From an uncultured Clostridia bacterium (GTDB taxonomy: Bacteria > Bacillota > Clostridia > UMGS1883 > UMGS1540): a stretch of 64,000 nt of DNA. The notes under the pieces were generated by a model, which made no database searches, was not told the DNA's origin, and worked only from the letters and a program-made list of their open reading frames with translations. The translations under genes and the position numbers were made by a program. The stretch covers positions 57,970 through 121,969 of the forward strand of contig CALCLY010000025.1 of assembly GCA_937966555.1 (NCBI GenBank), in the 5' to 3' direction. Positions 1 to 64,000 of this stretch are shown in pieces; position 1 is the stretch's first letter, and every line of letters begins with the position of its first letter.

Positions 1-695
1 TCGGGCTTATCGGTTTTGCGGATGACTATATCAAAATCGCAAAGAAAAGGAATCTGGGTCTTACGGCAAAGCAAAAAATGGCTGCGCAGATTCTTGTTGC
101 CGCAGCGTTTGCGCTTTTCATGATGCAGGCGGGGAAAAATGCTCTTCTGCACATTCCCTTTACGGATATTGACATAGATCTCGGCTATTGGTTTATCCCT
201 GTTTCGATTTTTGTGACGGTCGGAATGGTAAATTCCGTAAATCTTACGGACGGTCTTGACGGACTTGCTTCTTTTATAAGCACGGTTGTATCGATATTTT
301 TTGCCGTTGCGGCAAAAAAGTACGGTTTTTCGTCAATTGCGGTTGTCTGCTCGGCGCTTGCCGGCGGACTTGTCGGTTTTCTTATATATAACATATACCC
401 CGCAAAAGTTTTTATGGGTGACACGGGAAGCCTTTTTATAGGAGGTCTTCTTTCGGCGGCTGCGGTATATATGGGACTCGATATCGTGTTCTTTATTGCA
501 GGGGGTATATTTGTCTGCGAAACGCTTTCGGTAATTTTGCAGGTGACGTCATATAAACTTACGGGTAAAAGAATTTTTAAAATGAGCCCGATTCACCATC
601 ATTTTGAAATGCTTGGATTTTCGGAAACAAAAATTGTGGCGCTATTTACATTTGTTACAATACTTTTGTGTGTTGCGGCATATTTTGCGCTTTAA
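1..695 (+). CDS. mraY: Phospho-N-acetylmuramoyl-pentapeptide transferase MraY, 5' end truncated by window (reading frame starts at nt 3)
   Basis: The in-frame translation from nt 3 reads GLIGFADDYIKIAKKRNLGLTAKQK, then runs continuously into the 205 aa ORF ending at 695. Membrane-protein composition and position at the head of the dcw cluster upstream of ftsW/murG support the call. Confidence 0.85.
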   Translation, partial: GLIGFADDYIKIAKKRNLGLTAKQKMAAQILVAAAFALFMMQAGKNALLHIPFTDIDIDLGYWFIPVSIFVTVGMVNSVNLTDGLDGLASFISTVVSIFFAVAAKKYGFSSIAVVCSALAGGLVGFLIYNIYPAKVFMGDTGSLFIGGLLSAAAVYMGLDIVFFIAGGIFVCETLSVILQVTSYKLTGKRIFKMSPIHHHFEMLGFSETKIVALFTFVTILLCVAAYFAL

Positions 696-754
696 GTTTT
701 TCGCATACCCGCGGCGGAAACTGAAAATTACGGCGGGAGGAAAGGCTGTAAAAA

Positions 755-1906
755 ATGGCAAGAAAACGCAGAACAAAAACTGCAGGGGGCGGAATCGACA
801 TATCGCTTTTCATCACACTTATGATAATGCTTGCCTTCGGACTTATAATGGTGTTCAGCGCATCTGCTCCTTCGGCATTTTATGAAGAGGGAAATCAGCT
901 TTATTACATAAAAAAGCAGCTTGTCTGGACGGCTATAGGTCTCGTGGCTATGTTTTTAATATCAAATGTAAATTACAAAATTGTTAAGAAATATGCGGGA
1001 CTTTTCTGTGCCGCGGCATTTGTTTTAATGGTGCTCGTTATCCTCATGGGTGTTACGGGCGGCGGAGCACAGAGATGGATAAAAATTGGAGGAGTAACGC
1101 TTCAGCCGTCGGAAATTGCAAAATTTGCACTTATTCTGCTTTTTGCAAAAAAACTTTCCGAACAGCCGCAAAAACGCCTGAGACATTTTTCGGGAGGACT
1201 TACACCGTATCTTTTTTTAATAGCGGTTTTCTGCGGAGCGATGGTTTTGCAGGATCACCTGAGCGCCGCTATAATTACCGCGGCAACGCTTATTGTTATG
1301 CTTGCGGTTGCCGGTGCGGATTTAAAACAGCTTTTTGTGCTGATGATAGTTGGTGTTGCAATCGCAATTCCGCTTGTATTTTTTGAAGGTTACCGCGCAA
1401 ACAGAATCAAAGCGTATCTCGATCCTTTTGCTTATAAGGACAGCATAGGCTGGCAGATTGTTGAGGGTCTTTATGCCATAGGCTCCGGAGGTATTTTCGG
1501 AAGAGGACTCGGGCAGAGCAGACAGAAGTTTCTGTATGTTCCGGAGGCACATAATGACTATATTTATGCGATACTCTGTGAAGAACTCGGGCTTATGGGC
1601 GCAATAATAGTGATGGTGCTGTTTGCGGTTTTCATAACAAGATGTATAAAAATTGCACTTGCGGCTCCGGATAAATTTTCAAGTCTTTCGGTATTCGGCA
1701 TCACAACGCTTATAGGGTTTCAGTACATAATAAACATAGGAGTTGTAACGGGAGTTATCCCGAATACAGGTATGCAGCTGCCGTTTTTCAGCGCCGGAGG
1801 CTCGTCGCTTGTATTTATGCTTGCGGCTATGGGATTTGTGTTTAATGTATCGCGTTATGTAAAGAAGGAAGAAGAAATTCCGAAAGGAGAACTGAACGCT
1901 TTATGA
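755..1906 (+). CDS. ftsW: SEDS-family peptidoglycan glycosyltransferase FtsW/SpoVE
   Basis: 383 aa polytopic membrane protein with FtsW/RodA-type motifs (GGAQRWIKIGGVTLQPSE; NTGMQLPFFSAGGSS). RBS GGGAGGAAAGG upstream of the ATG. Located between mraY and murG. Confidence 0.85.
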   Translation: MARKRRTKTAGGGIDISLFITLMIMLAFGLIMVFSASAPSAFYEEGNQLYYIKKQLVWTAIGLVAMFLISNVNYKIVKKYAGLFCAAAFVLMVLVILMGVTGGGAQRWIKIGGVTLQPSEIAKFALILLFAKKLSEQPQKRLRHFSGGLTPYLFLIAVFCGAMVLQDHLSAAIITAATLIVMLAVAGADLKQLFVLMIVGVAIAIPLVFFEGYRANRIKAYLDPFAYKDSIGWQIVEGLYAIGSGGIFGRGLGQSRQKFLYVPEAHNDYIYAILCEELGLMGAIIVMVLFAVFITRCIKIALAAPDKFSSLSVFGITTLIGFQYIINIGVVTGVIPNTGMQLPFFSAGGSSLVFMLAAMGFVFNVSRYVKKEEEIPKGELNAL

Positions 1907-2979
1907 GGGCAATAATCAGCGGCGGAGGAACTGCGGGTCATATAAATCCTGCAATCGCCATTGCAGGAAAAATAAAGAAAACAGACAGAAAATCCGAAAT
2001 CCTGTTTGTCGGAACCGAACACGGGCTTGAAAAAAAGCTTGTTCCGAAAGCAGGGTATAAAATAAAATATATAGATGTGCGCGGACTTAAGAGAAGGCTG
2101 ACGGCGGAGAATATTAAAATACTCGGCATGGCATTTCGCGCGTACAAAGATTCTTTGAAAATCATTGACGAGTTTAAACCCGATATCGTTATAGGAACAG
2201 GGGGGTATGTCTGTGCTCCCGTGCTTTATGCTGCGTGCAGAAGAAAAATTCCGACGCTGCTGCATGAGCAGAATGTTCCGCCGGGACTTGCTGTAAAGCT
2301 TATGGCACCGCGAGTTGATGTTACCGCGATAAGTTTTGAGGAAACACGCGGACTTTTGAAAAAAGCAAAACGCATTGAACTGTGCGGAAATCCAATACGT
2401 GACGGTATATTGAAAATCAAACCGCAAAAAACGGAAAGACCTCAGGTTATGGTAAGCGGAGGAAGTTTGGGCGCCGGAAAAATAAACGAAGCGCTTCTGG
2501 AGCTTTTAACGCTTGACGGGCAGGATTATTATGATATATGCGCCGCAACGGGCGAAAGATATTACGACGATTTTATGCGTGAGCTTTCAAAACGTGCCGT
2601 AAGCCTTGACAAGCATAAAAAGATAGTGCCGTATATACATAATATGGACGAGGTGCTTGCGTCTTCAGCTCTTGCGGTGACGCGTGCCGGTGCAATAACC
2701 GTAAGCGAGCTTTGCGCCATAGGAAAACCGGCAATTTTAATTCCGAGCCCGAATGTGGCACACGACCATCAGCGCACAAATGCGCGCTTTATGGAGAAAA
2801 ACGGTGCGGCGGTTGTAATAGAAGAAAAAGATTTGAGCGGAGTGCGGCTTGCGGAAGTTATAGATGATTTGCTGCATGACAAAGAGAGGCTCCGCAAAAT
2901 GAGCGTCAGCGGCAGTGAAATCGGAATACGCAATGCAACCGACTCCATATACGCGCTCATAGAAGAACTGCTGGCGTAA
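1903..2979 (+). CDS. murG: Undecaprenyl-PP-MurNAc-pentapeptide-UDPGlcNAc GlcNAc transferase MurG
   Basis: N-terminal GGGTAGHINPAIAIA glycine-rich motif. 358 aa. ATGA start overlaps the ftsW stop. Confidence 0.9.
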   Translation: MRAIISGGGTAGHINPAIAIAGKIKKTDRKSEILFVGTEHGLEKKLVPKAGYKIKYIDVRGLKRRLTAENIKILGMAFRAYKDSLKIIDEFKPDIVIGTGGYVCAPVLYAACRRKIPTLLHEQNVPPGLAVKLMAPRVDVTAISFEETRGLLKKAKRIELCGNPIRDGILKIKPQKTERPQVMVSGGSLGAGKINEALLELLTLDGQDYYDICAATGERYYDDFMRELSKRAVSLDKHKKIVPYIHNMDEVLASSALAVTRAGAITVSELCAIGKPAILIPSPNVAHDHQRTNARFMEKNGAAVVIEEKDLSGVRLAEVIDDLLHDKERLRKMSVSGSEIGIRNATDSIYALIEELLA

Positions 2980-3002
2980 CAACAAGACAAAAGCTGCATA
3001 TA

Positions 3003-4280
3003 TTGGTTGGTGGAGGTGTAAATGTGTGCAGGCTTAAAATAAACGGAGGCAGAAAACTATCGGGCAGTATTGCCGTACAGGGAGCTAAAAATTCCGTGTT
3101 GCCGATTCTCGCCGCAACGGTGCTGTGTGACGGTGTAAGCGTTATTCACGGCTGCCCGGCGCTTCTTGATGTGGATTCGGCGGCAGAAATATTAAAATAT
3201 ACGGGCTGCAAGGTGAAAAGAGAAGGAAATACCGTAACTGTGGACGCTTCAAACGTTTTGCCGTGCGAATTTCCTGCATCGCTTATGCATAGAATGCGCT
3301 CGTCAATCACATTTTTGGGTGCGCTTACGGCGCGCTGCAAAAGAATTAAAATGAGCTCCCCCGGAGGATGTGAGCTGGGTCCGAGACCTATCGACTTACA
3401 TATAAAAGGGCTCCGGGAGCTTAATATAAAAACCGAGGAATACGGAGGATTTATCGAAACCGCGGCAGACGATATTCTCGGAAATGATATACATCTCGAT
3501 TTTCCAAGCGTCGGCGCAACCGAAAATATTATGCTTGCTGCCGTGCTTGCAAAAGGAAAAACGACAATAAACAATGCCGCAAAAGAGCCCGAAATATGGG
3601 ATTTGCAGTGCTTTTTAAAAAAGATGGGCGCGAAAATCTCGGGTGCCGGCACGGACAGAATAGAAATTGAAGGCGTAAAAAAACTGGGCGGCGCCGAACA
3701 CACCGTAATTCCGGACAGAATTGTGGCTTCAACATATCTTTGTGCCGCGGCAATGTGCGGCGGAAAGATAGAACTCCGAAATATTGAACCGCTTCACATA
3801 AACTCTGTTTTATCCGTTTTGAAACAGACGGGAACGCCGGTAACCGTAAACGGAAAATCCGTGTTGCTTGAATCTCCTGAACGGCTTTCCTGCGTTGATA
3901 TGATACGCACCATGCCTTATCCCGGTTTTCCCACAGACGCGCAGGCGGCAGCTTCTGTCATGCTTTCCGTTGCGGACGGCACGAGCGTTATTCTGGAAAA
4001 TATATTTGAAAACAGATTTAAGCATTTGGGTGAGCTCGGCAAAATGGGAGCCGATATAAAAATGAGCGGCAAAGTTGCGGTTATACGCGGTGTAAAAGAA
4101 CTTTACGGAGCAAGTGTAAGCGCCATGGAGCTTCGCGGCGGAGCGGCGCTTGTATGTGCCGGATGCCGTGCACACGGAGAAACACAGGTGCTTGACATAG
4201 AGCATATTGAGAGAGGTTATGCCGATATTGCGGCGGATTTGTCCGCTCTCGGCGCAGATATTTGCAGAATCGGACAATAA
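3003..4280 (+). CDS. murA: UDP-N-acetylglucosamine 1-carboxyvinyltransferase MurA; true start probably GTG at 3024 (GGAGG at 3012-3016)
   Basis: LKINGGRKLSGSIAVQGAKNSVLPILAATVL N-terminus is typical of MurA, and the ~420 aa length fits. The listed ORF start is TTG; an in-frame GTG follows 21 nt later with a well-spaced RBS. Confidence 0.85.
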   Translation: MVGGGVNVCRLKINGGRKLSGSIAVQGAKNSVLPILAATVLCDGVSVIHGCPALLDVDSAAEILKYTGCKVKREGNTVTVDASNVLPCEFPASLMHRMRSSITFLGALTARCKRIKMSSPGGCELGPRPIDLHIKGLRELNIKTEEYGGFIETAADDILGNDIHLDFPSVGATENIMLAAVLAKGKTTINNAAKEPEIWDLQCFLKKMGAKISGAGTDRIEIEGVKKLGGAEHTVIPDRIVASTYLCAAAMCGGKIELRNIEPLHINSVLSVLKQTGTPVTVNGKSVLLESPERLSCVDMIRTMPYPGFPTDAQAAASVMLSVADGTSVILENIFENRFKHLGELGKMGADIKMSGKVAVIRGVKELYGASVSAMELRGGAALVCAGCRAHGETQVLDIEHIERGYADIAADLSALGADICRIGQ

Positions 4281-4294
4281 GATATTTATAAATT

Positions 4295-4342
4295 GCCCGC
4301 GCAGGGGGAATCGCAGAAAAAACAATGCGCGGGCGGTTTATG
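4295..4342 (+). terminator. Weak hairpin after murA (GCCCGCGCA...TGCGCGGGC followed by GGTTTATGG); partial terminator or attenuator
   Basis: 9 bp GC-rich inverted repeat seen directly in the sequence. The downstream U-tract is poor. Confidence 0.3.
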
Positions 4343-4371
4343 GATTGTGATATAGAAAAAAGGAGGTCAGT

Positions 4372-5100
4372 ATGGCACGGCGCAGAAAGAAAAAAAGAAA
4401 AATAAATTTAAAAGTTCTTATAGCTTTAATAATAATCATCGGCGTGACGACCGGATTGCTGACGGCTCCGATATTTAATATTTCAAAAATATCAGTAAGC
4501 GGCATTGAGCGCCTTACTGAGGAACAGGTGATAAGTGTTTCGGGAATAGGACTCGGCAAAAACATTTTCAGGACAAGCATAGGCAGGGCAAGAAAGAAAA
4601 TAATGTCTCAGCCGATGGTTGAAAATGTGAAGATATTAAGAAAATTTCCGGCGCGTATAGAAATATCGGTTGAGGAAAGAAAGCTTTTTGCATACGTGCC
4701 GTTCGGAGATGTTTATTACGGAATAGACAAAAACTGTACTGTGATTGAAACTGTTACTGAATGCGCGGAAGACAGCCCGAAGCTTACGGGGCTTTATACT
4801 CTTGAAGCGCCCGAAGGCGGCGAAATAAAATTTCAAAACGACGGCGAAACCGAGCTTGTCAAAAAAATTGCGGGGGCGCTTTACGAAAACGGTATGGGAG
4901 ACGTGATTTCCGAGCTCAATCTTCAGAATACGGTAAACATTATGCTGGTTACAAAATCGGGTCTGATTGTACAGCTTGCGGATGACAGCGAGCTTGACTA
5001 CAAAATTAAGCTGATGAAAAATATAATGGACCGCGGCTATACGTGGGGAGTTTTTGACGTAAGCAACCCTGCCGTTCCCACATATAGGAAGAATATGTAG
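4372..5100 (+). CDS. ftsQ: Cell division protein FtsQ/DivIB-like (POTRA domain)
   Basis: Basic cytoplasmic N-terminus (MARRRKKKRK), a single TM helix, then an extracellular ~200 aa POTRA-like region. RBS AAAGGAGG. Sits immediately upstream of ftsZ. Confidence 0.7.
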   Translation: MARRRKKKRKINLKVLIALIIIIGVTTGLLTAPIFNISKISVSGIERLTEEQVISVSGIGLGKNIFRTSIGRARKKIMSQPMVENVKILRKFPARIEISVEERKLFAYVPFGDVYYGIDKNCTVIETVTECAEDSPKLTGLYTLEAPEGGEIKFQNDGETELVKKIAGALYENGMGDVISELNLQNTVNIMLVTKSGLIVQLADDSELDYKIKLMKNIMDRGYTWGVFDVSNPAVPTYRKNM

Positions 5101-5171
5101 GTATTTTATGCAGATTTTAGGAGGTAATTGTAAATTTTTTTAAAAAAAATTAAAAAATTTGCACTTTTCTC

Positions 5172-5200
5172 TTGAAAAAAATCCTAAAAGGATATACAAT
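5172..5200 (+). promoter_or_regulatory. Sigma-A type promoter upstream of ftsZ (TTGAAA - 17 bp - TACAAT; a second TATAAT at 5203-5208)
   Basis: Hexamers and spacing read directly in the AT-rich ftsQ-ftsZ gap. Confidence 0.5.
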
Positions 5201-5239
5201 ATATAATAAGTAATCGAAAATGACGAAGGAGGAGTAAAG

Positions 5240-6301
5240 GTGGCAAACGAATATGCAAATTATATTCAGGTAATAAAGGTCATCGGTGTAGGCGGCGGCG
5301 GTTCAAATGCTGTTAACAGAATGGTAGACGCACAGGTAGAAGGCGTTGAATTTGTTGTTGTTAATACGGACAAGCAGGCTTTGGAGCTTTCCAAGGCAAA
5401 AACAAAAATTCAGATAGGCGAAAAAATCACAAGGGGTATGGGCGCAGGAGCAAATCCCGAGGTTGGAAGAAAAGCTGCGGAAGAAAGCCGCGGCGAAATA
5501 GAAAAAGCTGTTAAGGATGCCAATATGGTTTTCGTAACGGCAGGCATGGGCGGCGGTACAGGTACCGGCGCGGCTCCCGTTGTTGCTGATATTGCAAAAC
5601 AGATGGGAATACTTACAGTAGGTATAGTAACAAAGCCGTTTGCTTTTGAGGGCAGACGCCGTATGACACAGGCGGAATCCGGTATATCCGCACTTACGGA
5701 GTGTGTTGATACAATAATCGTAATCCCCAATGACAGACTTCTTACAATAAGCAGTGCAAAAACACTCTTTACGGAAGCATTTAAAATGGCGGACGAAAGT
5801 CTTCGCCAGGGTGTTCAGGGTGTATCCGACCTGATTTACAGACCGGGCACAATAAACGTTGACTTTGCAGACGTTACGTCCATCATGAAAGACGCCGGTC
5901 TTGCTCATATGGGCATAGGCCGTGCGAAGGGTGACAACAGAGCTGAAGAGGCTGCAAGAATAGCAATCGAAAGCCCGCTTCTTGAAACATCTATAGACGG
6001 TGCTACGGGTGTTCTTATAAACATTACGGGCGGCCCCGATCTGACGCTGTTTGAAATAAACTCCGCAACAACTCTTATACAAAACTGTGCGGACGCGAAT
6101 GCAAACATCATATTCGGTACGGCTATTGACAACAAGATGGAAGATGAAATTTCCGTAACTGTTATTGCAACGGGTTTCCCGAGCGGCAATAAGCAGAAGG
6201 ATATTGATGTTGATACAAACATGATAAATAAAAACTCAAACTTTAATGATGAGGATTTAACCCTTCCCGGTTTCCTCAAAAAATCAAGTTTTGATTTTTA
6301 A
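5240..6301 (+). CDS. ftsZ: Cell division GTPase FtsZ (GTG start)
   Basis: Tubulin signature GGGTGTG plus the [14 protein letters not shown]-terminus. RBS GAAGGAGG 6 nt upstream of the GTG. Confidence 0.95.
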
Positions 6302-6320
6302 TTTTAAAGCATTGTCACGT

Positions 6321-6350
6321 GCGGCTTCGGAAAGAAGCCGCATTTTTTAT
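6321..6350 (+). terminator. Rho-independent terminator after ftsZ (GCGGCTTC-ggaaa-GAAGCCGC + TTTTTTAT)
   Basis: Perfect 8 bp GC-rich stem with a U-tract. It also lies at the 3' end of the convergent small minus-strand ORF. Confidence 0.8.
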
Positions 6351-6508
6351 CTTCTGCGGCATTTTCCGCGTTTTCTGAAGATGCTTGAAAACCGTTTGTG
6401 AATCTCGCAGCCGGTGTCAGCTGCTTTTTTTGCGGCTCTTTTAAGAGCAAGCATTTCAAGGTACGCTTCAACCTCGCAAAGATAATCGCTGTATCTGTTT
6501 TTTTTCAT
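6347..6508 (-). CDS. Possible small basic protein (53 aa, MKKNRYSDYLCEVEAYLEMLALKRAAKKAADTGCEIHKRFSSIFRKRGKCRRR)
   Basis: Not in the supplied ORF track because it is under 60 aa. The ATG is preceded by GGAGAG at a 6 nt spacing. It is convergent with ftsZ and ends in the shared terminator hairpin. Confidence 0.3.
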   Translation of the reverse strand: MKKNRYSDYLCEVEAYLEMLALKRAAKKAADTGCEIHKRFSSIFRKRGKCRRR

Positions 6509-6629
6509 ATTAATCTCTCCGATCAGTTATATTCTATGTGAAAATATCCCGATTGATGATAATATGCTTTTCTTGACTTTTTAAGCGTAATATGATAAAA
6601 TGACTTTAAAATAACAAAGGAGAACAGCC

Positions 6630-7604
6630 ATGAAAAAGAGAATTATTGCTTTTTTTTCGGTTCTTATGATTTTTTGTGCGGCAGTTCCTGTAAATGCGGC
6701 GTCTTTATGCCCTATAAACTACAGCTGCTTTATTACGCATGACGATGAGGGAGTACCGAGTATTCATTTCAGGTTTGTAAACACGTCTGAAAAAAAGATA
6801 GTCCGCGCGGACTACCGCGGCAACCTGCTGGACAGATCGTTTGCGCCCGCTAACGACAGAACGGGCAAAACATCTTCGTTTTATATAAGAATAACAAATT
6901 TAAGTGTTGAAGGAAATGCGGCAGAGCAAAGCGAAACCGTAACGTCGCTTTCAACATATCCGAGTGCCGCACATGTTGAAAAAGTAACTTATTTGAAAAT
7001 TGTTTTTGATGACGGAACATCATGGGAGGGAAGCGCTTCGCCCGAGGCACATGCAAAGCTTCTGTGCCGCGATGCTATAAAAGACGGAAGATATGCATCC
7101 GAAGACGGTACATTGCATTTTGCGGACGCTTCAAACGGTTCGCAGATGCGCGAATGGTTTTATTGGGATGACGGAAGCATGGAATGGAAGCTTTTTTCCA
7201 CTGATTTGTGCCCGTTATTTAAAACTTCTCTGGCGGAAAACTGTATAAAACTTCAGATAAACGGCGATCCGATGAACTATGACATTATGAGCGTATCGGC
7301 ATCTGTTCCGCGCATTGCCGCAACGCTTTATAACAGCGGAGAAACGCTTTACTCCGACAGCGGCATAATGTCTTTTAAACCTGCGGAGCTCGGTGCGCCT
7401 TACAAAATTGCTCTTTGGGATTTCAATGAAGGAAAATCATCGCGGAAATGGTTTTTGTGGAGCGATGAGCAGGGCGGCTGGCAGTTTGTTTCATCTGAAC
7501 GGGGACCGATGCTTGACATGATTTCAAAAGCCCCCATATGCCTGAAAGTGGAATATGAGGGCAATCATCAGGATTATCTTGTATATAACATATATATGCA
7601 GTGA
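6630..7604 (+). CDS. Secreted hypothetical protein with cleavable signal peptide and two W-rich repeats (REWFYWDDGSMEWKLFSTD / RKWFLWSDEQGGWQFVSSE)
   Basis: N-terminal MKKRIIAFFSVLMIFCAAVPVNA signal peptide. RBS AAGGAGAA. The internal repeat was seen directly in the translation. Confidence 0.6.
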   Translation: MKKRIIAFFSVLMIFCAAVPVNAASLCPINYSCFITHDDEGVPSIHFRFVNTSEKKIVRADYRGNLLDRSFAPANDRTGKTSSFYIRITNLSVEGNAAEQSETVTSLSTYPSAAHVEKVTYLKIVFDDGTSWEGSASPEAHAKLLCRDAIKDGRYASEDGTLHFADASNGSQMREWFYWDDGSMEWKLFSTDLCPLFKTSLAENCIKLQINGDPMNYDIMSVSASVPRIAATLYNSGETLYSDSGIMSFKPAELGAPYKIALWDFNEGKSSRKWFLWSDEQGGWQFVSSERGPMLDMISKAPICLKVEYEGNHQDYLVYNIYMQ

Positions 7605-7606
7605 AA

Positions 7607-7918
7607 TCAGTTTCGGAAAGGCAATGCCGCAATCATGCCGAAAAGTGAAACGGCAAGCAGAACGGATACATAAATCCATGCTGTGGAGTTATAAAAAATA
7701 AAAAGTGTTACGGTGTACAAAGCAGGGCTTCCGAGCGCATAAAGCGGGCGGAAGCCGTTTTTGTATCCGTATATAAAAGATGTAACAAGACATATAAGAG
7801 GCATAATTATAAGCATAATAAGTATTGCGCTTCCCGTGTCTCTTATAAAAATGGGGAGCACACATATGTTTACTATCATTATAATGTAAAAAACAAGATT
7901 ATTCTTCAGTCTGCTCAT
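7607..7918 (-). CDS. Small integral membrane protein (3 predicted TM helices), co-transcribed with the TetR regulator
   Basis: 103 aa hydrophobic ORF overlapping the 3' end of the TetR gene by 20 nt. Confidence 0.5.
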   Translation of the reverse strand: MSRLKNNLVFYIIMIVNICVLPIFIRDTGSAILIMLIIMPLICLVTSFIYGYKNGFRPLYALGSPALYTVTLFIFYNSTAWIYVSVLLAVSLFGMIAALPFRN

Positions 7919-8513
7919 CGGAAGTTTTCTCCCTGATTCTTTTATTTTTATATTTTTTCATAAACATCAAAACCGTTTCCTTGAGTATTTTTATCTGCGA
8001 GAGCATATAATACTCATCTTCAAAAAGAGCATAATGCACGGAGGCACGCACAAACATAAAGATAAGCGGCGCGATAACATCGTAAGGCAGACCGATTTTT
8101 GGCTCGAGCTGATGAGCATATTCGGTGTATCTGCGGCTTACGCCGTCAAAGAATTTTTTGCCGTATTCAATGTATTTCGGATGAGTGTATACCTGATACA
8201 TAAGGCGGTATTTCTTTCCGTGTTTTTCTGCTGTCCAGTAAGGAATTTCTGATAGAAATCTCATGACGTCTTCGGGATTTTCCGGAGCCAGCGCCATAAA
8301 ATCATCTTCAACTTTTGTCATGCAATATTCTGTGGATTCAATTATTAAATCGTCCAGATTTTTAAAATAAGCATATAGGTTTCCCGGCGTCATGGAGCAG
8401 GCTTTGCCCAGGGCTTTTATACCTGTGTTTCGGAGACCGAGTTCGGCATAGCATTCGAAGCACTTTTCCATTATTTCTTTTTTCTTTTCTTCTTTGTATT
8501 CTACAGAACGCAC
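7899..8513 (-). CDS. TetR/AcrR family transcriptional regulator (GTG start)
   Basis: N-terminal HTH typical of the TetR family (EKCFECYAELGLRNTGIKALGKACSMTPGNLYAYFKNLDDLI). ~200 aa. RBS GGAAAGGA upstream. Confidence 0.75.
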   Translation of the reverse strand: MRSVEYKEEKKKEIMEKCFECYAELGLRNTGIKALGKACSMTPGNLYAYFKNLDDLIIESTEYCMTKVEDDFMALAPENPEDVMRFLSEIPYWTAEKHGKKYRLMYQVYTHPKYIEYGKKFFDGVSRRYTEYAHQLEPKIGLPYDVIAPLIFMFVRASVHYALFEDEYYMLSQIKILKETVLMFMKKYKNKRIREKTSDEQTEE

Positions 8514-8544
8514 TTTGATAATTCCTTTCCTATATAATAATGAA

Positions 8545-8573
8545 GATATTCTTTTTCATTTGAATATATACTA
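8545..8573 (-). promoter_or_regulatory. Candidate promoter for the TetR gene (minus strand reads TTGACT - 17 - TAGTAT with TG at -15/-14)
   Basis: Read from the reverse complement of 8540-8580. Confidence 0.35.
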
Positions 8574-9030
8574 TCATATTTTGCTTCAAAAGTCAATGAA
8601 TTGTTTGCGCTTACAGAGTTTCTTTGAGAAAAAACGGGTTGTTTTTTCTCTGTTTTTAAATTAAAACAGAGCTGTTTTGTAACAAATTTGATAAAAAATT
8701 TGAATTTGACACCGCAAGATGTTGTGTTTGATTTTTTGAGATATTAGCAGATGTAGTATGTCAATGCGTCGAAAAAAGTCCGATTTTACGGCATTTTGAG
8801 TGTTTTTTGAGATGTTTGTAAATAAGCTTTTTTGAAAAAACCGGGCAAAAAAACTTAAAAAAAACCGATTTTTTGAAAAAAAATTTAAAAAATTTTTTAA
8901 TATTTTTTTAAAACTTTTAACACAATTCAAACCCTTGCGGCAAAAGGGTTACAGAGATTTTTTTAAAAAAAATTCCTTAGGATTTGCAGCCTAAAAATGG
9001 AAAATCAAAATAAAAATTACAAAAAAAGGT

Positions 9031-9059
9031 TTGACAAATTTGAATTTTTGCGTTAAAAT
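9031..9059 (+). promoter_or_regulatory. Sigma-A promoter for the 3D-domain gene (TTGACA - 17 bp - TAAAAT)
   Basis: Consensus -35 with a good -10, ~25 nt upstream of the RBS AAAGGAG. Confidence 0.55.
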
Positions 9060-9081
9060 ATCTGCTCAAAGGAGTGATTCA

Positions 9082-10374
9082 ATGTTTAGATTCAGAAAAA
9101 TGTCGAAACAAAAGAGAAAAAAATACTTAGTTACAACTTCTGTTTCGTTTCTACTTCTGGTACTCCTCTTTTTGCTTATGGCCGCATGGTCGAATTACAC
9201 CGTTACTGTGGACGATAACGGAAACGCGGTTACATTAAAGACAAAACAGAGCACTGTGGGTGAAGTTTTGGCGGAAGCCGGCATAACTCTCGGTGATTTT
9301 GACAAAGTCGAGCCCGCAAAGGGTGAGACGGTTTACAATAACATGAATATTGTAATTTCAAGAGCCGTTCTTCTTTCGGTTACGGACGGCGGTACGTCAA
9401 TAGAGTATTACAGCACGGCTAAAACCGTTGAAGGTGTTTTGAACCAAACGGGTTACACGCTCGGAGAATACGATAAGACCGTTCCGGAACTGACGGAACC
9501 CGTACAGGGCGGAACCGAGATTAAGATACTCAGAGCAAAGAAGTATACGGTTATAGACGAAAACGGTGAAAGAGAAGTTATGTCTGCGGCTCAGACCGTC
9601 GGAGAATTTGCGGTTGAAAACGGTCTTTATGACAAAGAGGGAGTAAGGCTTAACCTTAAAAACGATGTTCAGCTTAAAGAAGGAATGAAAATAAAGGTTT
9701 CCCAGGTTGAAATACGTTATGAAGATGTTACCGAGATTGTGCCTTACACTGAGGAAACCGTTCAGACGAGCTCTCTGCAAAAAGGTCAGACCAGAGTGGC
9801 GCAAAAGGGCAGAAACGGCGTCAGAGTTACAACTTATGAAGTGGAAATAAAAGACGGCGCGGAAACGGCGCGTTATGCCGTGAATACGGTTACGCAGGAA
9901 GAAGCACAGAAAAAAATTATTGAGGTTGGAACTGGTGCGGGCGGCGAGAATGCGGTTGTTAAAACATCGGCTGCTCAAAGCGCTCCCGTGCAGACAAAGC
10001 AGGCTTCAAATTCATCGGCAAACACAAGTGCTTCATCAACAGGTTTCAGTTATTCCAAAGTGCTTGTATGTACGGCAACGGGATATGATCTTTCTTACGA
10101 AAGCTGCGGAAAAAACCCCGGAGATTCGCATTACGGCATTACGGCAAGCGGAATGAAGGCTCAGCGCGGAGTTGTTGCGGTAGATCCGTCTGTTATACCG
10201 CTTGGCACAAAGCTTTATATCGAAGCTGAAGACGGTTCGTGGAGATACGGATATGCCGTTGCGGGTGACACCGGCGGAAATATCCGAGGAAACAGAATTG
10301 ACCTGTTTTTTGACAGCAGAGCGGAAGCTTTGCAGTTTGGCAGAAAGCAGGCAAGAGTATATGTTCTCAAATAA
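9082..10374 (+). CDS. YabE-like cell-wall protein with DUF348 repeats, a G5-like region and a C-terminal 3D (MltA-like) domain
   Basis: The C-terminus LVCTATGYDLSYESCGKNPGDSHYGITASGMKAQRGVVAVDPSVIPLGTKLYIE...GDTGGNIRGNRIDLFFDS matches the 3D domain. N-terminal TM helix. The start is taken at the ATG at 9082 with an AGGAG RBS, rather than the track start at 9031. Confidence 0.75.
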   Translation: MFRFRKMSKQKRKKYLVTTSVSFLLLVLLFLLMAAWSNYTVTVDDNGNAVTLKTKQSTVGEVLAEAGITLGDFDKVEPAKGETVYNNMNIVISRAVLLSVTDGGTSIEYYSTAKTVEGVLNQTGYTLGEYDKTVPELTEPVQGGTEIKILRAKKYTVIDENGEREVMSAAQTVGEFAVENGLYDKEGVRLNLKNDVQLKEGMKIKVSQVEIRYEDVTEIVPYTEETVQTSSLQKGQTRVAQKGRNGVRVTTYEVEIKDGAETARYAVNTVTQEEAQKKIIEVGTGAGGENAVVKTSAAQSAPVQTKQASNSSANTSASSTGFSYSKVLVCTATGYDLSYESCGKNPGDSHYGITASGMKAQRGVVAVDPSVIPLGTKLYIEAEDGSWRYGYAVAGDTGGNIRGNRIDLFFDSRAEALQFGRKQARVYVLK

Positions 10375-10408
10375 TAAAAAAACGCGGAATTCCGCGTTTT
10401 TTTATTAT
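10375..10408 (+). terminator. Rho-independent terminator (perfect palindrome AACGCGGAATTCCGCGTT + TTTTTTATTATTT)
   Basis: 18 bp perfect palindrome followed by a U-tract. Confidence 0.85.
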
Positions 10409-10520
10409 TTAAAGACTTATGAACGGAACTATTTGACTTTTTAAAAAAGTTGTGATATAATAACTCTAATTATAGAGTACACTTGTCGTTTGTAATTAAG
10501 CGGCGGAACGGAGAAAAAGA

Positions 10521-11819
10521 ATGTTTATTTCAAAGGCTCTCGGAATAAGCCGGGACGGTAATTTAACTGTCGGCGGAGCGGACACGGTGCTTCTTGCGGA
10601 GCATTTCGGTACGCCGCTGTACGTTATGGATGAAAATCTTATTGTTGAAAATATAAAAGCATACAAAGACAGTATTGAGCAAAGTTATGACGGGCACGGA
10701 ATGGTTTTATACGCCTCCAAGGCTTTTATGTGCAAAGAAATGGCACGTATTGCCGAGAGAGAGGGAATAGGTCTTGACATTGTTTCCGGCGGAGAACTTT
10801 ACACGGCGGATTCCGTCGGCTTTCCGCTTGAACGTGCATGCCTGCACGGAAACAACAAAGATATGTCCGAAATTGAAACGGCTTTGGAACGCGGAGTCGG
10901 CAGAATAGTTGCAGACTCTGCGGAGGAGCTTTCTATTATAAATTCACTGGCACTCTCGATGAAAAAACACCCCAAAGTGCTTTTGCGCATAAAACCCGGT
11001 GTGGAGGCGCACACGCATGAATTTATTCAGACGGGGCAAAATGACAGCAAGTTCGGCGTTTCGCTTGAAGGCGGAGAAGCGTTTGACGTTTTTGACAGAG
11101 CCAGAAAATATGACGGGATAGATCTTTGCGGCATACATTGCCACATAGGGTCGCAGATTTTTGACGAGGAGCCGTTCATATTTGCGGCACGCCTTTTGAT
11201 AAAATTTATGGCAAAGCTTAAAAATGAACTCGGAATAAAAATTACGGAACTTAACCTGGGCGGCGGTTTTGGCATTAAATACCTTTCTTCGGACAAGCCG
11301 AAGCCTTACAGAATTTATATGGACGATCTGCTTTCGGGCGTAAAGCGCGCCTGTGATGATTTCGGCGTTGAGAGACCGTTTATAATGGTTGAACCGGGCA
11401 GATCCATTGTCGGTGCCGCAGGTGCCACAATATACGAAGTGGGTGCGGTTAAAGATATTCCGGGTGTGCGCAAATATGTTTCCGTAAACGGCGGAATGAG
11501 CGACAACCCTAGATATATTCTTTACGGCGCCGAATACGAAGCGCTTTTGTGCCGCGCGCCTTATGCGGAAAAACTTGAAAAAGTTACAATTGTCGGAAAA
11601 CACTGTGAATCCGGCGATATTCTTATAAAAGACGCCAAGATGCCGCATCTTAAAAGAGGGGACATAATAGCCGTTTTGCAGACGGGAGCATATAATTACT
11701 CCATGGCAAGCAACTATAACCGCGTTACGCGTCCCGCGGCGGTTATGGTGCGCGACGGTGTCCCGAGACTTATTATAAAAAGAGAATCCTTTGAGGATTT
11801 GGTTAGGAATGATATTTAA
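10521..11819 (+). CDS. lysA: Diaminopimelate decarboxylase LysA
   Basis: 432 aa fold-III PLP decarboxylase features (FGTPLYVMDE, LYASKAF, HCHIGSQI, the GGG loop and the C-terminal CESGD motif). Confidence 0.85.
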   Translation: MFISKALGISRDGNLTVGGADTVLLAEHFGTPLYVMDENLIVENIKAYKDSIEQSYDGHGMVLYASKAFMCKEMARIAEREGIGLDIVSGGELYTADSVGFPLERACLHGNNKDMSEIETALERGVGRIVADSAEELSIINSLALSMKKHPKVLLRIKPGVEAHTHEFIQTGQNDSKFGVSLEGGEAFDVFDRARKYDGIDLCGIHCHIGSQIFDEEPFIFAARLLIKFMAKLKNELGIKITELNLGGGFGIKYLSSDKPKPYRIYMDDLLSGVKRACDDFGVERPFIMVEPGRSIVGAAGATIYEVGAVKDIPGVRKYVSVNGGMSDNPRYILYGAEYEALLCRAPYAEKLEKVTIVGKHCESGDILIKDAKMPHLKRGDIIAVLQTGAYNYSMASNYNRVTRPAAVMVRDGVPRLIIKRESFEDLVRNDI

Positions 11820-12473
11820 ATGCTTTTAAACGGTTTGGGATTGAAAGAAATTTTGCTGCGCCTGCCGATTATATTTATTGCAATTACCGTGCATGAATAT
11901 GCGCACGGCTATGCGGCGCTAAAAATGGGTGATCCGACTGCCAAATTAAGCGGCAGACTTTCCATGAATCCGCTTGCGCATATGGATATAGTGGGCGCTT
12001 TATCAATGCTCATTTTCGGTTTCGGCTGGGCAAAACCCGTGCCGATAAATCCGAATAATTTTAAAAATCACAAAAAAGGAACTGTTATTGTTTCGCTGGC
12101 AGGTCCGATTTCAAATCTTTTTCTTGCATTTTTGGGATCGGTTTTGTACGGAATTTTCAGAAGAATAGGTTTCGGCAATTTCAGTTCCCAGTTTTCAGAG
12201 ATATTTTACGGACTTTTGGCGCAGCTTATTTTGCTTAACGTATGTTTCGGCATTTTTAACCTTGTGCCGTTTCCGCCGCTTGACGGAGCGAAAATTGTCG
12301 GAGCATTTCTGCCGTATAAGACTTATTTTAAGATAATGCAGTATGAAAGATATGCATTTCCGATATTGATTGTGCTTATGTATCTCGGAATTTTTGACAA
12401 GATACTCGGCGTTTTGATAACACCGATTGTAAGCTCGCTTAATGCGCTTATTGCGCTCATTGCAGGCCTATGA
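11820..12473 (+). CDS. Site-2 protease family (peptidase M50) zinc metalloprotease, membrane
   Basis: HEYAHG zinc motif in the first TM region. 217 aa polytopic membrane protein. Starts immediately after the lysA stop. Confidence 0.7.
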   Translation: MLLNGLGLKEILLRLPIIFIAITVHEYAHGYAALKMGDPTAKLSGRLSMNPLAHMDIVGALSMLIFGFGWAKPVPINPNNFKNHKKGTVIVSLAGPISNLFLAFLGSVLYGIFRRIGFGNFSSQFSEIFYGLLAQLILLNVCFGIFNLVPFPPLDGAKIVGAFLPYKTYFKIMQYERYAFPILIVLMYLGIFDKILGVLITPIVSSLNALIALIAGL

Positions 12474-13198
12474 CGGAAAATTTGAGATTTTCTCTTGAAG
12501 TGTATGACGGGCCGCTGGACCTGCTTTTAACGCTTCTTCAGAAAAATAAACTTGACATTTTTGATATTCCGATATCGGAAATTACAGGGCAGTATATGGA
12601 GGAGCTTCGCCGCATGGCGGAAGCAGATCTTGAAATAAGCACGGAATTTCTGCTTATGGCTTCAAAGCTTTTGCTTATGAAGTCGCGTGCTCTTTTGCCC
12701 GTGGAAAAACCGGAAGAGGACGAAATGACGCCCGAGCAGCTCTCGGAAAGGCTTGCCGAGTATAAAAAAGTTAAAGAAGCGGCGCGGCTTTTGGGAGAGG
12801 TTCAGTTTTCTTCTGCGGCAAACTATTTTAAGCTTCCGGAAAAACTTCCGAAAATTCCGCCCGAAAATCCTTCTATGGAAAAGAATTCTCTGCTGCGTGC
12901 GCTTTTCGCCGTTTTGCAGAGAGTGGAAGACAGGCAGCCGCCGACGGCGGAAAATTTCAGCGGCATTGTCGGACATGAAAAGGTTTCGCTGCCGGATAAA
13001 ATAAAAGAAGTTATGTCATTTGTACGCAAAAGAAAAAAAGCTTCGTTCGGAAGCATTTTTGAAGGCTGCAAGTCGCGCGGAGAAGTTGTCACGGTGTTTC
13101 TTGCCGTGCTGCATCTTGTGTCACGCGGGCGAATCAAAATGAAAGAAACAAAAGACGATATTTTTTTTACAAAAACAGGTGAAGATGATGAAGAATAA
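12470..13198 (+). CDS. scpA: Segregation and condensation protein A
   Basis: N-terminus LEVYDGPLDLLLTLLQKNKLDIFDIPISEIT is typical of ScpA. ATGA overlap with the upstream stop. Followed by scpB. Confidence 0.85.
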   Translation: MTENLRFSLEVYDGPLDLLLTLLQKNKLDIFDIPISEITGQYMEELRRMAEADLEISTEFLLMASKLLLMKSRALLPVEKPEEDEMTPEQLSERLAEYKKVKEAARLLGEVQFSSAANYFKLPEKLPKIPPENPSMEKNSLLRALFAVLQRVEDRQPPTAENFSGIVGHEKVSLPDKIKEVMSFVRKRKKASFGSIFEGCKSRGEVVTVFLAVLHLVSRGRIKMKETKDDIFFTKTGEDDEE

Positions 13199-13733
13199 GC
13201 TTGTGCTTGCGGCGGAGGCGATTTTTTTCAGCTGTGCGGACGCGGTTTCGCTTTCTGAGCTTTCGGCGTCTTTGGGAGTTTCAAAAAATGCTGCGCTTGA
13301 TATTGCGCTGGATCTTCAGAAAGACTATGACGATGAAAAACGCGGTGTAAAGCTCATACGTCTTGAAGACGCGTTTCAGATGTGCTCGAGAGAAGATTAT
13401 TTCGGTTTTATAAGAGACGTTACCGAGCCGCGGCAGAAACAGGCTTTGTCTCCGGCGGCGCTTGAAACGCTTTCGGTGATTGCGTATAATCAGCCGGCAA
13501 CAAGAGCGAGAGTTGAATTTATACGCGGAGTGGACTGCACGGGCAGCATAGGAAGGCTTTTGGAGCGCGGACTTATTGACGAGGTCGGAAGAATGGACAC
13601 TCCGGGCAAGCCGATTTTGTACGGCACAACGGACGAGTTTCTGCGCTGTTTCGGTCTTTCCGCTTTAAGCGAATTACCGAAAATCGACGATGAACCAAAA
13701 CAGGAGAATTTTTTGGAAAAGAGCGGGGAATAA
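13179..13733 (+). CDS. scpB: Segregation and condensation protein B
   Basis: Winged-helix ScpB motifs (LETLSVIAYNQPATRARVEFIRGV; DTPGKPILYGTTDEFL). Confidence 0.85.
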   Translation: MKMMKNKLVLAAEAIFFSCADAVSLSELSASLGVSKNAALDIALDLQKDYDDEKRGVKLIRLEDAFQMCSREDYFGFIRDVTEPRQKQALSPAALETLSVIAYNQPATRARVEFIRGVDCTGSIGRLLERGLIDEVGRMDTPGKPILYGTTDEFLRCFGLSALSELPKIDDEPKQENFLEKSGE

Positions 13734-13740
13734 TAGCCTT

Positions 13741-14322
13741 ATGATTATTGCGGCTTTTATCATTTTGCTTATATGTATATTGCTTATTTTGCCCGTGAGC
13801 CTTGATTTAAAATATTTGTATCTGGGCGGCAGCGGAAGAATGACGGTTCGCGCCGGAATTTCAGCTTTGCATGTCACGGTTTTTGACAGTGCAAAGCAAG
13901 AAAAAATGAAAACGGAAGAATCGAAAAAAGATGATGAAAAAAAGAAGGAAAAGAAAGAAAAACTTGATTTCGGAAGGATGAAAAAAATTCTTTCGGAGAG
14001 TTTGAAGCTTTTGTCATATCTTTCAAAAAGACTTACCGTTGACAGGCTTAAACTGCATTTTCATATAGGGCTTGAGGATGCTGCGGCAACGGGAATTGCC
14101 ACAGGTGCCGCATGGGCTTTTTTATACGATTTTGTGTCGCTGTGCGACAATAAGCTGAAGCTTAAAAGCCACAGCGTTAATGTATGCCCCGATTTTAGAG
14201 AAGAAGTTTTTGAAACGGATATAAGGCTTGTTATAAGTATCAGAATCATTTTTGCCGTTATACTGGCTGTAAAGGCAATGAAATTATATTTAAAAATGAA
14301 GGGAGACAATAAAAATGAGTGA
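13741..14322 (+). CDS. YtfI-like membrane protein (DUF2953 type) preceding ytfJ; start taken at the ATG at 13741
   Basis: N-terminal TM helix and a lysine/glutamate-rich linker. Position immediately upstream of, and overlapping, ytfJ as in Bacillus ytfI-ytfJ. Confidence 0.5.
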   Translation: MIIAAFIILLICILLILPVSLDLKYLYLGGSGRMTVRAGISALHVTVFDSAKQEKMKTEESKKDDEKKKEKKEKLDFGRMKKILSESLKLLSYLSKRLTVDRLKLHFHIGLEDAAATGIATGAAWAFLYDFVSLCDNKLKLKSHSVNVCPDFREEVFETDIRLVISIRIIFAVILAVKAMKLYLKMKGDNKNE

Positions 14323-14725
14323 GCATCATCCTATTTCGGATTTGGTAAGTTCGGCTATGCAGAGTATACGTGAGATGGTGGACGTTAATACAATTATCGG
14401 CACACCGATTGAAACTGCAGACGGCACAACGATTATACCGATTTCCAAAGTAAGTTTCGGTTTCGGTGCCGGCGGAAGTGAGTTTGCGCCGAAAAAGTCC
14501 GAAGAAAAAGACAATCTTTTCGGCGGCGGAAGCGGAGCGGGCGTTTCGATTAACCCGGTCGGTTTCCTTGTTGTTTCCGGAGGAGACGTAAAGCTTGTTT
14601 CGGTTGAAAACGGAACCGGGGAAGGGATAGACAAGCTTTTGGGAGCTTTACCCGGCGTTGCGCAGAAAATAAGCGATTTCTTCAAAAAGAAAAAAGAAGA
14701 TAAAAGCGATGAAATCATAGATTGA
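14315..14725 (+). CDS. ytfJ: Sporulation protein YtfJ / GerW family
   Basis: 136 aa. Motifs GTPIETADGTTIIPISKVSFGFGAGGSEF and GAGVSINPVGFLVVSGGDVKLV are typical of YtfJ/GerW. Confidence 0.75.
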   Translation: MSEHHPISDLVSSAMQSIREMVDVNTIIGTPIETADGTTIIPISKVSFGFGAGGSEFAPKKSEEKDNLFGGGSGAGVSINPVGFLVVSGGDVKLVSVENGTGEGIDKLLGALPGVAQKISDFFKKKKEDKSDEIID

Positions 14726-14732
14726 TTTGCTT

Positions 14733-14775
14733 TAAAGCCGTTGGTTTGTTTTAAACAAACCAACGGCTTTTTTCA
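14733..14775. terminator. Strong hairpin terminator (AAAGCCGTTGGTTTGTTT-taa-AAACAAACCAACGGCTTT + TTTCAGG) between ytfJ and the convergent sigK gene
   Basis: 18 bp perfect inverted repeat. The U-tract is on the + strand, so it mainly serves ytfJ. Confidence 0.8.
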
Positions 14776-14806
14776 GGTTCCGGAGTTTTTTAACATCCCC
14801 TTTTTG

Positions 14807-15499
14807 CTATACTTCAAAACTCTCCCTAAGCTTTTTTAAAGCCTTTTTCTCTATTCTTGACACATATGAACGTGATATACCGAGTTCCCCGGCGATTTCG
14901 CGCTGTGTTTTTGCTTCTTTGCCGAAAAGCCCGTATCTTTTCGCGATAATTTCCGCTTCTCTTTTACAGAGCACGGTTTTTACGGCATTATAAAGTTTTT
15001 TGATTTTTGTTTTAAGTTCGATTTTTTCCGTGGCATCTTCATCGTCGGTTTTCAGAATCTCCATAAGGCTCACTTCGTTTCCTTCTTTGTCAAATCCTAT
15101 CGGGTCGTTTAAAGAAACCTCGTTTTGCAGTTTCCTGTTTGAGCGCAAAACCATTAATACTTCGTTTTCGATGCAGCGCGCGGCATATGTTGCAAGCCTT
15201 ATGTTTTTCTGCGGATTATATGTAGATATAGCCTTAATCAGACCTATTGTGCCTATGGAAATCAAATCGTCGTTTTCTATTCCCGAGCCGCAGTATTTTT
15301 TAACGACGTGAGCCACAAGGCGGAGATTGCGTTCTATGAGAATATTTTTTGCCTCTTCACTGCCTTCGCCCCACATGGCGAGATATTTTTCTTCTTCTTC
15401 CTTTGAAAGCTGAGGCGGAAAAGACGTTCCTCCGCTTACAAATGATACGAGAAAAACGTTTTCGAGAAGAAATGAAATAAAACCTATTAAAATGTTCAT
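14807..15499 (-). CDS. sigK: Sporulation sigma factor SigK (pro-sigma-K, uninterrupted)
   Basis: Pro-sequence plus regions 2 and 4 closely resemble B. subtilis SigK rather than SigE: FPPQLSKEEEEKYL, NLRLVAHVVKKY, ISIGTIGLIKAI, RLATYAARCIENEVLM, DPIGFDKEGNEVSL, KTQREIAGELGISRSYVSRIEKKAL. Confidence 0.65.
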   Translation of the reverse strand: MNILIGFISFLLENVFLVSFVSGGTSFPPQLSKEEEEKYLAMWGEGSEEAKNILIERNLRLVAHVVKKYCGSGIENDDLISIGTIGLIKAISTYNPQKNIRLATYAARCIENEVLMVLRSNRKLQNEVSLNDPIGFDKEGNEVSLMEILKTDDEDATEKIELKTKIKKLYNAVKTVLCKREAEIIAKRYGLFGKEAKTQREIAGELGISRSYVSRIEKKALKKLRESFEV

Positions 15500-15647
15500 T
15501 GCGATAATCTCCGTTTCGTTTAGGATATTAAAATATTATGAATGTAAATCGGGTTTTGTGCGTGTCCCTAAAAAGATTTGTCTTGCGAGGAAGGTGTTTT
15601 TGGGCTATAATGGGAACGAAAAAATTGTTTATAAGAGGGTGATTATT

Positions 15648-16064
15648 TTGGAATGGAAATTAAATAATGAAAAATTTACATATATATTGCGTTATTATCT
15701 GCCTGCACTTCCTCAGTACGGAGAAGAAGTGACAAAGAGCAGACTTTGCGAGCTTATTGACTTTTGCAAAGAATGTGACGTTAAAGCAGTGATGTTTTAC
15801 GTTGATTTAAACCCCTATTGGTACTATATGCCCGATACCGAGGAGCATAACAGCTACCTTGTCGGAGTTATATCCGAAGCTGCGGAAAAACTTCGTGAAA
15901 ACGGAATATCATATCAGCTTAATTATCAGAATCTTTTCGGCTCGTGGGACGGCAATTTTGACCACAGAGACATGCTTACGTGGGAGTGCTATGTTGACGA
16001 ATATAAATACGGCGTCTATGAAAAGGTTCTGATATGGGAAAAGGAAAGTATATCGCCGTTTTAA
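15648..16064 (+). CDS. Hypothetical cytoplasmic protein (~138 aa). The track ORF starts at 15492, but the likely start is the TTG at 15648 or GTG at 15639, after RBS AGAGGG
   Basis: The upstream part of the track ORF overlaps the sigK start and promoter region. Aromatic-rich sequence with no recognised family. Confidence 0.4.
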   Translation: MEWKLNNEKFTYILRYYLPALPQYGEEVTKSRLCELIDFCKECDVKAVMFYVDLNPYWYYMPDTEEHNSYLVGVISEAAEKLRENGISYQLNYQNLFGSWDGNFDHRDMLTWECYVDEYKYGVYEKVLIWEKESISPF

Positions 16065-16087
16065 CAAATTCATATTTTTTGCAGCTG

Positions 16088-16130
16088 CGAAAAACTTTAT
16101 TGAGAACTTTCCGCAGCTAATTTTTTTAAA
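16088..16130 (+). terminator. Putative terminator (GCAGCTGCG ... CGCAGCT + AATTTTTTTAAA)
   Basis: 7-9 bp stem with a long loop, followed by a T-run. Confidence 0.35.
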
Positions 16131-16203
16131 CGCTCATGTTATGAATAAATATTTATTTACATAAGAAAAAATACAGCAAATGGCAAAAAAGGTCTAAAAA
16201 CAT

Positions 16204-16231
16204 TGACGGAAAAAACATTTTGTGGTATACT
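16204..16231 (+). promoter_or_regulatory. Promoter for the GGDEF gene (TTGACG - 16 - TGgTATACT extended -10)
   Basis: Read directly from the sequence, ~45 nt upstream of the ATG. Confidence 0.45.
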
Positions 16232-16273
16232 GTAAAATACAATAAAAATTGATTGGGAGTTTTTATATTAACT

Positions 16274-17209
16274 ATGAATACCGATATGCTGAATTTAAAT
16301 GCAAAGGTATCGGAAAACGGCAAAAATATAAACATTCCGCTTTCCGAACTTCGAAAAGACATTCCGCATCTCACCGGAGGACAGATGAGAGAGCTGATGG
16401 GGTTTTTTAATAGAATGTTTGCCTTGGTCAGACTTGTAAAACCTTCAGTATGTGCGCAGTATTTATATGAAGATGGGACGCTGGAGAAAAAAGAACTTAA
16501 ATGCTACTGTAAATGGGGCAAAGACAGACGGTGCGAAAACTGCATTTCCGCTATTGCCGAGAGAAACGGTGCGTCCGAGACAAAAATAGAGTTTTTAAAC
16601 GACAGACTTTACAGTATTTCGGCGGCGCCCATGGTTGTGGACGGTGAGAATTTTGTACTGGAGCTTGCAACCTTTGTAGATTGCGGGGACGGTATTTCGG
16701 AAACCGAAAAAAATGAAATTTGGGGCGCCATAAAAAGACACGCCGGCAGACTGTATAGGGATCCTGTAACAGGTGTTTACAACAGACATTATTTTAATGA
16801 TAAGCTGAGCGGACTTAAAGGAAATTTTTCATTTGCCATGCTTGATATAGACAATTTTAAAAACATAAACGATATATACGGGCACATGGCAGGAGATGCG
16901 GCGCTTGTCGCGGCGGCACAGACGGTGAAAGAAATTATCGGAGAAAAAGGCGCGGTTATCCGTTACGGCGGAGATGAATTCTTTCTTTTGTTTAATAATG
17001 TCAAAAAAGATGAAACGGAAGAAATATTTTCGGAAATACTGAGAGCTGTAAGAAAAATCAAGCTTAAAAATTATCCCGAAATTAATTTGACCGTAAGCAT
17101 CGGCGGAGCAAGCGGACAAGGGAAAATGTCTCAGATTCTGCAAAATGCAGATTTGGCTTTATATGAAGCCAAAAATACAAAAGACACCTATAAAATATTT
17201 GCAGGATGA
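16274..17209 (+). CDS. Diguanylate cyclase (GGDEF domain) with a Cys-rich N-terminal sensory region (CYCKWGKDRRCENC)
   Basis: GGDEF domain with an intact active site (RYGGDEF), the YNRHYF motif before it and the DIDNFKNINDIYGH motif. No TM segments. Start taken at the ATG at 16274. Confidence 0.8.
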   Translation: MNTDMLNLNAKVSENGKNINIPLSELRKDIPHLTGGQMRELMGFFNRMFALVRLVKPSVCAQYLYEDGTLEKKELKCYCKWGKDRRCENCISAIAERNGASETKIEFLNDRLYSISAAPMVVDGENFVLELATFVDCGDGISETEKNEIWGAIKRHAGRLYRDPVTGVYNRHYFNDKLSGLKGNFSFAMLDIDNFKNINDIYGHMAGDAALVAAAQTVKEIIGEKGAVIRYGGDEFFLLFNNVKKDETEEIFSEILRAVRKIKLKNYPEINLTVSIGGASGQGKMSQILQNADLALYEAKNTKDTYKIFAG

Positions 17210-20200
17210 CAGGAAGATTTGTGTGATTGGGAACATTAAAAAGAAGAAAACTAAATATAATATTTTAAGAAATGCGGTTTTGCATTCTGTTATATTCACA
17301 CTTGTAATTTTGTGCGCTTTTCTTTTTCTCAATGCTAAACTCGGAAAAGCGGTGCAGACAAGGGCATACAGACTTCTTTCAGACGCTGCGCATGTGCAGA
17401 AAGCCGCTACGAACGAGCGTGTTGAGTCGTACTTCACTCGTCTTCAAATAATGGCTTCGAGCCTTAACTGGGACTGTGATATATATACAGATTCGGATCT
17501 TTTGGCGCATCTTAAGGAACTTGCGCGGGGCAGTCAGTTTGAAAATGTCGGGATTTCGGATACAAGCGGTAAGATACTTTACCAAGACGGCACAAAGAAG
17601 GACTGCGCGGACAGAGAATATATTAAAAACGCAATTGAAGGAAACCGGAGCACGCAGTTTTTAACGCACGGCCGCATGAGCGGAGACTCGATTTTGGTCT
17701 TTGCTTTGCCGGTATATTCATACGGCGTGGTGTCGGACGTGATTGTTGCAACAAAAAAAGTAAGCGATATAAGCCGCGAACTCGGCGGTATAGAATTAAA
17801 TGACGAGCAGCATTGTTTCCTTTGTTATGAAAGCGGCACAGTTGTTGCCGCACCGCAGGACAATTCCACGGGAATAGTACTCGGGAGCAGTATACAGGAT
17901 TTCTTTATAAATGACAGTGCACCCGAAGAAATACCGATAAACGAAGTGCGTGAATACACTTATAACGGGGAAAAATATTTTGGTGTATATACTGAGTCCG
18001 GGCTTGATGATGTATATATATTCAGCGTGGCAACGGTTTCATACGCTTCCAGCCTCGCGGGTCTTTATAACAGGCTCGCAACAATGATTATTGTTGCGGC
18101 ATTTATTGTATTCTTTATTGTTGCCGTCAACGTAATAATCAGAATGGCGCGTAAAATCAAAGAAGCGGAGAGGCAGGATCTGGAAAGACGCAAAAAGCTT
18201 TCCGAGTATCATGAATTTCAAAATAAGCGTTCTTCAAGCCGGGCAAATGTTTTGGCATCATATCATATTAATATTACCGAGAACAAGTCTATCGGTGGAA
18301 AAAGCGCAATAAATGCGGGTAAATTCGAAAATCTCAAGACGGTAGATGAGTTTTATGCCGCTGTGGCTGAAGACATACATCCGCTTGATAAAATAAGATT
18401 TGATGAAATTTTTTCTGTGGACGAACTCAAAAAAGTATTTGAAAACGGAGAATCTACCGTGCAGGGCGATTTTCTGTTTTATGAAAACGGAAAGCGCTAT
18501 ATTTGGCTGAGAATTGTTGCAGATCTTGTCCGTAATCCGCTTAACGACAGCTTGGAGACGATTATTTCGGCTATAGATATAAACCGCGGCAAACGTCTTG
18601 AGCAAATAGGCGATAAGCTCATAAAAGACGGATTTGACTCTATAGGGCTTATAGATGTTAAATCCGGCTGCGTTTATGGAACCAAAAAAATGGCAGCCTC
18701 AGAGCTGTTTGGCGGTTTTGTGGTAGACAAAGGCGTTTCGTATGACAGGGCAGCAAGAATTGTACTTAAAAGGGTGCTCGCAAAGCATGATTATGATTAC
18801 ATAATTGAAAGTTTTAAGCTTTCAAATGTAATTCATGAGCTTGAAAATAAACAGTTTTATTTTCTGACAACAAGATTTTATAATCGCAGTGCGAAAAAAG
18901 ATTTGCAGTACAGAATAAGTTTTTCGTATATTGATGAAAGAAAAGAGAGCATATTGGTCTCAAACGAAGATATTTCACATGTTTTGGCAAGTAAGACCGA
19001 TATTGAAACAGGGCTTTTGAATTCTACCGGATTTCATGAAAAGGTCGAAAAATGGCTTGAGGAGAATCCGAATAAAAAGTATAGAGTTTACAGGTACATT
19101 CTTGACGGCTTTAATGATATTAACGGCGTTTACGGCTTTGAAACAGGTAACAAGATTTTGCGCGATGTCGGCGTTTTCATGCGTATGCATAATGATGAGA
19201 ACAGCTTTTCGGCGCATCTTAATGCAAATCATTTTGTGCGTTTTTGTTCCGAAGATCATAACTCCGCCGAGACGGTGCTGAAAGAATTTAACGAATATTT
19301 CTCACATTACGATATTGACTATCCGCTTTCAATTCACATAGGCGTTTATGACCTTTGCGAAGAAAATTGTGATTCTCTTGCAATGGTGTATAAAGCATAT
19401 ATTGCTCTGCAGTCATTGGAAACAAGCGCTTCAAAGCGCATTGCATATTATGCTCCGGGGCTTTTAAGCAATGTGCAGAGCCGCAGGGAGCTTCTCGGCG
19501 AACTTAAAAGCGCAATTTCCGGCGGACAGTTTGAAATATGGTTCCAGCCGCAAATAGATTATAAAACAAAATCCATAGTCGGAGCAGAGGCACTGGTGCG
19601 CTGGAGACACCCCGAAAGAGGTTTTATACCGCCTTCGGAGTTTATTCCGCTGCTTGAGCGCAGCAGGCAGATAACGGTGCTTGACAGATACGTTTGGGAG
19701 CAGTGCTGCCGCTATGTACGGCATTTGATGGATATGGGAGTTACTTTGCCGGTATCCGTAAATGTTTCGCGCGTAGATATTGAGGATATAAAAGTTTGCG
19801 ATATTATTCTGGAATATGTAAAAAAATATAAAATATCTCCCGAGCTTATTAAGCTTGAAATTACAGAAAGCGCGTATATGAGCAGAAGAGATGAGCTGAA
19901 AAACGTTGTTACGCAGTTTAAAAAAGCAGGCTTTACGGTTGAAATGGACGATTTCGGAGAGGGCTATTCTTCACTTAATATTCTGAAAGACAGTGATGTT
20001 GACGTATTAAAACTCGATATGAATTTAACCGCCGGAATAGAAGACGCAAAGACGGTGGAAATTCTGAAAAGCGTTGTTAATATGGCGCATAATCTTAATG
20101 TTTTTGTTATTGCCGAGGGTGTGGAAAGCAAAGCGCAGGCAGATACTCTGGCAAGTCTGAAATGCCGATATATGCAGGGATACTTTTTCGGAAAGCCTAT

Positions 20201-20258
20201 GCCGGCTGCGGAATTTGAAAAGCTTTTAAAGGAAAGGGATATAAAGTCGATTCAATAA
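17145..20258 (+). CDS. Membrane-anchored c-di-GMP phosphodiesterase: periplasmic Cache-like sensor, TM, degenerate GGDEF domain, C-terminal EAL domain
   Basis: EAL motifs: QPQID...GAEALVRW, ELIKLEITESAY, the DDFGEGYSSL loop and EGVE. The middle GGDEF-like region lacks GG(D/E)EF. Two TM helices flank a ~250 aa extracytoplasmic domain. The start (17145, 17163 or 17223) is ambiguous and overlaps the upstream gene. Confidence 0.8.
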   Translation: MQIWLYMKPKIQKTPIKYLQDDRKICVIGNIKKKKTKYNILRNAVLHSVIFTLVILCAFLFLNAKLGKAVQTRAYRLLSDAAHVQKAATNERVESYFTRLQIMASSLNWDCDIYTDSDLLAHLKELARGSQFENVGISDTSGKILYQDGTKKDCADREYIKNAIEGNRSTQFLTHGRMSGDSILVFALPVYSYGVVSDVIVATKKVSDISRELGGIELNDEQHCFLCYESGTVVAAPQDNSTGIVLGSSIQDFFINDSAPEEIPINEVREYTYNGEKYFGVYTESGLDDVYIFSVATVSYASSLAGLYNRLATMIIVAAFIVFFIVAVNVIIRMARKIKEAERQDLERRKKLSEYHEFQNKRSSSRANVLASYHINITENKSIGGKSAINAGKFENLKTVDEFYAAVAEDIHPLDKIRFDEIFSVDELKKVFENGESTVQGDFLFYENGKRYIWLRIVADLVRNPLNDSLETIISAIDINRGKRLEQIGDKLIKDGFDSIGLIDVKSGCVYGTKKMAASELFGGFVVDKGVSYDRAARIVLKRVLAKHDYDYIIESFKLSNVIHELENKQFYFLTTRFYNRSAKKDLQYRISFSYIDERKESILVSNEDISHVLASKTDIETGLLNSTGFHEKVEKWLEENPNKKYRVYRYILDGFNDINGVYGFETGNKILRDVGVFMRMHNDENSFSAHLNANHFVRFCSEDHNSAETVLKEFNEYFSHYDIDYPLSIHIGVYDLCEENCDSLAMVYKAYIALQSLETSASKRIAYYAPGLLSNVQSRRELLGELKSAISGGQFEIWFQPQIDYKTKSIVGAEALVRWRHPERGFIPPSEFIPLLERSRQITVLDRYVWEQCCRYVRHLMDMGVTLPVSVNVSRVDIEDIKVCDIILEYVKKYKISPELIKLEITESAYMSRRDELKNVVTQFKKAGFTVEMDDFGEGYSSLNILKDSDVDVLKLDMNLTAGIEDAKTVEILKSVVNMAHNLNVFVIAEGVESKAQADTLASLKCRYMQGYFFGKPMPAAEFEKLLKERDIKSIQ

Positions 20259-20513
20259 AAGTAAAAGGGGATGTTAAAAAGCTCCGGAACGCAAGAAAAG
20301 GGGAAAATCAAATATCACGGAATATGCAAATGATGCAGTTAGATTTAATTAGAGGCAGAAAAATCAAAAAAATGATTTTTCAAAAAATATACCTTTTCTT
20401 GCTATCAGCAAACTTCACCTCTCGACGTACCTATGTACGCCTTCGGGTAACCCAAAACAAAAGTTTTGGCTCAGTTTGCCGATTCCAAAGCTTTTTTCCT
20501 ATCCCCTTGAAAA

Positions 20514-20545
20514 AATGGGCTTTTTAAAAAGCCCCGATTTTATAA
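20514..20545 (-). terminator. Terminator for the RpiR gene (GGGCTTTTTAAAAAGCCC palindrome followed by ATTTTTTC on the minus strand)
   Basis: Palindrome read directly, with a U-tract on the minus strand. Confidence 0.6.
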
Positions 20546-20558
20546 ATCTTTTCTGCTA

Positions 20559-21395
20559 TTAATATTTCTTTGTTTTTAAAGCATTTTCAACGTTATTTAT
20601 TGCGCGCGCCGCATCTTCGCCCATGTGATTTACAATGTAGGCATAAATTGAATCTATTATAGCAAGCGCCGCAATACGTGAGTTAAGCCCCAAAATTGAA
20701 TACTGTGTTTCTTTTGAAGACGTATAAAGCGAAATATCCGAAGCTTTAACAATTGGAGATTTGCCGTGATTGGTTATCGAAATTGTGAAAGCTTCGTTTT
20801 TTTTGGCAATTTGCAGAGCTTCAACAATATCGCGCGAAGAACCCGAGTGGGATATTCCCAAAGCCACATCGCCTTTTTTCATGTGAGACGCGGCAATTGC
20901 CTGCATGTGGTTGTCGCAGTATGCAAACGCGCTGCACCCCGCGCGCATGAATTTGTGCGCGGCATCAAGCGCCACGGCGGAGGAATTACCGAGCCCGAAT
21001 ATGTAGACGGCTCCGGCTGTGAGTATTTTTTGCGCCGCAAGCTCAAGTGTTTTGGAATTTAAGCTGCTTTTGGTCATTTCGAGGGAGCGGTATATATCAT
21101 CGGAAAGCTTTTCAAATATTTCAAAACAGCTGTCTGTCGGCAATATATCGGGGTTTGTAAGATTTTGACCGCTTTCCTGTGCAACCGAGATTTTGAGTGC
21201 CTGGTATCCCGAAAAGCCGAGGCGGCGTGCAAAACGGACTATTGTGGCTTCGGAGCTTTCCGCTGCATCGGCAAGCTCGGTTATGGACAGGGGAATAATT
21301 GCCTGTGGGTTGGCGAGAATAAAATCCGCTATTTTTTTTTCCGATTTCCCCATTTTTTCATATTTTATTTGTATGTTTAATATTGTTTTGTTCAT
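20559..21395 (-). CDS. RpiR/MurR family transcriptional regulator (HTH + SIS domain)
   Basis: N-terminal HTH_6 (ITELADAAESSEATIVRFARRLGFSGYQAL) and a C-terminal SIS phosphosugar-binding domain. 278 aa. Divergent from the sugar catabolic operon. Confidence 0.8.
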   Translation of the reverse strand: MNKTILNIQIKYEKMGKSEKKIADFILANPQAIIPLSITELADAAESSEATIVRFARRLGFSGYQALKISVAQESGQNLTNPDILPTDSCFEIFEKLSDDIYRSLEMTKSSLNSKTLELAAQKILTAGAVYIFGLGNSSAVALDAAHKFMRAGCSAFAYCDNHMQAIAASHMKKGDVALGISHSGSSRDIVEALQIAKKNEAFTISITNHGKSPIVKASDISLYTSSKETQYSILGLNSRIAALAIIDSIYAYIVNHMGEDAARAINNVENALKTKKY

Positions 21396-21591
21396 ATAAT
21401 TTCTTCACTTTCGGTTATTGATTTAAGAGCGTTTTAAATGTTTTTTTCACTATATATATTTTATATCAAAAAAAATATCCTGTCAATGAAAAAATTTTTT
21501 AAAAACACTTGAAATTTCTTTTTATTTGTGCTATAATTTTTTTGAAAAAAGAGCTTAAAAACGAAAAATATTTTCAGAATGGAGAGGTTTT

Positions 21592-23013
21592 ATGAACGAT
21601 TTACTGTTTACTCTGATATTAACAGAGCTTGAAGATGCAGTCGGAAAAGAAAATTGTTCGACAAAAGAGATTGATAAAATAACTCACAGTGTCGACTATT
21701 TCTGGCTTTCGAGAATGTGGGCCGACAGGGGGCTCAGAATGCCCGAAGCGGCGGCTGTTGTTTCGCCGAAAAATGCCAAAGAGGTAAGCGCGGTACTTAA
21801 AATTGCAAATTATTACAAGATCCCCGTGACGACATGGGGCGGCGGCGGCGGCACCCAGGGAGGGGCGCTTCCCGTGGCAGGCGGCATTGTTCTCGATACG
21901 AAGAGAATGAATGAGATTTATGACATAAATGAAAAATCAATGTACATAGAGTGCGGAACCGGCGCTATATATAAGCACCTCGAATGGGCGGCAAACGAGA
22001 GGGGATATGCCACAATGCATTACCCGAGTTCTTTGACATGCTCCACCGTCGGCGGATTTTTGGCACACCGCGGCATAGGCGTTGTTTCCACAAAATACGG
22101 AAAAATTGACGATATGGTGCTCGGCATGGAGGTTGTTTTGCCAAACGGCGATATTATTGAAACGTCTCCGGCGCCGAAACATGCGGCAGGTCCCGATTTA
22201 AATCAGATTTTTATAGGCTCTGAGGGAACTCTGGGCATTATGACAAAGGCACAGATGCGTATTTACGATATGCCCGAGGAGAGACGCTTCCGCGGTTTCC
22301 TGTTCCAGAATATGGACGACGCTTTTTGCGGCGCACGTGAGCTTTTGCAGAAATTCAAACCGTCCGTTATGAGGCTTTACGATGAAGCGGAAACGGCAAC
22401 GCTTATCAAAAAAATAGTCGGGGTAGAGAAAAAGGGCGCGTTTATGAACGTTGCGATAGAAGGTGTTTCAGAGCTTGTTGAAGTTGAAGAAAAGATTCTT
22501 CTCGATACGTTTGTAAATAAATATCATGCGGAGGATTTGGGCTCCGAGTACGGTGAAAAATGGTGGAAGGAGAAAATAACGTTCTTCTATCCGGGGCACA
22601 TGATGGATGTTCCGCAGATGTTCGGAACAATGGATACCATAGCTCCGTATGACAAAATCGAAAAAATATACTGGGAGATGAAAAAAGCAATAGAAACAAA
22701 TTTCCCCATGGCAAGGTTTATTGCGCATTTTTCGCACTGGTACGAATGGGGCTGCATGATTTACGACAGATTTATCGTAGACGATGTTCCGAAAGATCCG
22801 CATGACGCACTCCGTCTTCACCAGGAAATATGGACGTGCGGCGTAAGAACGGCACTCCAAAACGGCGGTGTTGTAAACGATCATCACGGAGTCGGCATTA
22901 AGCTCGGCAGACTTATGAAAGAACAGTACGGCCCTGCAATGCAGGTGTTTGAAGGACTTAAAAAACAGCTTGATCCTAACGGAATTATGAATCCGTACAA
23001 GCTGGGATTATAA
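21592..23013 (+). CDS. FAD-linked oxidase (PCMH-type FAD binding, GlcD / D-lactate dehydrogenase-like)
   Basis: 473 aa with an FAD-binding region (PVTTWGGGGGTQGGALPVAGGIVLDTKRMNEI) and a C-terminal oxidase domain. Confidence 0.7.
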   Translation: MNDLLFTLILTELEDAVGKENCSTKEIDKITHSVDYFWLSRMWADRGLRMPEAAAVVSPKNAKEVSAVLKIANYYKIPVTTWGGGGGTQGGALPVAGGIVLDTKRMNEIYDINEKSMYIECGTGAIYKHLEWAANERGYATMHYPSSLTCSTVGGFLAHRGIGVVSTKYGKIDDMVLGMEVVLPNGDIIETSPAPKHAAGPDLNQIFIGSEGTLGIMTKAQMRIYDMPEERRFRGFLFQNMDDAFCGARELLQKFKPSVMRLYDEAETATLIKKIVGVEKKGAFMNVAIEGVSELVEVEEKILLDTFVNKYHAEDLGSEYGEKWWKEKITFFYPGHMMDVPQMFGTMDTIAPYDKIEKIYWEMKKAIETNFPMARFIAHFSHWYEWGCMIYDRFIVDDVPKDPHDALRLHQEIWTCGVRTALQNGGVVNDHHGVGIKLGRLMKEQYGPAMQVFEGLKKQLDPNGIMNPYKLGL

Positions 23014-23023
23014 GGAGGGTATT

Positions 23024-24109
23024 ATGCATTTTTCGGAATCAGCTAAAAAGAATATAGACTCATGCCGTTTCTGCTGGATGTGCAGACATATTTGCCCCAT
23101 CGGAAACGTAACGGGACAGGAGAGAAATACGGCAAGAGCAAGAGCGCTGTCGCTTTCCATGGTGGCGCGCGGCTCGGCAGATTTTTCGGAGGATATTATA
23201 GATAACGTTTATCAGTGCGCATTGTGCAGAGCCTGCACAAATGACTGCGCAACAGGCTACGACCCGGTTGTATACACAAAAGAAGCAAGACTCATGGCGG
23301 CTTTGGAGGGTAAAATGCCCGAGTATGCCGAGAGACTTCTTTTAAATATTGAAAAAACGGGCAATGTGTACGGCGAAAAGAAAATTGACGAAGAGCTTAT
23401 GGCGGAAATCAGCCCGGGAGGAGAAAAGAGCGATACGCTTTTCTATCTGGGTACGGATGCAATTTACAAAACGCCAAAAAACGCAATTGCCGCAATACGC
23501 GTTTTGAGAAAAGCAGGAATTAAATTTGAGCTTCTTAAAGATGAACCCGAAAGCGGTTATGCCGAAGATTTTCTTTTCGGTGCGGCGGACGAAACGAAGA
23601 AAGCGATGAAAAAATGCGCAAAGGCTTTAAACGAATATAAAACCGTAATCGTTTATAACCCCGACGATGCAAAAGAATTTTTAAGAGAATATAAGGAATG
23701 GGGAACAGACCTTTCCGCAAATATCAGAACTTTTGTTTCCGTATTGGCGGAAAGCGTTAAAAACGGCAGCCTTAAAGCGGAAAAAGGCGAAAAGACGTTT
23801 ACGCCTCAGGACACGCCGTCGCTTTCGAGAGAGCTTGAGGATTCGGAAAGTCTGAGAGACGTGCTTTCTGCATTCGGAGAAATAAAAGAAATGCTTCTTA
23901 TAAAGAAAGACACCGTGCTTTGCGCAAATCTTATTATGAACGAATATATGCCGGGCGTTATGAAAGCCGTTGCGGAAAAAAGATGGGCGGACGCGCTGCA
24001 TGTGGGCGCAAAAACGGTTGTGACTTCGTCACCTGCCGAATATTTCATGCTCCAAAGCACAAAGCCCGAGGGAATAGAGCTCCTGAGCATAGAGGAGGTA
24101 GTTTTGTAA
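23024..24109 (+). CDS. Fe-S oxidoreductase with 4Fe-4S motifs and CCG-like domain (GlcF/LutA-like partner of the FAD oxidase)
   Basis: Two Cys clusters (CRFCWMCRHICP; CALCRACTNDC) followed by a Cys-poor C-terminal domain. Directly downstream of the oxidase. Confidence 0.6.
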   Translation: MHFSESAKKNIDSCRFCWMCRHICPIGNVTGQERNTARARALSLSMVARGSADFSEDIIDNVYQCALCRACTNDCATGYDPVVYTKEARLMAALEGKMPEYAERLLLNIEKTGNVYGEKKIDEELMAEISPGGEKSDTLFYLGTDAIYKTPKNAIAAIRVLRKAGIKFELLKDEPESGYAEDFLFGAADETKKAMKKCAKALNEYKTVIVYNPDDAKEFLREYKEWGTDLSANIRTFVSVLAESVKNGSLKAEKGEKTFTPQDTPSLSRELEDSESLRDVLSAFGEIKEMLLIKKDTVLCANLIMNEYMPGVMKAVAEKRWADALHVGAKTVVTSSPAEYFMLQSTKPEGIELLSIEEVVL

Positions 24110-24936
24110 TGCTTTTAAATTTAAAACAATTACTTGATTATACAAACGGGAAGGAATTTGCCGTTCCCGCGTTTAATGTATATAATATGGAAACGGTTAT
24201 GGGTATAATGGCTGCGGCGGAAGAAACAAACGCGCCCGTTATAATCCAGTGTTACTCGCGTCTTTTCACAAACGGCGAGGGAGCATATGTTGCACCTTTG
24301 GCGGTTGCGGCGGCTGAAATGGCACACACACCCGTTTGTTTCCATCTGGACCACGGCGCGGGCGAAGCGGAAGTTATGAAAGCTTTGCGCGGCGGAGCAA
24401 CGGGAATTATGATAGACGGTTCCGCATACAGCTTTGAGGAAAATGTGGCGCTTACAAAGCGCGTAAGAAAACTCTGCGATGCACTCGGCGTGCCGGTTGA
24501 GGCGGAACTCGGACATGTGGGGACGGTAAATGATGAGCATATGGCAGATTTTACTGAAGTTTCCGACGCTGTAAAGTTCGTTCAGGAAACGGGCGTGGCA
24601 TCTCTTGCCGTTATGGTCGGTACGGCTCACGGCAGATACAAAAAAGCGCCGCGGCTTGACATGCAGCGCATTCGCGACATAAGCCGCGAGACAGGTATTC
24701 CGATAGTGCTGCACGGTGGAAGCGGCGTGCCGGACGATCAGATAAAAGAGGCAATAAAGTGCGGCATAAGAAAAGTAAATTTTGGAACGGACGTATGCTA
24801 TTCGTTCCTTGACAAGGTTTTTGAAACATCGCGCGACAAAGTGGCGATAGATATGTTTATGAAAGACGCGGTTCAAAACGTAAAGAATTTTGCCGTAAAC
24901 AAAATAAAGCTTTTGGGAGCTGACAATAAAGCATGA
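24109..24936 (+). CDS. Class II ketose-bisphosphate aldolase (FBA_II family; tagatose-/fructose-1,6-bisphosphate aldolase-like). Start at the TAATG overlap at 24109, not the track start at 23920
   Basis: Motifs PVIIQ, HLDHGAG, the GGATGIMIDGS region and the HGGSG loop of class II aldolases. RBS AGGAGG at 24092-24097. Confidence 0.75.
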   Translation: MLLNLKQLLDYTNGKEFAVPAFNVYNMETVMGIMAAAEETNAPVIIQCYSRLFTNGEGAYVAPLAVAAAEMAHTPVCFHLDHGAGEAEVMKALRGGATGIMIDGSAYSFEENVALTKRVRKLCDALGVPVEAELGHVGTVNDEHMADFTEVSDAVKFVQETGVASLAVMVGTAHGRYKKAPRLDMQRIRDISRETGIPIVLHGGSGVPDDQIKEAIKCGIRKVNFGTDVCYSFLDKVFETSRDKVAIDMFMKDAVQNVKNFAVNKIKLLGADNKA

Positions 24937-25865
24937 TAAAAATAGTGGGAATAGGTGCAAATGTACATGATACTTTAATATCCGTGCCGCATTTCCCGAA
25001 AGAGGACACAAAATCAAAGTGCACTTTTGTAACGGAAAGTGGCGGAGGGCCCTGTGCAACGGGTCTTGTTGCGGCATCAAAACTCGGCGCGGAGTGTGCG
25101 TATATAGGCGCGCTGGCAGATGATGCCGGCGGAAAGTTTCTGCTTTCCGATATGATAAAATTCGGAGTTTCGGCAGAATACACGGTTTTGCAAAAAAACG
25201 CTTCGTCCTTTGCCTCATATATTCTTTTAAACACCGGGAACGCGACAAGAACATGCGTTTTTAACAAAGATAATCTGCCGATTTTTGAAATTGACGAAAA
25301 TGCAAAAAAAGCCATTGAGGCGGCAGAGGTTCTGATGGTGGACGGAAATGAGCTTGAAAACGCCGTAAAAGGCGCAAAAATTGCGCGCGGTGCCAAAACG
25401 AAAGTGCTTTATGACGCGGGCGGAATTTATGAAGACGTTGAAAAGCTTTTGAGACTTACCGACATACTTATTCCGTCCGAAGAATTTTCACTGGAATTTA
25501 CGGGAAAGAAAACTGCCGAAGATGCGGCACATGCGCTTTTTGAGATGTTCTCGTCCGAGGTTGTTGTAATAACGCAGGGCAAAGAAGGCGGAATAATTCT
25601 GCAAAACGGTGAAATACGGCGCTATCCATCATTTAAAGTAAATGCCGTGGATTCAAACGGCGCCGGAGACGTATTTCACGGTGCATTTGCATACGGTGTA
25701 ACAAAAGGCTTTTCATATTATGACTGCTGCGTTTTTGCAAGTGCGGTTTCGGCGCTTAAGTGCACTGCAGTAGGTGCGCGCGCGGCGGTTCCCTCATATA
25801 ACGATACAATTAACTTTTTAAAGGAGTGCGGACATGATGAATTTAAAGAAAACATGGAACGGTAA
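24933..25865 (+). CDS. PfkB-family carbohydrate kinase (ribokinase fold; KdgK/tagatose-6-P kinase-like)
   Basis: C-terminal NGAGDVFHGAF motif of PfkB kinases. 310 aa. ATGA overlap with the aldolase. Confidence 0.75.
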   Translation: MIKIVGIGANVHDTLISVPHFPKEDTKSKCTFVTESGGGPCATGLVAASKLGAECAYIGALADDAGGKFLLSDMIKFGVSAEYTVLQKNASSFASYILLNTGNATRTCVFNKDNLPIFEIDENAKKAIEAAEVLMVDGNELENAVKGAKIARGAKTKVLYDAGGIYEDVEKLLRLTDILIPSEEFSLEFTGKKTAEDAAHALFEMFSSEVVVITQGKEGGIILQNGEIRRYPSFKVNAVDSNGAGDVFHGAFAYGVTKGFSYYDCCVFASAVSALKCTAVGARAAVPSYNDTINFLKECGHDEFKENMER

Positions 25866-26625
25866 GTATGGAAAAAGCGAAATTATAACGCGGAAAAACA
25901 GTACGATGGAGCGCGTTGAAATCAATGCCCTAAAGCTTCACGACGGCGAAACAAAAAAATACAGCGAGTGCGGCAAGGAGTACGGCATAACGATTTTGGG
26001 CGGAAAATGCTCCGTTGAGGGAGACGGATTTTCGTTTGAAAAAATCGGAAAGAGAAAAAACGTGTTTGACGGCACGGCAACCTGCGTATATATTCCGCGC
26101 AACAAGGAGTTTACAATAAAGGGCGAAGGAGAAGTTTCGATGATTGTGGCAAAATGCCCGTCGGAAAAAGACTGTGCTCCGCGCCTTATAAGCCCGGATG
26201 ACATTATAGTAAAATCTTTGGGCAAGCCCGGCTGGCAGCGTGACGCGCACTTTGTTCTCGATGAAAGATGCGATGCGGATATGATTTACATAGGAGAGGC
26301 ATATGTTGAAGGCGGTCAGTGGTCGAGCTTTCCTCCTCATAAGCATGACGATGACAACATGCCCACCGAGGCAGACACGGAAGAGGTTTATTACTATGAA
26401 TTCGATAAGCCGGAGGGTTTTGGTATTCAAATGATCTATTCAAAAGAGGGCGATGTTGACGAGACGATAAAGGTTAAAACAGGTGATTTTGCGGAAATTC
26501 ACAGAGGATATCATCCGCTTGCAACGGCGCCCGGATACAAGTGCTACTATTACTGGGTTATGGCAGGGAAAAACAGAGGATTTTTCATGACAACTGACGA
26601 AGAGCATGCATGGCTCAATAAATAA
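25834..26625 (+). CDS. KduI/IolB-family sugar isomerase (cupin; 5-dehydro-4-deoxyglucuronate / 5-deoxyglucuronate isomerase-like)
   Basis: ~263 aa with a beta-rich sequence and a PPHKHDDD metal-binding-like motif. The family assignment is from memory of KduI/IolB and is uncertain. Confidence 0.45.
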   Translation: MMNLKKTWNGKYGKSEIITRKNSTMERVEINALKLHDGETKKYSECGKEYGITILGGKCSVEGDGFSFEKIGKRKNVFDGTATCVYIPRNKEFTIKGEGEVSMIVAKCPSEKDCAPRLISPDDIIVKSLGKPGWQRDAHFVLDERCDADMIYIGEAYVEGGQWSSFPPHKHDDDNMPTEADTEEVYYYEFDKPEGFGIQMIYSKEGDVDETIKVKTGDFAEIHRGYHPLATAPGYKCYYYWVMAGKNRGFFMTTDEEHAWLNK

Positions 26626-26642
26626 ATTATCGGAGAGCAGCT

Positions 26643-28112
26643 ATGAAATATGTACTCGGAATAGACTTTGGCGGAGGTTCTTCAAAAGCTTTGCTGCTTT
26701 CGGAATCGGGGGAAATTGCAGCCGAAGCGTCGGTTGAATATCCGACGTATTTCCCCGAAAACGGATTTTGCGAGCAAAGACCCGCCGACTGGTATGATGC
26801 GGCATGTGAAAACATACGTATTCTGCTTGAAAAAAGCGGGGTTTCAAGCTCAGATATAAAGGCGATGGCGCTTGACGCCGCAACGCACACGGCGGTGCTG
26901 TGCGACGAAAATTTCAATGTTCTGCGCGATTCGGTTTACTGGACAGACACAAGAAGCTTTGCCGAATGTAAATTTCTTCGCGAAAAATACGGTGATCTTA
27001 TTTTGCGGCAATGTTATCACAGCCCGGACACAATCTGGACTTTGCCGCAGCTTTTGTGGATTAAAAACCATGAGCCGCAGCTTTTCTCAAAGGTTCGGAA
27101 AATTATGTTTGCAAAAGACTATGTGCGCCACATGCTGACGGGTGATTTTGTGACAGACAATGTGGAAGCCGAGGGAAGCATGCTTTTTGATTTTGAAACG
27201 CAGAGCTGGTCACATGAACTTTGCTGCATTTTGGGCATTTCGCCGTCATTTCTGCCGAAGATTGTAAAGCCTTATGATATGGCAGGAAGGATAACAAAAC
27301 AAGCCGCGCTCAGCACGGGACTGTGCGAAGGTATGCCCGTTTTATGCGGAACCACGGATACTCTTATGGAGGTGTTTGCCGCAGGCGGCACAAAAAAAGG
27401 AGCAATGACCGTAAAGCTTGCTACGGCAGGCAGAATCTGCGTTATAACGGATGCACCTCTTAAGGGACGCGACTTTGTAAATTACAGCCATTTTAAGGAT
27501 GGACTGTGGTATCCCGGGACGGCTACAAAATCGTGCGCGGCGTCGCTTCGGTGGTACCGCGATACGTTCGGGGGCAAATATGATGAAATGGATAATGAGG
27601 CGGAAAGAATTCCGGCAGGTGCGGAAGGACTTTTGTTCCATCCGTATTTAAACGGCGAACTTACCCCATATGCCGACCCGGAACTTTGCGCAAGCTTTGT
27701 GGGAATACGTGCCGGGCATACAAAAGCACATTTTACAAGAGCTCTTTTAGAGGGCGTGGCTTTTTCGCTTTTGGAATGCAAAAATGCGCTTGACAAAAAG
27801 ATGACAGACCATGACAGTGCAGCTGCGGCAATAGGCGGAGGAGCAAAAAGTCCTCTTTGGCGGCAGATTGTTTCGGATGTGCTTAACATAAAACTTGCAG
27901 TTAAAAACTGCAGTGACTCATCTTTGGGAAGCGCAATGCTTGCAGGTGTGTATGCAGGATTTTTCGATTCGTACGAAAGCGCGCTGCAAAAATGCACACA
28001 CACGGTTTCCGAAACCGTGCCATCAAAGGCAAGACACGAAAAATATATGAAAGTTTTCGGGCGCTACAAGGCAGTGCATGACGCTTTGGCGCCGATATAT
28101 AAAATGAAATGA
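26643..28112 (+). CDS. FGGY-family sugar kinase (xylulokinase/glycerol kinase fold)
   Basis: N-terminal LGIDFGGGSSKALL motif, a second actin-fold domain with a GGGAKS-like loop. 489 aa. Confidence 0.8.
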   Translation: MKYVLGIDFGGGSSKALLLSESGEIAAEASVEYPTYFPENGFCEQRPADWYDAACENIRILLEKSGVSSSDIKAMALDAATHTAVLCDENFNVLRDSVYWTDTRSFAECKFLREKYGDLILRQCYHSPDTIWTLPQLLWIKNHEPQLFSKVRKIMFAKDYVRHMLTGDFVTDNVEAEGSMLFDFETQSWSHELCCILGISPSFLPKIVKPYDMAGRITKQAALSTGLCEGMPVLCGTTDTLMEVFAAGGTKKGAMTVKLATAGRICVITDAPLKGRDFVNYSHFKDGLWYPGTATKSCAASLRWYRDTFGGKYDEMDNEAERIPAGAEGLLFHPYLNGELTPYADPELCASFVGIRAGHTKAHFTRALLEGVAFSLLECKNALDKKMTDHDSAAAAIGGGAKSPLWRQIVSDVLNIKLAVKNCSDSSLGSAMLAGVYAGFFDSYESALQKCTHTVSETVPSKARHEKYMKVFGRYKAVHDALAPIYKMK

Positions 28113-29461
28113 AGATATTGGTTTGCGTTAAAATCATAAAGGGCGATGTAAATCCGTTTGACGAGTGTGCGCTTGAGGCGGCGCTGAGGCTTTCGGACGA
28201 TGTTACGGTGCTTTCTATGGGACCGGTTTCGTGCCGTGAGCCGCTTCAAAAACTGACGCGCCTCGGGGCGCGGTGTATACTGCTTTCGGACAGCGATTTT
28301 GCCGGTTCCGACACGCTTGCAACATCGTATATTTTGTCCGAAGCGGCAAAAAAAGCAGGGTTTGACCTGATAATCTGCGGCAGACAGAGCATAGACGGCG
28401 ACACAGGGCAAGTTGGCGCGATGATGTCACATATGCTGGATATAAGGCTTTATCCGTTTGTAACAAAGCTTGAGGGACTTAGGGCTCATATGCGGAGCGG
28501 CAAAACGGAGGATATAAAGCTGCCTGCGCTTATTACGGTTGAGAGGATAAATACTCTGCGCTTTCCGTCTATACGCTCACGTGCCGGCGAGGTCACGGTG
28601 TGGGACAATTCCGTTCTTGGTGCCGACAGAGAGCGGTGCGGCATTTCGGGTTCGCCGACAAGGGTTATAAAAAGCTTTGAAAACGAAAGCGGAAAAAGAC
28701 ACTGCCGTTTTATAAAGCTTTCGGAGCTCGATGAGATAATTAAAAACTACAGAAGAAAACCGCGCGCCGTGCGTGAAAGCCATGGCAAGCTTAAAAAGGT
28801 ATGGTGTGTGGGAGAAGAGGCGGCGGCTGAAGCCTTGTGCATTTCTGACGATATTAAGGTGTTGGAAGAAAACAATCCGCTTTTGATTGCAAAGTATGCA
28901 AAAGAAGAAAAGCCGAACGCAATTTTGTGGAAAGCGGATTTGGAGGGCAGAACTGCCGCTCCGATTTGCGCGGCGGAGCTTTCGGCAGGTCTTTGCGCAG
29001 ACTGCACGGAACTTGAAACTGACGGCGAAACTCTTTTTATGTACCGACCGGCGGGAAGCGGCAAAATATATGCGAAGATAAAATGTATTACGGCTCCGTG
29101 TTTAGCCACTGTGAGAACTGCCGCGCTCGGCGGAAGAATAACGGTTTCGGCAGGGAAGGGCGCAAAGGATGCGCTTGAAGCTGTGCACACTTTTGCAAAA
29201 AAATACGGAGCGGATTTCGGAGCTTCGCGTGCCGCGGTTGACATGGGACTTGCGCCGTACGAAGCGCAGATAGGACTTACGGGAAAAAGTATATCGAGCG
29301 ATATATATATAGCAGTCGGGATTTCCGGTGCGGTGCAGCATATGTGCGCCGCCGAAGGGTGCGGACTTATAATAGCCGTAAATTCCGATAAAAATGCGGA
29401 CATATTCGACTATGCCGATATGGGAATAGTATGTGACGCCGACAGGCTGGGAGATATATGA
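28109..29461 (+). CDS. Single-chain electron transfer flavoprotein: EtfB-like N-terminal domain fused to an EtfA-like C-terminal FAD domain
   Basis: N-terminus MKILVCVKIIKGDVNPFDECALEAALRL is the EtfB signature. The C-terminus carries EtfA motifs (LCADCTELE, RPAGSGKIYAKIKC, IAVGISGAVQHMCAAEGCGLIIAVNSD). It is 450 aa, where separate subunits would total ~580. Confidence 0.65.
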   Translation: MKILVCVKIIKGDVNPFDECALEAALRLSDDVTVLSMGPVSCREPLQKLTRLGARCILLSDSDFAGSDTLATSYILSEAAKKAGFDLIICGRQSIDGDTGQVGAMMSHMLDIRLYPFVTKLEGLRAHMRSGKTEDIKLPALITVERINTLRFPSIRSRAGEVTVWDNSVLGADRERCGISGSPTRVIKSFENESGKRHCRFIKLSELDEIIKNYRRKPRAVRESHGKLKKVWCVGEEAAAEALCISDDIKVLEENNPLLIAKYAKEEKPNAILWKADLEGRTAAPICAAELSAGLCADCTELETDGETLFMYRPAGSGKIYAKIKCITAPCLATVRTAALGGRITVSAGKGAKDALEAVHTFAKKYGADFGASRAAVDMGLAPYEAQIGLTGKSISSDIYIAVGISGAVQHMCAAEGCGLIIAVNSDKNADIFDYADMGIVCDADRLGDI

Positions 29462-30639
29462 TTATTAAAAACGGAAAAGTTGTAACAAAAGAAAAAATAC
29501 TTTCCGGATTCGATATAAAATGCGAAAACGGAAAAATTACGGAAATTGCGGAGAATCTGCCGCCCTGCGATGATACTCTATTTGCCGACGGTATGTTTGT
29601 GCTGCCGGGTCTTGTGGATATTCATACTCACGGCGGATACGGCGCGGATTTTATGGATGCCACAAAAGAGGCTTTTGACACGGCGCTTTCGTTTCATATG
29701 CAAAACGGCACGACTTCCGTGCTCGCATCAAGCGTAACGGCGCCCGTTGAAAGCATAGAAAAAATGCTTTGCGCAACGCGCGGATATATGAAGAAGAGCG
29801 GCGGTGTGTGCCGCGTTTTGGGTGCGCACATAGAAGGTCCGTTCATTTCTTATAAAAACAAGGGTGCGCAAAAAGCGGAATATTTAAAAATACCGTCCAA
29901 AGACGGATATTCGTTTATTCTGAACAATGCGGATATTATAAAAAATGTCACCTTGGCAACAGAGCTTGACGGGGCGGTGCAAATGACAAAAAAGCTGACT
30001 TCTCTGGGAATAACCGTTTCGTGCGGACATGATGACGGCAATCTTTTAACTCTTTTGCCGTGTATTGATGCCGGAATGACAAACTGTACGCACTGGAGCT
30101 GCGCGATGAGCTCCGCGGCGGTGCGTGACGGAGTGAGAAATGTAGGTCTTACGGAGCTTGCACTTATAGATGAAAGACTCACGCTGGAACTTTTGGCAGA
30201 CAATCATCATCTGCCGCCCGAGATGGTAAAGCTTGCATATAAGTGCCGCGGAGCGGACAAATTGTGCATAGTTTCCGACTGTCTCCGTGCCGGCGGCATG
30301 CCGCGTGACGGCAGAGTGTATTCTCTCGGAGCCGGAGCGGAGGGAGAAACCTCTCGGTTTATTGTATCGGACGGTGTGGCGCGCCTTACGGACGGAACAA
30401 GATTTGCCGGAAGTATTCAGCCTCTCGGGCAAATGATACGCAATCTTGTTTTTGACTGTAATATACCGCTTGTTGACGCCGTTAAAGCCGCGTCGGCAAA
30501 CCCGGCGAAAATTATAGGCGAAGACGGGTTTGTTGGTTCAATAGAAAAGGGCAAGGCGGCGGACTTTTATATTTGCGACGCGGCTCTCAATCCCAAAATG
30601 ACGATAGTAAATCAGATAATAAAAAATAAATTAATGTAA
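29458..30639 (+). CDS. NagA-family amidohydrolase (N-acetylglucosamine/galactosamine-6-phosphate deacetylase-like)
   Basis: Motifs LPGLVDIHTHGGYGADFMD and HIEGPFIS, and ~390 aa length. Confidence 0.75.
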   Translation: MIIKNGKVVTKEKILSGFDIKCENGKITEIAENLPPCDDTLFADGMFVLPGLVDIHTHGGYGADFMDATKEAFDTALSFHMQNGTTSVLASSVTAPVESIEKMLCATRGYMKKSGGVCRVLGAHIEGPFISYKNKGAQKAEYLKIPSKDGYSFILNNADIIKNVTLATELDGAVQMTKKLTSLGITVSCGHDDGNLLTLLPCIDAGMTNCTHWSCAMSSAAVRDGVRNVGLTELALIDERLTLELLADNHHLPPEMVKLAYKCRGADKLCIVSDCLRAGGMPRDGRVYSLGAGAEGETSRFIVSDGVARLTDGTRFAGSIQPLGQMIRNLVFDCNIPLVDAVKAASANPAKIIGEDGFVGSIEKGKAADFYICDAALNPKMTIVNQIIKNKLM

Positions 30640-30661
30640 AACAAGGAAAGGAAGACCTAAT

Positions 30662-31483
30662 GTGAAAGAAACATATTATTGCAGCCCCGAAGAATTTGCA
30701 AAAAACAGCAAGATTCCGCTGCGCGTTATGAAGACGGAAGAATCCATGTACGAAGAAATCGGCAGACTCATGGCAGATACGATAAAAAATAACGGAGATG
30801 ACAAAACGGTTATAATTTGCCCCGTGGGGCCAATTGCACAGTACACTCACTTTGCAGATATAGTAAACCGCGAAAAAATTAGCCTTAAAAACTGCTGGTT
30901 TATCAATATGGATGAGTATCTGACAGATGACGATAAAACAATAGCTTACAACAATCCTCTAAGCTTTCATGCCACCATGGACAGAATGCTTTATTCAAAG
31001 ATTGACCCCGAGCTTTTGATGCCCGAAAGCCAAAGGCTTTTTCCGATTCCGGGAAAAGAAAAGGAAACAGATGAGCTTTTTGAAAAGCTCGGCAAGGTTG
31101 ATATCTGTCTTACGGGCGTCGGCATAAACGGACATATTGCATTTAATGAGCCGGCAGAGCCGGGAGACGATATAACCGATGCGGAATACATGGAGCTCGG
31201 AACGCGCTGCATGGATATTTCACGCGAAACGATAGTAAATAACGGCGCTCACAAAATCCGCGGCGCTTTGGATATATTTCCGAAAAGATGCATAACCCTG
31301 GGCGTAAAGCAGCTTATGAAAGCAAAGGTTTTGAAGGTTTATCTCTACTGCGACTGGCAGTGGGGAATTGCGAGGAAAATAGCTCTTGAGCCTGCGTCGC
31401 GCTTTATGCCGGCTTCATTTTTGCAGCTTCATGATAATGCGGAGATGGTAATAACGGAGGATTTGTATAATTTTATGCTGTAA
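30662..31483 (+). CDS. Glucosamine-6-phosphate deaminase/isomerase family protein (NagB/AgaI-like), GTG start
   Basis: NagB-family motifs (VICPVGPIAQYTHF; NCWFINMDEYL; DICLTGVGINGHIAFNEP). 273 aa. Confidence 0.7.
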   Translation: MKETYYCSPEEFAKNSKIPLRVMKTEESMYEEIGRLMADTIKNNGDDKTVIICPVGPIAQYTHFADIVNREKISLKNCWFINMDEYLTDDDKTIAYNNPLSFHATMDRMLYSKIDPELLMPESQRLFPIPGKEKETDELFEKLGKVDICLTGVGINGHIAFNEPAEPGDDITDAEYMELGTRCMDISRETIVNNGAHKIRGALDIFPKRCITLGVKQLMKAKVLKVYLYCDWQWGIARKIALEPASRFMPASFLQLHDNAEMVITEDLYNFML

Positions 31484-31517
31484 GATGCTTGTATCGGGCA
31501 TATTATCGGTAAACAAA

Positions 31518-31567
31518 AGCAAGGTGCTGCAAAACGGTTTCGTTTTGCAGCACCTTGCTTTAAAAAA
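31518..31567. terminator. Bidirectional terminator between the nagB-like gene and the convergent AraC gene (AAGCAAGGTGCTGCAAAAC-ggtttc-GTTTTGCAGCACCTTGCTT, flanked by A/T runs)
   Basis: 19 bp perfect inverted repeat, with TAAAAAA downstream and AAACAAAA upstream. Confidence 0.85.
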
Positions 31568-32473
31568 TCACCTCAGCGACGATTTATATTCCGAAGGCGA
31601 CATGCCGCATATTTTCTTAAACTGCATTGAAAAATAGTACGGCGAACTGTAACTTAATAAATTTGATATTTGATTTATATTGTATTTTCCGCTGCGCAGA
31701 AGCATTTTTGCTTCTACCGTTTTTAAATTGTTGTAATATTGCATAACGGAATATCCGGTATGCTTTTTAAACTCCGTGCACATCATGGTTTTGCTGTAGT
31801 TTAAATCATGACATATCTGTTCTATTGAAACGTTTCCGTAAATATTTTTTCTGAGATATTCCGCAACTTTTTCACACATGTCGCTGTTAAATTCGCTTTT
31901 TGAAAAGAATAAAGTTCCGGTATCCGCTTCGGTAGTTTTTCTGACAAGATTTATAAAAAGCAGTTCCAAATATGCTTTGATATACTGAAAGCTTGCAAAT
32001 TTAAGATTTTTTTCATCCTTTTCTTCAAGCTGCCGAAGATTGTACTGTATTGCAGGAAGTACTTTGTTTGGTGCGGTATCAAAAGGGTTGTTCGGAATTT
32101 CTGAAATAAGGTTTTTAATTATTTCGCGGGATTCTTTGTCAAGCTGTGGGTTGTATTTCGGAATAGAATAAAGAATCTCGCTTTTTGATGTAAAGGTTAA
32201 TATAAATGCGTGCGGACGAACAGGGTTTTCACCCACGTCTGTAATTTGATGATATTCGTTCGGCTGATGCAGATACATGTCACCTTTTTTCAGGGTATAT
32301 TCTCTGTCTCCGGCAAAAAGCTTAAGTTCGCCTACGTCAATATATATAAGCTCCCAGAAATCATGAGTTTCCGGAGGGTCATAATAACCATAGGGAAAGT
32401 TTCTGTAAAAATAGGTAATAACTTGCCTTATATTGATTTTCTGGGTTAATGTGTGTTTGATATATTTTGGCAT
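31568..32473 (-). CDS. AraC-family transcriptional regulator (N-terminal cupin sensor + C-terminal dual HTH)
   Basis: C-terminal AraC HTH (QYYNNLKTVEAKMLL...ISNLLSYSSPYYFSMQFKKICGMSPSEYK). Start taken at the second Met at 32473 with RBS GGAGAA; the track start is 32503. Confidence 0.8.
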   Translation of the reverse strand: MPKYIKHTLTQKINIRQVITYFYRNFPYGYYDPPETHDFWELIYIDVGELKLFAGDREYTLKKGDMYLHQPNEYHQITDVGENPVRPHAFILTFTSKSEILYSIPKYNPQLDKESREIIKNLISEIPNNPFDTAPNKVLPAIQYNLRQLEEKDEKNLKFASFQYIKAYLELLFINLVRKTTEADTGTLFFSKSEFNSDMCEKVAEYLRKNIYGNVSIEQICHDLNYSKTMMCTEFKKHTGYSVMQYYNNLKTVEAKMLLRSGKYNINQISNLLSYSSPYYFSMQFKKICGMSPSEYKSSLR

Positions 32474-32735
32474 TTTGTTCTCCTTATAAAATCGTACGAA
32501 CAATTTATTAAAAAAATTATCTTATTTTATATGGACTTTTTATACTATATATTGTATCATGAAATTGTAAATTAGTCAAGTATCACAAACGCAACCCAAA
32601 ATCCGGTAAAGGAGCTTGATGCGAAAAATTTTCCGCGTCGGTCTCCGGCAGGATCTCCTTTAGTTTTTGCTGCGCGGAGGAGATTTGATTTTGATATTAT
32701 TAATGCCGACGCGCAGCGGCGGAATGGAGTTTTAT

Positions 32736-35700
32736 ATGAAAAAAATAGCTGCAATCATGACGTCGGTTTTCATGTGCTCGTCGTTTCTGCCCGTTTCGGC
32801 CGCACAAAGCGAGACGGTGACGATTCCCTACGTATATCACGAAACCTTCAACGATACCGCGGACGGTTTGGTGCCGTCAAGTATGGTGGCGAACGCCAAG
32901 ACAAATAAAATAGAGGTTAAAAGCGTTCCGTCCGAGAGTGACAAGAGTCTTAAATTCACATCCTCCACTCCGTCGGATTTTTACACAGACATAAGCCTCG
33001 GAGGCCTCGAAGACAATGTAGTAATAGATTTCAAGGTAAGATTTGACAAAAAATCGAATTCGGATTTCAGAATATACATGAAAAACTCGGCGGGAAAAGA
33101 GAGCGAGGTTTTGAGAATCAACAACAGTTTGCAGCTTTGCTCGCCTGACGGAACGGCGTATTCAAAGCTTACTACGGGTAAGTTTTATAAGCTGACAGTT
33201 AAAATCAATACCAAATCAGGACTTGCAAATTACTATGTGCGCGGCAAGGAGCGTGCGCGCGATATTTTGATAGGCGGCGGAACTTTTCAGAATATAAGCA
33301 TTCTCAGATTTCATTCTCTGGGCTTTGCGGGAGGCAACGTTTACCCCGAGTTTTATATTGACGAAATATCAGTTTACCAAAGCGAAAAACCAGATTTTGT
33401 GTTGAAAAACGAGGGTAAAGATGTTTCTTTGGGCGGCGGAACGGTAGGAAGCTCCGCAAGCGGAATTGCATCGGAAAGTGCGGTGGAGGATTATATGGGG
33501 AATGCAGCGGCTTTTTATATAGGTCAGCCGAGAATGTATGTGGACGGCGGCGTACAGTATGTAGACGCGGACAACACGTCGGCGGCGCCTTACATAAAGG
33601 AAGGGAGAACCATGGTGCCGCTTCGCGCGGCGGGAGAAGCTCTCGGGGCGGACCTTACGTACAGCGAAAAAGACCGGTCGGTGACGGTGGAATATGAAGA
33701 TAAAACCGCAGTGTTTACGGTTGATAAAAAAACATTTGAAAAGGACGGCGAAAAAATATCTCTTGACGCGGCGCCCGAAATCACGGCTTCGAGAGTATAT
33801 GTGCCTATCCGCGCAATCAGCGAGACTTTCGGCAAAAAGGTTACGTACGATAAATGCGGGCTGGTTGTTATTGCCGACCGCGAGGATTTCTTTAATTTCG
33901 TAACGGATCTCGATGTTTTCAGAAAGCTTACGGGCGACCTTTGCTTCCATGCGCCCACGGGTGCGGAGCTGGTAAGGAGGATAAAAGAAAACTTCCCGGA
34001 TAACGAGCATCCGCGTCTTTATGCAAACAGCGATAAAATTGCGGTTTTGCGTGAAAGAATTAAAAACGATGCGAATGTTGCAAAATGGTTTGAGAGTGTA
34101 AAGCAGCTTACGGAGGTATATTTCAAGACAGACCCGGTTGTATATGATATTTACGACGGAATAAGGCTTCTTTCAATATGCCGTACGGCAAGAGACAGAA
34201 TGCAGAATCTCGCCTTTTGCTATCAGATGACGGGCGAGACAAGATATGCCGACAGATGCATAGAAGAGATGAAGGCCGTTTGCAATTTTAAAGACTGGAA
34301 CCCGTATCATTTCCTTGATACCTCCGAGATGACAGAGGCTCTTTCCTTTGCATACGACTGGCTTTACGACTATTTGACGCCTGATATGCGCGAAACAGCG
34401 AAAACAGCAATTATTGAAAAGGGCTTAAATCAGATACTTGAAGACTACAGAGACGAGCCTTCGGGCAGAAGAAGAACCTGGAAATGGGCGCAGAGCCCTG
34501 TTGCGGACAACTGGAATTTAGTTTGCAACTCGGGTCTTTTGCAGGGCGCGATGGCTGTTGCGGAGGATGTCCCCGAAATTGCCGCGGAGGTGTTTGACGG
34601 CGGTTTGGAGCTTATCAAAAAAGCCGTTTTGCTTTACGGGCCGGACGGCGCATGGTATGAAGGACCCGGCTACTGGCTCTATGCTACAAGCTACTACACC
34701 GACCTTATGTGCTGTCTTGACTCGGTGTTCTCCGACACCTTCGGCTACTTAAACGTACCCGGTATTGCGCAGACAGGCTATTACATAACTTCGATTACGG
34801 GGCCGTGCGGAAACTTTAACTTTCACGATTCCGACATTGGAAGCGTAAACTCTCCCGAGATATTCTTCCTTGCGGATAAGCTTCATGACGCCGCTCTTTC
34901 AAATCTGCGAATGGAGCAGATGGCAGACAGGGGAACAAACGGAACCATAAGAGATATTTTGTATTATAATCCCGGACTTTCGGGAACAGCGGCAACAATG
35001 CAGAAGGATTACTATTTCCGCGATACGGAGGTTGCGTCTTTCAGAAGCGACTGGGATGACTCAAATTCAATATTCCTCGGCGTTCATGCCGGCAAAACAA
35101 ACGTATATCACGGTCATATGGACGCGGGAAGCTTTGTGCTTGACGGCTTCGGAACACGCTACGCCTCGGATCTGGGCGCGGACAACTACAATATCAGAGA
35201 CAGCGTGTGGAATCTTTACCGCTACAGAGCGGAGGGGCATAACACACTTGTTATAAATCCCTCAAAGGATGGCGGACAGAGGCTTGCCGGCGCGGCAAGG
35301 ATTGACAGATTCGAGTCGGGCATAAACAGCGGCTATGCGATAATGGATCTTACCGATATGTATAAGGACGCCGAAAGCGTCAGCCGCGGCTTTAAGCTTA
35401 CAAATAACCGCTCGGCGGTAATCGTACAGGACGAGATAAAGACAGCGGAGCCTGCCGATATATGGTGGTTCATGCACACAACAAACGACATTGAGGTGGC
35501 GGAGGACGGAAAGAGCGCGACTGTCAAGGGCAAATATAAAAATCTTAAGGTATCGCTTCTTGCCGACACACCGGGAACCTTCTCCGTTATGAGCGCTTCG
35601 CCTATGGAGACTTCGCCGCAGAACTCGGAGCAGAACAAAAACTTAATGTACAAAAAGCTTGCGTTCCATGCGGAAAATGTAACTGATATTACGATTCCCG

Positions 35701-36473
35701 TATTAATGCAGTTTGTAATACCGGTTGAAGGTTTTGAAGAAGAACTCAGCGTTCCGCTTGTTCCGCTCGCACAGTGGACGCTTGACGAAACCGGTGCTTC
35801 CGAAAAACCGATGCTTACAAGCATCACGGTGGACGGTGCAGAGCTTTCAGGCTTTAAACCCGACAGATATGTTTATACATACAGAATACCGGCGGAAAGC
35901 GACAGAATGCCTGAGGTTAAAGCGGAGGGCAGCGGAGAGGTAAGCGTTAAATACACCTCCTCGGTACCGGGATATGCGGTGATTACGGTAAACGACAGGG
36001 TTGACAGCAACGTTATAAACCAGTACATAATTAAAATAGATAAGGAAATCTTAAAACAGGCGCCCGAAGGCGTTTCACAGCTGAGTGTAAAGGAAGTTAA
36101 GGCAAGCTCTGTTCCGCAGCCTGAGAACAGCCCCGAAAACACGCTTGACGGCGATCTTTCAACGCGCTGGTCGGCTGAGGGCAATGCGAATATTGTGTTC
36201 GATCTCGGAGAGAGCAGGTCAGTAAAATATCTCGGTCTGGCGGTTTACCAGGATACGACAAACGACGGAAGACAGCAGTATTTTGATGTGCTTGTATCCG
36301 AAGACGGAGAAAATTATACTCAGGTCTACAGCGGCGAAAGCTCGGGAACAACGCTTGAGGAGGAAATATTCCCGATTCCCGAAACACGCGGAAGATATGT
36401 GAAGATTTATTGTAAGGGAACAAGCGTCGGAAACTGGAATTCGCTTACGGAGTGCACTTTGTACGGCAATTGA
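32736..36473 (+). CDS. Secreted multidomain polysaccharide lyase 1: signal peptide, LamG/DUF1080-like jellyroll, Cu-amine-oxidase-N-like domain, heparinase II/III-family domain, C-terminal F5/8 type C (discoidin) domain
   Basis: Signal peptide MKKIAAIMTSVFMCSSFLPVSAAQS. Heparinase II/III motifs (NWNLVCNSGLLQGAMAV; YHGHMDAGSFVLDGFGTRYASDLG). C-terminal NTLDGDLSTRWSAEG discoidin region. Start chosen at the ATG at 32736, with GGAG 6 nt upstream, in frame with the track start at 32667. Confidence 0.75.
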   Translation: MKKIAAIMTSVFMCSSFLPVSAAQSETVTIPYVYHETFNDTADGLVPSSMVANAKTNKIEVKSVPSESDKSLKFTSSTPSDFYTDISLGGLEDNVVIDFKVRFDKKSNSDFRIYMKNSAGKESEVLRINNSLQLCSPDGTAYSKLTTGKFYKLTVKINTKSGLANYYVRGKERARDILIGGGTFQNISILRFHSLGFAGGNVYPEFYIDEISVYQSEKPDFVLKNEGKDVSLGGGTVGSSASGIASESAVEDYMGNAAAFYIGQPRMYVDGGVQYVDADNTSAAPYIKEGRTMVPLRAAGEALGADLTYSEKDRSVTVEYEDKTAVFTVDKKTFEKDGEKISLDAAPEITASRVYVPIRAISETFGKKVTYDKCGLVVIADREDFFNFVTDLDVFRKLTGDLCFHAPTGAELVRRIKENFPDNEHPRLYANSDKIAVLRERIKNDANVAKWFESVKQLTEVYFKTDPVVYDIYDGIRLLSICRTARDRMQNLAFCYQMTGETRYADRCIEEMKAVCNFKDWNPYHFLDTSEMTEALSFAYDWLYDYLTPDMRETAKTAIIEKGLNQILEDYRDEPSGRRRTWKWAQSPVADNWNLVCNSGLLQGAMAVAEDVPEIAAEVFDGGLELIKKAVLLYGPDGAWYEGPGYWLYATSYYTDLMCCLDSVFSDTFGYLNVPGIAQTGYYITSITGPCGNFNFHDSDIGSVNSPEIFFLADKLHDAALSNLRMEQMADRGTNGTIRDILYYNPGLSGTAATMQKDYYFRDTEVASFRSDWDDSNSIFLGVHAGKTNVYHGHMDAGSFVLDGFGTRYASDLGADNYNIRDSVWNLYRYRAEGHNTLVINPSKDGGQRLAGAARIDRFESGINSGYAIMDLTDMYKDAESVSRGFKLTNNRSAVIVQDEIKTAEPADIWWFMHTTNDIEVAEDGKSATVKGKYKNLKVSLLADTPGTFSVMSASPMETSPQNSEQNKNLMYKKLAFHAENVTDITIPVLMQFVIPVEGFEEELSVPLVPLAQWTLDETGASEKPMLTSITVDGAELSGFKPDRYVYTYRIPAESDRMPEVKAEGSGEVSVKYTSSVPGYAVITVNDRVDSNVINQYIIKIDKEILKQAPEGVSQLSVKEVKASSVPQPENSPENTLDGDLSTRWSAEGNANIVFDLGESRSVKYLGLAVYQDTTNDGRQQYFDVLVSEDGENYTQVYSGESSGTTLEEEIFPIPETRGRYVKIYCKGTSVGNWNSLTECTLYGN

Positions 36474-36510
36474 CAGGCGGACAAAACATAGAATAACAGA
36501 ATATTTGTAG

Positions 36511-36573
36511 GGACAATTCACGAATTGTCCGCATGGTGTGCGGAAACTAAAGCGGGAGATTCACAAATCTCCC
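36511..36573 (+). promoter_or_regulatory. Two similar palindromic hairpins/operator-like sites (GGACAATTCACGAATTGTCC and GGGAGATTCACAAATCTCCC) upstream of the next gene
   Basis: Both share the TTCAC(G/A)AAT core. Neither has a U-tract. They lie ~120-180 nt upstream of the ATG at 36690. Confidence 0.4.
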
Positions 36574-36689
36574 CTACGATACATTATTGAACACGGAAAA
36601 GGCTTAAATTCGTAAAAAAGCCGCGGCGTGTGCACAAGAATTTAACGGTGTGTGAAAACAAAAAACGGATAACGGAAAGGAGAAGTGCA

Positions 36690-38540
36690 ATGAATTTTAA
36701 AAAAGCAATATCGGCGGCGCTGTCATCACTGCTGCTGCTTGCTTCGATTCCGTCTTATGCGGCGCCTGCCGCAAGCGAAAAAATCCCGTACGACACATTT
36801 GAAACGTACGGCAGCAAGCTCGGAGGCGGATGGAGAGTGCAGGGAGCGGATACCACGGCGCCGATTGTCGAAACCGAGAAGGGCAAAAGCGTGATGGGTG
36901 TGACAAGCCCGGGAGGAATGCTTGAGATTTTCAGAGATTTTGCGCAGACGGGAGAGAATGTAACGAGCGTTGCATGCGTGTTTTCGATTAAAATCGCGGA
37001 TCAAAATTCCCAAAGAAGTTTTTATACGAGAACTTCAAGCGGAGAATACGCTGTTTTGGCAATACAAAAGGGCGGGAAAATTAAAGTCGGAAAAACGGAA
37101 TATACGGAAATGTTGGTTGAAATTGACAAGTGGTATAACTTTTTTGTGGAATACAATGCAAAAAGCGGATACACAAGATGCCATATATCCGACGGCTCCG
37201 AAACAGTTACGGTATGCTCAAATCAAGATGCCGTAAATCTTACGGGACTGTACAGAATGAATTTTGCGCTTTTTAAACCCGATGAGGGCGAAAGCGTAAC
37301 ATACATCGATAATGCAGCTTTCTACGAGCTTCCGTATGATGTTGAAGCATATGCTGACGGAAAGGACACAAACGCACCTGAAACATTTGATGATTTTGAG
37401 CCTGCCGCTGACGGACTTACGGCGCCGCAGCCCGGCTGGAGGCTTCAGAACATCGAAGCCGGAAAGACTTCTCTTACGGCAGAATCCGCAGAGGGCAGAG
37501 GCAAATATCTGAAAATGCACAGTGAAGGGTTTAATCATTTTGAGCTTGTAAAAGATACGGGATTATTGGAGGGTGAGGCTGAAATTTCTTTTGATTTCAT
37601 GAAAACACCGCAGTCGTATTTTAAATTCGGCCTCCGCGGCACCAGGCCTGACGGAAGCCATATGAACGGAGCCTTTCCGATAGAGCTCACAAAGTCCGGA
37701 ATGCTGAATATAAGCGATGAAGCTCTGACAGCTCTTTCCGACAATGTATGGTACAAATTAAAAAATGAGTTTAACACAGAAAGCAATACAATGAAGATAA
37801 CGGTTTTGGAAGGAGATACAGAAGCGGCCTCCAAAACAATACCGATACCTCAAAATCTTATAAACATTACGGCGTATGAGTTTTATATGACGGTTACCGG
37901 AAATGCAAGCACGGTTTGCTTTGACAATTGCTTTGCGGGCAAAAATGTGTCGAAAGAAGCAGGCGTTTCCGGAATAAGCCCGGCGTTTGGAAATGTTTCT
38001 AAAAATATTGATAAGATTACAGTTTCGTTTGATGAAAAAATAACGGATGAAAACTTGGAAAATGCCGAGGCGCTTATAAACGGCAGCGCGGAGAATATTA
38101 AAGAAATCAAAGCGGAAGGGAAAACCGCGGTTATAACACTTTCGCATGAGCTTGCGGAGAATATGGGTTATCTTTTTGAGCTTACGGGCGTTAAAATAGG
38201 CGAAAAAGAGCTTTCGGCGATAATGTTTTATCAGACGCGCCCCGCCTTTGAGGTTATAAGCGTTGAGGGAGGAGAGCTTAAACCCGGCTTGTTTTCCTTC
38301 ACCGCGAAGATGGCTGCGACGGACGGAGGACCCGAAAAGGCTACGCTTATAACGATTATTTACGATAACAAAACCAATGCAATGGTCGGTGCGGATTTCT
38401 GCACGGCAGACCTCACCCCCGACGGGACGGAGTACAACACAAGCGTGGCACTTCCCGAGGGCAGCTACAGAGCTGTAAACTACATATGGGATAACGTTAA
38501 AAATATGCGTTCGCTTAACGCATTTTATGAAATAAAATAA
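36690..38540 (+). CDS. Secreted protein with two tandem LamG/DUF1080-like jellyroll repeats plus C-terminal beta-rich domains
   Basis: Signal peptide MNFKKAISAALSSLLLLASIPSYAAPAA. Repeat units begin (I/E)P..F/TFDDFE...GW..Q and end YIDNAAFYE / CFDNCFAG. RBS AAAGGAG. Confidence 0.6.
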   Translation: MNFKKAISAALSSLLLLASIPSYAAPAASEKIPYDTFETYGSKLGGGWRVQGADTTAPIVETEKGKSVMGVTSPGGMLEIFRDFAQTGENVTSVACVFSIKIADQNSQRSFYTRTSSGEYAVLAIQKGGKIKVGKTEYTEMLVEIDKWYNFFVEYNAKSGYTRCHISDGSETVTVCSNQDAVNLTGLYRMNFALFKPDEGESVTYIDNAAFYELPYDVEAYADGKDTNAPETFDDFEPAADGLTAPQPGWRLQNIEAGKTSLTAESAEGRGKYLKMHSEGFNHFELVKDTGLLEGEAEISFDFMKTPQSYFKFGLRGTRPDGSHMNGAFPIELTKSGMLNISDEALTALSDNVWYKLKNEFNTESNTMKITVLEGDTEAASKTIPIPQNLINITAYEFYMTVTGNASTVCFDNCFAGKNVSKEAGVSGISPAFGNVSKNIDKITVSFDEKITDENLENAEALINGSAENIKEIKAEGKTAVITLSHELAENMGYLFELTGVKIGEKELSAIMFYQTRPAFEVISVEGGELKPGLFSFTAKMAATDGGPEKATLITIIYDNKTNAMVGADFCTADLTPDGTEYNTSVALPEGSYRAVNYIWDNVKNMRSLNAFYEIK

Positions 38541-38556
38541 AAGGAGATGTTTTTGT

Positions 38557-41007
38557 ATGTTCGGAAAAAAACTAACGGCGATTTTTTGTGCGGCGGCAAT
38601 GACCTTGTCTTTGTGCGCATTGACAGCAGGGGCATCGGCAGGAGATATTCTTATTCCGCAAACAGATTTTGAAGGATACGACTTAGGTCACGAATTCCCC
38701 AAGAAGCAGGGAGTAGCATCTCCCGAATGGTCATATCAGAACGCAGGCTCCGCGGTTATAGCGGAGACGGAAAGAGGCAAAAGCGTTAAGGTTGCGGGAG
38801 AGGCTCACTGTGAATTCAGATACGGAAACCTCGAATGGAATATCGAAGACACAATTACATCAAGCTTTGCCATAAAGAGAGAAACGTCGATAAAAGACAT
38901 TGCTCTTATTATGTATCACAACAGCGACGCAAACTCCAGACAGGTTTTAAAGCTCCGCAATGACGGAGGCATCACCCTCTGGAAATCGAGTTACCCTCTT
39001 TCGGATTTCAAGATGGAGCTTGGCAAATGGTATGATATAACGGTTAAATACAGTAAAACAGGTAAGGTTTACGCGCATATATCGGGTAACGGCGATGAAT
39101 TTGAATGCTATGCCGAGGACAGCAAGATGGCTCTTGAAAAGGTATTGGTTTTCGATATATACACACCCGGTGCGGACACATATTATTTTGATGATGCCTT
39201 TGTTAAGGAAGATGCACCTTTAAAACATGTATTTACGCAGAGAGAAATTTTAAACGTTGATTTTTCGCAGTATGACGAAGGCACAACATGGGAGTCTCTT
39301 TACGGAGCTCCCGGAGGCGCTGCAAACGGCGCGGCAGTCGTTGCAAGTGAAAACGGAAAAAAATATATGAAGCTTACAAGCACGGGCAGTTATTTCCAAC
39401 CTGAAGTTGCGGCTTCGGTTCCGATGAGCGAAAAAGCATTTGTTTTTGAAGCCGATATAAGATATGCGGCGGCGGGCAAATTCAATTTCCAGCCGAGGAA
39501 CACCGCGGGTGAATGTAACTTTATGTATGTAGATATTAACGGAAAGATAAATTTTGGCACAAATAATTCAAGCGCTACCATTAAGTGCGGCGAAAATTCT
39601 CCGTGGTATCATGTTACATACTATTATCTCTTTGATGAGCAGACTGGCGTTGTTTTCTTTGATGACGGAGACCGAATTGTTTCTGCAAGCGGGAAAGCTA
39701 CAACGCCTGATAATAAAGATATCACAAAATGGGGATTTGTTCTCTGGGGCGGCGAAATGGATATTGCCAATATGTCCGTAAAGACATTTGACCCCAATAA
39801 AATTTCAAAGCAGGGAATAACAATAAACGATTTCTCATTTGACAATGTTGGAGACAAAATTTTAGATCCTGTCGCTGACGGCGCCGAGCCTGCAAAAAAC
39901 GCGTATTACGGCTGGATGCAGACAAATACGAAAAACGGCGAGGTTATAAGAGCAACCGCAAAGGGTGAAACCGTAGACGGCAGGAAGGTTGTTGCGTTAA
40001 AGGATATAACGGGTACGTATTCGGAGTTTATAAACGATAATTTGGGGATAGCCAAGAATATGCTCGTTGAAACCGTGCTCCGCGTGACGGACGGCTCGCC
40101 TCTTCATGTTCAGCTTCGCGGACTCAATAAAGAAGGAGCTGCGGCTAATGTGGATTCGGGGTTTGTGTATTTCACCGGAGACAGCTTTAGGCTTTTGGAC
40201 AAAAAGGTATGCGCAATTAATCCTGCGGAATGGTACAGGCTTTCGGTATACCTTGACACAGATGCCGACACGCCTCACGCATATGTGGGCATTACGAATC
40301 TTTCAAGCGGAGAGACCTTTAAGGCTGACGCAGATATACCGCGCGCAATTGCAACAATTACGAGACTCGGCTTCTTTATTCCGAACAAACCGGGAGCAGT
40401 GGCTTATATAGACAGCTGCCGCGTAAGCCAAAAGGGGCAAAACACAATAACCGAGGCTCCGAAGGACGGCGTCGTTATAGCGGCGGACGGAAAGCTTGAT
40501 TTTGCGGTTGATCTCGCAAATATCGACCCCATTGCAAGTTCGATTAAATTAAACGGTGCGGAAGCGGACGCAAGCTTTGATACCTTGAAAGACAGAAGGG
40601 TTTCCGTGTCCGGAAGCTTTGAAGAAAACAAAAATTACACAATGGAATATACGTTTAAGGACTATGCCGGCGGAAGCGTTACGGGTACGCTTGACTTTAA
40701 AACGCTCGCAAGCTACGAGTTTGGAAGCATTGAGCTTTCAAAAACGGCAATTGAAGCGGGTGCGGTTTCAGCCACGGTAAACGGCAGAGTGCTTGATTCG
40801 AAGCATTACGCTACCTTTATTATTGCCGTGAAAAACGCAAACGGACGTATTCTCGACATAGAGCTTAAAACAATCAGATACAACGCCGATAACACGGATC
40901 ATACCGTTTCGGCGGAGGTCCCCGCGGAGGAAGGCAACTACAGCGTATCGGCAATGCTCTGGAAGAGCAATATGCAGCCGATACAGAAGGCGGCTGAAAT
41001 AAAATAA
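38557..41007 (+). CDS. Secreted paralog with three tandem LamG/DUF1080-like jellyroll repeats and a C-terminal beta-rich region
   Basis: Signal peptide MFGKKLTAIFCAAAMTLSLCALTAGASA. The repeats resemble those of the upstream gene (ETERGKSVKVAG vs ETEKGKSVMGV; YFDDAFVKE vs YIDNAAFYE). Confidence 0.6.
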   Translation: MFGKKLTAIFCAAAMTLSLCALTAGASAGDILIPQTDFEGYDLGHEFPKKQGVASPEWSYQNAGSAVIAETERGKSVKVAGEAHCEFRYGNLEWNIEDTITSSFAIKRETSIKDIALIMYHNSDANSRQVLKLRNDGGITLWKSSYPLSDFKMELGKWYDITVKYSKTGKVYAHISGNGDEFECYAEDSKMALEKVLVFDIYTPGADTYYFDDAFVKEDAPLKHVFTQREILNVDFSQYDEGTTWESLYGAPGGAANGAAVVASENGKKYMKLTSTGSYFQPEVAASVPMSEKAFVFEADIRYAAAGKFNFQPRNTAGECNFMYVDINGKINFGTNNSSATIKCGENSPWYHVTYYYLFDEQTGVVFFDDGDRIVSASGKATTPDNKDITKWGFVLWGGEMDIANMSVKTFDPNKISKQGITINDFSFDNVGDKILDPVADGAEPAKNAYYGWMQTNTKNGEVIRATAKGETVDGRKVVALKDITGTYSEFINDNLGIAKNMLVETVLRVTDGSPLHVQLRGLNKEGAAANVDSGFVYFTGDSFRLLDKKVCAINPAEWYRLSVYLDTDADTPHAYVGITNLSSGETFKADADIPRAIATITRLGFFIPNKPGAVAYIDSCRVSQKGQNTITEAPKDGVVIAADGKLDFAVDLANIDPIASSIKLNGAEADASFDTLKDRRVSVSGSFEENKNYTMEYTFKDYAGGSVTGTLDFKTLASYEFGSIELSKTAIEAGAVSATVNGRVLDSKHYATFIIAVKNANGRILDIELKTIRYNADNTDHTVSAEVPAEEGNYSVSAMLWKSNMQPIQKAAEIK

Positions 41008-41036
41008 GAAAATCTGCCGCAGAAACGGAGAAGTAT

Positions 41037-42635
41037 ATGAAAGAAAAAATAATTCCAATCGCACTGTGCGTTGCACTTGCGGCGGGCGCTTCGGCGTCCG
41101 CCGGCGAGATAAATTCCGCAACGGTTGACAAAACCACACACCGTGTGAGCATATCGGGCACGGCTGACAACGCGGGAGAAAGGGTTACGGTTGAAATTCT
41201 TTATCCGAATGTTTCGGAAAGCGATATAGATTCCGTAACACCCGAAAGCTTTACAAAGGTGTTCAGCAACGTTTTCGAGGTTGTGTCGGGTGCGGACAAA
41301 AAATTCACGGTGCCCGAGTATACTCTGGGCGATGTGTCGGGGCTTTACGGGATAAGGGTTATGGAGAGCAGCGGCGAAGCGCCGAGATTTTTCGAAAAAG
41401 CTTTCCGATATATTTCCGACACTTTTGAAGAAGAACTTGCCGCAGCGGCAAAAAACGGCACTCTTTATGATTTTACGGTTAAAAACGCGGAGATTCTGAC
41501 GGGTTTTGCGGACAAATTTTCAGAACTTTCGGAAGATGAGAAAAAAACAATAGTTTCTCTGTGCGAAAGTGCCGCAAAAAGCGGAACGGAATCATACGGA
41601 CGCGCTTTTGCAAGAGCCATGTTCTTAAAGAGCGGAGATGAGGCGTTCTTGACAGAATGCGGCTTTTCCGAAGATGTTAAGCCTGCGGAATACTTTAAAG
41701 ATTTCAGTGCCGATGATAAAAAGAACATCGTTTCCGGAGTTTCGGGAAAAACGCTTGATGAGATGACAAAAAGTTTCGGAGACGCATGTTTTATAGCAAA
41801 ACTTGCCACCGTTTCGGGAAGTTCAGGCATTGAAGAAATTTTGCTGCAAAATGAAGATTGGCACAAAATCGATTTGACAAAATACAAAGCTTTAAAAAGC
41901 AAAAAAAGTGTGAACACCGCGATTGCGGAGGAAAAACCGCAGAGCATTTCAAAGCTTGCGGCGCTTATTGACAAAGAAGTTTCAAAAGTTTCCGGCACAT
42001 CGAGCGGTTCAGGCAGAACGGAAACCTCGGGGCGCGGCGGCACAGGTTCGGCAGGGTTTACACCGGCGGATAAGAAAACCCCGGAAGACCAAACCGAACT
42101 TTTCACAGATCTTGCAGGTTTTGACTGGGCGAAGGAATATATAGAAAAGCTTGCCGAAAAGAAAATAGTTTCGGGAACAGGCGAGAAAAAGTTTTCACCC
42201 GAGAGAACCGTTACAAGAGAAGAATTTGTAAAGCTTATATGCGCGGCATTTGCAGGCGGTACGGCAGAATACAGAAATAACTTTGCCGATGTTTCCGCTT
42301 CCGACTGGTTTGCACCTTTTGTGGCGCGCGGCGTTGAAAAAGGCATTGTAAAAGGAATAGCCGGGGACCGTTTCGGAACGGGACTTAATATAACGCGTGA
42401 GGATATGGCGGTTATGGCGTTTAAGGCGTCGGGGCTTTCGCAAAAAGGCGACAGCATCAGCTTTTCGGATTTCTCCGAAATTTCCGAATACGCAAGAGAC
42501 GCCGTTGCGGCGATGAAGGAGCACGGAATAATTACAGGACGCGGCAATAACGAGTTTGCTCCGAAGGCATATGCCACAAGAGCCGAGGCGGCAAAAATTA
42601 TATGCATGCTGCTTGACGCCGTAAACGGGAGGTAA
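41037..42635 (+). CDS. Cell-surface protein with signal peptide and three C-terminal S-layer homology (SLH) domains
   Basis: The C-terminal ~180 aa contain three SLH-like repeats (FTDLAGFDWAKEYIEKLAEKKIVSG...; FADVSASDWFAPFVARGVEKGIVKG...; FSDFSEISEYARDAVAAMKEHGIITG...). Confidence 0.65.
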   Translation: MKEKIIPIALCVALAAGASASAGEINSATVDKTTHRVSISGTADNAGERVTVEILYPNVSESDIDSVTPESFTKVFSNVFEVVSGADKKFTVPEYTLGDVSGLYGIRVMESSGEAPRFFEKAFRYISDTFEEELAAAAKNGTLYDFTVKNAEILTGFADKFSELSEDEKKTIVSLCESAAKSGTESYGRAFARAMFLKSGDEAFLTECGFSEDVKPAEYFKDFSADDKKNIVSGVSGKTLDEMTKSFGDACFIAKLATVSGSSGIEEILLQNEDWHKIDLTKYKALKSKKSVNTAIAEEKPQSISKLAALIDKEVSKVSGTSSGSGRTETSGRGGTGSAGFTPADKKTPEDQTELFTDLAGFDWAKEYIEKLAEKKIVSGTGEKKFSPERTVTREEFVKLICAAFAGGTAEYRNNFADVSASDWFAPFVARGVEKGIVKGIAGDRFGTGLNITREDMAVMAFKASGLSQKGDSISFSDFSEISEYARDAVAAMKEHGIITGRGNNEFAPKAYATRAEAAKIICMLLDAVNGR

Positions 42636-42640
42636 AGGCA

Positions 42641-45265
42641 ATGAAATTTAAAAAACTTATATGTATGGCGGTTTCGGCGCTGATGCTTCTTTCCGTGCCT
42701 GTGTATGCAGATACTGCCGCCGAGGTGTCTGAGGAGTATACGCTGCTTTCCGAGCTGGGCTTTATATCGGCATCGGCAGCAAAGAAATTCAATTCAGACA
42801 AAAAAATCAAACGCGGCGAATTTGCTTCACTGACATCGCTTTCGATGGGACTTGAAAAGTCGGGACTTTCCCCCGAGGGGGCAGAAGGCTTTGACGATGT
42901 TACGACAAACAACGAAAACTATAAGGATATTCTTTTGTGCAAAGCCGCGGGAGTGTTTAAGGGTGACGGAAACGGAAATTTCCGCCCGCTTGACAAAATG
43001 ACATGTGCCGAAGGCGTAAAAGTAATCATGTCCGCTTTGGGATATGATGAGCTTGCAAAGGCATACGGCGGTTACCCTGCGGGATATTTCGTATGTGCGG
43101 CGGAAAACAAAATAACAAGCGGCATAAGGCTTGACGGAGAACGCTCCATGACATGGGGAGACGCCTTAAAGCTTTTTGCAAACGCCGTTGACACAAAGAT
43201 TTTCAAGCAGACCGTTTTCGGCTCCGAGGCTGTGTATGATTCAGGCACGGGCGAAACGTGGATTGAAAAATATCACGGACTGAAAAAATATTCCGGAAGC
43301 TTTCGCGCAGCGGAGGGTATCTCCTTTGAAAATGCAGATTCCATGGAAAAGGGAAAAATCATGGTTGACGGGACGATATTCGATTATAACGGCAGCAGGC
43401 TTGATCTTGCAGGAAGAGATATTTATTATTATGCCGAAAAGGATGAGGATATTATAGCGGCAATAACTCCGAAAAACAAGTCGGAGCAGATTGTTACGCT
43501 TTCGCCCGACGATGTTGCGTCGTTTAAAAACGGTGTCCTTACGTATTATGAGGGTGAAAGTGAAAAGCACATTACTGTTTCCTCCTCCGCGGACACGGTA
43601 TATAACGGCAGACCGGCATATTTGTCAGCTTCGGACTACACTGATTTCAAGGGAAACATAAAGCTTGTTTTAAACGGCAGCAGATGCAATACTGTTATTG
43701 TTGAGGACCCCGAGACGTTTGCGGTTAAAAAATCAATCGGTGCAAAAGATTTATTTTTCGATATGTACGAGAGCGGAAAGAGCTTTTCCTCAAAGGACAA
43801 AGAAATAACGTTTACCGACGAATACGGCGATACTGTGGAAATAGAAGAGCTCGGCGAATACGATATAGTTTCCGTGCTTCAAAGCCGTGACGGCAAGTAT
43901 GCAAAACTTTATTATTCAAGCCGCGAAATTTCAGGAACGCTTAATTCAGTTGATGAAAGCGGAGGAAATGTAACGGTTGAGGTAGACGGAAGCTTTTTTA
44001 AGGTTTCGGCAAACTATAAAAATGAAATCAGAAAGCTTTCGATAGGCAGTACGGGCTTGTGGGGAATTAATGTTTACGGCGAAATTTCGGCAATGAAGCC
44101 GTATTCTGCAAGCATGAAGTGGGCTTATCTGATAGAAAGCAGGAAAGACAAAGGCTTTGCCGGAGAATACAGGCTGCGTATTCTCTGTGATGACGGGAAG
44201 GTTCGTATATTTACCGCCGCATCGCGCGTTACGGTGGACGGCGATTCGGTTAAAAAGGAAAATCTTGACGGCGCTCTGCCGGCGGAGGGAATAATACGCT
44301 TCTCCGAAGCCGGCGGTATAATAAGCAGCATAGATACTCTGCAAAAGGGTGCGGATGAAAATGAAGAAAGCCTGACGGCTCTTTATGAGGGATATGATTC
44401 GTCAAAAAACACACTCGGAGATTTGCAATACAACGCGTATCAGTATATTTTCGGCTCGAGAGTGCCGATAAATAACAGCACAAAAATATTTATGGTGCCT
44501 TCCGTTGTGGAATACGATGACAGTCTTTACAGGGTGAAGAACCGCAGCTACTATATAAACGACAGAAGATACTCCATAAACGCTTACGCCGACCGTGCGG
44601 ATTCCCACATAGCCGGAGCTGTCCTCATGTTTACGGGCAGCGGCGCTGAGAAGATAGACGAAAACGTTGAGGTAACCATTATCGATTACGTTACGCGCGG
44701 AGTATCGGCGGACGGCACCTCCTGTTATATAATACACGGTCTGCGCGGCGGAGCGGAGGTAACAAACATAGTTAAAGACAATTCCGTTATAGACAATCTC
44801 ATGTCAATCGTTCCCGGACTGAGCGGACAAAAGCATACGCTTTCCTGCGGAGACGCCGTAAAGCTTGCTTTGAATTCCGAAACTCAGGAGGTTACGGACA
44901 TTGAGCTTTACTATGACAGAGAGAATGACTATATCCTCAAAAACTCCGGAATAACAAAAGATATTTCCGACAGCAACAGAATGCTCAAGGCAAGCGTTTA
45001 TTCCGAGGAGGGCGGCAATCTGTGGCTCACTCAGGAGGATCTTGACAAAGACGGAGTGGTTTTGAAGGCAGAGGATGTTGAGTCGGTTAACGCACTGCTC
45101 TACAGAGTTTATAAGCTTGAGCTTAAAAACGGAAAGCTCAAGGCTTCGGTTGCGGGTACGGGGGATATCTGCGACTATAAAAACACAGGAGAGAATTATT
45201 CCAAGATTGCAATGTTCAGTAAATACAACAATCCCGGAGTAATCCTGATATATAATTATGAATAA
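42641..45265 (+). CDS. Cell-surface protein with signal peptide and N-terminal SLH domains, followed by a ~650 aa domain of unknown function
   Basis: Signal peptide MKFKKLICMAVSALMLLSVPVYA. SLH-like repeats at residues ~30-190. RBS GGGAGG. Confidence 0.6.
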   Translation: MKFKKLICMAVSALMLLSVPVYADTAAEVSEEYTLLSELGFISASAAKKFNSDKKIKRGEFASLTSLSMGLEKSGLSPEGAEGFDDVTTNNENYKDILLCKAAGVFKGDGNGNFRPLDKMTCAEGVKVIMSALGYDELAKAYGGYPAGYFVCAAENKITSGIRLDGERSMTWGDALKLFANAVDTKIFKQTVFGSEAVYDSGTGETWIEKYHGLKKYSGSFRAAEGISFENADSMEKGKIMVDGTIFDYNGSRLDLAGRDIYYYAEKDEDIIAAITPKNKSEQIVTLSPDDVASFKNGVLTYYEGESEKHITVSSSADTVYNGRPAYLSASDYTDFKGNIKLVLNGSRCNTVIVEDPETFAVKKSIGAKDLFFDMYESGKSFSSKDKEITFTDEYGDTVEIEELGEYDIVSVLQSRDGKYAKLYYSSREISGTLNSVDESGGNVTVEVDGSFFKVSANYKNEIRKLSIGSTGLWGINVYGEISAMKPYSASMKWAYLIESRKDKGFAGEYRLRILCDDGKVRIFTAASRVTVDGDSVKKENLDGALPAEGIIRFSEAGGIISSIDTLQKGADENEESLTALYEGYDSSKNTLGDLQYNAYQYIFGSRVPINNSTKIFMVPSVVEYDDSLYRVKNRSYYINDRRYSINAYADRADSHIAGAVLMFTGSGAEKIDENVEVTIIDYVTRGVSADGTSCYIIHGLRGGAEVTNIVKDNSVIDNLMSIVPGLSGQKHTLSCGDAVKLALNSETQEVTDIELYYDRENDYILKNSGITKDISDSNRMLKASVYSEEGGNLWLTQEDLDKDGVVLKAEDVESVNALLYRVYKLELKNGKLKASVAGTGDICDYKNTGENYSKIAMFSKYNNPGVILIYNYE

Positions 45266-45298
45266 GGCGGACGCCTTACGCGAAAGGAAGTTTTAAAA

Positions 45299-46354
45299 AT
45301 GGAAAAAAAAGTAAAATACGCAGTGGTTGGAACGGGTTCATTCGGTTCGCATCATATTAATACGCTGAGCCTTATCAGAAACGTAGAAATAGTTGCCGTA
45401 TGTGACGTACACCGCGACACGGCTGAAAAAGTGGCCGAAAAATATGGAATTAAAGGTGTTTACAGCGACGTTGACGAGATGCTCGCAAAAGAGGATATTG
45501 ATATCGTAACCGTTGCAACCGGTGACAAGGCACATAAGGATGCCACGATTAAAGCTTTAAATGCCGGCAAAAACGTTTTGTGCGAAAAGCCGATGTCTCT
45601 CCATGTTGAAGACTGTGCTGAGATGATAAAGGCTGCCGATAAAAGCGGTAAAATTCTTATGGTAGGTCAGATTTGCAGATACACACCGGGCTTTATTGAA
45701 GCCAAGAGAATGGTTGACGAAGGTTACATAGGCGAGCTTTTCTATGTTGAATCCGAATATGCTCACGATTATGCACATATTCCCGGTACTGACAACTGGA
45801 GAGTTGACCCCGACCGCGACCCCATTATAGGCGGCGCGTGCCACGCTATAGACCTTCTGCGCTGGATAGCCGGCGATCCCAAAGAGGTTTCGGCTTTCTC
45901 AAATCATAAAATGCTTACAACATGGCCCGTAAACGACTGCACAGTTGCAATATTCAAGTTCCCGAATGATGTAATAGGCAAGGTGTTCACGTCCATCGGC
46001 TGTAAGAGAGATTACACCATGAGAACCGTGCTTTACGGAAGCCGCGGAACAATCGTTGTTACAAACACAGACAATCATCTCACTCTCTACAGAGCACAGG
46101 ACGGTGACGAGGCGACGGACAAATTCCTCGGCGGCGTATTCCCGGGTGCTGACCAGTGCATAAGACATGAAATTCCCGTTGTGGTTAACAACCACAATAT
46201 AGGCGGCGAGCAGGAAGCTATGATCGATTCGTTCTTAAACGGAACTCCCGTTCTTATGACGGGCATGGAAGGTGCGAAAACCGTTGCCGTTTGCTGTGCG
46301 GCGGTTGAGTCTGCAAAGAAAGGCGAAATCGTAAAAATAGATTATAATTTCTGA
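45299..46354 (+). CDS. Gfo/Idh/MocA-family NAD(P)-dependent oxidoreductase
   Basis: N-terminal Rossmann motif KYAVVGTGSFGSHHINTL and the conserved EKP motif (VLCEKPMSL). 351 aa. Confidence 0.8.
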   Translation: MEKKVKYAVVGTGSFGSHHINTLSLIRNVEIVAVCDVHRDTAEKVAEKYGIKGVYSDVDEMLAKEDIDIVTVATGDKAHKDATIKALNAGKNVLCEKPMSLHVEDCAEMIKAADKSGKILMVGQICRYTPGFIEAKRMVDEGYIGELFYVESEYAHDYAHIPGTDNWRVDPDRDPIIGGACHAIDLLRWIAGDPKEVSAFSNHKMLTTWPVNDCTVAIFKFPNDVIGKVFTSIGCKRDYTMRTVLYGSRGTIVVTNTDNHLTLYRAQDGDEATDKFLGGVFPGADQCIRHEIPVVVNNHNIGGEQEAMIDSFLNGTPVLMTGMEGAKTVAVCCAAVESAKKGEIVKIDYNF

Positions 46355-46409
46355 TTTACGGTTTTAATAAGGAAAAGCTATCAATTTCCGCGGACAGTTA
46401 AAATTTCGT

Positions 46410-46452
46410 GGGGGGGGTAGACAGGCGTTACACTTGTTTGCCCCCCTTTTTT
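46410..46452 (+). terminator. Possible terminator: G8 ... C6 followed by T6, with a large loop
   Basis: GGGGGGGG(46410-46417) ... CCCCCC(46441-46446) TTTTTT, downstream of the oxidoreductase gene. Confidence 0.35.
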
Positions 46453-46501
46453 AATAAGTTTTGTTTCGGTTAAAAAATAAAAAATATACGGAGGTTTTGA
46501 A

Positions 46502-49500
46502 ATGAGCAAAAAATTATTTTCTGTTTTGGTAATTATCTCTGTGCTGGCGGCACTTTTTACATCGTTTTGTGCGGCGGACGAACACGTTAATATTTTGCCG
46601 GCGAAAACAAAAAGCATAGCGGCAAATATATCAAAACGCAATCAGGGTTTGGAAATAGAAAATGTTATTGACGGAATTGACAGTACGCGGTTTGTATCAA
46701 AGGAATCGGAAACGGGAGAACTTACGGTAACCGTTAATCTAAAAAAAGAATTCAGTTTAACTGCCGTTGCGGTACGCGAGCGTTTCTTTACCGTAGGTTC
46801 TATGGCGAACGGCGTAAATGTTGAAGTAGGTACATCAGAAACAATGAAGGCGGTTGTTCAAAACGGTAAATTAAACAGCGGAACAACCGGAAGTGACGGA
46901 GAAATCGTCAGAACGGAATTTTCTTTTGCGGCGGCAAGCGGAAACATAATTAAATTTACTTTCACGCCCGGAGCATTAAAGGGAAACGGTGAATCTTTAT
47001 ACCAGCTTGCGGAGCTTGAGGCATTCGGAACGGAAATATCTTCGGGTGAAAGCGGAGAGGAAGAGACAAATTATATGACAGAGAGAATATACAATCCGTA
47101 CCTGCCGAGTTATGAATATATACCGGACGGGGAGCCGCATGTTTTCGGTGACCGCGTGTATATTTTCGGAAGTCACGACCATTACGAAGGAGCCGATTGG
47201 TGCGGCACGGATTATGTTGCATGGTCTGCACCGGCAAACGATTTATCGGCGTGGAGGTGTGACGGCGTAATCTGGGACTGTGACAGTGACCCGAGTTATT
47301 CTTCGGGTCAGGCGCTTTACGCACCCGATGTTACAAAGGGCGCAGACGGCAAGTATTATCTTTACTATCCTTTAAACGGCTCGGGAAGAATAGGCGTTGC
47401 GAAATGCGATACGCCGGCAGGAAAATATGAATATCTCGGAGCGGTGCAATACCCCGACGGCACGAATTACGGCAGAAAAGCCGGTGATCCTCCGGCATGC
47501 GACCCGGCGGCATATGTGGATGATGACGGGAGAGTATATTTTTACGCAGGTTATACAACGCACGACGAAACGGAATACAACGGACAAATAGCAAATGGCG
47601 TGGGAGCCGACGGAGCCTATTGCGTTGAGCTGGAATCAGATATGGTAACCGTTAATGAAAACACGCGCCGGAGAATTGTTCCCGGAAAGTATATTACGGG
47701 TGAGCAGGGCAATGAAGAATATGCCGGAAACGGATTTTTCGAAGCCGCGAGCATGAGAAAAATTAACGGGAAATACTATTTTATTTATTCCAAGGAAGAG
47801 GGACATCAGCTTGCCTATGCTGTCGGAAACAGCCCGAGCGGACCGTTTTCTTTCGGCGGCATTATAGTATGCAATACCGATGTAGGTTATGAGGGAAATG
47901 TTGAGAGAAAGGCAATTTACGGAAACAACCACGGAAGCATTGCCGAGATAAACGGCGAATATTACATATTCTATCATCGTCAGACCGGGAAAAAGTGCAG
48001 ACAAGGCTGCGCCGAAAAAATAAATATAAATTCCGACGGCTCGATAAATCAGGTTGAAATAACAAGCTTTGGCTTGGGCGGCGGCCGCCCCATGCTTGCA
48101 AAGGGCAAATTCCCCGCATATATTGCCTGCAATATTTCTCAGGGTGCAAGCTACGCGCAAACAGGGAAAGACGGAGACGTTTTTGCAAAGCAATATGTTT
48201 CGGCTTTAAAGACCGGAGAGTATGTGGGATATAAATATTTTTACTTTAAAGATACGAACAAAATTTCAGTAACCGCAAAAGCTCCTTCGGGCGGAAAAAT
48301 AAAGGTTTATACAGGGGCTATGATAGGAAGTCCTATAGCGGAAATTCCTTTGTCCGCAACAAGCGAATGGACAAAGTTTTCGCAGGATGTGAAGTTTGAT
48401 AACGGCACAGAGGCGCTTTTCTTTGTGTATGAGGGCAGCGGAACTCTTGATATTCTTGATTTTACTTTGGGAGAAGAGGGAGAAAGCCATGAAGTTTCAA
48501 TAAGCGGAAGCGAAGCTGCCGTCAGCGGAGCCGGAAGCTATCAGAGCGGCGAAACCGTTGCCGTATCTGCGGGAAGCCGCGAAGGATATGCATTTGACGG
48601 ATGGACGGTGAACGGAAACGCAAAGCTTGCGGATATCGGCAGTGCGGAAACGTCGTTTATAATGCCGGAAGAAAATGTTTCACTGACGGCTTTATGGAAA
48701 GCTGCTCCGCCGACTCCGAAAAACATTTTGCTTGCCTCGCAGAATCATGTAACAAAGGCAGAGGTAAACTTGCCTGCCGTAGTGCCGGTGCTCGGCGAAT
48801 ACAAAATGCGCAACGGAGAGATAGCCTCAAACGGAGATGACCGTTACGCGGCAAAAACGGGCGATGAGCCTTTGATTATCACATATACGCTTGATAAAAT
48901 ATATGATTTTTCAAAGATTTCCGTTTACGAGCGTTTCCAGGGCTATACGTTCGGTGAGGAGGTAAAAATAGAAGTCGGCAACGTTAAAAACGGTGCATAT
49001 GTCTTTGAGGAGGCTCTTTCGGGAGGAAGACTGAAGCAGGGCGCGGAACCCGGGAATGTTAATATAGCGCCATGCGTGCGTACAGATTTTAATATTTCGG
49101 CAAAGGGAAGCGCGCTGAGGCTTACTTTTACAAATAAATGGGAGGATAAAGACGGGAACCCGACAGGCGGAGTTCAGTCAAACGGCGGAAAAGAAGTCAG
49201 CACAGGCTACAGCTTTTTTGAGCTTGAAGCTTACGGAATCGAAATTGAAGGCGGAGATTTGCCCTACAACGTATGCCTCGGAAAGGCAGTATCGGTAAAT
49301 CTGCCTGCAGAGTATGCCGCTTTGCCTGCATCGGCAATTACGGACGGTTCCTATGAAGATAAATTGATGACGGAAACCGAGTATGACAGATATACAAGTC
49401 CTCCGTCTCCGAAAGAAGCGTTGGTTGTAACAATCGACTTGGACGGAGTGTATGACATCGGCTGGGCGGAGTTTAACAGCAGATTTGTTGTAAACGAAGG

Positions 49501-50056
49501 AGTGATCGCAGACCGCGTCAAGGTCGAGGTTGGCAGATCGGGCGCTTTCGGAACAACGTGGACCGTGGCAAACGATAACGTTATATTAAATAAGGGCGGC
49601 GACGGCGAGCATGTCTCCACACTTATTCCCTTTGAAAAAACGCTTACAGGCAACGAGATACGCTTTACATTGTTCAGAAACAGTTACAGCAGTCCGTGCA
49701 ATTATAACATTGCGGAGATTATGGCATACGGAAACAAAGCTGAAACCAAAACGGAGGACAGTATAGGCAGCGTGAGATTTATGAAATCAAAGTCGGGAGC
49801 CGTGACGGCAGCCGTAAAAGTCGTAAAGCAGGAAGAAAATTCCGTTTTGCCCGAAAAAACAATACTAATATTGTGTACATATAAAAATAACAGATTAGTC
49901 AGTGTGGATAAAAAGGAATATACACCGGCGGTTGGCGGAAATGAACTTACGGCAACGGTGGACAGTGTGGACGACGGCTGTGATATAAAGGCTTTTCTTT
50001 GGGAAAGCGCCACTTTAAAGCCGCTTATCGGCTGTGAAGCATATATTGCACAATAA
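46502..50056 (+). CDS. Secreted multidomain glycoside hydrolase: N-terminal discoidin-like domain, GH43-like five-bladed propeller, additional beta-sandwich/discoidin-like modules
   Basis: Signal peptide MSKKLFSVLVIISVLAALFTSFCAA. GH43-type motifs: NPYLPSYEYIPDGEPHVF (Asp base), LYAPDV (Asp) and GFFEAASM (Glu). 1184 aa. Confidence 0.55.
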   Translation: MSKKLFSVLVIISVLAALFTSFCAADEHVNILPAKTKSIAANISKRNQGLEIENVIDGIDSTRFVSKESETGELTVTVNLKKEFSLTAVAVRERFFTVGSMANGVNVEVGTSETMKAVVQNGKLNSGTTGSDGEIVRTEFSFAAASGNIIKFTFTPGALKGNGESLYQLAELEAFGTEISSGESGEEETNYMTERIYNPYLPSYEYIPDGEPHVFGDRVYIFGSHDHYEGADWCGTDYVAWSAPANDLSAWRCDGVIWDCDSDPSYSSGQALYAPDVTKGADGKYYLYYPLNGSGRIGVAKCDTPAGKYEYLGAVQYPDGTNYGRKAGDPPACDPAAYVDDDGRVYFYAGYTTHDETEYNGQIANGVGADGAYCVELESDMVTVNENTRRRIVPGKYITGEQGNEEYAGNGFFEAASMRKINGKYYFIYSKEEGHQLAYAVGNSPSGPFSFGGIIVCNTDVGYEGNVERKAIYGNNHGSIAEINGEYYIFYHRQTGKKCRQGCAEKININSDGSINQVEITSFGLGGGRPMLAKGKFPAYIACNISQGASYAQTGKDGDVFAKQYVSALKTGEYVGYKYFYFKDTNKISVTAKAPSGGKIKVYTGAMIGSPIAEIPLSATSEWTKFSQDVKFDNGTEALFFVYEGSGTLDILDFTLGEEGESHEVSISGSEAAVSGAGSYQSGETVAVSAGSREGYAFDGWTVNGNAKLADIGSAETSFIMPEENVSLTALWKAAPPTPKNILLASQNHVTKAEVNLPAVVPVLGEYKMRNGEIASNGDDRYAAKTGDEPLIITYTLDKIYDFSKISVYERFQGYTFGEEVKIEVGNVKNGAYVFEEALSGGRLKQGAEPGNVNIAPCVRTDFNISAKGSALRLTFTNKWEDKDGNPTGGVQSNGGKEVSTGYSFFELEAYGIEIEGGDLPYNVCLGKAVSVNLPAEYAALPASAITDGSYEDKLMTETEYDRYTSPPSPKEALVVTIDLDGVYDIGWAEFNSRFVVNEGVIADRVKVEVGRSGAFGTTWTVANDNVILNKGGDGEHVSTLIPFEKTLTGNEIRFTLFRNSYSSPCNYNIAEIMAYGNKAETKTEDSIGSVRFMKSKSGAVTAAVKVVKQEENSVLPEKTILILCTYKNNRLVSVDKKEYTPAVGGNELTATVDSVDDGCDIKAFLWESATLKPLIGCEAYIAQ

Positions 50057-50253
50057 ACATTTACGGATTAGAGGAACCAAAAACGCACAGACTCCATAAA
50101 ACACTATTATTCTGCCCCCTCTTTTGGAAATTGCCGGCAGAATAATTGCTTTGCCGCACGTCAGAAAAAATCATCACACGCCGGCTGTCTCATATATACA
50201 CTTAACCTTTTTTGTCATTATATTCCGTTTTCTTGACATGTTGTATAAAATCA

Positions 50254-50283
50254 TTGACTTTGTGTTGAGTTTTATTGTATAAT
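50254..50283 (+). promoter_or_regulatory. Sigma-A type promoter for lyase 2 (TTGACT - 18 - TATAAT)
   Basis: Hexamers read directly, ~25 nt upstream of the RBS GGAGG. Confidence 0.5.
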
Positions 50284-50307
50284 TCAGAAAAAAGGTTGGA
50301 GGTAATT

Positions 50308-53300
50308 ATGAAAAAATTAACAGCAATACTTGTATCTCTTGTTATAAGTGCATCATTGTTACCCGCAAGGGCGGAAACAACCCCCGGGCACAAGCTCGAG
50401 ATGTTCATGGGAAACGCAGCCGCTTTTTACATCGGACAGCCGAAGATGTACACGGGCGGTGAAGTAAAATACGTTGACAGCGAAAACATAGCCGTATTGC
50501 CTTACATAAAGGACGGAAGAACGCTTGTTCCGCTTCGTGCGGCTGGCGAGTCAATCGGCGCAGAGATTTCGTACAACGAAATTGAAAGATCGGTAACCGC
50601 TGTTTACAACGGGGAAACGGCTGTTTTCCCGATAGGTCAAAATGAGTTTACGCTCGGCGGAAAAGAAATTCCCCTCGACGTTGCTCCCGAAATACGCGAA
50701 TCGAGAACCTTTGTTCCGATAAGAGCAATAAGCGAGGGCTTCGGGAAAAAGGTTTCCTACGATAAATGCGGTCTTGTGGTCATAGCCGACAGAGAAAATT
50801 TCTTTGATCTCGAAAAGGACCTCGATTTGTTCAGGGAGCTTACGGGCAAGCTTTGCTTTCATGCGCCCTCGGGCATCGAAGCGGTAAACAAAATAAAAGA
50901 AAACTTCCCCGATAACAAGCATCCGCGCCTTTATGCCGACGATGATAAAATCGAAGTTTTGCGCCGGAGGGTAAAAACCGACGCAAGCGTTTCAAAATGG
51001 TTTAAGGGTATAAGAGATTATGCGGATACTTATATAGGTACGGACCCCGTGGTTTATGATATTTACGACGGCATCAGGCTTTTAAATATTTCCCGTAAGG
51101 CAAGAAGCATAATGCAGGAGCTTGCATTTTGCTATCAGATGACGGGCGAAACAAAGTATGCCGACAGATGCATTAAGGAAATGAACGCCGTTTGCGAGTT
51201 TCCCGACTGGAATCCGTCTCACTTTCTCGATACGGCGGAAATGACGGAAGGACTTGCCTTTGCGTACGATTGGCTGTATAACTATATTACTCCCGATTTC
51301 CGCGAAAAGGTTAAAACGGCAATAATTGAAATGGGCTTAAAACAGGGAGTTCAGGATTACAGAAATAAGCCCGAGGACAGAAAAAGAACATACAGATGGG
51401 CGCAAAGCAGTGTTGCGGACAACTGGAACATTGTCTGCAATTCGGGACTTATTCAGGGTGCAATGGCAGTTTGCGAGGACGCGCCGGAGCTTGCGGCGGA
51501 GATTTTTGAAAGCGGAATGAAGCTTTTGGAGAAAGCTGTTTTGATGTACGGTCCCGACGGCGCATGGTATGAAGGCCCCGGCTATTGGCAGTATGCGACA
51601 GAGTATTTTATCGACCTTTGCAGCTGTCTGGATTCGGTTTTTTCCGATACGTTCGGATACTTGAGTGCGCCGGGTGTTTCGCAAACGGGCTACTACATAA
51701 CGGCAATAACAGGTCCTTGCGGAAACTTTAATTTCCATGATTCCGAAATACCTGCCGTAAACGCACCCGAGCTTTTCTTCCTTGCGGATAAGCTTTCCGA
51801 CAGCGCGCTTTCGGCGCTTCGCACGGAGCAGATGAAAAACAGAAACACAAAAGGCTCGATAAGAGACATTTTATATTATAATCCCGAGCTTTCCGGCGAC
51901 TCGGCTTTGATGAAAAAGGACTATTATTTCCGTGACACGGAGGTTGCTGCATTAAGAAGCGACTGGAACGATTACAATGCGGTATTCCTGGGCGTTCACG
52001 CAGGCAAAACAGACGTTTATCACGGACACATGGACGCGGGCAGTTTTGTTCTTGACGGCTTCGGCACGCGCTATGCCTGCGATTTGGGCGCGGATGACTA
52101 CAATATAGATGACAGCGTCTGGAATCTTTACAGATACAGAGCCGAGGGTCATAACACTCTCGTTATAAATCCTTCGAAGGACGGAGGACAGAAAATAGAA
52201 GGCTCAGCGAAGATTGACAGATTTGAGTATGACGACAACGACAGCTTGGCGGTTATGGATTTGACGGATATGTACGACGCTAAAAGCGTAAAGCGCGGCT
52301 TTAAGCTTATCGATAACCGCAGCGCCGTAATAATTCAGGACGAGATAAAGACGGATACGCCCTCGGATATCTGGTGGTTTATGCACTCGGAACAAGGCAT
52401 TGAAGTGTCGGAGGATAAAAAGAGCGCAACAATAAAGGGAGAATACAGAAATCTTAAAATTTCGCTCCTTCAAGACACGCCCGGAGAATTTTCGGTTATG
52501 GAGGCGGCCCCGATGGAGACATCGCCGCAAAATGATTCTCAGAACAAAAATTTAAAGTACAGAAAGCTTGCGTTTTGCGCGAAAAACGTAACGGATTTAA
52601 CTATTCCCATGCTCTTACGGTTTGAGCTGCCAATCGAAGGCGCGGAAGAGGGGATAAAGCCCGGTGTTACAAAGCTTGACAGCTGGACTCTTGATAACGC
52701 CGAGACGCCGAAAAAGCCGAAGCTTACAAGCATTCTGGCAGACGGCAGGGAAATCGAAGGTTTTGAGAGCGACAGATTTGTTTACGCATACAGAGGCCCT
52801 TCGGAAAATGAAAAAGCGCCCGAAATCACGGCACGCGGACAGGGTGAGATAAGCGTCGTGACAACCGGCAGCGTGCCGGGATACGCCGTGGTTTCGGTGA
52901 CCGAAAACGGAGAAACACAGCATTATGTTATAAAAATAGAACGCGAAATTTTAAAGAAGGCGCCGTCAGACGTTTTGAATTTTGAAATCAAGGGCGTTGA
53001 GGCAAGCGATGTTCCGCAGCCCGAAAACAACGCGGAAAATACCATTGACGAAAACCTTGCAACGCGTTGGTCTGCATACGGAAACGCGCATATAGTCTAT
53101 GATCTGGGCGAGGTTAAGACAATCAAATACGTAGGTCTTGCCGTTTATCAGGACAAATCAAATGACGGAAGAAGACAGTATTTTGATATATCGGTTTCGG
53201 AGGACGGAGAAAATTACAGGCATATCTTCACGGGCGAAACCACGGGAACAACGCTTGAAGAAGAAATTTTCCCGATAGGAGAGGCGAAGGGAAGATATGT

Positions 53301-53373
53301 AAAAATATATTGTAAGGGTTCAAGCATGGGAAACTGGAATTCCATCACCGAATGCAATATCTACGGGAAATAA
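50308..53373 (+). CDS. Secreted polysaccharide lyase 2: signal peptide, Cu-amine-oxidase-N-like domain, heparinase II/III-family domain, C-terminal discoidin domain
   Basis: Paralog of lyase 1 at ~75-80% nt identity in the catalytic region, sharing motifs such as YHGHMDAGSFVLDGFGTRYACDLG and NWNIVCNSGLIQGAMAV. Signal peptide MKKLTAILVSLVISASLLPARA. Start at the ATG at 50308. Confidence 0.75.
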   Translation: MKKLTAILVSLVISASLLPARAETTPGHKLEMFMGNAAAFYIGQPKMYTGGEVKYVDSENIAVLPYIKDGRTLVPLRAAGESIGAEISYNEIERSVTAVYNGETAVFPIGQNEFTLGGKEIPLDVAPEIRESRTFVPIRAISEGFGKKVSYDKCGLVVIADRENFFDLEKDLDLFRELTGKLCFHAPSGIEAVNKIKENFPDNKHPRLYADDDKIEVLRRRVKTDASVSKWFKGIRDYADTYIGTDPVVYDIYDGIRLLNISRKARSIMQELAFCYQMTGETKYADRCIKEMNAVCEFPDWNPSHFLDTAEMTEGLAFAYDWLYNYITPDFREKVKTAIIEMGLKQGVQDYRNKPEDRKRTYRWAQSSVADNWNIVCNSGLIQGAMAVCEDAPELAAEIFESGMKLLEKAVLMYGPDGAWYEGPGYWQYATEYFIDLCSCLDSVFSDTFGYLSAPGVSQTGYYITAITGPCGNFNFHDSEIPAVNAPELFFLADKLSDSALSALRTEQMKNRNTKGSIRDILYYNPELSGDSALMKKDYYFRDTEVAALRSDWNDYNAVFLGVHAGKTDVYHGHMDAGSFVLDGFGTRYACDLGADDYNIDDSVWNLYRYRAEGHNTLVINPSKDGGQKIEGSAKIDRFEYDDNDSLAVMDLTDMYDAKSVKRGFKLIDNRSAVIIQDEIKTDTPSDIWWFMHSEQGIEVSEDKKSATIKGEYRNLKISLLQDTPGEFSVMEAAPMETSPQNDSQNKNLKYRKLAFCAKNVTDLTIPMLLRFELPIEGAEEGIKPGVTKLDSWTLDNAETPKKPKLTSILADGREIEGFESDRFVYAYRGPSENEKAPEITARGQGEISVVTTGSVPGYAVVSVTENGETQHYVIKIEREILKKAPSDVLNFEIKGVEASDVPQPENNAENTIDENLATRWSAYGNAHIVYDLGEVKTIKYVGLAVYQDKSNDGRRQYFDISVSEDGENYRHIFTGETTGTTLEEEIFPIGEAKGRYVKIYCKGSSMGNWNSITECNIYGK

Positions 53374-53583
53374 AAAATATTTTTTATCCTGTTCCGCTGA
53401 CATAACAGGATGTTAAAAACTCCGGAAGACAGCGGAAAAATACATTTCTTGAGGCTTAACGTGATTTTTCGCGTTAAGCCTCAAGCTGTGTAAACAATTC
53501 ATTTTATACGCCTTATCGGTTCGTGATAAGAGATTTTTAATTATTTTTTGTGCCGGCGATTTTACGGCAAAATGGAGATTAAT

Positions 53584-55395
53584 ATGAAAAACACAAACAA
53601 AAAGGACAACCTGAAATATTTCAATGCGCCAAAGGGTTCCGAAATGGTAAAAATGATTTTGGAAAAACACCACGATAACGCTCATCCGCGCCTATATGCG
53701 GATAAAAACAAAATAAAAATTCTGCGTGAGCGGATCAAAAACGACACAAATGTCTCAAAATGGTTTGAGGATGTCAAGGAGCTTGCGGAAACATATTTTG
53801 ACATCGAGCCCGTAACATACGAAATCCCCGACGGCATAAGACTTCTTCGGAATTGCCGCAGAGCGAGAGACAGAATGCAGGAGCTTGCGTTTTGCTATCA
53901 AATGACGGGGGAGACAAGGTATGCCGAAAGATGCATAAAAGAAATGAAAGCCGTTTGCGCGTTTCCCGACTGGAATCCGTATCATTTTCTCGACACTGCC
54001 GAAATGACGGAGGGGCTTGCCTTTGCCTACGACTGGCTTTACAATTACATGTCGGAGGATTTTCGCGAAACTGTTAAATCTTCCATAATAAACAAGGGTC
54101 TGATGCAGATAGTCGAAGATTACAGAGATGAGCCGAAGGACAGGCGCAGAACATGGAAATGGGCGCAGAGCGAAGTGGCGGACAACTGGAATATTGTCTG
54201 CAATTCGGGCCTTACAGAGGGTGCGATGGCGGTTTGTGAGGACGCACCGGAGCTTGCCGCCGAGGTTTTTGACGGCGGCATGGAGCTTATTAAAAAAGCC
54301 GTTTTGTTATACGGCCCCGACGGCGCATGGTACGAAGGCCCCGCCTACTGGCAGTATGCGACAGAGTATTTTATCGGCTTTTGCTGCTGCCTTGATTCGG
54401 TTTTTTCCGACACCTTCGGTTATTTGAATGCGCCGGGAGTTTCGCAAACGGGCTACTACATCACCGCAATAACAGGTCCTTGCGGAAGCTTTAATTTCCA
54501 CGATTCGTCGATGGCGGTTATGAATGCGCCCGAGCTTTTCTTTCTTGCCGACAAGCTTTCCGACAGCGCGCTGTCCGCGCTCAGGACGGAGCAGATGACG
54601 GAAGGAAACGTTAAGGGTAAAATAAGAGATATTTTGTATTATAACCCCGAGCTTTCGGGAAAGTCGGCAAAGCTTAAAAAGGACTTTTATTTCCGCGACA
54701 CGGAGGTTGCCTCCTTCAGAAGCGGATGGGACAATGACGCGATATTTTTGGGTATTCACGCAGGCAAAACGGACGTTTATCACGGTCATATGGACGCGGG
54801 AAGCTTTGTTCTTGACGGCTTCGGCACGCGCTATGCCTGTGATTTGGGTGCGGATGATTACAATATAGAGGACAGAGTGTGGAATCTTTACAGATACAGA
54901 GCCGAGGGTCATAACACTCTCGTTATAAACCCTTCGAAGGACGGCGGACAAAGCCTTGAGGGAAATACGAAAATAGATGTTTTCAAGTCGGAGGAAAGCG
55001 CATTTGCGCAAATCAATTTAACCGATATGTACAATGCCGAAAGCGTAAAGCGCAGCTTTGAGCTTACAAACAACAGAAGTGAAATAATAATACGCGACAA
55101 AATAAAAACAAATGAAAAATCCGATGTTTGGTGGTTTATGCACACAACGTGCGAAATCAGTGTGTCGGAGGACAGGCGAAAAGCAATTTTAGCGGGGAAA
55201 AACAAGGATCTTGAGGTTTCGCTTATTTCGGACATTCCGGGAGAATTTTCGGTTATGAAGGCAATGCCCATGGAGACATCGCCGAAAAACTCCGAGCAGG
55301 ATAAAAACGAGGAATTCGTAAAGCTTGCTTTCCGTACGGAGAATGTAAAAGACGCGGAAATCTCAATATTAATGCGTTTTACGGAGAAACGGTGA
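53584..55395 (+). CDS. Polysaccharide lyase 3: heparinase II/III-family catalytic region only, with no signal peptide (predicted cytoplasmic)
   Basis: Tandem paralog of lyase 2, ~90% nt identity over long stretches. Start placed at the ATG at 53584 after GGAG; alternative starts are 53572 and 53548 (TTG). Lacks the Cu-amine-oxidase-N and discoidin modules. Confidence 0.7.
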   Translation: MKNTNKKDNLKYFNAPKGSEMVKMILEKHHDNAHPRLYADKNKIKILRERIKNDTNVSKWFEDVKELAETYFDIEPVTYEIPDGIRLLRNCRRARDRMQELAFCYQMTGETRYAERCIKEMKAVCAFPDWNPYHFLDTAEMTEGLAFAYDWLYNYMSEDFRETVKSSIINKGLMQIVEDYRDEPKDRRRTWKWAQSEVADNWNIVCNSGLTEGAMAVCEDAPELAAEVFDGGMELIKKAVLLYGPDGAWYEGPAYWQYATEYFIGFCCCLDSVFSDTFGYLNAPGVSQTGYYITAITGPCGSFNFHDSSMAVMNAPELFFLADKLSDSALSALRTEQMTEGNVKGKIRDILYYNPELSGKSAKLKKDFYFRDTEVASFRSGWDNDAIFLGIHAGKTDVYHGHMDAGSFVLDGFGTRYACDLGADDYNIEDRVWNLYRYRAEGHNTLVINPSKDGGQSLEGNTKIDVFKSEESAFAQINLTDMYNAESVKRSFELTNNRSEIIIRDKIKTNEKSDVWWFMHTTCEISVSEDRRKAILAGKNKDLEVSLISDIPGEFSVMKAMPMETSPKNSEQDKNEEFVKLAFRTENVKDAEISILMRFTEKR

Positions 55396-55496
55396 TGAGG
55401 TCTCCCGCGGCGCGCAAAAAATATGTGCATTATATATATATGTTCGGCAAATTTTTTAAACAATGTGACAAATATGTTTACCGAGCGCTTTTTTTA

Positions 55497-55525
55497 TTGA
55501 CAAAACTTGCGATAAATTGTATAAT
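55497..55525 (+). promoter_or_regulatory. Near-consensus sigma-A promoter for the hydrogenase operon (TTGACA - 17 bp - TATAAT)
   Basis: Perfect -35 and -10 hexamers with a 17 bp spacer, ~70 nt upstream of hydC. Confidence 0.7.
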
Positions 55526-55597
55526 ACTTTTTGTGTGCTTTGTGCTATATTGTGTTAAAAAAATAACAAAGCGTAATACTCGGAAGGAGGGCTATCA

Positions 55598-56089
55598 ATG
55601 CCTCATTTGAATGATGCTTCCGCAGCAAAAATATCTGAAATTTGCGACAGATACACAGCGGAAAAAACGCCTCTAATGATGATCCTCAGCGATATCCAGA
55701 ACGAATACGGTTATATTCCTCTGGAGGCGCAGGAGCTTGTTTCGGAAAAAACGGGTATTTCCGTTGCCGAAATATACGGGGTGGTTACTTTTTACTCATT
55801 TTTCTCTTTACAGCCAAAAGGGAAATATATTATAGGCTGCTGTCTCGGTACGGCATGCTATGTTAAGGGCGCGCAGCATATTATCGATAAGTTTTCCGAG
55901 GTTTTGGGCGTTAAACCCGGTGAAACGACAGAAGACGGTATGTTTACCATCGATGCGTTAAGATGTATCGGCGCCTGCGGTATTGCTCCGGCAGTATCCA
56001 TTAACGGAAAGGTATATCCCAAGGTTTCGGTTGACCAGGTTCCCGAAATTATCGAAGAATATCGTAATATGGAGGGTGCGGGTCAATGA
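55598..56089 (+). CDS. hydC: [FeFe]-hydrogenase subunit HydC (NuoE-like thioredoxin-fold [2Fe-2S] protein)
   Basis: Motifs CLGTACYVKGA and CIGACGIAPAVSING. 163 aa. RBS GGAAGGAGG. Confidence 0.8.
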   Translation: MPHLNDASAAKISEICDRYTAEKTPLMMILSDIQNEYGYIPLEAQELVSEKTGISVAEIYGVVTFYSFFSLQPKGKYIIGCCLGTACYVKGAQHIIDKFSEVLGVKPGETTEDGMFTIDALRCIGACGIAPAVSINGKVYPKVSVDQVPEIIEEYRNMEGAGQ

Positions 56090-57951
56090 TTAAAAACTTT
56101 GATGAATTAAATTCAAAAATTTGTGATTGCTCCAAAAGCTTTGACGCCAAAATGGTGGGAGAAAACGGTAAGCGCGCAATACTTCTTTGCGGCGGTACGG
56201 GATGTCTTTCGTCAAATTCGGCCGAAATTCAGGAGAAATTTTCCGAGCTTGTAAAAGAACATAAAATGGAGGACAAGGTTTCGGTTAACAAAGTCGGCTG
56301 TTTCGGCTTCTGCTCACAGGGACCTTTTGTAAAGATTTATCCCGAAGACACGCTTTACCGTCTTGTCTGTCTTGACGATGTTGAAGAAATTTTCGAAAAA
56401 GACATAATAAACCATGAGGTTGTTGAAAGACTTTTGTATGTTGACCCTGCAACAAAAGAGCATGTTACAAAGCAGGATGATATAAACTTCTATAAAAAGC
56501 AGGTGCGTGTTGCTTTGCACGGCTGCGGTCAGATAAACCCCGAGGATATCGAAGAGGCTTTGGGCTTTGACGCATTTAAGGGTCTTATAAAAGCTCTTTC
56601 AATGTCTCGCGAGGACGTTATAAAAGAGGTTTTGGATTCCGGACTTCGCGGCAGAGGAGGAGGCGGCTTCCCAACGGGCAGAAAATGGCAGTTTGCGTTT
56701 GCTCAGCCCGACGGTGAGAAATATGTTGTCTGTAACGGCGACGAGGGTGACCCCGGTGCTTTTATGGACAGGTCAATCCTCGAAGGCAACCCTCTTGCCG
56801 TTATAGAAGGCATGATGATTGCCGGTTACGCAATAGGCGCACAAAACGGTTATTTTTACGTTCGTGCGGAATATCCCATTGCCGTTAACAGACTTAAAAT
56901 AGCTATAAAGCAGGCTGAAGAGCTTGGACTTTTGGGAGAAAACATTTTGGGCACGGGTTTCTCGTTCCGCGTTCATATAAGACTCGGCGCCGGCGCATTC
57001 GTGTGCGGTGAGGAAACGGCTCTTCTGAATTCCATAGAGGGTCAGAGAGGTATGCCGCGTCCCCGTCCGCCGTTCCCGGCAGTTAAGGGTCTGTGGCAGA
57101 GCCCGACTATAGTAAATAACGTTGAAACGCTTGCAACCGTTCCCTATATATTAAGAGAGGGCGCCGCAAAGTTTGCGGAATACGGCACGGAAAATTCCAA
57201 GGGCACCAAGGTGTTCGCCCTCGGCGGTAAAATAAACAACGTTGGTCTTGTTGAGGTTCCCATGGGCACAACGCTCCGCGAGCTTATCTATGATATCGGC
57301 GGCGGAATCCCCGAAGGAAAGAAATTCAAGGCTATACAGACGGGCGGTCCCTCCGGCGGCTGTTTGACAGAGAAGGATCTCGACACGCCCATAGACTTCA
57401 ACAGTCTCGTTGCAAAAGGCTCAATGATGGGCTCCGGCGGCGCAATTGTTATGGACGAGGATAACTGTATGGTTGACGTTGCAAAATTCTATATGGAATT
57501 TATCTGCGACGAGTCCTGCGGTAAGTGCTCACCCTGCCGTATCGGTACAAAGAGAATGCTCGAGCTTCTCACAAAGATAACCGAGGGTAAGGCTGATATG
57601 GAAGATTTAAACCAGCTTGAAGAGCTTGCCGCTACAATTAAAAACGGCGCTTTGTGCGCTCTGGGGCAGACGGCGGCAAACCCCGTTACGTCAACCCTTA
57701 CTCATTTCAGAGATGAATACATAGCTCATATCGTTGACAAGAACTGTCCCGCACATGTTTGCAAGAGACTTACAAGCTACAGCATTGACCCCGACAAGTG
57801 TAAAAAATGCAGTCTCTGTGCAAGACAGTGTCCCGTTGATGCTATTTCGGGCGTTGTCGGCAAGGAACCGTTCGTAATCGACCGGAGCAAGTGTATAAAG
57901 TGCGGAATGTGTATGTCTTCCTGCAAATTCGGCGCTGTTATAAAGAAATAA
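56086..57951 (+). CDS. hydB: [FeFe]-hydrogenase subunit HydB (NuoF-like NAD(P)H/FMN-binding subunit with N-terminal [2Fe-2S] and C-terminal 2x[4Fe-4S])
   Basis: The GRGGGGFPTGRKW FMN/NADH motif, a SLBB region, the 4Fe-4S C-X2-C-X2-C-X3-C motifs CKKCSLCARQCP and CIKCGMCMSSC, and an N-terminal thioredoxin-like Cys pattern. Confidence 0.85.
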   Translation: MIKNFDELNSKICDCSKSFDAKMVGENGKRAILLCGGTGCLSSNSAEIQEKFSELVKEHKMEDKVSVNKVGCFGFCSQGPFVKIYPEDTLYRLVCLDDVEEIFEKDIINHEVVERLLYVDPATKEHVTKQDDINFYKKQVRVALHGCGQINPEDIEEALGFDAFKGLIKALSMSREDVIKEVLDSGLRGRGGGGFPTGRKWQFAFAQPDGEKYVVCNGDEGDPGAFMDRSILEGNPLAVIEGMMIAGYAIGAQNGYFYVRAEYPIAVNRLKIAIKQAEELGLLGENILGTGFSFRVHIRLGAGAFVCGEETALLNSIEGQRGMPRPRPPFPAVKGLWQSPTIVNNVETLATVPYILREGAAKFAEYGTENSKGTKVFALGGKINNVGLVEVPMGTTLRELIYDIGGGIPEGKKFKAIQTGGPSGGCLTEKDLDTPIDFNSLVAKGSMMGSGGAIVMDEDNCMVDVAKFYMEFICDESCGKCSPCRIGTKRMLELLTKITEGKADMEDLNQLEELAATIKNGALCALGQTAANPVTSTLTHFRDEYIAHIVDKNCPAHVCKRLTSYSIDPDKCKKCSLCARQCPVDAISGVVGKEPFVIDRSKCIKCGMCMSSCKFGAVIKK

Positions 57952-57965
57952 GGGAGGGAAATTAA

Positions 57966-59732
57966 GTGTCAGAAATTAATATTAAAATAGAAGGCGTTTC
58001 CTACAAAGTTGAGGAGGGGCTTACAATACTTGAGGCCGCCAAAAAGTGCGGTTATGAAATTCCGTCCCTTTGTGCATACAATCACGGTGAATGTTCAAGA
58101 GGTTCCTGCCGCGTATGTCTCGTTGAGGCAACCGGGGCAAGAGGTCTTGTAGCATCCTGTGTGTATCCCGTAAGCGAAGGAATGGAAATCACAATTTCGT
58201 CGCCCAAGGCGGTTGCGGCAAGGCGTGCATCTGTTGAGCTGCTTCTTTCAAACCACTCGACAGACTGTCAGCAGTGCGATAAAAACGAATACTGCGAGCT
58301 TTTGCACGTTGCGCGCATTACGGGCGCGAGAGAGGGTATGTTTGAGGGAGAAAAAACCCCGACAACCTTGGACGAGCTTACGCCGTCCATCGTTCGCGAT
58401 ACGTCAAAATGTATTCTCTGCGGAAGATGTATCGAAAGATGTAAAAATGCTCACGGAAAAGGTATTTTGGGATTTGAGAACCGCGGCTTTGCAACAATTG
58501 TTGCACCTGCCGAAAACAGATCCTTTGCAAATTCGCCGTGTATACTCTGCGGTCAGTGCACAAGCGTCTGTCCTACGGGCGCATTGATGGAAAAGTCCGA
58601 AATACATAAAATTGACGAGGCGAAAAGCCGCGGTAAATTCATAGTTGTTCAGACGGCTCCTGCGGTTCGTGCGGCGCTTGGCGAGGAATTCGGAATGAAA
58701 ATAGGCACGCCCGTTACCGGAAAAATGGTTGCGGCGCTTCGCCGTCTTGGTTTCGACAAGGTTTACGATACCGATTTTGCCGCTGACCTCACAATTATGG
58801 AGGAGGCAACCGAGCTTCTCGGAAGAATAACAAACGGCGGAGTTCTTCCGATGATAACATCGTGCTCCCCCGGCTGGATAAACTACGCGGAGTATAATTA
58901 TTCCGATTTGCTTCCGCATCTTTCAAGCTGCAAATCGCCTCATGAGATGTTCGGCGCAATAGTTAAGTCCTACTATGCCGAGAAAAACGGCATTGATCCG
59001 GCTGATATTTTTGTTGTTTCAATTATGCCCTGTACGGCAAAGAAATTTGAAAAGGAAAGAGAACAGCTTAAAACAAACGGATTTATGGACGTTGACGCTG
59101 TCTTAACAACACGTGAGCTTGCAAAGCTTATAAAGCGTTCAGGCATAAACTTCAAAAAGCTTCCGGATGAGGAGTTTGACGCTGATTTGCTCGGCGATTA
59201 CACCGGAGCCGGCGTTATCTTCGGCGTTACCGGCGGCGTTATGGAGGCTGCATTGAGAACGGCTTATCACGCGCTCACAGGTAAAGAGCATGAGCTTATT
59301 AAGTTTGAAGCTGTTCGCGGTTTTGACGGAATCCGTGAAGCAAGCCTTGATATAAACGGCACCATTATAAATGTTGCTGTGGCACACGGCATGAAAAACG
59401 CAAAGGTTTTGCTTGACGATATAAGAGCGGGCAAGTCAAAATATCACTTTATCGAGATAATGGGCTGCCCCGGCGGATGTATTGCGGGCGGCGGTCAGCC
59501 GTATGTGAAACCGTGCTTTTTGCCCGATGAGGATATTGATATTCTCGATACGTATAAGGAAAAGAGAGCAGCGGCGCTTTATTCCGAGGACGAAAGAAAC
59601 GCTGTGCGTCAGTCTCACAACAATATGCAGGTTAAGGCGCTTTATGATGAGTTTTTGGGAGAACCTAATTCGCATAAGGCTCATGAGCTTTTGCATACGA
59701 CATATGCGGCGCGTGAGGGCTTTAACGACTGA
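57966..59732 (+). CDS. hydA: [FeFe]-hydrogenase catalytic subunit HydA (M3 type: 2Fe-2S, His-ligated 4Fe-4S, 2x4Fe-4S, H-cluster), GTG start
   Basis: H-cluster motifs L2 MPCTAKKFE and L3 EIMGCPGGCIAGGGQP. L1 reads TSCSPGW, where the canonical form is TSCCPxW. Also the N-terminal ferredoxin-type Cys patterns. Confidence 0.85.
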   Translation: MSEINIKIEGVSYKVEEGLTILEAAKKCGYEIPSLCAYNHGECSRGSCRVCLVEATGARGLVASCVYPVSEGMEITISSPKAVAARRASVELLLSNHSTDCQQCDKNEYCELLHVARITGAREGMFEGEKTPTTLDELTPSIVRDTSKCILCGRCIERCKNAHGKGILGFENRGFATIVAPAENRSFANSPCILCGQCTSVCPTGALMEKSEIHKIDEAKSRGKFIVVQTAPAVRAALGEEFGMKIGTPVTGKMVAALRRLGFDKVYDTDFAADLTIMEEATELLGRITNGGVLPMITSCSPGWINYAEYNYSDLLPHLSSCKSPHEMFGAIVKSYYAEKNGIDPADIFVVSIMPCTAKKFEKEREQLKTNGFMDVDAVLTTRELAKLIKRSGINFKKLPDEEFDADLLGDYTGAGVIFGVTGGVMEAALRTAYHALTGKEHELIKFEAVRGFDGIREASLDINGTIINVAVAHGMKNAKVLLDDIRAGKSKYHFIEIMGCPGGCIAGGGQPYVKPCFLPDEDIDILDTYKEKRAAALYSEDERNAVRQSHNNMQVKALYDEFLGEPNSHKAHELLHTTYAAREGFND

Positions 59733-59745
59733 TATTTGCTTTTAA

Positions 59746-60075
59746 AAAAACAAAGCTGTTTAAAAAGCCACAACCCGATAAGGAAGTATTGGTTTTGAAA
59801 GCCGTTCTTTAAGTTTATACTTCGTAAACAGGCGGTCGTATACGTCAGTATTACGACCGCCTGTTTTCTTGTCTAAAGCTTAAACTCCGACCTTCAAAAC
59901 TGCTCTGCACCCTGTAAACAATATTTTTTGATGAAGTTCAAGGCAAAAAAGCGAGTAATCCTGTCGGATTTCGAGCCTTTTTTAACGCTGAAATTCGCAA
60001 AAAAGATGTTTAGCAGGGCAATACTTCCTTGCCGGGCTGTGGCTAAAGTCAGTTGACTTTTTAAACAGCTTTTTT
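59746..60075. mobile_element. MITE-like non-coding element bounded by ~50 bp imperfect terminal inverted repeats
   Basis: Left arm AAAGCTGTTTAAAAAGCCACAACCCGATAAGGAAGTATTG (59752-59792). The right arm reverse-complements to AAAGCTGTTTAAAAAG[14 nt insert]CCACAGCCCGGCAAGGAAGTATTG (60020-60072). No ORF between the arms. Confidence 0.45.
59826..59870 (+). terminator. Terminator after hydA (AAACAGGCGGTCGTA ... TACGACCGCCTGTTT + TCTTG), lying inside the MITE-like element
   Basis: 15 bp inverted repeat with a T-rich tail. Confidence 0.6.
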
Positions 60076-60089
60076 TATGAGGTAAACAA

Positions 60090-60118
60090 TTGCTTTTTAA
60101 GCTGTTTGATGATATAAT
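60090..60118 (+). promoter_or_regulatory. Promoter for the M20 amidohydrolase gene (TTGCTT - 17 - TGaTATAAT)
   Basis: Hexamers read directly, immediately right of the MITE-like element. Confidence 0.45.
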
Positions 60119-60167
60119 ATATACAATATAAGAAGAATTTGAATTTTATAAGAGGTGATTGACTGAT

Positions 60168-61511
60168 ATGAACGAACGAATGAAGCATATATCGGATGCT
60201 GTTGAAAAACATTCAAAATTGATTTTGGAAGCGGAAAGACATATCTGGAAAAACCCCGAAACAGGTTATAAAGAAGAAAAAACAAGCAAATATCTTGAAG
60301 GCAAATTCAAAGAAATGGGATATAACACAACTCCTGCCGGAGATATACCCGGGTTTTGCGCAGAGCTTGATACCGGAAGAAAAGGACCGTGTGTTCTTGT
60401 TTTGGGGGAAATGGATTCGCTTATATGCGCTGAGCACCCCGAGTGCGATCCTGTTACAAAGGCCGCACATGTATGCGGACACAATGCGCAAACCGCAGCG
60501 CTTCTCGGAGTTGCGGCAGCTTTGGCGGACAGTGATATTGCAGAAAACTGGAGCGGAAAAGTGAGATTTTGCGCCGTGCCCGCCGAAGAACTTATAGAAA
60601 TCGGTTTTCGTGATACGCTTAAGGAAAAAGGAATTATAAAATATTACGGCGGTAAAACGGAGTTTTTGTACAGAGGATATTTTGATGGTGCCGATATGGC
60701 GATGATGGTGCATGCAAGGGCATGTGAGGGGTTCTATTTTAATGCGGGAAGCGTTGGCTGTCTTGCAAAAAAAATAGTATATAAAGGAAAAAGCGCACAT
60801 GCGGGCGGAGCGCCGCATGAAGGCATTAACGCTCTGTATGCCGCAAATCTCGGGCTTTCCGCTGTAAATGCGCTTCGTGAAACCTTCAGAGAATGTGACA
60901 CTATAAGATTCCACCCGATTATAACAAAAGGCGGAAGCGCGGTAAACGCAATTCCGGACGAGGTTATCGTTGAAAGCTATGTAAGAGGTATGACACTTGA
61001 CGCAATAGAACGTGAAAACAATAAAATAAACCGCGCTCTGACAGCAGCGGCGGCCGCAATGGGCGCAAATGTTGAAATTTTTGATAACCCCGGATACAGC
61101 CCGTACGTAACGGACAAAAATTTTGCTGAGGCGGCATTAAAATCCGTTTCGGGCACGCCGTATGAATACAAATTTAATTTCGGCGAAACCGAAACATCAA
61201 GTACGGATATGGGCGATTTATCAAGCGTTATGCCTACAATTCAGCCGTATGCCGGTGGTGCCGTAGGCACTCAGCACGGCAAAGATTTTTATATAAAAGA
61301 CCCTCAGACAGCTTGTGTTGACAATGCAAAGGTTCAAATAAGAATTCTTGATGAGCTTCTGTGCGGCGGCGCGGAAACCGCAATAAAAATAGCTGCCGAA
61401 GCAAAGCCGCTTTTTGCATCAAAAGAAGATTATTTCAAAAAAATAGATTCCCTCGTTCAAAGCGGAGACCGCATAAAATATGAGGACGGCAGAATTATTT
61501 TAAGAGGCTGA
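60168..61511 (+). CDS. M20D-family amidohydrolase (aminoacylase/hippurate hydrolase-like)
   Basis: HVCGHNAQTAALLGVAAAL metal-binding motif of M20D peptidases. Start taken at the ATG at 60168 after AGAGGTGA; the track lists a TTG at 60159. Confidence 0.7.
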   Translation: MNERMKHISDAVEKHSKLILEAERHIWKNPETGYKEEKTSKYLEGKFKEMGYNTTPAGDIPGFCAELDTGRKGPCVLVLGEMDSLICAEHPECDPVTKAAHVCGHNAQTAALLGVAAALADSDIAENWSGKVRFCAVPAEELIEIGFRDTLKEKGIIKYYGGKTEFLYRGYFDGADMAMMVHARACEGFYFNAGSVGCLAKKIVYKGKSAHAGGAPHEGINALYAANLGLSAVNALRETFRECDTIRFHPIITKGGSAVNAIPDEVIVESYVRGMTLDAIERENNKINRALTAAAAAMGANVEIFDNPGYSPYVTDKNFAEAALKSVSGTPYEYKFNFGETETSSTDMGDLSSVMPTIQPYAGGAVGTQHGKDFYIKDPQTACVDNAKVQIRILDELLCGGAETAIKIAAEAKPLFASKEDYFKKIDSLVQSGDRIKYEDGRIILRG

Positions 61512-62532
61512 GCACAATAAGAAATAAAATCGACACAAAGCCCGAAAAGCCCGAAAACATGAAGATCTTTTCGGAAATAATATCGGAAAACGAAGAGAGC
61601 GAAACAGGGAAGAAAATAAGCAGAATATATGCGCACAGCGCGGATAAAACCGCACACAAAAGTTTGCCCCAAATGCAGTAAAAAAGAGAGAGGCGCGCGT
61701 CTTTTGTAAATGCCAGCGTCTGCATGAAAACGGATATGCCGCCAAACGATATCACCGCGGCGGCGCACGGAATACTTTTTGAGGCGGACGAAAAAAGCGC
61801 TGTTGTTATTTCGAAAAGTCCGCATGAAAAAAGCTCGGCATTTTCCGTCGAAAGTCCCAAGCGACAAAGAAAAGAAGTCAGAAACGAAATGACTCCGCTT
61901 TGACGGAGAATTGACAGTACAACCGAAAAAAATACCACCGTGCCGCAGAGAGACAGCATGCTTTCTGCGGCACGGCTTATTGAATTTTCGGAATTTATTG
62001 CCGATGCTGCAAACTGCTGTGTGCCGCTTTCTTGTTTTTTGGCAAAGAACGAAAAAATAATTCCGCACAAAATGGCGCCAAGGACATGTGAAACATACAA
62101 AATAACCCCGGCGCGTGTGCTGCCGAAAATGCCGAGACCCACGGCGCTTATAATAAAAAGAGGACCGGAGTTATTTGAAAAGGCCAAAAGGCGGTTGGCT
62201 TCATTTTTCGTGAGAGAACCGTTTTTATAAAGACTGCAAACCGTGGCGGCTCCGCACGGATATCCGCTTAAAAATCCTAAAACAATCGGCAGAGCGCCGC
62301 TCCCTCCGACCGAAAAAAGCGGACGGGTGATTTTGCCTGCGTATTTGGATATTTTGTCCGCTGCGCCGAGCGAAACCAATATATTTGAACATACCAAAAA
62401 AGGAAAAATTGACGGAATCAATACATCGGAACAAAGAATCAGTGCATTTTTCGCCGCTTCGCGCGACTGAACGGGCATTGCAGCAATGCAGAGCGCAAGA
62501 AGCGCCGTGAATATAACGGCAATTTTTTTCAT
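61495..62532 (-). CDS. ylbJ: Sporulation integral membrane protein YlbJ-like (nucleoside-recognition/Gate domain)
   Basis: 345 aa polytopic membrane protein with Gly-rich Gate-like segments (GGSGALPIVLGFLSGYPCGA). It is convergent with the M20 gene and divergent from yqfC. Confidence 0.5.
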   Translation of the reverse strand: MKKIAVIFTALLALCIAAMPVQSREAAKNALILCSDVLIPSIFPFLVCSNILVSLGAADKISKYAGKITRPLFSVGGSGALPIVLGFLSGYPCGAATVCSLYKNGSLTKNEANRLLAFSNNSGPLFIISAVGLGIFGSTRAGVILYVSHVLGAILCGIIFSFFAKKQESGTQQFAASAINSENSISRAAESMLSLCGTVVFFSVVLSILRQSGVISFLTSFLCRLGLSTENAELFSCGLFEITTALFSSASKSIPCAAAVISFGGISVFMQTLAFTKDARLSLFYCIWGKLLCAVLSALCAYILLIFFPVSLSSFSDIISEKIFMFSGFSGFVSILFLIVLSLLK

Positions 62533-62612
62533 AATGACACCTCACTATACTTATATTTAAAACAAGTCATAAAAATGCATAAGATGCATATATTTTTACG
62601 GAGGTGACTGCG

Positions 62613-62885
62613 GTGAAAAAAAGAATACCCAAAATAGAAAAAGCTGTGGAAGCGCTTGATCTGCCGCGCGAGCTGGTGCTGGGAATACCGTATCTCACAG
62701 TACTCGGCGACAGAGAGGCGCGCCTTGAAAACTACAGCGGCGTGGCGGAATACACCGAAACGGGAATATCCGTATGCACTTCTATAGGCATATACGAAAT
62801 CCGCGGAGAGGGGCTTTCCATAAAAGCCATAACGGGAGAAGATGTTACAATATGCGGCAGGGTGACGGGGTTTGATTTGAAATGA
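62613..62885 (+). CDS. yqfC: Sporulation protein YqfC (GTG start at 62613; track start 62604)
   Basis: ~90 aa with typical YqfC features (DLPRELVLGIPYLTVLG...ENY.GV.EYTE..I...GL.I.G..L.I). GGAGG 8 nt upstream. Immediately followed by yqfD. Confidence 0.7.
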   Translation: MKKRIPKIEKAVEALDLPRELVLGIPYLTVLGDREARLENYSGVAEYTETGISVCTSIGIYEIRGEGLSIKAITGEDVTICGRVTGFDLK

Positions 62886-64000
62886 TACTTGATTTTTTAT
62901 ATTTTTTAAGAGGATATCTTGTAATTAAGGTCTCAGGGCCTTTTATCGAGCGCTTTATTAATATTGCAACAAAAAACGGAATTTTGCTCAGAAAAATCAC
63001 GCGCGGCAAAGATTCTGCAACAATGCTTATAAGTGCACGCGGTTTCAAAAAAATCCGTTCGGCGGCAAGGAAAACAAAAACCTCCGCGAAAATCGTTGAA
63101 AAATGCGGACTTCCGCTTTTTTTACATAAACACAGAAAGCGCAGCTTTTTTTATGTGGGAATATGTATTTTCGGCGCGGTTTTATTGTGTTTATCGTCAT
63201 TTATATGGTCTGTTGAGATAGAAGGAACGGAAAAAATAGACAAAAATATTATAAGAGAAGCGTTAAGGTCTTGCGGTATTGACGCAGGTGTGGTAAAATA
63301 CAATCATAAGCTTTCCGATATACAGGATGATATGCTTTTGAAAGTGCCGTCTCTTTCGTGGTGCTGGGTGGAAATCAGAGGTACTCGTGCAATTGTTTCG
63401 GTGCGCGAAAGAAGCGAAAAACCCGAGATTGAACAAAGCGATATTCCGTGCAATATTGTTGCAAAAAGAGACGGGGTAATAAAAAAACTTACGGTTTTGC
63501 AGGGCGAGCCTGTTTTAAAAGAAGGCGAAGCTGTGCAAAAGGGCGGACTTATAGTAAGCGGCGCGCTTGACAGCTCCTTTTACGGCGTGAGACTTATTCA
63601 TGCGGACGCGGAGGTTGAGGCTGAAACATGGCATGAAAAAAGCGGTGTATTTCCGCTTGTGCGTACGGAAACGAAGGAAACGGGACGTGCGGAAAAAAGA
63701 TATGTTTTAAGTATATGCGGTAAAGATATAACGGTTTATCCGTTCTCAAAAATTTGTTTTTCGGATTATGAGATTGCGGAAGAAGAAAAAAAATTAAAGC
63801 TCTGGGGCGATTTTTATTTGCCGATTTCGGTAAAAATACAAAATGTTCGTGAAACCGAATCTGTAGAAATTCCGCAAAGCAATGAGGAGGCGGCGGATTT
63901 TTATGCTGCTGTGCTTTACGCAGACTTGGAAAAGGAAGCCGAAGATGCGGAAATAATAGAAAAAAACTCGGAATATACAGTGGAAAACGGAACAATTACA
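62882..64000 (+). CDS. yqfD: Stage IV sporulation protein YqfD, 3' end beyond the window; absent from the ORF track because no stop occurs before nt 64000
   Basis: Own translation from the ATG overlapping the yqfC TGA (ATGA): MILDFLYFLRGYLVIKVSGPFIERFINIATKNGILL...NIVAKRDGVIKKLTVLQGEPV...GGLIVSGALD. These resemble the B. subtilis YqfD hallmarks. A single TM segment sits around residue 100. Confidence 0.7.
   Translation, partial: MILDFLYFLRGYLVIKVSGPFIERFINIATKNGILLRKITRGKDSATMLISARGFKKIRSAARKTKTSAKIVEKCGLPLFLHKHRKRSFFYVGICIFGAVLLCLSSFIWSVEIEGTEKIDKNIIREALRSCGIDAGVVKYNHKLSDIQDDMLLKVPSLSWCWVEIRGTRAIVSVRERSEKPEIEQSDIPCNIVAKRDGVIKKLTVLQGEPVLKEGEAVQKGGLIVSGALDSSFYGVRLIHADAEVEAETWHEKSGVFPLVRTETKETGRAEKRYVLSICGKDITVYPFSKICFSDYEIAEEEKKLKLWGDFYLPISVKIQNVRETESVEIPQSNEEAADFYAAVLYADLEKEAEDAEIIEKNSEYTVENGTIT

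Follow-up and report, generated by a model that had tools for sequence, protein, structure and literature searches.

A MITE-like repeat within the terminator hairpin of hydA in an uncultured Clostridia bacterium

Between hydA and the M20 peptidase gene downstream of it, in the 64,000-nt stretch of DNA from an uncultured Clostridia bacterium analyzed here (the window), lies a noncoding region in which inverted repeats enclose an internal hairpin. The question that it raises is whether a mobile element or a resident regulatory structure stands behind the hydrogenase gene, where its boundaries lie, and what it has meant for termination of hydA. A first-pass annotation had read the region as a transposable element of the miniature inverted-repeat type (MITE) or decayed insertion sequence (IS), with terminal inverted repeats (TIRs) of about 50 bp, whose arrival supplied the hydA terminator.

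Results

Architecture of the region downstream of hydA

The inverted repeats and the internal hairpin were present as described, and comparison with shuffled folds showed that they are not due to chance. The 376-nt region folded with −141.8 kcal/mol on the plus strand, compared to −83.7 ± 5.4 kcal/mol for the shuffled versions (z = −10.7), and with −150.4 kcal/mol on the minus strand (z = −13.3); none of 100 shuffles folded as well. Two sets of arms were called by the inverted-repeat search. The outer one (59748 to 59770 and 60054 to 60076; 23 nt, 91%) includes the arms AAAGCTGTTTAAAAAG (59752 to 59767) and CTTTTTAAACAGCTTT (60057 to 60072), which are perfectly complementary. The inner one (59766 to 59791 and 60019 to 60044) comprises 26 nt with 88% complementarity and 3 mismatches, of the form AGCCACA...TGTGGCT. 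Within the latter, two further inverted repeats not mentioned in the first-pass annotation were found (59792 to 59816 with 59876 to 59900, and 59910 to 59930 with 59998 to 60018), and when these are included nearly the whole insert adopts a Y-shaped three-way fold. The features referred to below are as follows.

59752 to 59765, plus strand: 5' arm of hydA's native terminator, AAAGCTGTTTAAAA; host DNA, with the left copy of the duplicated target dinucleotide as its last two bases
59764 to 59765, no strand: target-site duplication, left copy, AA
59766 to 60044, plus strand: mobile element, 279 nt; one copy of a dispersed family, absent from empty alleles
59766 to 59791, plus strand: left TIR, AGCCACAACCCGATAAGGAAGTATTG; tip AG followed by CCACA in all copies
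59792 to 59900, plus strand: module 1, imperfect palindrome of ~109 nt with arms at 59792 to 59816 and 59876 to 59900
59826 to 59870, plus strand: central hairpin; perfect 15-bp stem (59826 to 59840 with 59852 to 59866), 11-nt loop, then TTTTCTT
59910 to 60018, plus strand: module 2, imperfect palindrome of ~109 nt with arms at 59910 to 59930 and 59998 to 60018
59939 to 59988, plus strand: module 2 core; CAAGGC, A-run, short hairpin AATCC-TGTC-GGATT, T-run, AACGC
60019 to 60044, plus strand: right TIR, CAATACTTCCTTGCCGGGCTGTGGCT; tip TGTGG followed by CT in all copies
60045 to 60046, no strand: target-site duplication, right copy, AA
60047 to 60076, plus strand: rest of the native hydA terminator; stem top AG, loop TCAGTTGA (60049 to 60056), 3' arm CTTTTTAAACAGCTTT (60057 to 60072), and T-run to 60076
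60090 to 60118, plus strand: predicted promoter of the M20 peptidase gene, read from the sequence (TTGCTT, 17 nt, TGaTATAAT); outside the element

The sole open reading frame of the element is a 42-aa frame starting with TTG. Module 1 aligned with its own reverse complement over 109 nt at 75% identity (blastn). The interior as a whole is almost completely self-complementary, and its conservation is above that expected of a passive deletion derivative.

The insertion splits a preexisting terminator

Comparison of the hydA 3' region among related strains revealed filled and empty alleles. In contigs encoding an identical 588-aa HydA, the hydA-M20 spacer measured either 436 nt (the window, L001, L003, L005, and L006) or 172 nt (L002, L004, L007, and L009), and the element, absent from the short form, is polymorphic at this locus. 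Alignment of the alleles showed that the short form keeps AAAGCTGTTTAAAAAG-loop-CTTTTTAAACAGCTTTTTTT. The 5' terminator arm is thus also found in the four empty alleles; there it forms a stem with CTTTTTAAACAGCTTT, closing a loop of 10 nt, and a T-run comes next. It is into this preexisting hairpin of the hydA terminator that the element has inserted, at the top of the 5' arm. As reconstructed, the empty site is a perfect hairpin of −28.6 kcal/mol. The empty allele departs somewhat from the preinsertion sequence as reconstructed: its loop reads TCGAATATGG, compared to the expected TCAGTTGA or TCAATTGG, and a 14-nt indel just 5' of the terminator stem separates the two. Hairpin cores of the hydA type were also found unoccupied elsewhere (L032:2227-2258, L036:3025-3040, L036:7136-7151, and L046:5291-5322).

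These alleles redraw the limits of the insert. Of the ~50-bp TIRs proposed initially, the outer perfect 16 bp make up the native terminator's stem, kept in the empty allele, while the inner 26 bp (28 with AG/CT) are the TIRs of the element. Similarly, the sequence taken for a 14-nt insertion in the right arm, CTAAAGTCAGTTGA at 60043 to 60056, is there but consists of the CT tip of the element, the 2-bp duplication, and the upper stem and loop of the terminator. The idea that the insertion supplied the hydA terminator did not hold, for a strong hairpin with a T-run exists already in the empty allele, and the element split it. A partial echo of the repeat noted at 60091 to 60106 exists, although it is weak (81%) and belongs to host sequence present also in alleles lacking the element. 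The region at 60090 to 60118 is probably the promoter of the M20 peptidase gene, judging by its motifs; it had been placed immediately downstream of the element, and it lies outside it and is identical in filled and empty alleles. A consensus scan missed this predicted promoter, the −35 hexamer of which matches at only 3 of 6 positions.

A conserved hairpin with compensatory changes

The central hairpin has a predicted energy of −28.6 kcal/mol in the window and of −9 to −30 kcal/mol across all 20 copies, every one of which carries the T-run. Seven of the eight covarying pairs of the whole fold fall in its helix. Double-sided changes were found in 51 cells, compared to 20.1 ± 3.5 in shuffled controls (0/500), and the covariation score was 0.085, compared to 0.013 to 0.032 for slid controls; such compensatory substitutions distinguish subfamilies. 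The hairpin was not called by a simple terminator scan, the loop limit of which is 8 nt compared to the 11-nt loop present here. Part of module 1 is missing in two variants (L042 and L043), and module 2 is almost invariant between copies (columns 146 to 260 of alignment A2).

Stem mismatches favored A·C on the plus strand, that is, G·U on the minus strand (9 versus 2 recurrent positions), and the minus strand folded better in most copies. Both observations hint that one strand, either as DNA or as RNA, is under selection, something not expected from a plain double-strand DDE mechanism.

Copy number and distribution

The proposal of a mobile, noncoding, MITE-like element was borne out by its dispersal, its TIRs and target-site duplication, and its presence or absence at the hydA locus; the repeat is neither single-copy nor conserved in position. 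With blastn, about 30 full-length copies, with 85 to 99% identity, were found at many unrelated loci, together with truncated, internally deleted, and solo-TIR forms. The TIR pattern identified 38 loci in 4 species-representative metagenome-assembled genomes (MAGs) of gut Clostridia plus 52 loci in human-gut metagenomes, corresponding to about 50 to 60 distinct sites beside unrelated genes. The copies aligned with 92% mean column identity (A2). No further copy was present in the 64-kb window, neither the viral contigs (searched with the TIR pattern) nor the phage collection contained a match, and the plasmid collection yielded the module 2 core alone. This core, the only part of the element that matched annotated collections, showed 84.6% identity over 52 nt to an Anaerotruncus colihominis plasmid, within another palindromic intergenic repeat that is also found in Subdoligranulum variabile.

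Many copies lie at contig ends, and in two contigs that share 99% identity with the window the break falls within the element. Other repeats were found inserted in the element's own hairpin loops. In L008, an ISL3 fragment is inserted at about window-equivalent position 59965, with different DNA downstream.

The very stable fold (z = −10.7 and −13.3), the covariation in one helix, and the position directly after hydA would also suit a resident structured noncoding RNA gene, or a 3' untranslated region (UTR) regulator of the hydrogenase operon, that does not move. The element is, however, missing behind an identical HydA and occurs at about 50 to 60 unrelated sites with TIRs and duplications; its orientation is unrelated to neighboring transcription, and it matched no Rfam family. 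Rfam 15 at gathering thresholds gave no match in the whole window, and relaxing the cutoff to an E value of 10 for positions 59600 to 60250 gave chance-level matches only (E values of 0.1 to 10), far below gathering scores. Given the copy number and the polymorphism, we regard a resident RNA as refuted as the primary explanation and as extremely improbable overall.

Target sites, duplication, and orientation

In 18 of 19 full copies, the dinucleotides to the left and right of the element agreed (16 AA and 2 TA). Over all ends, with each distinct flank counted once, AA was present on the left in 44 of 49 cases and on the right in 53 of 58. Within one subfamily the dinucleotide varied by site, being AA/AA in L024 and L031 and TA/TA in L013 and L041, as a true target duplication should. 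Removal of the element and of one duplication copy restored perfect palindromes identical to unoccupied sites. About 14 of the 19 reconstructed empty sites were strong hairpins, with the insertion point 1 to 4 nt from the loop. These target hairpins form two recurrent classes of which unoccupied examples are known, and several sites that are not hairpins were used as well.

Two other placements of the boundary did not hold. An element that begins at CCACA and is flanked by a 4-bp duplication of AAAG failed on class 2 targets and on TA sites, as did insertion 3' of AAAG, which does not restore the class 2 palindromes.

Orientation was largely fixed with respect to the target, the right end of the element facing the hairpin loop at about 95% of the sites. 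The 3' end of a gene faced the element at 30 of 32 sites. Selection of the orientation by terminator polarity was ruled out, because orientation was mixed relative to the neighboring genes. When the target arm was compared in register with the right tip of the element, a mean of 5.24 of 12 positions matched, compared to 1.5 to 3.6 at other offsets and 3.28 ± 0.20 for shuffles, a value inflated by the fact that the flanks belong to a related family of hairpins and are not independent samples.

Recurrent palindromic targets, an orientation fixed at about 95%, and a flanking dinucleotide that is mostly AA are also what a transposase-less module of the IS110/IS1111 type would show, in which a bridge or seek RNA directs a DEDD recombinase to site-specific insertion into REP-like hairpins and the dinucleotide is the recombination core rather than a duplication. 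ISPpu9, of the IS110 family, offers a parallel, as it targets REP palindromes, carries the dinucleotide AG at either end, and has a module devoid of transposase, ssr9, that forms its own minicircles (PMC12288879); a highly structured element of ~280 nt whose minus strand folds better would fit as well. Nevertheless, the 26-nt TIRs reach the very tips, unlike IS110-type ends, where inverted repeats are at most short and subterminal, and a fixed donor core does not predict AA/AA and TA/TA in one subfamily. Beyond AA, moreover, the targets comprise at least two classes plus several nonhairpin sites, nearly every base is paired so that no large internal loops are left for guides, and no DEDD gene was seen near the copies examined. 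We consider this explanation improbable.

Movement as single-stranded DNA by a Y1/HUH enzyme, as in IS200/IS605-type PATEs or REP/RAYT-like systems, would start from the folded hairpin of one strand and be aimed at the loops of hairpins in the lagging-strand template. It would accommodate the extreme single-strand folding, the compensatory changes in one hairpin, the strand-biased wobble (9 versus 2 recurrent positions), and the insertions in or beside hairpin loops, including those of other repeats in the loops of the element. Such systems, however, insert 3' of a fixed tetra- or pentanucleotide and have neither TIRs nor target duplications, and the element has both; no conserved tetranucleotide serves as a guide at the two ends; and perfect palindromes are restored exactly when a 2-bp duplication is assumed, whereas insertion 3' of AAAG does not restore them. 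This makes a Y1/HUH mechanism very improbable.

Search for an autonomous parent

Neither a transposase nor an autonomous parent was found in about 700 kb around some 90 copies (about 8 kb each), in the 64-kb window, or in the plasmid and phage collections. No pair of TIRs more than 300 nt apart occurred among the TIR-bearing loci, and no long repeats were detected within the MAGs. Seven candidate open reading frames of the window (five alone or on the opposite strand and two on the same strand) matched no transposase family, being regulators, a sigma factor, a GGDEF protein, a heparinase-like protein, or proteins with no Pfam hit.

Partial left ends (L011, L019, L025, L030, L035, L039, and L047) belonged to copies that either are truncated or have a different, unrelated repeat of ~190 nt within them, and the 467-aa and 299-aa open reading frames near them are not transposases but orthologous secreted proteins without Pfam hits. 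Partial right ends (L052/L068, L059/L082, and L080/L093) border on unremarkable genes of the host (glycerate kinase, radical SAM, ThiF, and histidine kinase). The ISL3 fragment of L008 was discarded as a parent since it is itself an insertion within the element. With neither a parent nor a transposase remnant found in these regions and collections, the description of the repeat as a decayed IS was not sustained.

Discussion

Taken together, we consider it likely that positions 59766 to 60044 are one copy of a nonautonomous DNA transposon, a MITE, inserted in the hydA terminator hairpin. A transposase acting in trans from a parent element would make cuts staggered by 2 bp, and the choice of target would be guided by the palindromic sequence of the hairpin. 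The target arm beside the left end resembles the right tip of the element with a 2-bp spacer, which would correspond to the geometry of IS30-type hot-spot or inverted-repeat targeting.

Because the insertion splits the host terminator, the ends of hydA transcripts have probably moved to the central hairpin and its T-run (59826 to 59870), a predicted terminator; the re-formed long-range host stem with its T-run (to 60076) would serve as a backup. Retention of the central hairpin, with its compensatory changes between subfamilies, probably makes insertions into terminators tolerable. The 3' UTR of hydA is expected to differ by about 100 to 280 nt between filled and empty strains, which could affect mRNA stability.

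A more specialized system, dedicated to homing on terminators, can also be envisaged. Its enzyme would read a folded single strand, or a hairpin that mimics the element ends, rather than plain duplex DNA, and would insert the element with fixed polarity into REP-like terminator hairpins; the element would carry selected replacement terminators, and the nested palindromes would come from repeated rounds, in the order host stem, TIR stem, module arms, and inner hairpin, like a Russian doll. Such a system would explain why other repeats land in the loops of the element, and the G·U strand bias and the module 2 core common to different genera would point to a single-stranded intermediate, DNA or RNA, that has a function. 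We regard it as rather unlikely.

Reading the insert as a MITE has several consequences. In annotation, what follows hydA is a mobile repeat and not a regulatory RNA specific to the operon, and the perfect outer repeat is hydA's own terminator. For the assembly of gut Clostridia genomes, it is a repeat that breaks contigs, two of them from the hydA locus. For mobile-element biology, it provides a well-populated case (about 50 to 60 sites) of nonautonomous insertion at one hairpin position by an element with its own conserved hairpin and T-run, and thus a natural experiment on the tolerance of insertions in terminators. Should the transposase be found, the choice of a hairpin or end mimic as a target with 2-bp duplication could be tested directly.

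Among known systems, the element is like the bacterial MITEs (Correia/NEMIS, RUP, Nezha, Chunjie, and others, reviewed in PMC10969869 and PMC3184786) in being under 300 bp, noncoding, multicopy, and intergenic, with TIRs, a short duplication, a predicted stem-loop fold of high stability, insertions nested in one another, and presence or absence among strains. It differs from them in that no parent IS with matching ends was found, in an interior made of two ordered palindromic modules instead of a simple spacer, and in an insertion almost confined to one position in terminator-like hairpins; compared to the IS630-related MITEs, its duplication is mostly AA, theirs being TA.

With SPRITE (terminator-like hairpins) and bcr1 (a cruciform of two independent stem-loops), the element has in common its occurrence as a Firmicute repeat in 3' regions and the nesting of repeats in one another. 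Sizes and duplications differ, that of bcr1 being TTTAT, and no sequence relationship is evident in a comparison made by description only. In the literature consulted, neither of them is described as inserting within the stems of terminators.

The repeats of Anaerotruncus and Subdoligranulum, which carry no annotation, share the module 2 core (CAAGGC, A-run, 7-bp hairpin, T-run, and AACGC). They are palindromic throughout, intergenic, TA flanked, and about 170 nt long, with a single module, and their outer arms, GGGCTTGTTTGAAAA and TTTTCAAACAGCCCC, differ from the TIRs of the element and resemble its target hairpins instead.

REP hairpins are known IS targets (PMC1525189), and the element recalls the ISs that insert selectively in repeated extragenic palindromes with fixed position and orientation, namely, IS1397, ISKpn1, ISPsy8, ISPa11, and ISPpu9/10 (PMC1525189, PMC12288879). 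Those are autonomous proteobacterial elements of the IS3 or IS110 families, whereas this one is nonautonomous and belongs to Clostridia, with TIRs and a 2-bp duplication. Its target hairpins, unlike REP, have the look of intrinsic terminators, with A-run and T-run flanks.

In length, the 26-nt TIRs agree with the inverted repeats of IS30, of about 26 bp. In the IS30 family, inverted repeats of about 20 to 30 bp enclose the gene for a DDE transposase with N-terminal HTH domains, and target duplications are of 2 to 3 bp. IS30 itself, a copy-out-paste-in element, produces 2-bp duplications through attacks 2 bp apart and favors near-palindromic hot spots or positions beside its own inverted repeats, with strict orientation (PMC9333248). 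The element shares the 2-bp duplication and may also resemble IS30 in its near-palindromic or end-like targets and in an orientation that would place the left end beside a sequence like the right end with a 2-bp spacer; no IS30-type transposase is linked to it, and the likeness is functional, with no similarity of end sequences claimed. The element would thus be a new member of a kind already known, the MITEs, with a mechanism that appears closest to IS30-type insertion.

The hydA-M20 spacer is polymorphic

The 279-nt repeat found 3' of hydA is a genuine MITE-type element and represents a family, new and so far without annotation, from uncultured Clostridia of the human gut. Two traits stand out: copies insert almost exclusively, and with polarity, into palindromic hairpins that resemble terminators, leaving a 2-bp duplication, and an internal hairpin plus T-run is conserved and covaries. 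Literature searches found no earlier description of MITEs in these taxa, which is no proof of absence. The features of the locus (window positions) are as follows.

55598-59732, + strand: HydC/HydB/HydA-type [FeFe]-hydrogenase operon, upstream flank of the element
59766-60044: element (279 nt), with AA on either side at 59764-65 and 60045-46
59792-59900: module 1 of the element, centred on a 15-bp hairpin and TTTTCTT
59910-60018: module 2 of the element, almost invariant among copies
60168-61511, + strand: M20 peptidase gene, downstream flank of the element

All the sequence features listed in the first-pass annotation were found in the window. The outer arms AAAGCTGTTTAAAAAG (59752-59767) and CTTTTTAAACAGCTTT (60057-60072) pair without a mismatch, the 26-nt inner arms (59766-59791 and 60019-60044) are 88% complementary, 14 nt (CTAAAGTCAGTTGA) lie between outer and inner arm on the right side only, and 59826-59866 is a 15-bp hairpin with a perfect stem. 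An inverted-repeat search added two nested pairs (59792-59816 with 59876-59900, and 59910-59930 with 59998-60018), so that nearly the entire stretch takes up a Y-shaped, three-way fold. Chance does not account for its stability, which reaches -141.8 kcal/mol on the plus strand compared with -83.7 +/- 5.4 for shuffles (z -10.7) and -150.4 kcal/mol on the minus strand (z -13.3 versus shuffles).

When contigs encoding an exactly identical 588-aa HydA were compared, the element was present in some strains and absent from others: the hydA-M20 spacer measured 436 nt in the window and in L001, L003, L005 and L006, and 172 nt in L002, L004, L007 and L009. The short allele keeps AAAGCTGTTTAAAAAG-TCGAATATGG-CTTTTTAAACAGCTTTTTTT, a plain hairpin with a T-run 20-odd nt past the hydA stop codon, and this hairpin is therefore the native hydA terminator. 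Thus, the "perfect" half of the terminal inverted repeat (TIR) described earlier is host DNA, and the insert is the inner segment, whose ends, by comparison with other copies, read AG-CCACA...TGTGG-CT. What had been taken for a 14-nt insertion in the right arm is made up of the CT tip of the element and the AA duplicated next to it, together with AG from the upper end of the terminator stem and the loop of that terminator. The idea of a MITE stands, with revised boundaries and TIR composition.

The empty-allele loop TCGAATATGG does not exactly match TCAGTTGA or TCAATTGG of the reconstructed preinsertion site, and a 14-nt indel just 5' of the terminator stem separates filled from empty alleles (AAAACA at window 59735-59752 versus TTCAGAAAATCAGGAAAGCG at L002:4780-4815). 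Despite these differences, neither the hydA 3' end nor the M20 promoter varies between the two. Two downstream SNP backgrounds are found among filled alleles, and the empty alleles share one of the two, so that either no single clean event separates the two forms or recombination has shuffled them. In L008, a further contig with the same HydA, the element (4960-5700) is broken at the equivalent of ∼59965, in the loop of the second inner hairpin, by DNA that codes for the N terminus of an ISL3-family transposase (Zn-ribbon plus HTH, 162 aa); the downstream gene there is GH127, not M20, reflecting a rearrangement or a chimeric assembly.

Predicted consequence for hydA termination

The insertion splits the native terminator stem, so that the hydA transcript would run through the left half of that stem and the left TIR before reaching the central hairpin and U-run (59826-59870), a structure with the shape of an intrinsic terminator. 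RNA extending past this point could still pair into the long-range host stem ahead of the T-run at 60070-60076. The earlier proposal that the insertion supplied the hydA terminator does not hold, given that empty alleles keep the native one; rather, it interrupted an existing terminator and brought along a putative substitute. A consensus terminator scan, which accepts loops of up to 8 nt, called none at the central hairpin, whose loop is 11 nt. Empty alleles have an identical copy of the putative M20 promoter (TTGCTT, 17 nt, TGaTATAAT; 60090-60118), which is not part of the element.

Copies are dispersed in gut Clostridia

Four species-representative MAGs, all labelled as uncultured Clostridia/Clostridiales, carry the TIR pattern CCACARCCCGRYAAGGAAGTATTG at 38 loci (15, 12, 7 and 4), and human-gut metagenome contigs carry it at 52 loci; viral contigs had none. 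No further copy was present within the 64-kb window. With the window copy as the query, blastn retrieved about 30 full-length copies (85 to 99% identity), together with truncated copies, internal-deletion forms (L042/L043, L089), a "TIR-pair only" 62-nt hairpin (L048, L094) and solo TIRs (L080/L093). Many matches lie within 50 nt of a contig end, and two metagenome contigs 99% identical to the window end inside the element, at window positions 59809 and 60000. The 62-nt derivative (L048:960-1025, L094:1030-1095) comprises two right-end-type TIRs around a 6-nt loop (AGCCACAGCCCGGTAAGGAAGTATTGCCCTG-TAAACA-...), occupies a class-2 hairpin (defined below) and shows a route by which such elements decay into plain hairpins.

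A search of the entire window against Rfam, on both strands at gathering thresholds, gave no match (no tRNA, riboswitch, leader or sRNA family), and the element region gave only chance-level matches at E values up to 10. Copy number, polymorphism and context exclude a resident noncoding RNA as the primary explanation.

Insertions are polar and lie mostly in terminator-like hairpins

Empty sites were reconstructed by removing the element and one copy of the flanking dinucleotide. On this basis, 18 of 19 full copies carry a matching 2-bp duplication (16 AA, 2 TA). The sole mismatch, L019, carries flanks of two distinct hairpins, a pattern that recombination between copies would be expected to produce. 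De-duplication left 49 distinct left and 58 distinct right flanks, of which 44 and 53, respectively, have AA. Of the 19 reconstructed sites, ∼14 place the duplicated AA 1 to 4 nt from the loop of a strong hairpin, at the upper end of its 5' arm. The flanks belong mainly to two recurrent types.

Target class 1: (A)nGGGGCTGTTTAAAAAG-TCAATTGA-CTTTTTAAACAGCCCC(T)n
Target class 2: (A)nGGGGCTGCGGCAAAA-TGAAATTTCA-TTTTGCCGCAGCCCC(T)n

Within the window, the occupied hydA terminator is the only hairpin of either class. Class-1 hairpins without the element occur at L032:2227-2258, L036:3025-3040, L036:7136-7151 and L046:5291-5322; their upper stem and loop (CTGTTTAAAAAG-TCAATTGA-CTTTTTAAACAG) are the same throughout and rest on differing G+C-rich hairpin bases, and they resemble a separate, REP-like repeat family. 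Directly beside several terminator hairpins (window 20495-20545, L040:1748-1775, L032:2259-2285 and the L085 flank) stands the motif TTTTTCAAGGGGATAGGA or its reverse complement, possibly a common RBS or leader context belonging to the gene next to it.

The right (CT) end points towards the loop in all but 2 or 3 of ∼55 sites. At 30 of 32 distinct sites the 3' end of at least one neighbouring gene faces the element; 11 contexts are convergent pairs, ∼18 are tandem and 2 are divergent. Between tandem genes, the element runs in their direction in 4 to 8 cases and against it in 7 to 10, indicating that its orientation follows the hairpin arm, not transcription.

The interior is conserved and holds a covarying hairpin

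Between the TIRs lie two imperfect palindromes of ∼109 nt each. In an alignment of 20 copies (92% mean identity), the module 1 stem sequences vary by subfamily (GCGGTCGTA, GCAGCCGTA, GACACCGTA, TACACCGTA) with pairing preserved: 99.0% of cells are paired, double-sided changes number 51 cells versus 20.1 +/- 3.5 in shuffles (0 of 500), and the covariation score is 0.085 versus 0.013 to 0.032 for slid controls. The central helix holds 7 of the 8 covarying pairs, and every copy has the central hairpin (-9 to -30 kcal/mol) and a T-run.

The module 2 core (59939-59988) is the sole part of the element with a match in annotated collections, on an Anaerotruncus colihominis plasmid (84.6% over 52 nt). 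This match is part of a palindromic intergenic repeat of ∼170 nt, also found in Subdoligranulum variabile at ∼70% identity. These repeats are unannotated and flanked by TA.

L049:3940-4110: A. colihominis NZ_CP094683
L102:2501-2667 and L103:2501-2663: S. variabile

The shared 7-bp hairpin has one compensatory pair between the genera (GGAATCC/GGATTCC versus GGAATAC/GTATTCC). Since the outer arms of these repeats (GGGCTTGTTTGAAAA / TTTTCAAACAGCCCC) resemble class-1 target hairpins, the targets themselves may be small members of a related repeat superfamily. The shared core and target-like arms suggest that modular palindromic repeats form a wider superfamily spanning Oscillospiraceae.

A second, unrelated repeat of ∼190 to 275 nt, with ends CCTTGCAAATCCCGAAAG... 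and ...AGGCATAACGGATTCGAAC, sits inside hairpin loops or arms of element copies (L011:5046-5240; L035, ∼1400-1597, in the opposite orientation; L083:618 onward; L073; L086; L046:4946-5220), so that at least two noncoding repeat families nest in each other in these genomes.

Recurrent stem mismatches in the 20-copy alignment are A.C on the plus strand (G.U on the minus strand) at 9 positions versus 2 of the opposite kind (G.T on the plus strand), and most copies fold better on the minus strand (alifold, -104.5 versus -88.1; mean MFE, -122.4 versus -110.6). This asymmetry in mismatches and folding alone speaks for a single-strand mechanism, IS200/IS605 or RAYT-like, which is contradicted by the TIRs and the duplication.

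Search for a parent and relationship to known systems

No autonomous parent was found within ∼8 kb around each copy. There were no TIR pairs more than 300 nt apart and no long intra-MAG repeats among the examined loci, and seven candidate ORFs of the window had no transposase-family match. Left- and right-end "partials", considered as ends of a parent, were truncated copies beside host genes or were interrupted by the unrelated ∼190-nt repeat; the ISL3 fragment in L008 was inserted into the element instead.

An IS110-type RNA-guided module is a rival explanation, as it would also give REP targeting and identical flanking dinucleotides (PMC12288879). However, the 26-nt TIRs of the element extend to its tips, and a single subfamily has sites with different dinucleotides, AA/AA (L024, L031) and TA/TA (L013, L041).

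The target arm beside the left end of the element (GGGGCTG[T/C]GGC[A/T]AA) resembles the right tip (CGGGCTGTGGCT plus a 2-bp spacer), in register with the insertion point. Mean similarity is 5.24 of 12 in register versus 1.5 to 3.6 at other offsets and 3.28 +/- 0.20 in shuffles; the flanks are a related family, so that the likeness is suggestive of a target arm mimicking the right tip in an IS30-like geometry but is not proof. Some host flanks contain GGCTGTGGCT exactly, identical to the element's own right tip and separated by an A-run plus loop or by AA (L044:84-129; L046:4680-4700 and 5253-5270), representing double occupancy, an older-copy remnant or an end-mimic target.

Selective IS insertion into repeated extragenic palindromes is well documented (PMC1525189). 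In IS30, attacks 2 bp apart yield 2-bp repeats, nearly palindromic hot spots or sites beside its own IRs are preferred, and "exclusively IRL-IRR junctions" are reported (PMC9333248). The geometry suggested for the element by its target arms matches this description.
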